DNA of 64,000 nt from Felis catus (taxonomy: Eukaryota). The position numbers were made by a program, and so were the translations under genes. Positions 1 to 64,000 of the stretch are shown here, piece by piece; within the stretch, counting starts at the first letter, position 1, and each line of letters begins with the position of its first letter. The stretch is taken from assembly GCF_018350175.1 (NCBI RefSeq), contig NC_058377.1:114762001-114826000 (forward strand). Reading direction: 5' to 3'. Under the pieces are notes generated by a model that saw only the letters and a list, made by a program, of their open reading frames with translations, searched no databases and had not been told where the DNA came from.

Positions 1-3000
1 CAAGATCCTCCTGGGGCTCAACCTCTACGGCATGGACTATGCAGCCTCCAGGGATGCCCGTGAGCCTGTCGTCGGAACCAGGTGAGCCCAGGGCTCCCCC
101 ATTATGTGGGTGACCTCCGGTGCTGTCCTGCGCCCCTGGCCCTCATTCCAGTGGGTCTGTGTGTCTCCTGGAGGTGGTGGCTTAGAGCAAGGGAGAAGGC
201 CTGGGGCAGTCTGACCCCACACGCCTGGTGCCTGTAGGCGGAGCCTCTGAGCCTGTTGGTTTGGGGGCCCCATCCCAGCACCGCAGCTGGGACCCCCACC
301 TTGAGATCACCCCCCGTCCGTGGGCACGCAGACCACCTCCCGACAGCGAGGGGCACGTGGGCCTGGCCTGAGAGGCGCTCGTGCACATCCGCACTTGCAC
401 TTGGCATCGTCTCCTGCCCGACAGCCCCCGAGGTCTCTTGCCTTTCGAGTCCGTTGGTATCAAAGTTGTTTTCCTTAATGGTATTTTTTTGTTTTTCTTT
501 TTAACTTTATTTATTTTGAGAGAAAGAGAGGGCGTGAGCAGGGGAGGGGTAGAGAAAGAGTCCCAAGCAGGCCCCGCGGTGTCAGCACAGAGCCCGACGG
601 AGGGCTCCAACCCATAACCTGAGCCGAAATTAAGAGTCAGATGCTTAACTGACTGTCACCCAGGTGCCCTGGCTGGTATCGAATTCTTTTCAGCTTTGTT
701 TTGCGTTGGTTTTCTGGAAGATACTGTTGCTAGGGGTGTGGTTCTAAGCTGTCCTGTCCAGCCAGACCGCCCCCCCCCCCCCCACCAAGCCCGGTGGGAT
801 TTGATTATCACGCGCCTTCCTGGGGTTTTGTGTGTTTTGCACTTGGTTTTCTTTGAGCTTTTGGGACCTGTGTATTTGTACTTTTCGTGAAATTTGGAAA
901 ATTTTTGGCTGGTTTCTTCAAACTTTTTTTCTGTCCCTTTGTCTTCTTTTTCGGGCCCTCAAGCATGTGTGAGGTCACTTGATTTGTCTCCTGCCCCCGA
1001 TACTCGTTTTGTTTTCCCTTTTGTGGGATGTTTGTCGGCCTTGTCAGGGGCGCTGACTGGTGTCTCTGTCGCGCCTTCCATGGTGTTGCAGCCTGTGCTT
1101 CCCCGTCACATCCTGAAGTTCACACTGGGTTTTCTCTTCCGCGTGTCCTGCACTTCGCACGTGTGGGCTGGGCTGTGACAGTCGCACTCCGAGGTGGGCC
1201 CGTCCTGGGTCTGCTCAGCTGGTGGCTCTCCTTCCCAGGCTCCCGACTGGCCCGAGCTCTGCAGACTGGGGCCCCTAGGTGGGATGCCAGACATTGTGAA
1301 TTTTGCCTTGTTGGGCGCTGGGCGCCTTGGCGCTGAATCTTCTCAGTCTTTGTTCGGGTGCCTGGGAACCGTGTGAGCCGGCCATGGAGAGCGGGTCCAG
1401 ACACTGTGACCTGGGTGCACGCCTGTTGCAGCCTGCTGTCCTTGCAGGGGGGGTCTCTGTGGGTCACCAGTTGGGCTGACACCATCAGGCACACGGCATG
1501 TCAGCCAAGCGGGTGCGGGGGGCGGGGGGTGGGCTGCCGTCCGTGGCTGCTCCCGTCGCTGTGCCTCGGTGGAGGGACGGGGGCTGCCTGGTTGGCCCTT
1601 GACTGCACTCGTGGGTTTGAAGGGGCTGCTCCCAGTCACTTGCCCAGCGGGCTGGGGGGCTTCTGTTTCCTCTAGGCCCCTCCTGCTCTGTGGGCTGGGC
1701 CTCCAGGACAAGGAACAGTGCCCATGAGGGCCCAAAGCCACCCCTCACCTCAGCTGTCCCTCCACGGCCCCTCCACAAACCCCGAGATCGGCCACGCTCG
1801 GAAGTGGTCACCCTGCCAGGACCGTGTCCTCTGGGTACACAGCTGGTGCTGGGGTCTGTGCTGCCCACCCCTGTCCTGGCCCCTGGCATTGGGCACATTC
1901 TGTGTCCCTAAACCTGGATCTGCCCCTCTCTGCTGAGAAGGGCCTTGGGAAGTGGCATGGACACGGCGTGGATGTGGCATGAATGGCAGGAGCTGGGGAG
2001 AGAAGGCCGAAGAGCAGCTCCCCGGCTCCGGGAGGGCTGCTGTGGCGCCTGGCCAATCGCTGGGGCGTTGCCCCATCTCCCAACAGCAGAGTGGGCTTCT
2101 CGGCACCCGGCCACCCCTCCCTGAGAGCTCCCCCTTCCTGTCTATCTGTCCTTCTGGTCGGGTCCCCTAATGCACTTCTCTGACATGGGATTGCTGAGAA
2201 AATTCCAGAAGCTTTGCTGGTGTCTCCGCTCTTCCCCACAGCCTTGACCGGGTGCCTGGCCCAAGGAGGCAGTGGGCAGAGCCCCATCCAGAGCTCGGGC
2301 TCCCAGCACCGGGCCCCAGGATTCCAGGGAGCTGCCGACCGGTCAGCCAGGGGTAGGAGGATGAACCCCCCTGCTGCTGAGGGAGGCGTCATGCAGGGCC
2401 CCCACGCCCCCACCCGCCTCTGCTCCAGCCTCGGGCTCCGCTGGCCCAGGCCTGTAGGGGGCAGGGGACTTAGCCTTGCGGTGCCGCTCAGCCACCTGTG
2501 CTGCCGTGCGCACACCGCACGTGGGGCTTGAACCTCAGATGGTCACCGTCCCCCAGTCCTGGAGGCCGGAGCCCCAGGTCCAGGCGTGGGCCAGGCCGGG
2601 GCCTCCAGAGGCCTCTCTCCTTGGGTGTGGATGGCTGTCCTCTCCCAGTGTCCTCACGGGGTCAAACCTCTGCTCGTGTCTGTGTCCTGATCCCCACTTC
2701 TCCTAAAGATCCCCGTCACCTGGCATCAGGGCCCACCCCGATGACCCCGTATTACCTCAGTCACCTACGTAAAGTCTCCATCTTCATGTACAGTCATATT
2801 CTGGGGTGCTGGGGGTCAGGACCCCAACATAGGAATCTGGGGGACACGGTTCATCTCTGTCCCCACCTGAAGGGTGGAGAGTTACTGTTTATTCACTAAA
2901 CTTCGGCCCTGCAGCAGGATAGCAGGTGGAGTGTCAGGCTTGTTAACCCCGCATACACGGCCCAGGGGTGTGAGTGCTCACCCCCCTCCCCCGCCTCGCC

Positions 3001-6000
3001 TCCCAGGATCCCGCCAGCAGACAGCAGCTCCAGCCCCCAGCTTCCGCTCAGCAGGGCCACGGCTTACACACCTCACAGGCCCTACCTGGTGGGTTTGCCC
3101 CACAGAGAGGGGCTAAGGGGCCTCACAGAAGTGAGAGGCCTGTGGCAAGCAGGGAGGGTCAGTGCCACAGCCTCCGGGCACCAGGCGCTGCCTCACCTGG
3201 GGACTTGGAGCAGAGGAGGGGTCGAGGCTGCTTCCGGGGAGGGCCATAGTGGAGGGCTGCCCCAGGGTCCCCTGCACGGACCGGCTTTGTTCTTCTCCAC
3301 CCCAGGCCCCTTCCTGCCGAGCTGTAGAATGGGGCCTGGCTTGGTGCCCTGAGACCCGGCAAGAGACTCTGCCATCCTGATGGTGGCTCCTGGGACTCTC
3401 CTTATCCCCCGGGCCACCTCAGGCTGCGGGTCAAAGGGCCTCAGGGCACAGGCTCCCCAGGGCAGAGAGAGCTGCTGTTCTAAGGAGGGAGCCTCGGCCC
3501 CAGACAAGGTGGGGGAGGGGCAGGCACGCAGCCCTCACGAGGCCACTCCCCACAGGCCCCCCAAGGCGGCCAGACTCAGCGATGGGGGACCTCTGCCAAA
3601 GCGGGGTCTCAAGCGGAGCGCGATTCCCGGTGCAGTACCTTCCCTGGGGTTCACGTCACAGGGAGCTGGCCCCGTGGAGGACTTGCAGGGCTGAGGGGGA
3701 TCAGGAGGGGCACCCCCTCCAGGAGAGGGGAGCCCAGCCTGGAGAGGGGTCACCTCCCCTACAGGCCAGTCCCAGGGTGAGAACTGCAGTCCAGGAAGGA
3801 AGTCGTAGAGTGACAGCAGCTCCTGGTGCAAACGGAGGACACACCCAGATGGGGCGATGGACACTGGCCCCCATGTGGTGTGAGCCTTCTCCCCACACCC
3901 GGCAGAGGGCCCCCTGCCCCCGAGTGCCCCTGACCCCTGCAACACCAACAGGGACGCCAACAGCAAAGCACCCCTTGGGCCCCCGTGGGGGTCCTCTGCC
4001 CACAGCCTGACTCTTGCGGGCAGTCCTCCTGGCCTTCAGGGAAGGAAGGCCTGACACACATGCCCCTCTCAGGGCCACGTCTCTCTGATCCAGTGAGCCA
4101 GACGGAAGAGCTCAGCTGGCTCTACACTGATGCCTTTGTTTGCAGGGGGAGGGGAGGGCTCAGGAGCAGCACCCTAGAAATGCAGTTCACCAGGATGCCA
4201 CCCTGGCCAGTTCCCCCCCCGCCCCCGCTCCCCTGCGAAACCTGCTGCGGCAGGCCCTGCTCCCCATGCAGGTGACATCGGGCCAGGTGTAGGCCGCCGG
4301 TGAGCCCCACGGTCACTCAGGCTCTCTCCAGCTTTGGCGCTGACGGAAGCCCCTGCAGCCTGCTCTGGGATTATGTGCCCTCCCTGTCTTGGCCGCTCCG
4401 GCACGGAGACCTGGCCCTTTGTGGCAGGTGTCCTCCGCCTCTTCCAGGGCAGTGGGGGATCGGCCGCCTCACCATCTGCTCGGCCTCAGACAGAGCCAGG
4501 ACCCCGTGGTGGGGCAGGAGGCCAGCCCCCTCAGGCCTGGCGTGTGGTCTCCCGGCCTCTGCCAGCCAGGCTAGTGTTCTGTGCCCACCACAGGGACCTC
4601 AGGGGGCCCCAGTCTGCAGTGGCTATTGCTTCACATCCTGAGTTTCCCTCCCTCCCAACTCACTAGTCTCTGTTGGCCATCCTTGGGACACACATGGGCC
4701 TTGTCCTGACCGTGTCCAGGCTCCTCCGTATGGCCTGCTCACTCCCTAACTTCAGGGAGTTTGGGCAGCTGTGAAACGCCCCAGGAGGTAGCACGAGTCT
4801 AGGTGCTCATCTGCGGGTCCCCGTGCCTGCAAAGCCCCCCTCCTGAGAGGCTGTCCTGCTTCCTTGGCAGGCCCAGCCTGGCCCCACAAGATACCCGGCA
4901 CCAATCCACATGGGCCCCTGTTATGTACCTTCCGGGCCAGCAATCCCCACCCTGCTGGGCCATCTCCTGCCCCTGCCTGGGGATCCCCAGCTGGAGCACA
5001 GCCAGCTGGGTCCGGAAAGGGCGGGTCATGCTTGGAAGTCTCCTTGAGAGCCAGGGTGCCAGGGGCTCGGGGAAGGATGCTTCCCAGTGAGGCCAGTCCC
5101 TGTGACCTGCCAGCCCCAGACGATGGTGCTGGGCACCCAGCTCCCCCCAGTTGAGGACAGCAGGTCTGTGTGAGGCCCCATGGGCAGGGAGCTGTCGGGG
5201 AACCTCGTGGGGATGCCTGCTCTGTGGGTGTCGCTGTCCTGTGCCCGGTCTCCCTTCGGCGGCCTCCCTGGGTGGCTTCTCACGGCCGCCTTCCTGTGGC
5301 TCTGTGTCTTCTCTCTGTCTTCGCGCCTTGGTCTGTGTCTTCCTTTCCTTCTGCTAGGTCCTGCCTCCGGGCACCCTGGTCTTGTGTCTCAGCCCTGGCC
5401 TCCTTGTGTGCCCTGCTTGGCTTTAGAGTTGCCTTTGTCCCTGCTCGGCTCCCCAGGGGTCTTCTGCTGTGGGCCTGTCTCACTTTGGAGGTTTTCCTCC
5501 AGGCCTAGCCCATGAAAGGCAGTTGGGGAAGAGCCCTGCTGCCTGTGGGTGGGGCCTGCAGGCGAGGGTCCTCGTGTCACCCACAGAGGAGCGGCTCATG
5601 GCACAGGCCTGCGTCAGGGAGACCCTACCCCGTCCACATCTAGCCCGAGAAGACGCAGCAAGGGCCCAGCCCCAGTGACATAGCTGCCGGGGCAGTGGGG
5701 GCGGGGGCAGCTCGGGGGACTCTGGTGGCAGTGGGCAGTGGGAACAGTAACAAGGAGAGGCCACTGGGCACGTGGGTCCCCCTCTGCGTGTTTATCAGGC
5801 CCCCTTGCCAATGGGAGGTCGGGTCTGGGCTGGCAGGGACCCCTCCCGAGGCTGGGGTGTGGGTGGGTCCGGCACGAGTGGGTGGCTTAGACTCGGTCCA
5901 GCCCGTCCTGTGCCTCTGGTCTCGTGGGGCAGGGCTCTTGCACTGAGTGCAGGGAGACCTCAGGTCCCACCAGTGAAGGTGAGAAGCCACATGCCAGTTT

Positions 6001-8467
6001 CCTTTGGGGTGGGAGGCACCCCCCTCCCTCTGTGGTGGTCCCACACACGTGCACCCTCATTGCCATTTCCGTCGGACCCTTTCTCTGAGCCACTGCTGGT
6101 TGGTCTCCATGGGTGTCCCTGTCCCCCCCCCCCCCCCGCCCCGCTCCCCCATAAGGCCCAGGAATGTCCTCATCCTGGTGAGGAATGTTCTCTCCCTGAC
6201 GTTCCTGGAACCCTCAGGCTAGGTCTTGTACCTTTTTTTTGGGGGGGGGGGTTTCCACACTCCATAAACTTGCCGTTTCAGAGGGTGGGTGCTGGGGCGT
6301 TTGTCTCAAAATTGTGCAGCCAGCACCTCAAATTCCACGCTTTCCTCCCCCAAAAAGCACCCTTGGGCCCTCTTGGCAGTACCCCCCACCCCCACCCCAG
6401 CGACCCCAGTCTGCGTTCTGTCTGCGGGCTCGCCCGGTCTGGGCGGTTCTTGCAACCAGAGCCGTGCGGTGTGCGGCTGAGGGCTCACTTGGGTCAGTTT
6501 GGGGAAATGCTGCCGCCCTCACTTTTGAAGTATTTCCCCGCTTGCTTCTCTCTCTGGCTCCCACCTCCTCGTTTGCCTCCTCTCCCTCTCAGACCCTCCC
6601 TTCCCAGCTCTGGTCTGTGCCCAACTGTGCCCTCCCCAGGGTTTGCTCCCCACTGGCCTCTCTGTGTCCCTGGGGCTGCACTAAGGTGAGCACGGGGTCC
6701 TGTGTGCCCCCAATCATGTCACCTAGAGGGGAGCGACCCCAGCCTCCGTGCCCTCCACCCCCCAGCCAGGGCCCATCCTGCAGCATCTGTCCACTACCCT
6801 GGCTTGGGACCCTGGGGACTCAGGGGCAGCCTGGGTCAAATGCCCTGTCCTTTACCCCCACACACACACCCTCCCGTCTGACCCTGCATGCTCTGCCCTG
6901 CACGTCCTGGATTCTCACAGAGACCTCAGACCAAAAATTGCAAATAATGTGAGCGAACCGAGAACCTTGTTTTAATTAAGGGTAATCCGCTAATGTTGGG
7001 TGGTTGGACTTGCAGGGCGCCCCCCTTGCCAGCAGGTACCCGTCCCCTCCTGTCCGGCACTTGTCTGCCAGGGGGCACTCATGAACCCGCTACTGGGAGG
7101 CCCGGCCCTCCTGGCCCCATGGCACCTTGGGAAATCACCTGTCCTCTGCATGTGTCTAGGGGGCCGGGGGGCACAGTCTCAAGCCCCTGGCTCCTGGTAG
7201 TCAGAAAGGACTGCTGTGGGTGTGAGGCAGCCCTGTCCACAGCAAGAAAGGCAACGCTGGGGCAGCCTGGCCTCCAGAAGGGCACGGAAACCACTGCCCC
7301 TGCCTGCTGGCCCCAGAGAGCTGGGCTGGGGACCTCCGGGGACTGTCCCCACGCCCGCTCTTCCTCAGAGGCCTGTGGTTTGACCTGAATGCCCCGCACA
7401 CTTCCTGTGGCGCTCAGGGCAGTCGCGTGCCTGGTCTGCTCCATGTACCTTACAGAGGCCACACCCTGAGTGCAGGTGCCCTCACTCTGTCCACTTGGAC
7501 ACTCATGGTGCAGATGTCACAGCAAGAGGCCTGGTCAGACACCCAGCCCCTTGGTGCAGTCTCTCTCCCACCTGCACAGCCCAGAGCAGTGAGCTCACAG
7601 GCTCCTGAGATCGGAGCCATCTGTCGCGTCTCTGACCGTCCCCCACCTTTAGTGCACATTCACGGGGGGCAGTGTCCCGTGCCCCATCCTGTGTTCCTGT
7701 ACTTGTGTCTGGGGCACACGTGTGGTCCTCGCCCGACTGTGACAGCCTCAGCCACCGTGACCTTCCCGGTGTCAGGCTGTCTCGAGGACTCCCACACCTG
7801 TGCCCGGTTCCCTGCAGGTACATCCAGATGCTGAAGGACCACAGGCCCCGGATCATGTGGGACAGCCAGGCAGCAGAACACTTCTTCGAGTACAAGAAGT
7901 GAGTGTCCGGAGGAGTCCCTAGGTGGGGGCTGTGCATGCCCAGGCTGGCCAAGGGCCCCAGGGCCTTGCACTCGACCCCTGCCCCCGAGGGCTGATCCGG
8001 CCCAAGGAGCGGACCCGTGGGGCGGTGTTTCCAGCAGGACCTGAGGCTTCTGCTGACAGGGAGGAGCGCCCCGCACTTCCACGTTGGGTGGGGTTGGGAG
8101 AAGCTGAGGTGGGCAGAGGCAGAAGGCTCATCCTTTTGCAGAAGCCGCGGAGGGAGGCACATCGTCTTCTACCCGACTCTGAAGGTACTCACGGGCCCGC
8201 CTGTGTGCTGGGGGTGGGGGCGCAGGTACCACACCCCTCCCCCCACAGTGACCCTTACCCTCGGTGAGCAGCGGAGGTCAGCTCAGGGCCTGACCTGCTA
8301 CTCCCTGGCGGCCGGGGTGGGGGGCTGTCGGGGTGAGAGGTGGGGCTGATGCTTCTCGGGGCCTGCAGTCTGTGCAGGTGCGGCTGGAGCTGGCCAGGGA
8401 GCTGGGCGTCGGAGTGTCCATGTGGGAGCTGGGCCAGGGCCTGGATTACTTCTACGACCTGCTCTAG
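1..8467 (+). CDS. CHID1: Chitinase domain-containing protein 1 (SI-CLP), last four coding exons; 5' partial
   Basis: Exons <1-81, 7818-7898, 8142-8184, 8369-8467, all GT-AG, splice in frame to ...[100 protein letters not shown]. This is the recognisable CHID1 C-terminus; position next to TSPAN4 fits synteny. Confidence 0.96.
490..670 (-). mobile_element. Carnivore tRNA-derived SINE (Can-SINE) in CHID1 intron
   Basis: Reverse complement begins agggcacctgggtgacagtcagttaagcatctgactct... and ends in a CT-rich segment plus A-rich tail (tttatttattttgagaga on +). Confidence 0.9.
690..1350 (-). mobile_element. Old, degraded LINE-1 (L1M-type) fragment; boundaries approximate
   Basis: T-rich block in a GC-rich region with phrases typical of antisense ancient L1 (tttggaaaatttttggct...ttcttcaaacttttttt; gatgccagacattgtgaatttt). 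Pattern recognition only. Confidence 0.5.
2480..2855. mobile_element. MaLR (MLT1-like) LTR remnant
   Basis: cagtcctggaggccggagccccaggtccagg, gggcccaccccgatgacc, cagtcatattctgggg...gggtcaggac...aacataggaatctggggggacacggttca resemble the MLT1 consensus as I recall it. Confidence 0.6.
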
Positions 8468-8526
8468 GCCTGGCTCCAAGCGGACGTGTGCTTTCCTGAG
8501 CAGTGGAGTGACCAGTTGATAAGCAA

Positions 8527-8532
8527 AATACA
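8527..8532 (+). terminator. Candidate variant poly(A) signal AATACA for CHID1
   Basis: 60 nt after the stop codon, followed by a U-rich tract (ctcttcttttctgttcagtttctg). I saw no AATAAA or ATTAAA on + before the TSPAN4 3' end. Confidence 0.5.
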
Positions 8533-10947
8533 GACTCTTCTTTTCTGTTCAGTTTCTGCTGTGGTCCTCGAGCGGTGGTAGAGGGGGCCCGGGACCCAGG
8601 CCTCGTGAGCGATGTGGGAGGGGTAGTCGGGGGGGCGGTGCCTGAGAACCCAGGCCCCTCCCACCCAGCCCTCACTGCTGCCAGTCGTTGGCCAGGTTGG
8701 GGCAGGACCAGGAGGCCCTCTCACGTGTGGACCCCAGGCCCCTGGTAGGACCTAGTGTCAGCCCAGAGGGGCCTTGGCCTCTCACCGCCCGTGCTGGCTC
8801 AGTCCGCTTACCAGGCTGCACACGGCAAGGGTGTAGGCGTCGCTGTAGAAAGCTGGGCTCAGAAAGGTTCTTCCTGTCCCCGGAGGCCCTGGACCCCACG
8901 GGGGCAACAGAAGGACCCCTGGGAGCCCTCTGGCACCCATGGGCCGTGTGATCAGTTTCCACCCACAGGGTAACCTGGCTCCCAGTATGAAACATCAGGA
9001 GAAATGCTGGGATTGCCGGTAGCCAGAGACTCTGCCCCCCGGCCCCCCAGCCAGAAGGGCTGGTCACGCCTCCTCCCCAGTAATTAACCTTCGTGGGCTC
9101 CAAGCAGCAGAACCCCTTGGGAACCATGACAGTCCAGGTCCCGGAGCCAGAGCCCTGCCCGCCCAGACCAACCGGCCAGACGCCGTGTGTGAGTGTGCGG
9201 CCGCCCCACGGCTCTGGTTTCCCTCACACCCTTGGGCTTAGAGCTCCAAGCTGGGGGTCGTGGGGTGGACGAGAAGCCAGAAGGGCCCCAAGGGGGAGGT
9301 TGTGTGTTAGGAGGGGCAGGGCCTTGGGTCTTCCAGTTCCTTGCTGGAGCCACCCTCTCCTCCCGCAGCCGCCCTAGGGAGGAACCCCGTCTCCAGGGGG
9401 ACGGGCTCTGCCAGCTACCCCACTCCTGACCCTCAGACCTGCTCACAGGGTGGGGCCTGAATAAGAGGACTGGTGGGGGAAGTGTTGTACCAGAAGTCCA
9501 TGTGCCCGGCTTCCACAGGTGCGTATGTGCCTGTGTGCACGTGTTCACACGTGTGCCTGTCTGCTTGTGGGACGGGGACGCTGACCGGCCCATAGGGCCC
9601 CACACAGACACCCTGGCAACAGGCAGGAGCACTGGACGGAGCTGTAGGCACAGGCCAGTCCCCTCCCCCCACCAGGGCTGGGGTGCTGGGTTGTAGGGTG
9701 TCTGGAAGTCCGCTCCGGAGTTGGGCTCACGGGATGTCAGGATCAGTGGGCGTGGAGCCAGGCAGGTGACAAGACACTGGGTGTGCGTGGGGGGAGCTCC
9801 TCAGTGGGGCTTCGGAAGACGGGACCTGTGAAGGGGGGTGGGAGCCAGGAGAGGGGCCCTGAGGTCAGACCCCCGGGGTGCCCACAGTGAGAAAAGTGAA
9901 TCTGGAGACCAAGTACAGGCAGCAGGTGGGGTTTGGCCGGAGGGTGGGGACCCTGGGGAGCATGGCTGCCAAGGCAGTTTGCGGGCCCCGGGGGAAGTGG
10001 GGTGCGGGCTGGAGCCTGAGGGCTCACGTGGGCTGCGAGCGAGGGACAAGCCTCCTCTGTCGGTCCAGCGAGGAGCTTGCACGCGGGTCTGTCCGTAGGA
10101 GCCACCTGGCGGTGGGACAGGTGTGTCTGGTCACATACTTGGACGGGGGGCGGGGGCAAGCTCGGGGAACAGCTCGAGGGCTCCTGGGAACACGGGGTCA
10201 GATGGGGACCGCCCTGCTGGACGTGGACTGTTTCTGTTGGCACTCCGGGAGTTTGCTGCCGGTGGGTTAACCGTGTGCCCAGAGATGACGGGCTCGTGTT
10301 GGTTCTGGTGGTAGGTTCACCGGTGGTTTCTGTGGAGTGAGGACAGGTTGGGAGATGGGGGGAGGGAGGACTCGGCAGTCTGGGTTGTGTCTGTGGCCGT
10401 GGTCAGCGTTTGGCTGCGCGTCAGCAGTGTGTCCACCACACAAGAACAGTGACACTCGGGGGCGTCCCTGGGAGGAGCAGGCAGAGGGCAGCACCCTGGA
10501 GCCAGCAGGAGTGGGGGCTGGAAACAGATTCAGGGGCTCCTCCAGGAGACCAGCTGCCCCTCTGACTGGGCCCAGGGATCCTTGCCCGGCTCCTGATGGC
10601 CCCCATACAGATAACAGTTAAGGGGCAAAGTTCACAGCATCAGACCCCCGGGGGGCAGGCAAGGCCCTGGGGCTAGATGGAGGGGCCTCCCCGTGGCAGG
10701 GGATAGGACTGGATAGGACTGGAAGAGCCGAGAGTGGGTCAGGGAGGCACAGGGCCGTTCCGAGGCGCCACTGTGCCACTTTGTGCATCTGATCTCGTGG
10801 AGTTTGGTGGCTGCACCCGCGCACGTCCGGGAACTGCACTCCGGAAACTTGGTGGGGGGCCACGGCCGTGCAGGGTCTGTCTGGGCACAGCACCCCCTCC
10901 AGGGGTCACGGCGGCAACAGACACGGGGGCGGCTGCTGTCCACGCGC

Positions 10948-10953
10948 TTTATT
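10948..10953 (-). terminator. TSPAN4 poly(A) signal AATAAA
   Basis: tttatt on +, about 355 nt downstream of the TSPAN4 stop. Confidence 0.8.
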
Positions 10954-11307
10954 AAGACATCCCAGAGCCCGCCCTGGCTCCGCTGTGGAATGTGGTTGGC
11001 GGGGCTGTCCGCCAAGAGCACCAGGACCAGCGGGCGGCCCTTCACCCCCCCCCCCCCCCCCCCCCGCGAATGGCCCCAGCCCTGGGGGAAAACACTGCTC
11101 TGCAGGACACACGGATCCGAGAAGCGCCAGAAGCCCCTCCCACCCCCAGCCCCGCGCCTGCTGCCCTGCTGCAGCGCGGTGCTCACGGGGCTAGCTGAGG
11201 GTCCCCTTCCCTGTGCCTAGGATGGTGCTGAGTCCTGCAGCAGGGAGAGGCAGGTGGGCTACATCCTTCGGCAGCGAGGTGGGGGGCGGGGGTGGCAGGA
11301 GCGGAGC

Positions 11308-14300
11308 CTACGCACAGTAGGTATCAGCCTTCACCACCTGGCAGTACATGGTCATGGCGAAGGTCAGACCCAGGATCTGCGGGACATGAAGGGGGGCTGG
11401 GCAGGACTCCAGGAAGCCAGAAGCACGGACCTATCCCCCAGCTTCCCGGATGGCCTGCACCCCACTTCTCTGGGGGTGCCCCCCAGCCCTGGCAGTCAGG
11501 CCCGTCCCGGCCACATTCGCGAGCCATCGCAGGGCCCGCCCACCACAGGCAGACGGGGCTTCCTGGGGCTCGGCCCCGGGACCTGCCTCTCCCTCAGCTT
11601 GGCTCCCGTGGGTTCCGCTGGTGGCTTTTTCACGTCCATTTCACTCAGGACTTCCCCGGGGGCCAGGAAGACCACCCTCACTCTGCACTGGGCAGTCCCA
11701 TGACTCCCACCCACCACAGCCACCGGGCAGGCCTAGGACCACAGAACAAGGCCGGCCTGCCTGTGCCTGAGATGTCAAAGGTCACCTCCCCAGGGACTGG
11801 TCCCTGAGCATCCCCCATCAGCCGTGTGGGCTCAGGGAGCCTGAACCCGGGTGCTGACGAGCTGGGGTGCTAGGTTGGAGGCCAGGGTGGGTCTGGGCAC
11901 CCAGCGTACCTGTACCAGTGCCGTGCACAGCCCGAAGATACCCACAGCCAGGAGGTTCTCCTGGAGCCACATCTTCACGGTCTCGTAACACGGCTGGAGG
12001 AAGAGAGGGTGTCACAGGGGCTTCGAGATCAGCCCTCCACCCCCAGGTCCCGGGGCCAGGACTGGAGGGAGGGGCGATGCAGGCACTCACCGCCTTCCAC
12101 CAGGTGCCAGGTGCGTGGAGTCCACAGCTGTCACTGAACTCCAGGCAGCAGGAGTCGGGCACACGGGTGGCATTATAGACCTCGAACCAGTCGGTGTAGT
12201 TGGAGACCCCACAGCAGCGGAACTGCAGAGGGGCAGGCGCTAGGAGGGCTGGGGAGGCAGGTGGTCCCTGTCCCCCTCACCTGACCTGGCCCACCCCACC
12301 CACTCCCCAGACTCACATCGGTCTGGATGATGCTCCAGGCATTAGTGAGGCCCACGTTTCCTGGGGTGCCATACAGGTGCAGACCCTTCTTAAGGTCTCG
12401 CTGGGCGTACCTGTCAATCTGCAGGTGCAGCGGGGTCAGCAGGGCCACCCCCACGGCCAGCCCCGCCTCCCTCATCCAGACCCTGCAGGTGCCCTGTGCC
12501 CCCCCCCCCCTCCTTGGAGTCCTCTCCTGCCAGAAGCCCCGTCCCTGTGCCGGAGACTTTGCCCCTGCCCCCTGGGGTGAACTCTGGTCTGGGCCAGAGT
12601 GAGATAGGCCAGCATGAACCGGTGTCCGCTCAAGGATACCGACAGACAAGTGCAGAAACCCGAGAGCCGTCTGTACACACGGGTTGTTTGCACACGTGGC
12701 TCCGACTGTCGGCTGAGAGGCCCAGAGTGACAAGGAGCACGCCAGCCCCAGAATGTGGCTCCCAGGACCATCCTCCAGGGAAGGAGCTGTGGCTCCCGGA
12801 GAAACGGCTGGTCCCGGGCCCGGGGCAGGAGATGCCAGGAAGGAACGAAGTGCCCACCAGCAAGTGCACTGAGGGGAGACCGCCAGAGGGACACAGGAGC
12901 CAGAGGCGAGCTCCCAAGGGGCAGAGGTGCCCACATGAGAGCAAAGTAAGGCCTAGAGTATAACCTGGAGTGTGAAACACGCAAAAGAGCCCTCAGTAAC
13001 GTAAATAAATGATCAAGTAAATGGAGGCAGGAGATTTTCCCACCCAACAAGCACAGCGCTGAGGACAGTAGGAGCTCATCACAGCTCCCCTGCCACCCAC
13101 TCCCGGAGCCTCCAGGGAGTCCTGGAGTCCCCTCCAGGCCTGGCCTCTGGCAGCTGTGCTTAAAGCTGAGTCCCCAGTGGGTGGGATGCCCGGGACCGCT
13201 GCCTGTCCATACAGAGCGTCCGCGCCGGGCACGGGGCTTGTGACTGCCATTGTCAGCCCCGCCTGTACCCGTCACCCACGGTGCCATGGCCCTTGCTGGG
13301 TGGTGAGGACAGAGGGAGGGAGGAGGTGGCCGACCTTGTCAGTGTAGGCGAAGAAGAGGATGGTGATGGTGGCCTCCAGCAGGAACACCAGCAGCAGCAG
13401 CACAAAGAACTGCGGGGGAGACAGGCCCCAGCGACTTGGCCCCCTCGGCCCCTGGCTGCGCCCCGGCCCCTGGAGCCTTCCGAGGTGGGGCTGCGAACCT
13501 CAGATGCCCCAGTGCTGGGGGGAGCCCCAGCCGGGTGTCGGCTCCCGGAGACCAGCACGTCCCCTGATGCTGCCACACCCGCCTCAGAACCCTCCCCTCC
13601 GGCTGGGGAGGGGGGGGGGGGCCTCTGGTCTTGCTCGGGAGCACAACCTCACACCTGCAAGCAGGCACCTGTGCCACGTGCCTGTGTCCCTGTGGTGGGC
13701 GGGTGGCTGGGGCGATGCCTAGGGGGGCCCTGGGGAGGGGGTGTCCGAATGCAATGGCCCTGAGCCCAGGGTCACGCTTCTCAAGAAGCGGCCCCACCTG
13801 ACTGCACAAAGCTTGCCCACTGGGTGGCAGTCCCCCACTGAAGCACCCCCTGAGGCACAGCCCTGACCTTGGCCACAGAGGCCCCAGGCCAGCCGAGCAG
13901 CAGAGGCATCCTTTGTCCGCCGTGCCTTTCCTGCAGACAGGGACGGGGCCAGGAGGTGGGACCATGCGGAGCAGGCCCTGTCCTCTCCTGGGGTCCCCGA
14001 TCTGGCCTCCCCTCGGTGTGGGCTCAGGACTCCGGGCCCACCCTGCCCCCAGAAGGCCTCAGGCCCTGAACTCCCAAGTCACCCTGTGGGGAAGGCTGAG
14101 GTCAGGGCCCCACACACACCACGGCTTCCTGCCCCAGGGCAGCTGGGGACGCAGCCACACCCCCACCTGCCGCTCCAAGGGACCAGAGGGGCCCCAAGCC
14201 TTGATGGGAGCATCTGGACACACTGAACACCCGGGGGAGCTGCGCCCTCTGAGGCCCCACCCTGGGCGAGGGCTCCTCAGACAAGATCGATGAGCGTGTG

Positions 14301-17300
14301 ATTTAGGACTTGGAGCTGCCCGAGGCCTCGGCCAGACATATTAATAGGTGAGGAGCCTGGCCGGGGGATCCTTCTCCGCCTCCGTTATCTGTGATTAATG
14401 TTCCCGACGACGGAGGGGAGACGCAGCCTGCCTGTAAATGGGCCTCCGAGGCGGAGGTGGGGACCGCGAGCCTCTCAGCTGAGGGTGCGGGGGCAGGGAG
14501 TCCCAGGAAGGGTGTTCTCAGAGGCAACAGGCCCGGTACAGGCTGCACCCGCGTGCGTCTATCTTGTCAAGGGGCTGCCACGGTGTCAGGGGCACTCACG
14601 GTGAGCAGCAGGCACTTGTTCTCCTTGATGGCCCCGATGCAGCCCACGAAGCCGATGGCCATGACGAAGGTGCCGGTCACGATGAGCAGGTTGGCAGCCG
14701 ACAGGGACGGGAAGGAGGAGGACAGGGTAGCAAAGTTCCCCTGCGTGGCAGCCAGCCAGATGCCAACCCCGAGGATGCCGCAGCCCCCCAGCTGGCACCG
14801 CCGGAACAGGGGAGAGGGCGGTGAGGCCGACGTCTGTGTGCCCCACACCACCCAGAGTGACACCCGAGGGGCCCTGCACACCCTCGCCCACCCTGCTGAC
14901 CTCCCAGGACCAGCCACCCCTCCCGGTGTCATCCCAGCACCCAGCCGTTCCCCCCTCAACACACGCCCAACCCACGGCATCAGTGATACGGACCCCAAGG
15001 TCCCCCACCTGTGGCGCTGGGGATACTCTGTCCCAATGACCCTGGTGAGGCAGCCTGGGCAGGGGGCCCCAGGGCTCCCCCGAACACCACCCCTCCAGGA
15101 GGCACCCCCCTCTGCCCCCACAGCCTCTCTGGACCTGGATAGTCAGGGAGACCATCCCTGCAGACCCTGCCGGACCCCACGCTCCCCTGGTCCTAAAACC
15201 ACCTCCCCACGGGCCCCTCTGGTGTCCCCAGCTGTCCCTTCTAAGTGTGAGCGCCAAAGCACCCCTCGGGCCCCCACGTGGAGGCCAGCACCAGAGTGCA
15301 GCAGGGAGCCCGATCCCGACCCTGGCCGCCCCTCTCAACCACTGGAGCTTTTACTGAATGTCATCATTGCTCTTATTACAAAAACAAAACCACAGGAAGG
15401 AGGAGCAGAAGGCAGAGTGAAGAGTCGGGAGAGGGCCCTCGGCCTCGCGTGGTGACAGGAGAGCAAGGTGGGCCAGGGCTGGCTAGGGGGCCCCGGGCTC
15501 CGGCCCCCACCCCTCAGACGCTGGGGCTAGGGCCCTGGGTGGTCTCAGAACGGGACGGGAGAATGTGTTCCAGGGTGCGGGCTGGAGGTGGTTAGCCCCA
15601 CTAACACTGACCAGCACCTAGACCCCAAAACCTGGGCTTCAGTGAGACCGCTTGGGGACCCAAGGCTTTCCCAGGCTCTGGGAAAGGCCAGCCTCCTCAC
15701 CATCTGGCCGGGCCCACACGGCCTCAGCCCCCAGCACACTCCTGGGCATGACGTCCCTCTAAAATCACCCTAAATGCCCAGGACAGGCTGGGTCGCAGAC
15801 CCCAGGGTATACGGCATCCACCCAGGGCTACCACAAGCCCTGCACACCCCGCACGAGCTTCCTGAGCCCAGATGGCCAGATTCCACCCCATTTCCCAGAC
15901 AAGTAAACTGAGGCTGGGAAATGAGCCACCTGCCCCGTCGGTCAGAGGCAGAGCCAAGGGGAGCCGGGACTACCCGCACACAGCGCCTCCCCGAGCCTCG
16001 CCGGGACCCCGTGACACAGCAGACCCCACGGGCTCTGAGGCCCCTGCCCGAGAGGCCTAACCCCAAGTGCGCTGGCTCGCCCCTTCCCCCACCAGCAGGT
16101 CAGCCTGCCCCAGGGTCTCCACGACTCCCTGGGGACTGCGCACACCATGCAGTAAGCCAAGCTGGCGGGAGACTGTGATTATGGGGGGGATCCCTCTGGG
16201 CCTCACCTCGGGCCGAGTGGGGCAGGACAGCCCCCCAGCTGAAATGGCCACCACCATCAGGGTGGGGAACCAGTCAGCACAGGGTGAACACGCGGGGTTC
16301 TGCACCACCCCCTCCCCGCCCCTCTTGGCACCTTCGACAGAAGCGAGAACTCCTGTCTAGAAATTGTAAACGACACCTGCTCTGAATGCTGCTGGCTCGG
16401 GACAGCATCCAGGAAGCTGGGGCTCCTGCTTCTGGTCTGAGGTCATCCTGCTTGTTTGAGCCCCTCCCAGAGTAAGGGTGGGGGTCTGCAGCTCAGGCAA
16501 GGTGCGCTGGGGGCGGGGGGGGGGGCTGTGCTGCCGGGTACCTACCAGGTTCGGGGGACCCTGGTGCAGGGGCTGACCTGCCCACCATGGACGGTGACCT
16601 CTGCCTATGGCCAGGGTTTGCACCTGGGAGGCCACCTCTGTGCCGTAACCAAACCCGGGGCCATGACCAGGTGCCAGAGGCCAGGGGGTCAGGGGAGGCT
16701 CAGAGGTGGGAGGGCAGCCGGGGGACCCGCCCAGAGGAGGGGCTCCCTAGGCCTGGATGTGTGCCCCATGTGAGGACCCAGCTGCCTGGGGGGGGGGGGG
16801 GGGGGCACAGCTCCAGAGCAGGACAGGGTCCACTGGCTCTATGGGGACACATGTGTGCCCACACCTGCAGGATGGGTGTGACTTCCATGCGGGATGCAGA
16901 CAGGTCCCCAGCCATGGTGCTGGCCTCAGGCGGGGCCGCAGAGGGGACACCCAGCGCCTCTGGGCACCCCACGCCCACCTGCGACGGGCACCACTCGGCG
17001 CCATGGGGCACAGAAGCAGCCGGACAGGCCCTGGCCCGCCTCCCGCCCCACCTACAGGTGAGAAGCGGAGCCAAGCCCCTCCCCCATGCCTGTTGGGACA
17101 GCCAACACCTCGTCGCCACGGCCTCTGGGATCCCCAAAGCCCCAGGGAAGGGTTGAAGCTGGGGCCACGGAGTAAGGTGACTGGGGAGGGGCCCGGGTCA
17201 GGGAGGGCGTGAGGGCGGGCCACCTCACCCTGGAGGGGGACACAGTGACGGCTGCCATCTCCAGGCCTCACACCAGCTTGTCCCCCACTTTGGGGGAGTC

Positions 17301-20300
17301 ACATCTCTGAGCTGAGCCCCCAGGACGGTGGGCAGTCCCGTGCGGCAGGTCCCCGGGCAGAGGACAGAACCGTTCCCTGTGCTTCACAGCCCGACTGTCT
17401 GCCTTCAAGGACATCGGCGGACGGCTCCGTCAGCAGGAAAATGAGCCCATCTGAGCGCCCTCGCCCCATGGGGACACGTGGAAGGGCGTGGGGAGGACAT
17501 CGCGGGCAGGCGCCTCTGAGGGAGGGGCGGTCCGGGTCCCCGGAGTCCCCACCCCCAACCCTGCTGGAAACAGATTTCCTTAATCAACACCACAAAACGT
17601 CCCCAGCTGTCCACCCTGAGATGGCAGGGGAGATCCACACGGTGACACACACAGCCCACACTGTCACCATGTCACCCCACATTGTCACAGACACCCTCGC
17701 CGTCACTGTCACACACACAGACACCCTCACCGTCACTGTCACACATCACCGTCACAGTCACCCCTCACCGTCACTGTCACACACACAGATACCCTCACCA
17801 TCACCGCCACACAGGCTCATCTCACAGACGTGCTGCCCTACGACCTGTCAACCCCATAAGCTCCAAGGCCCTCCGTGTTCATGCAGACCAGTCACCAAAA
17901 ACTCAGACGCACACACTAACAGAACGCATACACGTAGTTAATAAAATTATCTGTAATTTTGAAAATGTTTCTGCATACGCAGCTTTTAAAACATTTTGGC
18001 AGGAAAATTACAGCCTCCGAGTGCAGGAAGAAACAAGCCCCTGTTAGACTCAGACGCAGAACATCAAACACGGGGTAAGTGGGGCTGCGGTCGCCGGGAG
18101 GCCAGGACCCCACCGCGACCCTGCAGATGTCCAGCCGCGCTCACTGCCCGGGGCACTGGCTGGACCCTCCTCCCCAGCCCAGCTGGGTCCCGGGAGCAGA
18201 GCCCACGAGGCCTGAAGCAGGAGCCCAGCCCCACGGTCAGCCGTGGCCTCCCCGACTGCCTCCCATGCACCCCGAGCACATGCCTTGCCTCGTGTCCTCA
18301 CCTGTCACCGGCCCCAGCCCGGTCCCTGGCTTACGCTCCCCGTCCTGTGGTCCCCTCCCTCGTCCTGTGGTCCCCTCCCTCGTCTGCATTTTTCAGGTTG
18401 GCCCAGGGCTGGGGCACAGGGACCGCATGGTCAGCGATGCCGCCCCCTCCAGGCCCATGAAGGGGCAGGTGTCAGGAGGCCCTCTGCCACTGCCCCTCCG
18501 GCCAGCAGATGGCAGGACAGCTGGCCACGTCCTCGGAACACAGCGGAGGGCTGGGCGCCCACAGGGGCCACGCTGTGCCTGGAAGCCCCTCGCCTGGCAG
18601 CCGGCATGGCCTTGGGGGGGCCTGGGCACGGCGAGGTGTTCTACCACTCCGGGCCAAGAGCCGCCAGGAGGGGACCCCGTCTGCACGAAGTTCAGGAATG
18701 GCAACCTTTGTCTGCCGTGCCGGAGACCAGGTCTGCAGCTGCCCAAGGCCGGGGGTCAGGGACACTGGGTGACGTGGCCTGGGGTACCTTCCGGGCTCAC
18801 AGACGCGCTCCCTACCTTGGCTGGAGATTGTTATCTGGGTGAAAACTCAGCAGGCCGCTCGCTTAAAATCTACACAATTGCCTGCAGTTAATTTTCTTAA
18901 CCGCCGGCAAGCTCCCGGTGCCATCACCAGCCTCGTTGGCTCACCCCCAGCCGTGGCAGCCCCCCGCCCCAGCCCATCAGGGGACAGCCCCACCGCCCGG
19001 GGACCCCCTGAAGCCACTGTCCAAAGAGGAGGGGTTGGACCGGGGAGCAGAACAGCCCTGGCCGGAGGCTTCGGCGAGGTCCAAGGTGAGGAGTTGCTCA
19101 CTGGACCTCAAAAGGGTCTCCAGGGGCCAGGTAAGAACCACAGCAGCCGGGGGCGGGGGGGGGGGGGGCGCCCGGTGGCCTCGGTCGGTGGAGCGTGGGA
19201 CTCTTGACCTCGGGGTTGTGACTTCGAGCCCCACGTGGGGTGTAGAGATTACTTAAAAATAAATTTAGGGGGCGCCTGGACGGCTCCGCCGGTTAAGCGT
19301 CCTGACTCTCGATTTCGGCTCAGGTCACGATCTCACTGTTGAGTTCAAGCCCCAGGTCGGGCTCTGTGCTGGCAGTGTGGATCCTGCTTGGGATTCTCTC
19401 TCTCTCTCCCTCTCTCTCTCTCAAAATAGATAAATTGTTTAAAAAGAATCTTTAGAAAACAAATTAAGGGGCGCCTGGGTGGCCCAGGCAGTTAGGCGTC
19501 CGACTCTTGGTTTTGGCTCAGGTCACAACCTCGGGGTTTCACGGGTTCAGGCCCTGAGTCCGGCTCTGTGCTGACAGCACGGAGCCTGCTGAGGATTCTT
19601 TCTCTCTGCCCCTCCCCTGCTCACGCTGTCTCTGTTTCTCTCTCAAAAATAATTAAATAAAATTTTAAAAATATATTAATAAAGTTCAATTAAAAAAAAA
19701 AGAACCACAGCAACACTGCTTGCGGGGCGGGGAGGGGAGGGAGAGGCCCTTGCCAGGTACCTGGGGCAGCGGGGACGGGGCTGGGGGGGTGGGAGGCGCC
19801 CCACCGCAGGTAGAAAGACGGGACCAGAGCTGCAGATGGCCGGTGCAACAGGGACACAGCCCCCCTGGCTGCTGCATGGGCCCCCTGACCTCCAAGACCC
19901 GCCCCAGCCCTTAATGGCTGAGGCCACATCTCTGCCCCAGACAGAGCCCACTCCACCCCTGCCCTGCACGTAGAAGGTTCTGTCCCTGGCCCTCCCTCCC
20001 AGCAGCTGGACTCCAGGGACACTCACAGAGCCCGTCCGGGTCACTTGGGTGGACGGGCCCAACAAGCACCCAGCACAGAGCTGCAGCTGCCTGGACCCCC
20101 CGGCGGGGCAGGCAGGACCCTCCCAGGTCCCCCAAAGCTATCAGGGGAGCCGCCAGCTCCCCAACAGGCACACGGGGCCTCCAGCGTCAGGGCCTCTGTT
20201 CAGAAACGGATTGCTGCCGCTTAGAGCGCGTGCCTACTGTCCCCACCGTGGGAGCGAGGGCTTGGTCTAGGGGGCTGGGCCCAGAGAACTGGCACCTGCC

Positions 20301-23300
20301 GGGCCCCAGGGTCCCGGTCTGTCCCATCAGCCAGCATCTGGCCTGAAGGATGAGAGCGTCCTGACCCTTGACTTGACCAGGGCAGTCAAGCACCCCCACC
20401 CCCAGCACCTGCTCCCATCCCAGAATCTACCTGCCCTCCCTCCGCCCATCACAAGACTGCCCACCTACCCCTACTTGCAGCCCGCAGGCAGCAGGACACC
20501 CCTGCCCAGCCCTGTCGCAGAAAGAAACAGAAGCCAGGATACGAGGATGCCCCCAGCACCACCAGGAGGCCGGAGCCAAGAGGAGGCACAGGGTCTGAGG
20601 ACTGTGACCTCAAGCAGGTCCCCGCGGCATGCCTGTTCCCCAGCTGTAGGGAGGACTGGGGGAAGGTCACGGCCCCCAGCTCTGCAGAGCCCTTGCCACC
20701 ATGGGTCCCCTCCTCCAGCAGTCTCAGGGGCCTTGCCCAAAGGCCAGTGACAGCAGACCGCGCCACCCACTTGGACGTCACCCGCGGCTCATCAGAGAGG
20801 AAAACTCAGGGGCCCACACGTGGTGCCGGTGGACAAAGTGCATCCTGGGCAGCAGGAGACGGCAGGCAGGGCTCCGACCCCCACCCCAGCCACGCAGAGG
20901 GCCCCTGAGCACAAGTGCAGGGAGAGGAGAGCAGGGAGCAGCTCAGAAGTAGGGGAGGTGTGGAGAGCAGGGGCCCTCAGCTTGGCTGATCCAAACTGGG
21001 GAGGAGTTAGGCCACAAGGCTGAGGCCCGGGCACGGGCCCTGGCTGTGGGGGGACACAGAAGCAACCTTACCTTGCTGAGCTCAGCCCTACCTCCCCCCA
21101 GGTCCACCCCCAGGACCACCTGGGCCACAGGGACTGCCCCCTGGGGGTAGCCCTGAGCACTCTGACCCAGGCAGGGAAGAGCCAAGAACCGCTTTCCTCT
21201 CTCCCACCCCCTGCGGCCTCCACCTCTACCTCTGTCATGGTGGAGGCCTGAACTCCCCAGGGGCCGCGTAGGGGCTGCACACCCCACCTGCTCCCTGGCC
21301 CCATTTTAGGGACTCTGCACATCTCAGAAGAGCTCCCTGTGCCCTAGGAAGGCCTCATCTGCCGCGGGGAGGCAGGATGGGAGCCGCCACCCCCTGCACC
21401 TCTGTTCCTCCCCTGCGAGTGTCACCTGTGCCTTCCCAGCCCCCCCGTCCCAGGGCACCCCAGCTCCAGGCACTGGTGACAATTAAGCAGGCCTGTTTCC
21501 TTCCCTGAGACAAGCCAATGACCCAGGCAGGCTACACAGGACCAGGAAAGACAAGCGGTGACTCTTTCCTGCCCTGGAAGGACCCAAGGCTGGAGGCCTC
21601 AGTCCTGCCCGCCCAGACCCGAAGGAGCACCCTCAAACCCGGCACATGAGCAAGAGTCTTAAGTAAAAAAGGGTCTTAAGTCTTAAGTAAAACGCTTAGG
21701 TCAAGCGTCTCCCGAGCCAGCCCCTTCCCCATCCTCAGAGCACTGGCGGGGCTCTGCAGGGTGAGGTCAGGACTGGCACAGGTGAGCATCTTGAGGTCCT
21801 GCCCCGGGGATGCCCCTCCCACTACCTGGGCCCTGATCTTACAGTGAGCTCCAGTGGGTGCCGGTGTGGTCCGTCCCCTGGTCTCCCAGTGACCGTGGGA
21901 AATGGGCCGAGGGGCCAGCACCCCCCAGGTAGCCAAGGGGCTGGGGTCCCGGGAAAGCGGTGCTGTAGCCTCTGGCCACCTGCACTTACGTGGCACCTTC
22001 ACAGGGACCCAGACTCCTGACTTCTCACCACACCTCACCTTGGGTGCTTCCTGTGCACTGTGGGCAGGCCCGGATGCCCTTCCTGACCCACTGGTCTCAG
22101 ACCCTGTCTGGGCACCACGCTGGCACAGGGAGGGGCACATGCCAGCAGCAGGGGCCCAGTTTGCCGGGCAGGGAGGTATAATTGTATAATAAAAGGGAAT
22201 TGGATTTTCCAGCCCAGGAGGGGGTCCCAAAGGGGTTTCTGATTTACTCGTTTCCAGGTTGAGGACGTCATCCATGGCAGGGACTGGCGAAGCATGTCTG
22301 TCCTGCAGCCAGTACGGTCCCTCCTTTAGGGTTCACAGGGCAGACACAGCTCTGCCTGGGGACCCGTTAGGGTGGGCAGCTCTCAGACCACCGAGAATGG
22401 CAGACCAGGGACAAAGCCAAGTCTTGCCCACCTCCCGGGACCAGACTATCTCTGTCCCCCATCCCACCCCCCACCGCCGCTCCCTCCAGTCAGTCCACCA
22501 ACTACACGGTCACCACGGTCGGATCTGGTCACCTGCGGTATCTCCCATCAGGTTGCCCTGGACGTGCCCACCCTGCCAGCCACTCCACACGGGCGCCCGC
22601 TGCAGCTGGTCAACATCCCGCACCAAGATGTTCGCCCCTCCACACGCCTGGGGCCGAGCTCCCACCGCCAACACCCCCTTCCTGGCTGCTGGCCTCAGGG
22701 GTACTTCACCCCAGACCTGGGCCTCATCCCTCCCAGGATCCCCTTGTAGAGAGAGAGCGAGCCCTCGGGGCGGCCACCTCGAAGCGGGCATCTGGGCCCG
22801 GAGCCTTGGGTCTCACCCCGAATGCAGCCCGGGCTGGCTGCCCCTGCCTCCCAGCGACCCCTGATGCCCCCCTTCCACAAGCTGGGAAGAGAAAACTACA
22901 GCCCAGGATGGAAGGGAGGTGAAGAAAGACGGACCCGGGATTCAAATGCATGCAAATGAGCGTGTGCAGGACAGCCGCCTCGCCTCGTGGGGTCCAGGCT
23001 GCAGCTAACGCCACACCCCCTTCCTCCTAGCTGTGGGAAGGAGGGCTGGCTCAAGAATTCACCATGGAGCAGAGAGTGACCTTGGCATCCTCCCTCCACC
23101 AAGCCTCGGGTAGCCCAGCCAGGGGACCCCAGCCTGGTCGGGTGGGACACCTGTCACAGCCAGAACCCACCATGCTCCCAACCATTATGGGGCTGGGGCC
23201 GGGTGGCAATTTTGTCAACTCCGTCATCGTGCCTACTCTCCTCTGGAGGAGGAAGGGGCCACCCTGTGGCACCATCGCCTCTGACCCTGGGCCCACACAT

Positions 23301-24071
23301 CCCGTCTGAGCAAACCCAACCCATTCAGCAAAAGTTCTGGGCACCAGCCCACACACATGCACACCGCGTAGGAGGAAGAGCCAGCAGGGAGGCCAGACAC
23401 CTCCCCAGCACTCACGGTGGGTGGCCCAGCATCCTGTTCAGTGTCAGCCCCAGCCAGGGAACTCACCCATGCGCACACACCCCCTCTCCCTTCCCACAGC
23501 ACCTGCAGAGACTTGGGGGGGACCACCGGGCCCCCAACAGCCCCTCGGCGACCACAGTCCTTAGGCCTGGTGGGTTACTCCACTGGGAGGGCGAGGGGGG
23601 TCGAAGAAAGGACGCCGGCTGGCGGCGCGGAGGGAGAGAAGGGGAGGGGAGGGAGGGGGAGCGCCGGAGCTCCAGCGCACTGCCGGCCACGACCAGCACG
23701 CGAACCCCGGCGCAGGCGGGCGCAGGTGCGGGACACGTCCGGCCCCAGAAAGAGGGGGAGAGGACGCGGGCAGAGCCTCGGCCACAGCCCCGCGGTACCG
23801 GAAGCGCGCCCCAAGGGCCGGTCCACCGGGCCCCCCGCTGGAGCAGCGACCCCGGGCACGCCACCGCCACCGCCACCACCCCGCCCCGCCCGTCTGCGTC
23901 CTGGAGCCTCGCCCCCCATCCCTGCCGGAGCAGCGACTCTGGACCGTGCTGAGAGTCGGGCCGGGCCGGCGCCGCAGCCCCGGGCGCCCCGGGCCCGCCG
24001 CCACTCACCCAGAAGAGCAGGTTGAAGGCGAACATGAGGAACTTGACGCCCTGGAGGCAGCCGCGCGCCAT
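11308..24071 (-). CDS. TSPAN4: Tetraspanin-4 (238 aa)
   Basis: Coding exons (-): 24071-24009, 14791-14600, 13409-13335, 12418-12317, 12222-12091, 11993-11910, 11376-11308; total 717 nt, all GT-AG. MARGCLQGVKFLMFAFNLLFWLGGCG...FRCCGVSNYTDW...VPDSCC...KADTYCA*. Four TM segments with CCG and PxSCC motifs. Confidence 0.98.
17640..17810. repeat. Degenerate ~30-bp minisatellite built from tcaccgtcactgtcacacac units
   Basis: Repeated cagacaccctc(a/g)ccgtcactgtcacacac seen directly. Confidence 0.8.
18341..18380. repeat. Perfect 20-bp tandem duplication (cgtcctgtggtcccctccct x2)
   Basis: Seen directly at 18341-18360 and 18361-18380. Confidence 0.9.
19165..19700 (+). mobile_element. Head-to-tail cluster of three carnivore SINEs (~19165-19267 short tRNA-Lys-like; 19268-19446; 19468-19700)
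   Basis: Three ggggcgcc(t/c)gg heads, each with tRNA-like A/B boxes (ttcgagcccc / gttcaagcccc / gttcaggccc) and A-rich tails; the last two carry (CT)n segments. Confidence 0.9.
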
Positions 24072-24950
24072 GCTGCAACGCTTCAGCTCTAGGAGGAAGA
24101 CGAAGGAGAGGTCCAGGTAGAAGAACACGTACTTGCTGCCCTTGGGCGACGCGCAGCGCGCCGGGGCCGCCCTGGGGCCGGGGTTGGCGTGCAGGCCGAA
24201 GAAGGGGCCGCCGTCCCCGCCGTGCCCGCACAGGCTGCTGTAGCGCCGGAAGGGGCCGCCGCGCGCGAAGCCCGGCTCCTTGCCCTCCGGCGACGGGCTG
24301 CGCCGGTAGGTGGACTCGTCCGTGCTCGAGCGGCGCATGGCGCCAGGGCCGCCGCCGGGCTCAGCGCCCCGCGCCCCCCGCCCCGGCCCCCCGCCCCGGC
24401 AGCCGGGCGCGCAGCTCCTCTCCGCCCCGGCGGCGGCCCCGGACACCTGCCCGGTCCGCGCGCCGCAGCCCCGGCCCCCGCCCCGCGCCCCGCGCCCCGC
24501 CAATCCCCGCCGGCCCCGCCCCCCCGAGGACCCCTCCCCTCCCCGCCGGCCCGCCTCGCCCGCGCCCCCCTCCCCCCCTCGCCGCCCCGCCCCGCGGACC
24601 CCTCCCCTCGCTCCCCTCCGCCCCCCTCCAGGCCGCCCCGCCCCGCCAATCCTACTGCTCCGCGGGCGCCCGCCAATCGCATTCCCGGGGCGACGACCCC
24701 GCCCCGCCCCCGGCCCCGGCCGCTCCGCCCGCGCCGGCGCCCCTGGCTCTCCGGGTCCCCGGGCTCGGGAGGAAGATGCTCTCGTAGGGCAGGGGCAGCC
24801 TTGGAGGGGGCCGAAGGCCACGGCCCAGGCAGCGCTCAGCCCCGGGAACGAGGCCCCCAGCCTTCCGCCGCGACCGCTCTGCTCCTCCCCTCCCCCCCCC
24901 CCCACGCCGGGCCTGGAGACCCCCCCCGACCGCGCTCGAGATACCACAGC
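23600..24950. promoter_or_regulatory. Intragenic CpG island, probable alternative TSPAN4 promoter
   Basis: Very high CpG density, many GC boxes, and CCAAT at 24500-24504, 24646-24650 and 24673-24677, just upstream of the first coding exon. Confidence 0.8.
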
Positions 24951-27751
24951 GCTATGCAAATGAAGGGATGGCCCAGTTGCTTTCTGGTGGTGACCTGGGG
25001 CGGCTTCGACTTTGATTCCTTTGATTCCCACAGCGAGAGAGCGCCTTACAATGTAGCCTCGAGCACGCCCTGGGGTGCGCTTTCTCCAAGCAGCATCCCT
25101 CACCTCCAGCCCGGGCTGGTGACGGCCGCGCGGGGACCCCAAGACCCGGGCGGCTCACAGCCTGGATGGGGAGAGGCGTCTGTGGGCACCGGAATCAGCC
25201 TGGGGTACCTAACCTGGGCGGGGGGGGGGGGGGGGAGGGAGGGAATCTTGCTGGGGCAGGAGGCAGGACTGCAGCTTAAAGGACGAGCCCCTCAGAGGGG
25301 CTGGGACGAGGGAGGGCAAGTGGGGAGGGTGCCCAGGAGGGCAGGTTACTCGGCCAGACCCGTGGGGAGGCTTTCAGACTTACAGAGAGGGGCGGGAACA
25401 CACAGAGGGTGTGGGTGATCACCGGGCACCTGAAAACAGGCGCGGATCCCCACTCCCGCGGCCCTTTGCTCCTTCAACTCAGCCAGGGTGTGCTGGCAGG
25501 GCTGCTGAGGGCAGACCCCCTGCCCTGGCCCTTGGCTTTCCTGCCGTAGGTCACACGCAGCCACATAGAGCCCCTCACTGCTTTGATGCCCTGGCGCCAC
25601 TGTCTTGGCATTACTGGTCATTTTTGAAGGGGCCTCACAGCTCATCGTGCACCAGCCTGGCCTGGAAGTCAGACCCTGCACCTCCCGGACACATCCACAC
25701 TCGCACGCAGACGTGGGCCCGAGCCAAGCTCACAGATTCCCTGGGTGACTTACATACACACGCTGGAACGTGCACTAGTGCCCCTTGCACTGCTGGTGTG
25801 CACACTAGCCTGTCACTCTGGATGTGCCACGTGCTCGTGTACAGACACGCGTACCAGGAACTGTCTACAGGTGCATACACACGCCCCCAATGGCAGATGG
25901 GGACAGTTGTCCCCCCCAGCTGCACCCCCACAGCTCACCCCACTGGTGGGGGCAGCATGGTCTCTGGGGCCCCCTGGTGTTTGGGGGGGGACGCATCAGC
26001 ATGTAAGCCCGATGCCTCCTCCCTATCTGACCCTGGGCCTGCACCCCAGAGGCCAAAGGAGAGCTGAGCCCCCTCCTCTCAAGGCTCTGGGCCTGGGGGA
26101 TGTGGGTCCTACACCTTGGGCTCAGGACTGCAGTCAAGGCCTACCAGGTCGCCATGGGAGTCCACTGGCAGTGTCCCCCCAACGGGACGGTCCCAGACTC
26201 TGAAGTCCAAAGAGGGAAGGGCTGGCTCAAGGTCCCTGAGAGTCAAGTAGCAGAGGGGAGAGAGAGGAGGGGGTGGGAGAGACAGGGGAAGGAGGAGGAG
26301 TCAGGAGAGAAGGGAAGGGGAAAGTAGGAGCAAGGGTGCAGGGGAGGGGGGTGGGGAGTGACACTGACAAGGTGACAAATTAGAGACTGAGTGGTGCGGG
26401 AGACAGCGGGTCTGGGGGGCTGTGCAGCAGCCAGAGCAGGACTGTCTGGAGGGCTGCAGGCTGAGTGCCCTCTGGCAGCCCTGCTGGGCCCTGAGGCCCC
26501 CAAGCATGAACCCTCTGCTGCCCCCTGACGACTCTTCCGAGAACCGCAGCTCTGCCCCCAGAGCAGAGCTGGCGCTGGCAGGGAGTGGGGACAGGACAGT
26601 CCCAGAGTCTCTGCCTGTCTCACGCTGCTGGCCCACCCAGGGTTTCCCATGGCCCCTCTACCCTTTTCTTTTCCCAGAGTTCTTTGGCACGTCTGGGCCC
26701 CACGAAAGGGACACAGCAGTGACGTGCCAGGGTCCCAGTGGAGAAGCAGGTGGTGGAGGGCCCCAGGCCCTACAGAAACCAGGGAACAAGTGGCAGCCGA
26801 TGAGCCTGGAGACCCCCGTGCCCCCTTGGCCCACGTCAGCCAGCTCCACAGCCCAGGCCGAGGGTGGGCACTCAGGGAGGCCCACGTGTGAGACTGGGTG
26901 TTCAGAGTGCACTTGTGGGTGCAGGTGGGCCAAGGGAGGACCCGGGCGTGACTCCACCTCACGCCACATGCCCCACACAGATACCACCTCCCCCCACCCA
27001 TGCATCACCCATGCACGCCACGGCCAGACAACTCAGGGAAGCAAGTCAGACCTCCAGGGGCCGAAATAAATCTGCTGCCAGCTTGTCAGCTTTGTCCCCA
27101 AGGAGGCTGGGGCCGGAGATGTGTGGGGACAGGGCCTGAGGGCCGGAGCCTTCCTTCAGCCTGGCTCCCTGGGCCAGGCTTCCAAGGATGCGGAAGTGGC
27201 CTTGGCCATAGCTGGGGGGGGGGGGGACTCCCCATGGAGCCCTGGGCTCCCCTCTCTACCACCTCCCCATCACGCTGGAGCAGGGCAGGGCAGGGGGCAG
27301 ATGGGGGACAGCCTGGGTTCCCCCACTGGGCCCCAGCACCCAGCTCTATCTCACTATCTCACTCAGCTGTCACAGTCCCAACGTCCCCCACAACATCCCA
27401 TCTACAAAACCCTACACCCACTCCCCTCCAAGTGACGAGAGTCCGTCTGAAACGACATTGGAAAACTCAGCCAAGGGTCTTGGGGCCAGTTGGAATGAGG
27501 ACACGCATGCATCAGGGCTGAAGCCAGGTAGGGGGGACCCTGTCCCCGAAGTCCAGCCTCTCCCCAATAGGAGTCCCCTTCCTCCAGCAGGTGGGGCCCC
27601 AATGAGACACATTCAGGAGACGGCATCTGGCTGGCTCAGACTCTAAGGACCCGGAGAGCATCCTGCTGGCCAGGCCCCCGGGCCAGGAGTGGGTGAAACC
27701 ACGAGGCAGCCCAGGGCCGCACCCCTACTGCTCGGCCGGGCTGTGACATAC

Positions 27752-27794
27752 CTGAGCTTGCCACAGAGAAGAAGCCGGGTGGTGCTTGATTCTC
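27752..27794 (-). other. TSPAN4: Candidate 43-nt non-coding 5'UTR exon of TSPAN4
   Basis: ctttcAG|GAGAATC...GCTCAG|GTATGT: strong acceptor and donor between the POLR2L-shared promoter and the first coding exon. Inference from splice signals only. Confidence 0.5.
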
Positions 27795-30700
27795 CTGAAA
27801 GCGAGCCGGCAGGTCGGCCAGCGGTCAATACAGCCAAGGCGGGCGGGAGCCCTGTGGAAAGAAAGGTGGGCACGATGGAGGCCACACCGCGCCCTCCGTG
27901 GGGGCTCCCCGAGACTGGACAGGCTCCTGGGGGGTTAAGAGCAACCCTCCACTCAGGACCAGGTCCCTGCAGGGGCAGGCGAGAGCAGCTAGGGGGCGGG
28001 GGCGCACTGCCAGACTCAGGGGACCAGCCGGGGGTGGGTGTCAAATAGGGCTTTGCTCCCGACCTTGGGTCGCTCGTCCTGAGACGCAGGCTTGCACACA
28101 CACACAGCACGTGCGGGGGCCACGCACACGGAGAACACACGTGTTCAGAAGCAGGAACTCAAGCACAACACGGGCCACGTCGTGCTGTCCCACCCCCTTG
28201 AGGTCAGCCTTCGGGGTCCGCTTCCCCCGAGACGCTCTGCACCCCGCCCGTTTCTTCCCTGAGCCACCAGCCTCACTCTCTCCCCACAGAGCCAGCTGGG
28301 GGTGACTCACCAGGCCCGCTCATCTGCCATCGGCACTCACGGGAGGGTCCTGTCCTCCCCCACCAGCCAGGGTTTTGAGAAGGAGACTCCAAGGTCACAT
28401 GGGGTGGGGAGGGGTGGTTCTGAGGGCATCCCAGCCAGGCCCCCCAATTCTCCCCCCTCAGACCAGGTGCTCCTTGCAGCCTGGGGGTGGGGCAGGTGGT
28501 CCTCTCGGCAGCCCAAGGGGGGACGGCACCATGGCGGCCACCCACTCCCTCACGCCCATCCTCCGTGGGCCACCCACTGCCCGCCAGTCCACCAGACCTG
28601 TGCCCGGGGCCGACGAGCAGACCAATTCCCAGCCCCTCAGCAGTCCCCGTGCCCAGGAATGAAGCGTCTACAGAGGGGTTTCAGGCCCGGTGAAGCAGCA
28701 AGGGCGATGGGGGGGGGGGGGCACACCTCATCCACTTTCCTTGATGAGCCCCCCCCACCCAGGGGCTGTGGGGCCCAAAGCCCACAGCAACATTCTAGAA
28801 GCTAAAACCCATGTATCATACCCTACCATGCCCCCACCCCAAGACCTGGGAACCGGGAGGGGCAGGGGGGCGCGTACAGAAGGGCCTCCTGGGCAGGGCC
28901 TAAAGGGCAGATCCACCAGCGCCCCCCCAACCCTCCTGGGGCCCCTACGTGAGGAAGTCCCACGGCCAACACAAAGCTGAGGCTGGATGAGACCACTGCG
29001 CAGCCACACTTCCAGCCCTCGCCCCCAAGGCAGCCCGGGACCCTCCATGAATGACCTCTAGCCCTTCTGGCCCCCACAGTGTCCTCCATGAGTCCAGAGC
29101 CCCCCGCTCCCACCTAGGGCAGCCTAGACAGAACCCTGTGGTTGGGGCAGGGCACAGGGGTTGAACAGGACCAGGACCGGAGCTGTCTCCGTCTCTCTGC
29201 AGGCCCAGCCTCCTCCTCCAGGAAGCCTCCCTCCCCATTCCCTGCTCTGGGCTTCCTTTGCATGCAGGGTCTGCACGCCCACATCCCCCAGAGCGGAACC
29301 CGCAGCAGGGACAGGGCGGAGGGAGAGCCCCAAGACAAACACACCGGTGATCCTGGGCTGGGTCTTCTCGACTCTGCAGGCAAGTGAGGGACCCCAAGGG
29401 AACCTAAGCCATGAGAAGGCCGTGGGCACCTACCTGGCCAGACCAAAGTCGCACTCAAAGAGGAACGAGCCCGAAAGCCGAAACAGAGATGGGGGGTGGG
29501 GGGTGGGGGGTGGGGAGGACCAGTAGCGTGGCCCACCCTGAGCCCCAGAAGCTGAGAGGCAGCAGGGGCCTGGCCGGGCAGCAGAGACCCAGCAGAGGCA
29601 GATCGGCGGGGAGAGCAGAGCCGAGGCCTGCCCGGGGCCCCCCGGCCGAGCAGGCTCGGAGGCAGCTTGGAGGAGCCCGGAGGCCAACACAAACAGTCCT
29701 GTGCTGGCAGCCTTCCAGCTGCTGACCCAGCCCGGCAGGCCCGACGCCCACCCGGGCCCCCACCCTGCACACCCTCCCCACACGGAGCCCAGGCAAGGCC
29801 ACCCCCCCAACCCCCCAACCGCAGCCGCCTCCGGGGCTCGGAGACACCCGCTCCGGGGGAGGGGTCCCTGTGAAGAGGCCACCAAGGGGCCTCCAGGCTC
29901 TCCTGGGCCCAGCAAGGCCAACCCCAACCTCAGGTCTTCCCCCCACACCTCTGCTCCTCTCCCCCTCCCCCTGACCCTCAGGTCTGCTGGAGGTGGTGGT
30001 GGAGGGGACACAATTAGGACCCAGGGCGGGGGGCACCTTTCCACCTCCCACAGGCGCTGGGGGCCTCCTGCCTCTGGTAACCAAGTGTGTGCCCACCCCT
30101 GCTCCCAGCCACCAAGACCCAGACGGAGCAGGACCCTCGGGGAGCCCCAGTCGGGCCCAGGCAGCCCAGCTGGCAGACAGGCTCATCCAGAGGGGGCGGT
30201 CGTCAGCTTAAGGCCAATCCAGCCTCAAGCACACCTGCAAATGGCACCACTCACGACCCCTGCGACCCCAGGGCCAAGGGCTAGTGTGGGTACAGCAGGC
30301 AAGCGACCAGCCTGGCCCTGGGGAGGCATCGGAGCATGTATGTTCACGGACCCCACCCCGCCCTGCGCACCCCTGTATGAGCACACATCCACCCAAACAA
30401 GAGGGGCCAGGGGCCAGGCCTGCAAGGTCAGGATTTTGACCCTCCAGCTGGGCAGCTTCTGGTTCCACCCACTTTACAGATGGAGAAACTGATTTCAGGA
30501 CCAGCTGACTCCCAGGCCAAGCTGGCCCTGCGGCTGGCCTGTTGACAGGGCAATGCTCCGGGCCAGAGCCTCTCAGCAGCAAAAACTTCAGCCGCTGATC
30601 TCTCCTTGTCCCCTGCGTGCCCTGCAGTGACCCTCTTCTAGCAGGAAATGTGGCTCACGGGTTCCCAACCACATGTGAGCACAGCCCTCCCTTCCTCCCT

Positions 30701-32349
30701 CCCTATGCCTCCCACCACTGGGGATAGGATGCCCCATTCTCAAGAAATTGGTCCTCTCTCTGGCCGGAGGCCTGGGCCACATCTGTGCTGACACTGCACA
30801 CCGAGAGGAGAAGCGAGGTCCCCCCACCTCCCACCAGCGCCCTAGGCCCCCATGGCTCCCTCCTGCCCTCTCTGAAGAGAGCCTGGCCCATGGCACACAC
30901 ACACAGAGGAACGTGGTCACCCACGACAGAGGCAGGGGACAGGGGGCAGGGCTGACCTCTGAGGCTCCCCAGTGTCCCCTGGTCAGGGCTGAGCCAAGGC
31001 AGAGTAGAGACAGACGACAGGATCAAACGCCCGAAGGGGCCTCTGTGAACACCTATGTTGAGGGCACACAGGCTAAGGTGGGGCAGCCATGATGCTCCCC
31101 GTGGCCTCTCCTCTCCTCGGAAGTCAGAGAGCTGGAGGGAGGAGCCCGGGAAGAGGAGGCCACCACCGCCCCCAAAACTACACACAGCTCTCAGAATTCC
31201 AGGAATGTCAACTTGGCTCCAGCCAGGATCAGGGCGGGAGGCTCATTCCCCTCACTCTTTCAGAGTAAACAACTGATCCGGGTAGGAGCATGGGTGGGGC
31301 AGGCCCTGGGCTCCTCCTCCAGGAAGCCTTCCACCCCCACCAGCTCCCCAAGGTCCACCCAGTTGAAGCCTGGATCCCCTCCCCTGTGTCCCTCACCTCC
31401 ACAGTTGCCAGCAGCCTCTGCAGCTGAGCCTGGGTCTGCCCCCAGGCCACTGTGACTCAAGGTCCCCAATCCTGCCCCTCTGTCCAGGGACAGGATGTGC
31501 GTCCAGTAGCGGGGGGGGGGGGCAGCTGGGAAGGGAAGTGGCCTCACTCGTGGCTCCGCACGTGGCCGCGTGCGGGATGACAAATGCACTGGGCAGAATA
31601 TCCAGGACCCAGGCAAAGGTGGGGGCACAGACGCCAGGCAGGCAGCAGCTCTGGCCAGCCCCACCCAGGCCTCAGGGGACCCTGCGTCTCCCTGCCCCTC
31701 AGCTAAGACCAGAATCCATCATCCACCCGTGAGAGGACAGTTAACTGATGCCCAGGACTCAGCACAGGCCCTACTCACCCCTACCGGAGATCCAGAGGCC
31801 CCAGGCCAGGGACCCTGACAAGCCCCTCCCCATACACACACATACCTACGTCACAGGTGCCATTCTGTAACACATCCATCCCCCACAGCCCAAAAGTTTA
31901 CCTCCTCCAGGGAGCCTTCCCTGCCTCTCACCGTACACTGCTCTTCCCCATCTCCCACACCAAGATCAAGGAGCTCACGTCACCCACCCCATTTCCAGAG
32001 ACACAGCTAGACCTTCCTCTAAATCCTCTGTGGCTCCTGCCCCTTCACCCCTAGCTCCACCTCTGGCCCTAGCACAAACCTGTGGCCTTGAGCTGTCGCG
32101 CAGGTATAGCCTCCAGGCCTCCGTCCAAGGGTTCCCTTTGCCAGGATCAGTCCACTCCCTTACACACACTCAGGCTCACCCCCGTGAAATCTTCGAGTTC
32201 AGCTCAAAAGGCACCTCTTCCACGACGCCCTCCCAGACCACCCACCCTTCTCCAGCCTCCCCCCTCTCCCGAGTCCTCAGAGGCCCGACGTCCCCAGATC
32301 AGAGGCTACCCAGCACTGCCTGGCCCAAGTTGGGTGCAGACCCATTCCG

Positions 32350-34595
<2,246 letters not shown>

Positions 34596-35989
34596 GGGCG
34601 CTGGAGCCCACCCGCCCGCTGTGCTCACCAGGGGCCGGCAGAGTCTTGCCCAGAGTTCCTCCCTGTGAGGTGTGGATAGCCTGGAGCATGCCCGTGCATT
34701 GCCTGCGGGTGTGTGTCTTCCAGTCTGGAAGGAACCGTCCAGTAAAGGTCTTTGCAGAACAACAAGAAGGTCCTAACGGTTGGCCTGGTTCTGTGGGACT
34801 CCCTTGTCTCATGCCTGAAGCTGCTTAGGGCTGGACATGGCCCTCACTGCCCAGGGGGAGGAAGAGCCATTCAGATGACAGCCATTCAGCCTGGGGGTGG
34901 GGGGTTCCTGGAGTGCGGGCTCTCACAGCCCAACAAAGTCACAGACGGCCAACAGCACTTGGGTTAGGGGGCCAGGGGACACTGGCATCCCCGCCCCCAT
35001 GTTCTGGGTGCTCCTTAGACCTAGCACAGAAATTCCCCCAAACCCCTCCCAGGATCTCAACAACCAGATTTCCTGGGCCCTGAATAGAGTGCCTGCTGTG
35101 TCTCAGTTGCCCATCCAGAGGGTCTTGCTGCCAGAAGCTTCTAGGCACCAGCCAAGCCCAGCAGGCTCCTTCCCTTGGCCATGTTCCTGCAGGGGGAGGG
35201 CCCAGCCTCCACTGCCACCCTTGAGACCCTCACAGCAGCTTTAGGGTGGGCCTAGGAGGCTCTGCTGGGTGTCAGAGCCGGTCAAGCTCCCAGGGCCCTG
35301 GGCACTAGCATTTAATCCTGTGGCCCCACCGAACAGCTGTCTTCCGGGGACTTCCGTCCTGTTCCAGCTCAGGCTGAGGCTTCGAGCCCGCAGCCATCAC
35401 CCTGGACGGGAGTCGGCAAACCCTGGTGCCCTCCGGCAGGCGGAAGGCAGGAGCCTATGGTTAAGAGAAACAGAGGCAACTTTCTCTGGCACCTTCTTCA
35501 GGGCCAGCCCCACTGCCCAGATGTCTGACATGGGGTCCTCTGAGAACCAGTAAACACACCTGTGGCAGGAAGGTAGGGTCTGCCCAGGGGAGACGGCCTA
35601 AGCCTTGGCTTCTGTTGCCAGTTCACGTCCTGCCAAAGCTCAGGCCTCCTTCCTCATTCCTGAGCCCACACCCCCTTTCCTAATCCCTACGTGAGCCAGA
35701 AGGGGGTTTAGAAACCAGCGTTCGAGGCCTCTGTTGCCTCTATGAGGCTCTGGCCACACCACCGTTCTTCCGTCCCAGAACCGGCAAGGCTCTGCAAGCA
35801 GCCTGTGCTCAGCTGTCTGCCATTGGCCTCTCGGCCCTGGAGTCCCATCAGTCCTTGGCTCCCACGTGGCTGCCTGGGACCACCAGGATGCGCCCTCCTG
35901 GCCCCTTGTGGGACTGGGTTCTGTCCCCCTTGTTGGAGAGAAGGCCCTGAGGACCAGAACCAGGTCTGTCGCTCACGGAGTAAGCCCAC

Positions 35990-36066
35990 TCAGTCCACAA
36001 ACTTTTATTGAGTGCCTGTCACATGGCAGCAGCAGTTCTAGGCATTTGTGATACAGCAGTGAGTGA
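35990..36066 (-). mobile_element. LINE-2 (L2) 3'-terminal fragment containing the CD151 poly(A) signal (AATAAA 36009-36004)
   Basis: Minus strand tcactgctgtatcacaaatgcctagaac...gccatgtgacaggcactcAATAAAagtttgtggactga resembles the L2 3'-end consensus as recalled (cactgctgtatcccca..gcctagaacagtgcctggcacatagtaggcgctcaataaatatttgttgaatga). Confidence 0.75.
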
Positions 36067-36796
36067 ACCCACAACCCCCTGCTTCTGCCAAGGGGAGGTG
36101 ATCGTGAACAAGTGAGCTTGTGGCCTTTCAGTGGGGGGAGTGGTGGGGAATCCAAGCAGGGGCTCGGGCAGCAGAGGCCTGACTGGGAGGGCAGATACAG
36201 GACCTGCAGGACAGGACCGGGCTCGCTTGGCTTTCCTGAGCGGGGCTGGGGGGTGGGAGGGGTGGCGGTAGGCAACCCAGCGGCAGGTGCATCTGGGACT
36301 CTTTGCCTGCGGCTGTCCCCACCCGGCAATGCCCTGACCACCATGCAGAGGTGTGCCCAGGGGTCTAGGAGCACCCTAGGGGGGCCAGCCCCTTTCTGCC
36401 CAGTTCACCCCAAACCAGCCCCTCTGGCGGAGCACAGGCATGGGGGGTGGCCCCCCCTCCCAGGGCCCCAGCCCCACAGGAGAAGCAGAGAGGGACTTGA
36501 CTGTCAGAACCCAGTGTCCCCACTCCGGGCAGAGTATTCCTCCCTCCCCGCAGCTGGAGGGCCCCGCCTCAGTCCTCTGGTCTGGAGAGAAAGGCACTTG
36601 AAGCTCCCTCTGAGGGAGGGGGTCCCCAGAGGTCACGGTGGCAGCACGGGGGTGCACACGTGAGAACGCCACCTCCCTGGCAGAGCGGGGAGAGGGTACG
36701 GAGCAGCGTCCTGGGACTCTGGCCCTGGGGCCGTCAGTAGTGTCAGCTCAGTAGTCAGGCGGCAAAGCTGCGGCACTCGCGGGGCGCCCGGCAGGG

Positions 36797-38765
<1,969 letters not shown>

Positions 38766-40049
38766 CCTGGGGCCGAGAGGCCAGGGGAGGTCAGTAGGAG
38801 GGGACACAGGCACCCAGGCCAGCCCCTGGCTGAAGCCAAGCCCACCACTGGCCCCGAGTGAAGGTCCTGGCAACGCATCCGTGAGAACCTGGACGCTTCC
38901 TGAGGGGCAGTTCGGGAGCCCCTCCCCACCCCTCACCCCCCACCGCAGCCAGGGCGGATGTCTAGTGCCCACAGCCAAGCTGAAGGCCGAAGGGCCTGGC
39001 TCCCCTGACCAGAGCCCAGGGCACCAGGGGGCCGTGAAGGATTCCAACCGTCACCGGCTGACTCACCCCTGCTGGCAGCCGGGGTCAGAAGCCCCAGCAG
39101 GTACCTCAGGGTGAGCTCATGCAGGCCCCACCCGCCTCCCCACACACACACACAGCATTCCCGGGGCTCCACATCACAGGCCGGCAGGCTGGCAGGCACC
39201 TACCGGCTGCTGGGGGGAGGAGGAGGCCACTCACAGATGGACGGACCTGCCCCTTACCAGCCCCATGGCCTCAGGGAAGCCCCTCAGGTGTCTGTTAAAA
39301 GCCAGGCCTGCCTTCCTCCCCACCAGGGTGAGAACAGGCGGTTCTGGGCATGCGGAGCCCGCAGAAACCCATCCCCCAGACCTGGGGGTACTTCCTCTGC
39401 TGGTCCTCTCTGCTGGAAAGGGGGCGGTCCCACCAGCCCCAGCAAGATGTGAAGCTACAGGAGCTCCCGAGTGGCACCCCAGGGACCCCTTCCCTGCTCT
39501 CCTGTGGGGTGTCCGCACTGGGGTGGGGGGAGAGGGCCCTGGGGCACAGATGGCAGCTGAGTGCCCCAGGCTACGTTTCCAGACTACACAGCACCACTCA
39601 GAGCCGAACTTTCACCTGCCCCACCCCGCGCTCACCTGGTTGGCTAGTGAGGACGGATCCTCTCTGAGACAGGTGGACGGAAGTTCCCTAGGAGGCACCA
39701 CTGGGAGGGCAGGGACAGGTCACCGGTCTGGCCCACGCTGGATCAGCAAGGGCCTGTCACCCGTCCTTGCAGCCGCCCCTGGCAGTGGCTCTGACCAGCT
39801 GGGTTTCCAGAGCAGGCAGGGAGGGGAGAGGCCAGGCCCGGTATTTTGGTCTGTGCTTGGGCGGGGCAGGGCGGAAAACATTTCTGCATAGTGTGATCCG
39901 GGGAGGGACCACCCGCCTTCTCCAAGCACCCCGCCCCGGGGCCTTCCTGCCAGACCCGCCACCGTCCCTTAGCCCACCAAGCAGCGGTTCCTTCGGCCTC
40001 GGAAGGGAAAAACAAAAAACCAGACGCAGACCCCTTGGTTGGAGCTGGG

Positions 40050-41060
40050 CTTACGGGGGCCTCACGTGCCCGCAGGCTGCTCCTGGGCCCGTGGTGAGGT
40101 CCCAGCCTTCTGAGGAGGCTGATTCTCCCGCACGCGCGGGCGGCGGGCGGAGGAGGGGCCCCTCTTTCCGGGAGTGCCTGGCGGATGTGAGCCCCCTGGG
40201 AAGGCGCCGGCCAGAAATAGTTCCCGCGGCCCGGGACCGAGCCGCCCCGCCCTGGCCCCTGCAACTCAGCCGGGCCCGCCGCGGCCCGCGGCCCGCGGCC
40301 CGCGGCCCACGCCCCAAGCAGGGCAGCCCCGCACTCGGCGCCAGCCAGGCCCGAGGAGGAGTCCCCGCCCGGGCGAGCCCGCGGCGCGCCCACCCGCACC
40401 CCGGCGGAGGGACGGGCACCGGTGTCCAGAGACAATGACTAGGATGCTCGGGTGGGGTCGTAGGGGCCGCCAGGCCTGTGCGAAGGCCCAGGAGGCGCCC
40501 GGCCCCGGGCGCCGACTCCGTCCCGCTCCGGAAAGGGCCGGGAGGGGACTGCTGCCGGCCGGCGGGACCAGGCCTCCCGGCGCCCGCAGCCGGGCCTCCG
40601 GGGCCGGGCCGCGCAGGGTCCCGGGACACTCGGCCCCTCCCGGCCCGCCCAGCCAGGCGGCGCACTCACCGGCCACGCGTCGGAGTCCGGGCGCGGGGGG
40701 GGTGGGGGCGGCTGCTCGGAACGCGGAGACTGCGCGGCGGGTCGCGGGCCCGGGAGTGAGACGCGCCCCGCCCCCGGCCTGCAGGCCCCGCCCCCGGCGG
40801 CAGACACAGGGCAGGTCTCGGCAGTGCTCCGAGAGGGCGGGCGGCGGGGACGCCCGCCGGTGCGGGCGCTGGGGTCCGCCCGCGACTGCGGAGGCGGGCG
40901 TGCTGCACCCGGGGGCGCCCGCAGCCCAGCCGGGGCTCACGCCCTCGGGAGGCCGAGGAGCTGGGCTGGGGGCGGTGGAGGCGGCGGCCAGGCCAGCAGG
41001 CCCTCCTCCAGGCCCAGGCCCGTTCTCTCCCCACAACGCAGGGCCACCCGGAGGCTTGCA
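40050..41060 (-). promoter_or_regulatory. CpG island, CD151 promoter and non-coding first exon (donor CCG|GTGAGT, exon ends 40670)
   Basis: CpG-dense, GC boxes at ~40765-40800, consensus donor. A second candidate UTR-exon donor GG|GTGAGT ends at 39067. Confidence 0.75.
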
Positions 41061-41885
41061 GGGCCGGCGGAACAGATGCTGGCTTGGTGGGGTAGGGTCT
41101 GGGGGTGCGGTCAGATGCAGGAGTGCGGTTGCTCTAGGTGCAGTATGGAGGACAGCCTGGAGTGGAGGCCTGGGGTCCCTGCCAGGAGCAGTCCAGTCTG
41201 GAAGGCATTGGTCCTGGGAGGGGTGGAAAGGGGTGGGGTAGACAGGGCCGAGCCTTCTGACCTGCTGGGTTGGGACACCCGCAGTGGGAGTAAGGAAGGC
41301 GAGGCGACTCCCAACCCACCAGGCTCATTCCCAGACCCAGGCAGGGTGGGTCAGATTCTGCAGTCATTCGGAAGCTCTCCATGGATAGTGGTCCCCAGCT
41401 CCTTGCCCATGGTTCACGGTCTGGCCAGCAGCTCCCCACTTCCAGGGAGGTGGCAGGGCGGGGTGGGGTGATGGGAGGGGGTGGAGGAGGGACGGGCATG
41501 GGAAGCGGCCGCAGGACTGCCCCAGGAGGTCCCACTCAGGACTGGCTCAACTCCAGTGGGCTGAGCTGGTCCACCTGGGGCTGTGTGAGGACGGGTATGG
41601 GGAGGGGATTGTCAACTGGGGCCGGGAGCGGGCCCAGACAATGGGCCTCGGTCCCCTGGTTCCCACAGAGGGCCCCACAGGGCTTCAGCTTGAATGGACA
41701 GTGAGGGCTTGAAGGCATGACCAGAGACAGGCAGGAACATCCACAACCCCAGCACCTCAGGACATGTGCCACACGTGTACTGTCCAGTTGCCTTGAGAGT
41801 ACCATGGATACCTCATGTGCGTACCAGGGAAATGCTGTGACGCACAGACACACAGGCTGAGAAGGTCACGGTGCAGTCAATGGAC

Positions 41886-41891
41886 TTTATT
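41886..41891 (-). terminator. CRACR2B poly(A) signal AATAAA
   Basis: tttatt on +, about 240 nt after the stop, followed on the minus strand by GU-rich sequence. Confidence 0.75.
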
Positions 41892-42131
41892 AGGAGGAGG
41901 GAGTTTTTCTGCTGGTCAGAGATGGATTTGATGGGATGGGACAGGATGAGGCCCCGCAGGGGGGCACGTGAGACTCCGACCGCCCCACCACTCCCTGGGT
42001 AGTTCCTTCATGTCTGCATGCAGGCAGGCCTGCAGTGCCCTGAGCAGAGCCCGAATGCTGGATGGGCCATGACGCCTCGCCTTCGAGGGGTGGCCTCTCC
42101 GAGGGATGCCCAGTGAGTCTCTGGGGGATGG

Positions 42132-44395
42132 TCAGCGGGCACTGGGAAGGTGGCCAGAACCACATCTTGGGGGGCGAGCCCAGCTGCAGCAGCAGCAACA
42201 GCAGCACGTGGGGCCCGGCATGCGAGCCATGGCCAGAGCTTTCCTTCGACCGCTGGCTAACCGCTTGGCCTCACAAGCATCCCTCTCATCCCGTAGCCTC
42301 GCATTCAGCTCCCTGGGGAAGGGGAGTCCAAGGGCTCTGAGAGGCAGCATTCCTGGGGCAAGGGGGGAATGCGGGCTCTGCTGTCCCTCAGACGGGGTGC
42401 CTGGCTGTGGATGCCCCCGAGGGATGGGGGACAGACATGAGGACGGACTGCCTCCCAACAGGATGAGGCCGTGGTCGGGAACGTTTGAGAGCTAGGATAC
42501 CCCAAACTGTGTGGGGCCCCTCCCCTCCGGCCTGCGCCTGACCGCACCTGAGGAGTCCCAGTTGCCGCAGGAGGCTGAGCTTCTCCTTTTGCATGTTCCT
42601 CGACACAGCGACCACATCTCTGCAAGAGAGAGGTGATGACCTGGGTGCCGGGAGGCTCCTCGGCGCGCCCCACGACCCTGACCCACGCAGACCCTGAGGG
42701 CTGGGCCGGGACGGGGGATGGGGATGGGAGTGGCCCGGACCGAGCCCCCAAAGCTATTCCCGCCCCGCCCCGCCTCACCCGCCGGCCGCAGCCCCTCCCC
42801 GGGCCCGCCCCTGATGGTCCGCCTCCCCCCCCCACCCCCCGCTTCCCAGGCACCGTAGGGCTTGCTCCTGGCGGCTCCGCAAGTCGCCCTCCAGCCTGTG
42901 GAGCTGCTCCTGCGTCCCCTCCAGCTGCGTTCGTAGCGCCTCGTTGGCTAGCCACAGCTGGGCGTTCTGCGCCTGCACCTCCAGCTGCTCGCTGGCCCGG
43001 GCCTGCAGCTGCTGTTCCAGCTGCGGGATGTGGGCGGGGGGTGGGGGGGCAGTGCAAGCTGGGGAGGACCCCTCCACCTCTTCTTCGGGGTGCTGCGCTT
43101 GCCCCTGACTCCCAGTAATTCCGGGGTCGGGGACACTGAGGCACCGGGACCTCAAGTGTACCAGAGAGTGCACGGGTGACGGCGGGGATAGGGCCCCGCG
43201 CTGGGTCTGTCAGCACCCCAACCCTGCAGGGGCGGGTGGGGGGCCACTCACCTCCCGCTGCCGCAGGCCTGCCCGCTCCAGCTCCTGCTCGCGGTCCTGC
43301 AGCTCCAGCTCCAGGAGGCCTGTGCGCTCCTCCCGGGGGAGGTCCTGGGATGTGCGGGGAGCTCCTGAGCCCAGGCGGGCGGGGGAGGGGCACGCGCCGG
43401 GAGAGGGGCCGGGTGGAGCCAATTTTGAGGGGGCGGGGCCATGAGACAAGCGCGTCTGGGATTGGGCCGGGGCGGGGGCGGGGCTTGGGGCCCACCTGAC
43501 TCCGGAGACGCTGGCGCTGCTCGCGAAGCTGCTGCTCCGTCTCCTCGTACAGACACCGCACCTCCCTCTGGTGCTCGCTTTCCCGCCTTCGAGGACGGAG
43601 TGGGGCGGGGACTGCTGTTTGAGCCCGCCGGCACCACAGACCCCAGTCTCGCCTCTACCGCCTCCCGAGCCCAGCCGCCCAGGCCCCATTCCTCACCGCC
43701 GCAGCGCCTGCTCCAGGCCGTCCCGCTCTCGGGCTGCCTCCTCCAGGCAGGCCGACGCGCGCACCAGAACGTCCTCGAAGGAGCCCAGCAGCTCGGGTCG
43801 CTCGCGCTGCAATCGGGTCCAGAATGTCCGCACCGCTCGCTGCCTGCAGGGGGAGGACAGGGGCTGAGGCTGAAGCGGGGGCTCCCTGACCCCATCCCTA
43901 AGGGTAAGCCGTCTGGAGACACCTGCAGCCCTGGATAGACCAGCCGCGTTCGCCTCCTGAAATGCAAATTTTGCGGGAAATCACGCTCAGCCCCTCCCAG
44001 GTGTCACAGCTGACGGAGAACGACTGGGCCCGTCCCAGCCTAGGGACCCCGGCTGGAACAGACACGCGGGGCAGTGTGGACAGGCAGCATGCAGAGGGGG
44101 AGGCAGCAGAGGAGGGAACTGGGGGCCGAGTCAGCGCCAACTCACTCGCCCAGGACTGGGGCCACCCCCAGCTGCTCCAGCGCTTCCCGGAATCTCTCCT
44201 CCTCCTCTTCTTCCAGGGAGCCCCCAGTGCCCTGCACATCTGACCAGCCCGACTCGAAGGTTTCCTCTGGAGCCTGGGAGGGCGGTGTGCTCTGGGCTGA
44301 CTCCACCCCCACAAACTTCCCTGTGGGCATGGGAAGGTAAGATTATCAAAGCTGTAGGTTAGCACCCTGGCTCAGCCGCCACTCACCACCCCCCA

Positions 44396-44443
<48 letters not shown>

Positions 44444-45176
44444 CCTGTCCTTATTCTGAGCCCAGTTTCCTGTTTTTCTTTCCTTATCCTGGTCAGACTC
44501 GTGGCTTAGGAATGGGAGGTGACAGCCGGGCCAGAACGGGGCAAGCCTGGCACCCGGCCCCACCTGGGTTTGGCACGGATGGGAGGGGGTCGGGTAGCAG
44601 GAGGGGCAGCTCCATACATCGCCTGGCGGTGGGGGGGGCTTCCTCAGGGGCCTGTGTGCACTGACACTAGTGTGTGTTCCGCAGGGACACGACGGAGAGT
44701 CACAGGCCGCCATCTGTGTCTGCTGTGGACTCCAGAGCCACATGTGCCACCGGAGGGTCTCTGGGCAACGGGGTGGGGCGGGGGAGGGGGGCTCCGCTCA
44801 CCCAGGCCGAGGCAGAACTCCCAAGCCGTGAGGAAGCCGGTGCCGGCCTGATCCAGGCTCTCGAACACAGCCTCTAGCTGCTCCGGTGTGAGGGGCACGT
44901 CGTTCTGCAGGCCCTAGCCAGGCAAGGGTGGCAGGGCTGAGTAGCCAAGGTCGCCCCCGGCTGGGCAGCCTCTTGGGACTGGGGATTCACCTGCAGGTCA
45001 TGCCGTGTGAGGAAGCCCTTGGCGTCTTTGTCACACAGCAGAAACAGCTCCTGGGCCTGCTCCAGCGTCTCTGCCCGTGGCCTCCCGGAGCCCCCTTCTT
45101 CCTCTCCCTCCTCCTGCCGGTCCTCCCCGGCCCCGGGCTTCCGGGGCCTGGCCTTGGGAGTGGGGGTCTCGGCCAT
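42132..45176 (-). CDS. CRACR2B: EF-hand calcium-binding domain protein 4A / CRAC channel regulator 2B, 407 aa
   Basis: Coding exons (-): 45176-44991, 44913-44802, 44320-44146, 43843-43697, 43586-43496, 43344-43252, 43020-42854, 42619-42548, 42312-42132; total 1224 nt with consistent phases. Two EF-hand-like loops ([12 protein letters not shown]; [12 protein letters not shown]), long coiled coil, C-terminal [25 protein letters not shown]. Start codon less certain. Confidence 0.93.
44397..44442. repeat. (CA)~23 microsatellite in CRACR2B intron
   Basis: Seen directly. Confidence 0.97.
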
Positions 45177-45699
45177 CACGTGCTGCAAAAGCCAAGGAAG
45201 AGTCAGGGCCTAAGCAGAAACGAGAAGGGAGAAGGGAAGGCAGAGAGGCTGTGGGTGAGGGCTAGGCTGGGGTGCTGGGGTCCCGGAGTGAGCAGCGGGG
45301 CCTCCTTCCACCAGGCGGGAAGGCGGGAGAAGGCTCCACAGAGGTCCAGAGAGGAAGGTAGCTGGGGGCAGAACCGTGCTGCAGACAGGGGTGTCGTGGG
45401 TGGGGTGGGGCAGGCTCACGGCCTGTGGAGGCTGCGTGGGGGGGAGGGGAGCCGGTTCAGGAGAGGACCTGGGGGAGGGGCAACCCGCAGTGGGGTGGCG
45501 GGGAGTGGTGAGGGTGGGGAGGCAGCTACAGGAGAAACTTGTGATGCAAAATAAGGAGGTAGGGGCTCCGGGGCCGCTGAGGGGAGAGAGCTTGGGTGAC
45601 GGACTGGCCAGCGAGGGGAGGAGCTGAGCAGGCCCTGAAGGTGGGCACCTGGAGACCTGGCTGACCGGGCCGGGCCAGCTGGAGCGTTCAGACAGTCCC

Positions 45700-46760
45700 G
45701 GCCGGGTCCTAGCCCCCGAGTCTGGGCCTCAGCGCCCTCGGCCGCCGGGCGGCCGGCAGGCGGTGTCTGCTCCTGCCCTTCTGCCGCCGCCCCTCCCTCC
45801 GGGCCCCGGGCCCCAAGGGGTGCGGGTGCAGGGTCTCAGCCTGGAGCACCGGTGACTTCCACTGGCCTTGCCGGGAACGCGCCAGATTCTAGGCTTGATG
45901 GCCCTCCCCCTGGCACGAGGCCCCTCTGCCCCCTCCGGGTCGCTGCAACCTCCTCAGCCCCCCCACCTCCCACCCCGCATGGCGCTCCGCCCCCTAATCA
46001 GACCCACCTGTGGTCCCCCCGGGCGCCCAGGCCCCGGATTTCCCAAAGCTAACCCCCAGCCTGGGGGATTCTGGGATCCTCTCCCCTCCGTCCGGGACCC
46101 TAATTTTCCCTCCGCGCCCATACTCCAGGAGCGGCAGGAGGGCGCAGTGTCCAAAGAGGGCAGGTGTGAGGAAGGGCGGGAGGAGGCGGTCGGGGGACCG
46201 GAGTCGTCTCCCCCCGCACGCCGTCGCCTCACCCCTGCGGGAGCGCCACCCCCACCGGCGGCCCGCGGGCTCCCCGGGGCCAGAGGTCCATCCCAGCCGG
46301 AAGCTGCGCGGCGCCGGGCCGGGGGAGCGGGGCCCACTGGCCGGCCGGGTCCCGCCAACCGCCGCGCCCACCGCCGCTCGGCCCCTCCCGGGCACCGGAG
46401 GGTCGGCGCGTCCCTCGGCGACCGCAGGGTGGGGCGCGGCGGCGGGACCCGCGAGGCGCCTACCTGCGAGCTGCGCCGCCGCACCTGCCGCGAGGCCCCG
46501 CGGCTCCTCCGGGAAGGCGGCGGGGGGCGCGGGCGCGGAGCGGCTGCTGCTGCCCCGCGGGAAACGGAGACCCCGGCGTGGGCGGCCCCGGGCGGAGCCG
46601 CCGCCGCCACTGTCGCCGTGTCTCCGCCTCTCCGCGCGGCCCCGGCCTCCTACTCCTTGCCCGGCCCCCGCGTGCGGCCCCCAGCCGCCCCCCGCGTCTG
46701 TCCCGGCAGAGCTGAGTTCACGTCGGGGCGGAGATGACCCCGGTGGCTTGGGAACCCCTC
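45700..46760 (-). promoter_or_regulatory. CpG island, probable CRACR2B promoter and first exon (donor CAG|GTAGGC, exon ends 46464)
   Basis: CpG-dense block ~1.3 kb upstream of the ATG exon, which has its own acceptor (ttttgcAG|CACGTGATG, exon start 45182). Confidence 0.65.
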
Positions 46761-47925
46761 CTGAGCAGGGCCGAGGCGAGTAGGGTGGGGCTGTCCCGAG
46801 GATCCCGATTTAAGGCGCCAAAAAAGTGTGTGCAGGACCAAGCCGGGCAGGAGGCAGAGCAAGGTATTTTCAACGGTCATCGCCAGGAGTGGGGGCGGGC
46901 ACTCTGCCTATGCTTCCCCAGTTGTGGTCTTTCCCGTGGTTCAACAGTTAGCAGGGAATATATTACAAAATGGTGCGTGCATCCGCTGCCTCGGCGTAAG
47001 GCGTGTACAAGTGGGGTGGGGGCGCAAAGGAGCCCCCACCCCCGCCCATGGTGGCCTGCCCCCAAGCTGTCCTTTTGGGGCACAGCCTTGACTCCGGTTC
47101 CCCTTGCGGGCGAGCTGGGAGAGGGAGCTGGGCGGGACTCGCACGTGACCTTCCTGCCGGGGGAGAGACCCCATTCTCTTGCGGAAGGCCCCCCCGCCCC
47201 AGCCCCAGCCCCAGCCCCAGCCCAGCCCCTGAACCCACCTGGGAGGTGGTCGGGGGTCTGGAGGCCTCTGCTCCTGCAGGGGCCTGGGATCCTGCTGAAC
47301 TAGAACAGGTTGGGCCTACGGGACGGGAACTGGAGAGCGAGCGGGGGGCGGCTCCCGGCACCGGGGACCTGCCCGGCCGGCTCTCCCAGTCGTGCAGTCC
47401 CTACCGTTATTGTTGGCCGGGGCCTGCCAGCGCCCAAGAGCTCCGGACAGCCAGCCAACCACCCGGCTCTGCTCCAGTGCCCCTCCCCCATGGGCCCTTT
47501 TTGGTCACCAGGAAGGGCTGGCTGCACCCCCTCAGACTGGCCAGGGCAGAGGACGCCTTCAGGAAACCATGTCCCACAGAACAAGGTCCAGCCTCCTCTG
47601 GGTCAGACCTCACCCTGCCTGACGTTCCAGACCCGACCTACGTATCTGCAGGGGTCATAGGGGTGTGGTGGGAGGGGGACACGCGATGGAGAATGTGTGT
47701 GCACTGGCCGGTGAGGTTTGCCTTGATAAGGGGAGGCCCAGCGCCCTGCGAAGAGCCTTGTGCCACATGCCCACAGTGGGGCAGGCCCCGTGGCTCCCAG
47801 GTCCCCAGGCCTCAGCTTGGGAACCTCGCCCTCCACCGCCCTCCCAGCCTGAGGTCAGCCCCACACCACCTGTGTCACCATGGAGTGGAGATGCGGACAC
47901 CACCTTTGGTAAGCATTTCTCAGTT

Positions 47926-48182
47926 TTTATTTAGTGAGGATCTTGGTCCCGGCATTTCCGCCGGCCCTTGGAAAGCTGTGCCCAAGGGTCGGGCAGCACA
48001 CCTCCGGGCAAAGTGAGGCAAACACAGCAGTCCCAGGCGGAGAAGTGGGCTAGAACCTGGGCCCACCAGGGCCTTTAGGGGAAGGCCTCAGGCCCGGAAT
48101 GCCAGGCTGGAGGACAGTAGGGCCCCTGTGGCCCGGGAGTCACACGCAGTGAGAGAGGCGGGGCCGAGCTGTGGCATTTATT
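47926..48182 (-). terminator. PNPLA2 tandem poly(A) signals (AATAAA at 48182-48177 and 47931-47926)
   Basis: Two tttatt on + downstream of the stop at 48663; the proximal one is preceded by AU-rich AAUUAUUUAUUUU. Confidence 0.7.
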
Positions 48183-48662
48183 ATATCTGCTTTGGCGAAA
48201 ATAAATAATTCTTCACAAACGTTCTTCTCTGGCAAAACTTGCCGAATGAGGGAGGCGCAGGTGCAAAGCTCTAGGGAGTAATACTGCTCGGACTGGGGGA
48301 CGCTGGGCTGGGCTGGGCTGGGGGGGGCGGGGGGTGGGGTGCAGCCCAGCCCTCCTCCCCAGCCCTGGGGCAGGGCCTGAGGGGGAGATAAAGGCACAGG
48401 TGAGGGGAGGGGTACCCCTCTTTCTTCAGCGCAGCAACAGAGTGGTCGGTGGAGGGGTCGACGGCAAGTCCCCTTCTAGCAGCTGTGAGGGGCCCCTTGT
48501 CCTGACTCCTGCGGTGGTCATGGAGAGAGGCCCAGGAGGGGGGATCTCAGCCCGCCCCAGGGCCCCCACCTCACGGGGCAGGGAAGCTGGGGGACCCAGC
48601 CCTCAGCACCGGGACCCCAGGGGGCTGGGGAAGGGCGGAGCAGGGTGGGGTGGGGGGAACAC

Positions 48663-53480
<4,818 letters not shown>

Positions 53481-54894
53481 CTACAACACCCACTCAGGAC
53501 ACTGAGGAGCTCGCCCCAGGGCAAGGACCCCAGGACTCATCCACAGACTGACTCATAAGTATCTAGGGCTGGAGGCGAATCACACACAACTCCCAGAGCT
53601 AACACTAGTGCTATAGACCCCAACCTGACGCCCAGGCCCTAGCCGCCCGCGGGGGCGGCCCCTCCATAGCTAGGAGCTAACCAGGGTTCTACGTGGGTAA
53701 GAGTCAGGCCCTCCCCTACCCCCCCCCCCCCCCTGCTAATTGCCCCAGCAGGTGGAGCACTCCTGTGATGTCACCCTCACACCCTTCCGCATTTTTCTCC
53801 TGGAGTGTAGGGCAGGCATAGTCTGGCTTGGAGCCAGGAGCCAGCCCTGCACCTCACCCCACCTTCCAGACAAGGGGCTGGTCTGTGCTGGGGTGGTGGG
53901 ATGCCTCTGCCTTCTCAGGAACACCCACACCCTAGGCAGAAGCCGGTGCCAGGGCTGTGGAGGTCTGGGCTGCGGCTCAGGACTGCACCCTCCACCCCCT
54001 TCAGGCCCAGGCTGAGAAGCCAGAGCAGGGCTTCCCCAGGACGGGACCATCTGGGTCATGCTGTCCATCCCTCAGCCTCTGTGCTCTCAGCCACCCATAC
54101 TTGGCACCAATGGTGTGTCTGACAGAGGGACTGCACAGGATAGAGCAGTGGAGCGGGGTCAGTCCAGACCCAGCCCTATTTGAGGGGTGGGGGGAGACAT
54201 TGTTTACATAAGCTCAAAATGAGGACTGATGGGGGACCGGGGGCGGAGGGCACAGGACTGCCTAGGCTGCAGGACAGCACGCACAAAGGGGTGGGGAGGG
54301 GAGCCCAGACCCGGGTATTGGGAGAGAGGACAACAGGAGATATTTAACTGAATTTGACTTAGACCAATTGACCTTCTCTTGCACATGGGGACCCTAACCC
54401 CCAAGTGCCTTGGATGGATGTACAGTGCAGAGACTATGGCCCCATCAGGATGATCAAGGCGCCTTCTGACTGAGACCTTGGGGAAGCTGCTGGAAGCGGC
54501 AGGGGGCAGGAGGTATGGTACAGTGGGGATGAAGCACACCCCAAAGCTGGCCTGGAAAGCTCAGGGGTTCACCAGGGTGACCACCAAGAGGTGCAGGCTG
54601 AGCCAGGGACCTGCTCCAAGGACAAGCCAGGGTCCAGGCCCTTCCTGCTTCTGAGGGACTGTGGGGCCTTGAAGGGTGGCCCTGCCCCAGTGCCGGGAGA
54701 CCTCTGCCCCCATTTCCACATCAGAGCTGCACTGTTTTGGATACACATCCCTCTCTCCAGGCCCCTGGGACTATCTGCTCTGGAGCCAGGAACATAGCAG
54801 CACTTCCAGGAACCCTGGCTGGGGGTGGGAGGTGGCCCCCCTCCCTCCCAGTGTGGATGAAAACCCTGGTGTTTGCTGTGTAATCACATAAAAA

Positions 54895-55045
54895 AAATAT
54901 TTTGAAAGAGGGCACATGTGAGCACGTGGGGAAGAAGGCAGGGGAAGAATCCCAAGATGTGGGGCTGGATCCCAGGAACTGTGAGATCTATATCAGAGCT
55001 GAAATCAATAGGACCCTCAACCATCTGAGCCACCCAGGTGCCCCT
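54895..55045 (-). mobile_element. Diverged Can-SINE
   Basis: Ends on + with ctcaaccatctgagccacccaggtgcccct, the reverse complement of a SINE head. Confidence 0.8.
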
Positions 55046-55840
55046 AAAAGGTGGTTTTACTCAAGCAGAGGTACGGGACCCGAGCATGTAAGTACTGACC
55101 AGCTGTGTAATCATTCTGCCAGGCGGGTGTCATGCTTCCAATCCCACACAGGACCCTTCTCTTCCCGGTCTAAGGTCTGCCCACGGACTTTAGGCCCCCT
55201 CCTCCAGGGAACCTGGGGCATCCACAACGCCACCCTCCTTGCCCCTTACAGCACATGCTGCTGGAACACGTGCGGTGACGCCTCGTGGCCCGTGTCCCAC
55301 CGACCACAGGAGCGGGTTCTACCTCCTCCCCCAAACCCGAGTCCCACGCTAGTCCCCACTCCTCTGGGTAACCAGGAGGGCCTCAGGCCTTCTTTCTTAC
55401 ATCCATCCCATACACACTCCTGTCCCACAGGCCTCATCCTCCCTCCCTGAGAGGCCCTCCACCCCCAGACGTTCCTTTTATGCTCCTTCCTTACCTGTTC
55501 CCTGCAGAACAACCCACAAGGACGTCAGAGCTGTAGCCTGGCACGAGATGCACATACAGTACAGCCCGGTGCTGACCCAGAGCCATCAGAGTGTCTACTG
55601 AGTGGTCTGGCATGGGTGGGCAGAGGACCTGAGGCCCAGAAGACTATAAACCACTGCAGGGCCAGGATGGTGGCTGGATGGGCACGGGCAGGCCTGCCCC
55701 TGGACTTAGGGGGCACATGGCCCAACATCACTGACTACGAGCCCCTTCCTCATCTGGCCAGACGGTCAGATAGCTGTGGTAACCAAGCCTCAGAGCAGGA
55801 ACGTGACTGCCCCGTTGCTGAGATTAAAAATGGAGCTTGA

Positions 55841-56060
55841 GGGGCGCCTGGGTGGCGCAGTCGGTTAAGTGTCCGACTTCAGCCAGGTCACGATCTCGCG
55901 GTCCGTGAGTTCGAGCCCCGCGTCAGGCTCTGGGCTGATGGCTCGGAGCCTGGAGCCTGTTTCTGATTCTGTGTCTCCCTCTCTCTCTGCCCCTCCCCCG
56001 TTCATGCTCTGTCTCTCTCTGTCCCAAAAATAAAAATAAATGTTGATAATAAATAAATAA

Positions 56061-56092
<32 letters not shown>
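55841..56092 (+). mobile_element. Young full-length feline-type SINE (SINEC_Fc-like) with target-site duplication and (ATAA)n(ATAG)8 tail
   Basis: ggggcgcctgggtggcgcagtcggttaag...gttcgagccccgcgtc...ctctctctctgcccctcccccgttcatgctctgtctctctctgtcccaaaaataaa; TSD tggagcttga at 55831-55840 and 56093-56102. Confidence 0.95.
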
Positions 56093-56625
56093 TGGAGCTT
56101 GAACATGAACTGGAGCCCAGACCCCACAGGAAAACCTACAGATCGCACACGCACCACCACACCTCTTTCTCGTGTGTAACTGAAAAATGCTACCAGTCTT
56201 GGGGCAACTGCTGGCCTCCACCAGCCAGAGCCTCCTGTGAGCACTGCAGACCACCCACTGCCTTTGAAGTGTTCCTGTGTGTCTCCTGAAAGCTTCAGTT
56301 CCTGGGGAGGCCCCGGCAGTCCTCAGGAGTCAGGACTGTGCCCAAGAAGGCTTACGTCCCCTCCAGAGCCTACTCAAGGATTGGCGCACCCTAGATCCAT
56401 AGGAGGTGCCCCCCCCATCCCAGGTACCCATCTCTGCACCAGATCCCCAGTTCCTCACGTCACCAGGAAGGGCTTGGGTTTCTCCTGGAATGAAGGCCTG
56501 CCCACCCACGGTGGGACCCCCTCTTCCCCCACACCTGCCCTGTGCCAAGGCCGCACTCTTACAAAACACTCACAGGTGGCTCAAAAAATACGTAAAAAGG
56601 GTTTTATTTGCAGGAGAGCAGGACT

Positions 56626-58605
56626 CTAATCAAACAAGCCAAATCCCATGTCATCATCCGACTCCTCTGATTCTTCCTTCTTCTCGTCTTTCTTCTCCTC
56701 TGCTGTGGGGAGGAAGGGCACAGTGAGCAAGGCCCACAGCGCATGCCAGATTCCCAGCAGAGACCCTGCCCCAGCCTCCACTTACCTGCAGCTGGGGTGG
56801 AACCAGCAGCGGGAGCTGCAGATCCTGGGGCAGCAGAGACGGCCACCGCCCCACCAGCAGGCACACTGGCCAGCTTGCCAATACCTATGGAAGTCAGGGG
56901 AGAGGAGATCAGAGCAGGTGCTCGCCTGAAGGCCCCTTGGGGGTGGACAAGACGGTCTGCCCGATATAGGGACACATCACCAAGTGCCAGCGTCACAAGC
57001 TTCTCTGTCCTCCCACACAGGCGGCTCTGCCTCTGCCACATACACGCACCCCAGCCCCCTCCAATGTCCTGTCTGGAAACTGTCTAGGAATCCCTCCCTG
57101 CCCCCCCCCCAAAAACACCCCTGGGTGACCGCACCCACCCCAAAGGAAGCTGGACAAATGCATTTACATCCGGGACAGGACTAAGTCAGCTACCTGGGTC
57201 CAGATCCTCATCCCCAGCTGTTTGCCGAGCTGGCTGTGCCCCATGAAGTACACACACAGGGATAGAACCACCGTCCCAACAGCACCACTTGCAAACAATT
57301 CCATCAGCTGCACCCCCATGCCACCAGAAAACCATCTGCCCGGCAAAGAGGGGCAGGGACCTGTGGTCTCTCCCACACCCAGTCGGTGCTCCCAACCCCC
57401 CGAGAACACATGGTGAGATCTGTTCATAAAACCCTAATTCCCGGCTGTCTGGGTGGCTTAGTCAGTTAATCCGGCTTCGGCTCAGGTCATGATTTTACAG
57501 TTCGTGACACATCGGGCTCTGTGCCGACAGCGCACAGATCCTCTGTCTCCCTCTCCCTCTCACGCACACGTTCTCTTAAAAAATAAGCAAACATTAAAAA
57601 ATATATTTAAAGATGGAAATAATACCCAGTTCCGAACCCTGCAGGTGGGGTGGGCAGCCGGCCGGGTGACAGCACCAGCACCCTCTGCTGCCCTCCCACG
57701 AAGAATGTCTAGAAGCATCCCCGGCACAAGCCCACTGAAGCCTGCTCACTTCTCTGGGTGAGGCTTCTCGAGTGCTCTGGTCCACAAGCGAAACCTGGCA
57801 GGCCACAGGCTGACCGGCAGGGATTAGGATGGACCACGAGAACGAAACCCCCCAGCACACAATCTCACCCTGGGCAATGACGTCTTCGATGTTTTTTCCG
57901 TTCAGCTCACTGATGACCTAGAACCACAACCAGCAGTTACCAGAGGCTCACTACTGCGCCCCACACCCTAACTTCACCTCCTGGAACCAAGCTGCACAGA
58001 GAAAACGCCCCCGAGCCTCGAGCCCTGTCCTGTCCAGCCCAACCCTTATGGCCCGCACGTGCGTTCTCTAATCTAAGCCTGTCGCTAGCGGGAACCGGAC
58101 CACTCCCGGCATTTCCCGAGCAAGAATCGGACAGCATCTCGGTTTATCCTAGCCACACGCCCGAACGTTGTTAGTGAGGCGGATGAAAGACAACGTCATT
58201 AAAACGCGCCCTGCCCTTTCCACTTCTCTAACACAAAGTCACTTGGACGTTTTAAACTGCGCTGTAACTTCCATCTCGGGTCCCCGGAACCAGGCTGGAG
58301 TCCGCCTCACGCCCCCCCCCCCGCCTCACTGTCCCTTCTTTGGGGTCGCAGCAGCCCCACGCCCGCCCCGAGCACACCAAGCCGCGCTTTCTCAAGGGTG
58401 AAACCCGCGCCGCCGAGGCCACAGGCCTCCAAATGCACAGCGTCGGGCCATCCAGGGGCTGCGGGGCCTGCGGGGCGGCTACCTTGTTGAGCCGGTCGTC
58501 GTCCGCCTCGATGCCCACGCTGTCCAGAATCTTCTTGATGTCCTTGGCACTGGGGGAGGCATTGCCCCCGAGGGCGGCCAGCAGATAGGAGGCGACGTAG
58601 CGCAT
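56626..58605 (-). CDS. RPLP2: 60S acidic ribosomal protein P2, 115 aa
   Basis: Coding exons (-): 58605-58483, 57917-57869, 56884-56786, 56702-56626; total 348 nt. MRYVASYLLAALGGN...EESEESDDDMGFGLFD*. AATAAA at 56608-56603; non-coding exon 1 ~58806-58749. Confidence 0.99.
57442..57610 (+). mobile_element. Diverged Can-SINE in RPLP2 intron
   Basis: ctgggtggcttagtcagttaa...ttcggctcaggtcatgat...CT-rich segment...aaaaataagcaaacattaaaaaa. Confidence 0.85.
57703..57836 (-). ncRNA. SNORA52: H/ACA box snoRNA SNORA52 (intronic, RPLP2 host)
   Basis: 134 nt: TGGTCCATCCTAATCCCTGCCGG...GTGGACCA-GAGCA...CTTCTAG-ACA-TTC. 5' hairpin closed by TGGTCCA/TGGACCA, H box AGAGCA, ACA box 3 nt from the end; sequence and host match SNORA52 as recalled. 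Confidence 0.93.
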
Positions 58606-59480
58606 CCTGAGGCGGGAGGAGACGGCGGCGGCGTGACTCGGAGGCCGTCCGCCCCGGCCCCCTCCAAGACCCGGCCGGCGCCTGCCCGCCCCTCCCCGGG
58701 ACCCCCACGGCCCCCACTGCCCGCGCCCCGGCCCCGCCGCCCACTCACTCGGCGGCAGACTAGCCTCACGCGTGCGACCTCGGCGGCGTCAGGGACGGAA
58801 AGGAAGTCGCAGGCGCGGGGGGCGGGGGTAATCCGCTACCCAGAAGCCCCCGGGATCCGCGTGCCGCGCCGCGAGGGCGCCTCCGAGTGACGTCACACGG
58901 CGCCCAGGCGGCGGAGGCGAAGAGGCCTCGCTTTGTACAGTCCCGCGGCAGCAAAGGCGAAGGGCAGCTCCAGGGCCGCCTTCCTGTACCACGCGGGACG
59001 AGGGTCCCCCGACCTTCTTGGGATGGCGGAGCGAGCGAGCTTGCAGCGCGGCCGCGACTCCCGCCACACATCTCTGTGCGGCAGACGTGGCCGTCGCCGT
59101 GGGAGGACTCCAAGTCCCATGGTGCACCACTACCGGAAGTGCGGGCGCGCTTTCTGTGCCGACGCACGCGGCCGGCCGGCTGCCGGTTGGTTCCTGGCCG
59201 CGGGGACTGTGGGGACCCGCGGTATTCCCGCGCACCCAGGCCAGTGAGGTGGGCGAGTCCGGCCCGCACTCATACTGCGGAGCCGAGCGGCCTGGGCCTG
59301 GTGGCTGCGCCCCTACGGGGTCGTGTGGACTCCGAACTCACCTCTGTGTCCACGTGCCACTTGTTCACTGCACGGTATCCGGGACCCCGCCGCCGGTTGG
59401 CGTGGCGAGAGGGAGCAGGCCTGGCCCTGCTTCTCCGGAACCTAAGTTTAGAGCGCGCGAACACACAGAGTAAATAAACG
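58300..59480. promoter_or_regulatory. CpG island, RPLP2 promoter with CRE (GTGACGTCAC 58887-58896), ZNF143-like site (59105-59127) and ETS site (ACCGGAAGTG 59132-59141)
   Basis: Motifs read directly from the sequence; factor binding is inferred. Confidence 0.7.
58797..58806 (-). promoter_or_regulatory. 5'-terminal oligopyrimidine (TOP/TCT) start of RPLP2
   Basis: Minus strand gaCTTCCTTTCCg about 58 nt upstream of the exon-1 donor; typical of ribosomal protein genes. Confidence 0.75.
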
Positions 59481-59814
59481 AGTCGATCCAGACCGAGATA
59501 AGCTCGAAGGGATGAGGTGGCCCTGAGAACTGGGGCGAGCGCCAGGCAGAAGGGTCAGGTGCAAAGGCCTCACCGTGGCTGGGGATGGGTCCAGAAGCAG
59601 GAGCCAGCCCAGCCCGTGGGGGGCTGTCACAGCGAGGCCAACCTTCGGGTGTAGTGCATCAAGCACGGGTGTGTTCATGCAAACCACACGGTTCCTGTGG
59701 GCGGCCTCGCTGTCTGGCGCAGAAAGGTTTTCTTGTTCAAGGTCTCACAGTTGGGGTAAAGTGGGGAAACTCCTTGCAAGGAGGGGACTTCTGCAATACC
59801 TAGGGAAGTAGCCG

Positions 59815-60195
59815 GTTGTGATTTTTATTTTTAGAGATAAAATAATACATGAGACCTACCATTTTAATCACCCAATTCAGTCGTATTGGGTCCATTCACA
59901 TTACACAACTGTCACCGTCATCCATCACCAGACTGTTTTTCATCTTCCCAAGTTGGATTAGACAGTAACTCCCTATTCTCTCTTCCAGTTCCTGGCTCCC
60001 ACCATTTAAATTTTTTGTCTCTGAATTTGGCTACTCTGGGGACCTTGTATTAGAGAAAGCACACAGCGTTTGCCCTTCTGGATCTGACATTTCGTTTAAC
60101 GATCTTCTGAAGGTTCATGCACGTTGTAATGTGTGTGTGCGCGTATCCCAATTTTGTTCCCTTTTAAAGCTGAATAGTATTCCTGTGATTTATTT
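59815..60195 (-). mobile_element. Old LINE-1 3'-end fragment (L1M-type)
   Basis: AT-rich island with typical antisense L1 3'UTR phrases (ccattcacattacacaactgtcacc...tttttcatcttccca; aaggttcatgcacgttgta; gctgaatagtattcc). Confidence 0.75.
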
Positions 60196-60349
60196 AAGAC
60201 TTCCGGCAGCTATGTAGAAACTGAGTGGGGGACAGGAGCCAGGAAAGTGGGGGCCTGGCAGAACTGCCCATCCTGGGGGAAGGGGCGGTGATAGCTAGGG
60301 AATCGGAGGAAAGAGGGAGCGGCAGTGTGGGCAAATGAACACAGGGACG

Positions 60350-60475
60350 GCAGGCTCTGAGAGTCAGACCTAGTTTGAAGTTCTTGGCTTTGGCACTTAC
60401 CGGCTATGAGTCCTTAGGCAAGATCTAATCTGTCATGGCCTCCATTTCCTTTCCTTCGAGGTGCAAAGATTGAAA
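60350..60475. mobile_element. MIR SINE fragment
   Basis: ggctctgagagtcagacctagtttgaagt...cacttaccggctatgagtccttaggcaag...gcctccatttcct resembles the MIR consensus. Confidence 0.65.
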
Positions 60476-60699
60476 AAGGCAACGTGCGTGCGGGGAAGCC
60501 CACTGCTGGGTCACTTGGCCCAGAGCGATTGCCAGTTAATAGGATCACAGGAGCTGGGACAAGGTCTCTAGAGGAGCCCCAGGAAGGCTCCGGGGAGAAG
60601 GAGGCCCCTGAGGCTGGCTGGGAAGTGGCCCATTTAGAGCTCTGGCTTCTGGCAGCAGCTGCGATCGGCCCCCAAAGCCTTCCTCCGTGCCGAGATTTG

Positions 60700-61260
60700 C
60701 ACCAGCTCACTCTGACAGGGGCCCAGAATGCCCAGCTCCGGAGCAGGGCGGGCCTGAGGGCCAGGAACCTCTGAAAGGGCGGGTTTCCCAGCCGCTACGC
60801 GGGCCCTCGCGGCGGGAGAGGCTGGACTGAGACGGACTAACAGGAAGCCGAGTGCAGCTGGGCTGGCGGCTGCCGGTTGGGGTCCGCGGCCGCGTCTCCA
60901 GGGCTGCAGGCTGGCAGAGGGCAGGCGGGGCGGGGAGGGACCCCGAGGCCGTTGCCTGCGGTCCCACCACAGAGCTAGGGGTGTCCTGACTGGGCGGGAC
61001 CGGGAGTCCCGGCCCGCTCCGGGAACTCACCGGCGGAAACCTGGCGCCAGACGCGCACCGGGGACCGCGCACAGCCTGGAAGGCAGGTACGCGCGGGGCG
61101 CTGGCGGGCGGTGGGGACGGTGGGGGTCGGGGGTGCTCTCGGGGCCAGGACCAGCCCCCAGGCGGTCGGAGCTCTGAGTGTGCAGACCACTGCCTTCATC
61201 TTCCGACCGAGATGCGAACGGGAAGCGTGGGAGAACCCTCCTCCAGCGGTCACGAAGTGG
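60700..61260 (+). promoter_or_regulatory. CpG island, PIDD1 promoter and candidate non-coding exon 1 (donor CAG|GTACGC, exon ends 61086)
   Basis: CpG-rich block; consensus donor; next acceptor ctgcAG| at 61777 precedes the ATG exon. Confidence 0.65.
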
Positions 61261-61799
61261 GGTCCCATCACCCCACACACACACATTCACTTCTCTGACA
61301 CATGCGGGCACAATCACCCTGTTCCACGTCTGGGCCACTGCCTCCACGCGGCAGATAAGAGTCCTTGACCTCTGGTCGAAGCTCCTGGGTGTGAAGGCTG
61401 GAGGTGGGGCTGGACCCAGAACTCTGAAAGGGGCGGGGAAGGGAGACAGCCAGGATGAGCTGACAGCTCTAGGAGTCCCTTGTGCCAATGTCCAGAATCG
61501 GGATGTGAAGCCTCACTTCTCCCTCCTCTCCCACTACCCCCGCCCCAGCAGGTTTCCCAGGCTCCTCCGCACACAGGTCTCCCTGCGTGCTGCCCTCCTA
61601 GCTCTAGGGCGCTCATTTCCCAGCCCTATTCCAGCAAAGATCTGTGCAGCCGAGGCCCTGGGCTCTGTGGGTCGGCTGGCCTGGCTCAAGGACTCCCCTC
61701 CAGCCCGAGTCTCCATTCCCCTGAGCAGGAGGAGGGCCCAGTCCCACTCCCTCCCACTCCTCCCCCTGACTCTGCAGCCTTCCCAGGCCCTGCCTGAGC

Positions 61800-61828
61800 A
61801 GGCCTGCTTGGCAGGCTGGGACATGTCT
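61800..61828. promoter_or_regulatory. p53 response element in the PIDD1 5'UTR
   Basis: AGGCCTGCTT (one core mismatch), 9-nt spacer, then GGACATGTCT (perfect RRRCWWGYYY). PIDD1 is an established p53 target. Confidence 0.7.
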
Positions 61829-61853
61829 GGCCCCCGAGGACGGCCGGTGGGCG

Positions 61854-64000
61854 ATGGCTGCGGTGGCGGAGGGGCTGGAGCCCGAGGCAGCTGCTACAGA
61901 AGATGATGCACAAGATGCTGTAGATGCTGTGGGTGCTGTGGACGCAGAACCCGGGGACCCCCCTCTCCTGGTTGGGAGCCGGCTGAGCCTGGACCTGTAC
62001 CCTGGGGGCTGCCAGCGGCTGCGACACCTGTGTGCCCGGCAGTCCCCGCAGCTGCTGGAGGTGCAGTTCATGCAACTGAGCAGCCACGAGGACCCTCGGC
62101 TGCTAGAGACCACCCTGGCCCAGGTGCCGTGCAGCCTGCGGCATCTTCGCTCCCTGGTCCTCAGAGGTGAGCCCCACCTGGTCCCACCCCCTCACAGGGT
62201 GCAGCTGGCTGCGCCCGCGCTCCTGGACACCGCAGCTCCCAGCCGACCCTAGCGTGGCTGTCTTTCCTGGGGCAGGTCGTGGGTGATGGCTATCAGGCCA
62301 GACGAGCCTGCAGTGTCCGTCTGCTGGCGTCTCAGTCTGTCCCTGTGTGGGTGGGGTTAGAAGTCTGCGCCTCTGAGCGGGGACCTGACTCTGGCTCTGA
62401 GGGCCACATCTGCCTTCCCCCTTTCCCCTTTCCCCTTTCCAGGTGGGCAACAGCGGGATGTGCTGGGTGCCTGCCTCCGGGGCTCCCTGACCACACTGCC
62501 TGCTGGCCTGAGTGGCCTGACCCACTTGGCCCACCTAGACCTGAGCTTCAACAGCCTGGAGACGCTGCCGGGCTGCATCCCCCAGATGCATGGTCTGAGC
62601 ACCCTCCTGCTCTCCCACAACCACCTCTCAGAGCTCCCTGAGGCTCTGGGCGCCCTTCCCGCCCTCACCTTCCTCTATGTGACCCACAACTGCCTGCGAA
62701 CGCTGCCCAAAGCGCTGGGAGCCCTGTCCACCCTGCAGTGCCTCGATCTCTCACAGAACCTTCTGGACACTCTGCCCCCTGAGATTGGAGGCCTGAGCAG
62801 CCTCACCGAGCTCAACCTGGCCTCCAACCGGCTGCAGAGCCTCCCAGCCTCCCTTGGTGAGTAGGAGCCGTGGCCCTCTTGGCTCCCTGGGCCTGATGGG
62901 GAGTGCCTGGCCTCCACTCTCACGTGGGCCCCCTTGTCCTCCACAGGGGCCCCTGCACACACAGGCTTGGCCCACCTCAGAGCCTCCACCCCCCTAGGTG
63001 ACCGTTGCCTGCCTTCCCTTCCCCAGCTGTGGAGGCCCCTGCACAGACTTCCCAAGCCCCCTGAGTCTGGCCGGAGCGGTCAGAGACAGGACTAGTGCGA
63101 GTGTCCCGTCCTGGCCAGGGCTGGGGTGGCCCTGCGCGGCCCTCTGCTGGCCCTGAGCTGGCACCTGCCCGCAGCGGGGCTGCGGTCCTTGCGGCTGCTT
63201 GTTTTGCACAGCAACCTCCTGACCTCGGTGCCCACCAGCCTGGCCCACCTCCCGCTGCTCACCCGACTGGATCTGAGGGACAACCAGCTCCGGGACGTGC
63301 CCCCTGAGCTACTGGACGCCCCCTTTGTGCGCCTTCGGGGGAACCCCCTGGGCGAGGCCCCGCCTGCCCTCCCCAGTCCCCCAGGTAGGCCTGTTGCTGG
63401 GGGAGGTCAGGCCACAGACAGGCCGAGGGGGCAGGTGCCATGGCTGTTCTAACAGCTTTCCTGTCCCTCCATAGGGACACCGACGATCCCAGAAATGCCC
63501 AGACTGTTCCTGAACTCAGATTTGGACAGGTGTGTTGGGGAGGAGAGATGGGGCCAGACAAGCATGTCCTGGCCCTGTCACCCTGTCCCTGATGGACACC
63601 TTGCTCATGCCTCCGGGGTCTCCCACGGTTTCCTAGGGGTGCCCAACTCAGATGTACACATGCCTTCTGTGTCTGACTGGATGTCCGCCCTGTCATGCAG
63701 CTTCCTCGTGACCCCCCAAGGCTGCTCGGTGACCTTGGCCTGTGGCGTCCGCCTGCAGTTCCCTGCTGGGGCCACTGCCACCCCTGTCAGCATCCGCTAT
63801 CGACTACGGCTGCCGGAGCCGCGACTCGTCCCCTTGGGTCCCCACGACTCTCTGCTCAGCCACGTCCTGGAGCTGCAGCCCCACGGGGTGGCCTTCCAGC
63901 AGGCACGCCCAGAACAAGTCAGGGGTGGGGTGCAGGTGATGAGGGCCCAGGCCTGGGCCCAGCGCTCACGCCACCCTTGCCTGGCAGGAGGTGGGCCTGT
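61854..64000 (+). CDS. PIDD1: p53-induced death domain protein 1 (LRR repeats and start of ZU5 domain); 3' partial
   Basis: Coding exons 61854-62166, 62443-62856, 63175-63384, 63475-63529, 63701-63902, 63988->64000. MAAVAEGLEPEAAA...LSLDLYPGGCQ, LRRs (LxxLxLxxNxL), SFLVTPQGCSVTLACGVRLQFPAGA...LELQPHGVAFQQ|EVGL. Confidence 0.97.

Follow-up and report, generated by a model that had tools for sequence, protein, structure and literature searches.

The human PIDD1 gene carries a second, overlapping ORF whose product has been called altPIDD1, oPIDD1 and c11riboseqorf4 (Comtois et al., PMC11557682, 10.1101/2024.06.27.601030). The protein is reported to be stable and abundant, exceeding PIDD1 by about 40:1 in HEK293 cells, to be disordered, and to reside at actin structures and bind calpain-2 (10.1101/2024.06.27.601030). 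Its AUG, with G at -3 and T at +4, is passed by leaky scanning when PIDD1 is made (10.1101/2024.06.27.601030). Deletion or mutation of this AUG raises the amount of human PIDD1, and a better context lowers it (10.1101/2024.06.27.601030; 10.1101/2025.07.27.667088). The discoverers of the protein leave open whether it has any activity or whether its ORF mainly dampens PIDD1 (10.1101/2024.06.27.601030). GENCODE annotates altPIDD1 despite a reported absence of protein-level constraint (PMC11419116; PMC13275300), and a separate human PIDD1 uORF is mentioned in PMC13223753.

Comtois et al. describe altPIDD1 as conserved in placental mammals (PMC11557682). In the account of Nomura and Dohmae, upstream overlapping ORFs (uoORFs) are of variable length; oPIDD1 has 47 aa in the peregrine falcon and lengthens towards mammals, and human variants shorten or lengthen such ORFs (10.1101/2025.07.27.667088). 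That the altPIDD1 ORF exists, is repressive and varies in length among vertebrates is therefore already published. Here we describe the corresponding frame of the domestic cat, which is truncated. Like the uoORFs of Nomura and Dohmae, it is an out-of-frame ORF lying over the PIDD1 start; unlike their lengthening towards mammals, it represents a reversal within placental mammals, apparently by a datable single change. No report of the cat stop was found in the literature; per-species figures or supplements of the closest papers may hold a cat value, and “Felis” is absent from the main texts of PMC11557682 and 10.1101/2025.07.27.667088. We consider it probable that the stop is real and arose by what was likely one recent change, that the protein has likely been lost, and that its start likely still diverts ribosomes.

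Gene model and identity of the overlapping frame

The window is a 64,000-nucleotide stretch of Felis catus DNA, and all positions refer to it. The exon-2 peptide of its PIDD1 has 100% identity to a protein recorded under Felis catus, which is not independent of the window sequence, and 94-95% to the PIDD1 proteins of lion, tiger and bobcat. Fifteen coding exons, mapped on the window and its neighbour L002, reproduce the 913-aa cat PIDD1 record exactly. The intron at 62167-62442 (GT-AG) is used alike by the PIDD1 exon model and the spliced alternative frame; RNA contigs were placed on 60900-62500, and the exon 2/3 junction rests on the GT-AG signals and on the perfect agreement of the model with the cat protein.

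Upstream, one contig from the RNA run X18 (depth 2.1) covers 60903-61087 and then continues with the letters of 61816 onward. This single contig is weak but direct evidence for the joining of exon 1 to exon 2 (61086/61815), and it puts both start codons on one spliced mRNA. Given this junction, the altPIDD1 start is the first ATG of the modelled mRNA. The 5' end of exon 1 is set only by the reach of the same contig. In exon 1, a low-depth X18 contig has three adjacent differences from the window at 60949-60951, either an error or an allele. Another AG that might act as splice acceptor (61785-61786, within 61770-61790) lies 5' of the RNA-supported one; both retain the alternative ATG. The features of the locus are collected in Table 1.

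Table 1. Features of the 5' part of the cat PIDD1 gene, in window coordinates
Feature	Position	Strand	Evidence or remark
Non-coding exon 1	60903..61086	+	X18 RNA contig; GT donor 61087; no ATG inside
Exon 2, with both start codons and the premature stop	61815..62166	+	AG 61813-61814, junction contig, GT 62167
altPIDD1 start codon	61823..61825	+	First ATG of modelled mRNA; G at -3, T at +4
27-codon upstream overlapping ORF, still-translatable part of altPIDD1	61823..61906	+	19/27 identical to human altPIDD1
PIDD1 start codon	61854..61856	+	G at -3, G at +4
Premature alternative-frame TGA	61904..61906	+	Also seen in public contigs
Exon-2 remnant of the altPIDD1 frame, open	61907..62166	+	No ATG in the alternative frame
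9-bp tandem repeat, 3.2 copies, 3' of the stop	61914..61942	+	Extra unit common to most felids
PIDD1 Met73, felid-specific	62070..62072	+	First in-frame ATG past the uORF stop; weak context
Exon-3 remnant of the altPIDD1 frame	62443..62641	+	Old stop TGA 62639-62641, three codons past human end

The layout of the two frames agrees with the initial annotation of this DNA. The ATG at 61823 lies 31 nt 5' of the PIDD1 ATG at 61854 and out of frame with it; its frame runs for 27 codons to the TGA at 61904-61906 and, once the intron is removed, meets no other stop before the TGA at 62639-62641, a span of 180 codons.

That annotation had named the frame as the equivalent of altPIDD1, and the comparison bears it out. 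A HMMER search with the exon-2 part of the alternative frame, bearing an X at the stop, returned six proteins, the best of which was the human PIDD1 alternative open reading frame protein (UniRef100_C0HMD6, 171 aa, E 2e-22). Four of the six are relatives of the PIDD1 alternative frame, and the remaining two are P0151 and P0152; a word-based protein search with the alternative frame (X at the stop) gave no match among 379 candidates. The spliced cat frame is identical to human altPIDD1 at 107 of 171 aligned residues, including 88 of 143 after the stop. On this sequence evidence, the overlapping frame is the orthologue of human altPIDD1.

The resemblance extends to the gene, the upstream ATG in exon 2, the G at -3 and T at +4 (a suboptimal context), the use of another frame than PIDD1, the passage of the frame across exons 2 and 3, and a VGD/G caspase motif that is retained. 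Relative to its human counterpart, the cat frame carries six additional codons downstream of the stop, and its end lies three codons farther on. The uninterrupted ORF of about 170 codons reaching into exon 3 is not present: TGA occupies codon 28, and no ATG in the alternative frame was found after 61906. Thus, the cat frame is a truncated remnant of altPIDD1 and not a protein-coding member of the family.

Two of the alternative-frame homologues are known from one Logan contig each. P0150, which belongs to another mammal, ends about 94 residues past its Met, which is either a second independent truncation or the end of a contig. P0154 is a 49-aa fragment with Cys where the cat has its stop; it is unreliable, as its remaining changes resemble a wholesale C-to-T conversion. 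Metagenome contigs were scanned twice for PIDD1 DNA of mammals; one scan gave no match and the other a single locus, L003, which was rejected because it matches by chance, over 17 residues and in an unrelated frame.

The premature stop in the cat lineage

The TGA is on record outside the window. The sequence P0153, from five Logan/ENA contigs, is identical to the alternative frame of the window as read from 61178, and its last codon directly precedes the TGA. In a cluster of eight exon-2 fragments of PIDD1, five members are of the cat type (Gly27 and Arg57), and all five have Asp18, the residue that accompanies the stop. These five come from 7, 1, 1, 1 and 1 contigs, 11 in all, and four of them have a further residue, or a start, unlike that of the window, which marks them as separate assemblies. 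The three Ala18 members lack both Gly27 and Arg57. Further, all 39 sampled words of 61780-62170, likely including one that covers the stop, are present in 14 of 24 listed runs from six studies, one of which is a possible source of the sequence; run X20 (share 0.10) and four rows at 0.00 are set aside in this count.

These records bear on whether the stop could be an error of assembly or an allele peculiar to the individual that was sequenced. One observation leaves room for that reading: the sole contig placed over the site (X18, 61731-61930) has one letter that differs from the window, at a position that is not given. Of the four runs whose contigs were placed on 60900-62500, X11 and X20 gave none and X15 gave intronic contigs only. 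The five contigs whose ORF ends at the stop, the five distinct cat-type sequences with Asp18 and the 14 runs with every sampled word largely refute such an origin, to which we give hardly any credence. On these sequences the TGA is no assembly error. No cat allele with Ala18 was found among the members listed, a small sample; such an allele, or a wild Felis with Asp18, could be among the 23 proteins, out of 38 in the felid cluster, that lie outside that listing.

In PIDD1, the three bases of the stop are the third base of the Asp17 codon (GAT) and bases one and two of the Asp18 codon (GAT). Because it spans these two PIDD1 codons, the PIDD1 proteins of other species tell whether a stop is possible at this site. 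We aligned one PIDD1 protein for each of 71 named species, excluding additional isoforms and unnamed records; dog, mustelids, primates and murids are absent from this set. Residues 17-18 are Asp-Asp in the cat alone, Asp-Ala in 61 species, Asp-Thr in four, Gly-Val in two, Glu-Ala in one and gapped in two. Codons for Ala, Thr and Val cannot complete a stop, so TGA is excluded there in the species that have them, and the two gapped rows have no Asp-Asp pair at these residues. An alternative-frame stop at the codon-28 site is thus impossible in 70 of 71 species, a statement that holds for this site and not for the 28 other stop-capable sites of the frame. The mapping that the initial annotation had proposed accordingly places the TGA, among these species, in the cat lineage only. 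In the other felids, the alternative frame is probably open.

Residue 18 is Ala in all 11 other felids, both Prionailurus species among them. The first 172 PIDD1 residues of cat and Prionailurus differ at only two positions, Ala18Asp and Asp27Gly, which argues that the change is recent. The two lineages split about 6 million years ago. The ancestral PIDD1 codons were presumably GAT GCT, with TGC (Cys) in the alternative frame. A C>A change at 61906, after the split from Prionailurus, would have turned GCT into GAT, giving Ala18Asp in PIDD1 and TGC to TGA in the alternative frame; this one change would account for both observations and is the simplest path. Ala18Asp falls in the loose, acidic N-terminus of PIDD1. 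A silent CGA>TGA change as the origin of the stop was ruled out, as PIDD1 residue 18 is itself altered.

The 9-bp repeat does not fill the part that the initial annotation had given it. The stop was said to sit inside the repeat, and it lies just 5' of the repeat as called. Expansion of the repeat is no better as a source of the stop: the same extra unit occurs in 10 of the 11 other felids, which lack the stop-enabling residue, and also in the walrus, which has no stop. Nor is the Cys-rich stretch tied to the expansion, for two other alternative-frame homologues have it too.

In cats, lineage-specific gene loss is reported for UGT1A6 (PMC3065456). The loss of altPIDD1 is similarly of the nonsense type and can be placed in time on the felid phylogeny. 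Unlike the UGT1A6 case, it affects a single frame of an overlapping pair, and the locus, the transcript and PIDD1 itself are intact.

The open frame beyond the stop

The 152 codons that follow the stop are open, and the initial annotation had called the frame otherwise intact. Under three null models, which took new synonymous codons from the remainder of the gene, took them from the gene as a whole or shuffled those of the overlap, codons 18-169 stayed free of alternative-frame stops in 12.3%, 10.6% and 5.1% of 20,000 trials. Openness in 5-12% of controls is not significant in the cat genome alone. A second stop could be reached by 25 synonymous single-base routes, and 0.04-0.5 further stops are expected since the loss, at an assumed divergence of 0.5-2%. 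The intact downstream frame was therefore rejected as evidence of function. Recent loss, together with the constraint of PIDD1 on the same bases, would be enough to keep these codons open. Elsewhere in the gene, this alternative frame has another long open run, of 128 codons, which served as a control; it corresponds to PIDD1 codons 287-414 and extends from about 63400 in the window to past its end, in L002.

The stop-capable sites of the overlap give a somewhat different impression. The two stops aside, T is found at none of 28 such sites, whereas 20 of 112 sites outside the overlap have it (Fisher p 0.013; p 0.076 with the new stop counted); the test takes no account of amino-acid composition, and openness was itself the ground on which the region was chosen. 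This count hints at past selection for openness.

It bears, too, on whether the alternative frame was ever a functional translated ORF in felids. Had it merely been carried along by PIDD1, the stop would be meaningless, and the openness of the controls, the 128-codon run elsewhere in the frame and the reported absence of protein-level constraint (PMC11419116) would all be as expected. The alternative ATG is nevertheless the first on the mRNA and has the human context, and the shortage of T at stop-capable sites points the same way. Further, the Thr-Cys pair that spans this ATG in the PIDD1 frame is found in all 21 N-extended records that match the search pattern, a conservation compatible with an alternative ATG and not proof of one. 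We regard a frame that was never functional as quite improbable.

If the TGA were read through or recoded, for example from Cys to selenocysteine, full-length altPIDD1 would still be made. The presumed Cys of the ancestral codon, its place in a Cys-rich stretch and the open frame downstream are what speak for this alternative, which the initial annotation had raised. The sequence around the stop lends it no support. Among Rfam models, six matches were obtained at E up to 10 across the gene and 1.4 kb past its stop; none was a SECIS element, and all were far under the gathering score and not credible. The RNA fold around the stop is no better than that of shuffled sequences (z 0.22), with no stem-loop found. 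The leaky context for readthrough is the CTAG motif, and the cat stop has TGA TGC. A UGA conserved across species, as in selenoproteins and readthrough genes, is impossible in the 70 species discussed above, and the few further stops expected mean that openness needs no selection. Readthrough or recoding is, we believe, highly unlikely, and we retain the view that the protein has probably been lost.

The residual uORF and its implications for PIDD1

The initial annotation was right that the remaining 27-codon uORF overlaps the PIDD1 start: its stop falls 50 nt past the PIDD1 ATG, so that an upstream AUG, another frame and an overlapping stop give it the layout of a uoORF. We assume, by analogy with the human gene, that ribosomes initiate at 61823. 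Many would then halt at 61906 and be lost to full-length PIDD1, as those that end 50 nt past the PIDD1 ATG should be unable to scan back to 61854. PIDD1 would be made by leaky scanning past the alternative AUG, as in human, perhaps under somewhat weaker repression. Because no later ATG exists in the alternative frame, the codons beyond the stop would be silent, with only a 27-residue peptide possible. On the human analogy, this short overlapping uORF likely still represses cat PIDD1.

Several second-order effects of the shortening are possible. Repression of PIDD1 may be weaker: in a reporter, overlapping ORFs of 14-31 aa repress less than those of 182-244 aa (10.1101/2025.07.27.667088). Nonsense-mediated decay may be altered, since stops within about 21-100 codons of the start often escape it (PMC12776119) and codon 28 is near that start-proximal zone; the old stop lies 215 nt before a junction. 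Finally, ribosomes may reinitiate at PIDD1 Met73, the ATG of which lies 164 nt 3' of the uORF stop. Met73 is present in all 12 felids and in none of the 59 other species of the 71-species alignment, all of which have Leu. The stop itself overlaps an ATG (TGATG, 61904-61908), and third-frame ATGs at 61903, 61906, 61915 and 61924 open ORFs of 6, 5, 2 and 20 codons.

These effects raise the question of whether the shortening from 180 to 27 codons was selected because it retuned PIDD1 output, through weaker repression, escape from decay, or a Met73 form of PIDD1 without residues 1-72. The reporter data, the behavior of start-near stops and the felid-specific Met73 are in keeping with such a history. 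Against it, drift fixation of a single change suffices, the context of Met73 is weak and short third-frame ORFs open at four ATGs on or shortly after the stop, and codon 28 is on the edge of the decay-free zone, so that the direction of any effect is unpredictable. We find selection for retuning improbable. Most likely, loss of altPIDD1 was tolerated and became fixed by drift.

A tolerated loss favours the uORF, rather than the protein, as the object of selection. The reported stability, abundance and calpain-2 binding of human altPIDD1 count against its dispensability everywhere. There is, in our estimation, a modest chance that the cat is a natural altPIDD1 knockout in a fuller sense, with the protein deleted, the start kept and the short uORF retuning PIDD1 towards more product or the Met73 form.

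A different alteration of the same region is seen in the walrus, California sea lion and northern fur seal (P0007, P0075, P0083), which have Val at the position of the PIDD1 start Met (equivalent to 61854-61856) and PIDD1 models that extend far upstream; other mammals, true seals included, have Met there. This clade may have lost the main AUG and kept the residues that span the alternative ATG, which would be a mirror-image natural experiment.

As a single point mutation in a frame known for variable length and for want of protein-level constraint, the cat stop is useful, not startling. It qualifies the claim that altPIDD1 is conserved in placental mammals. Removal of the alternative start, the edit proposed by the discoverers, also de-represses PIDD1 (10.1101/2024.06.27.601030); the cat allele drops 152 of 180 codons yet keeps the start, and so is the cleaner experiment. 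It exists in a healthy species that has cell lines and close relatives without the stop. In hybrid cells of cat and leopard cat, both alleles would share one nucleus, which would reveal the effect directly. Cats would thus be a natural test of whether the altPIDD1 protein matters.
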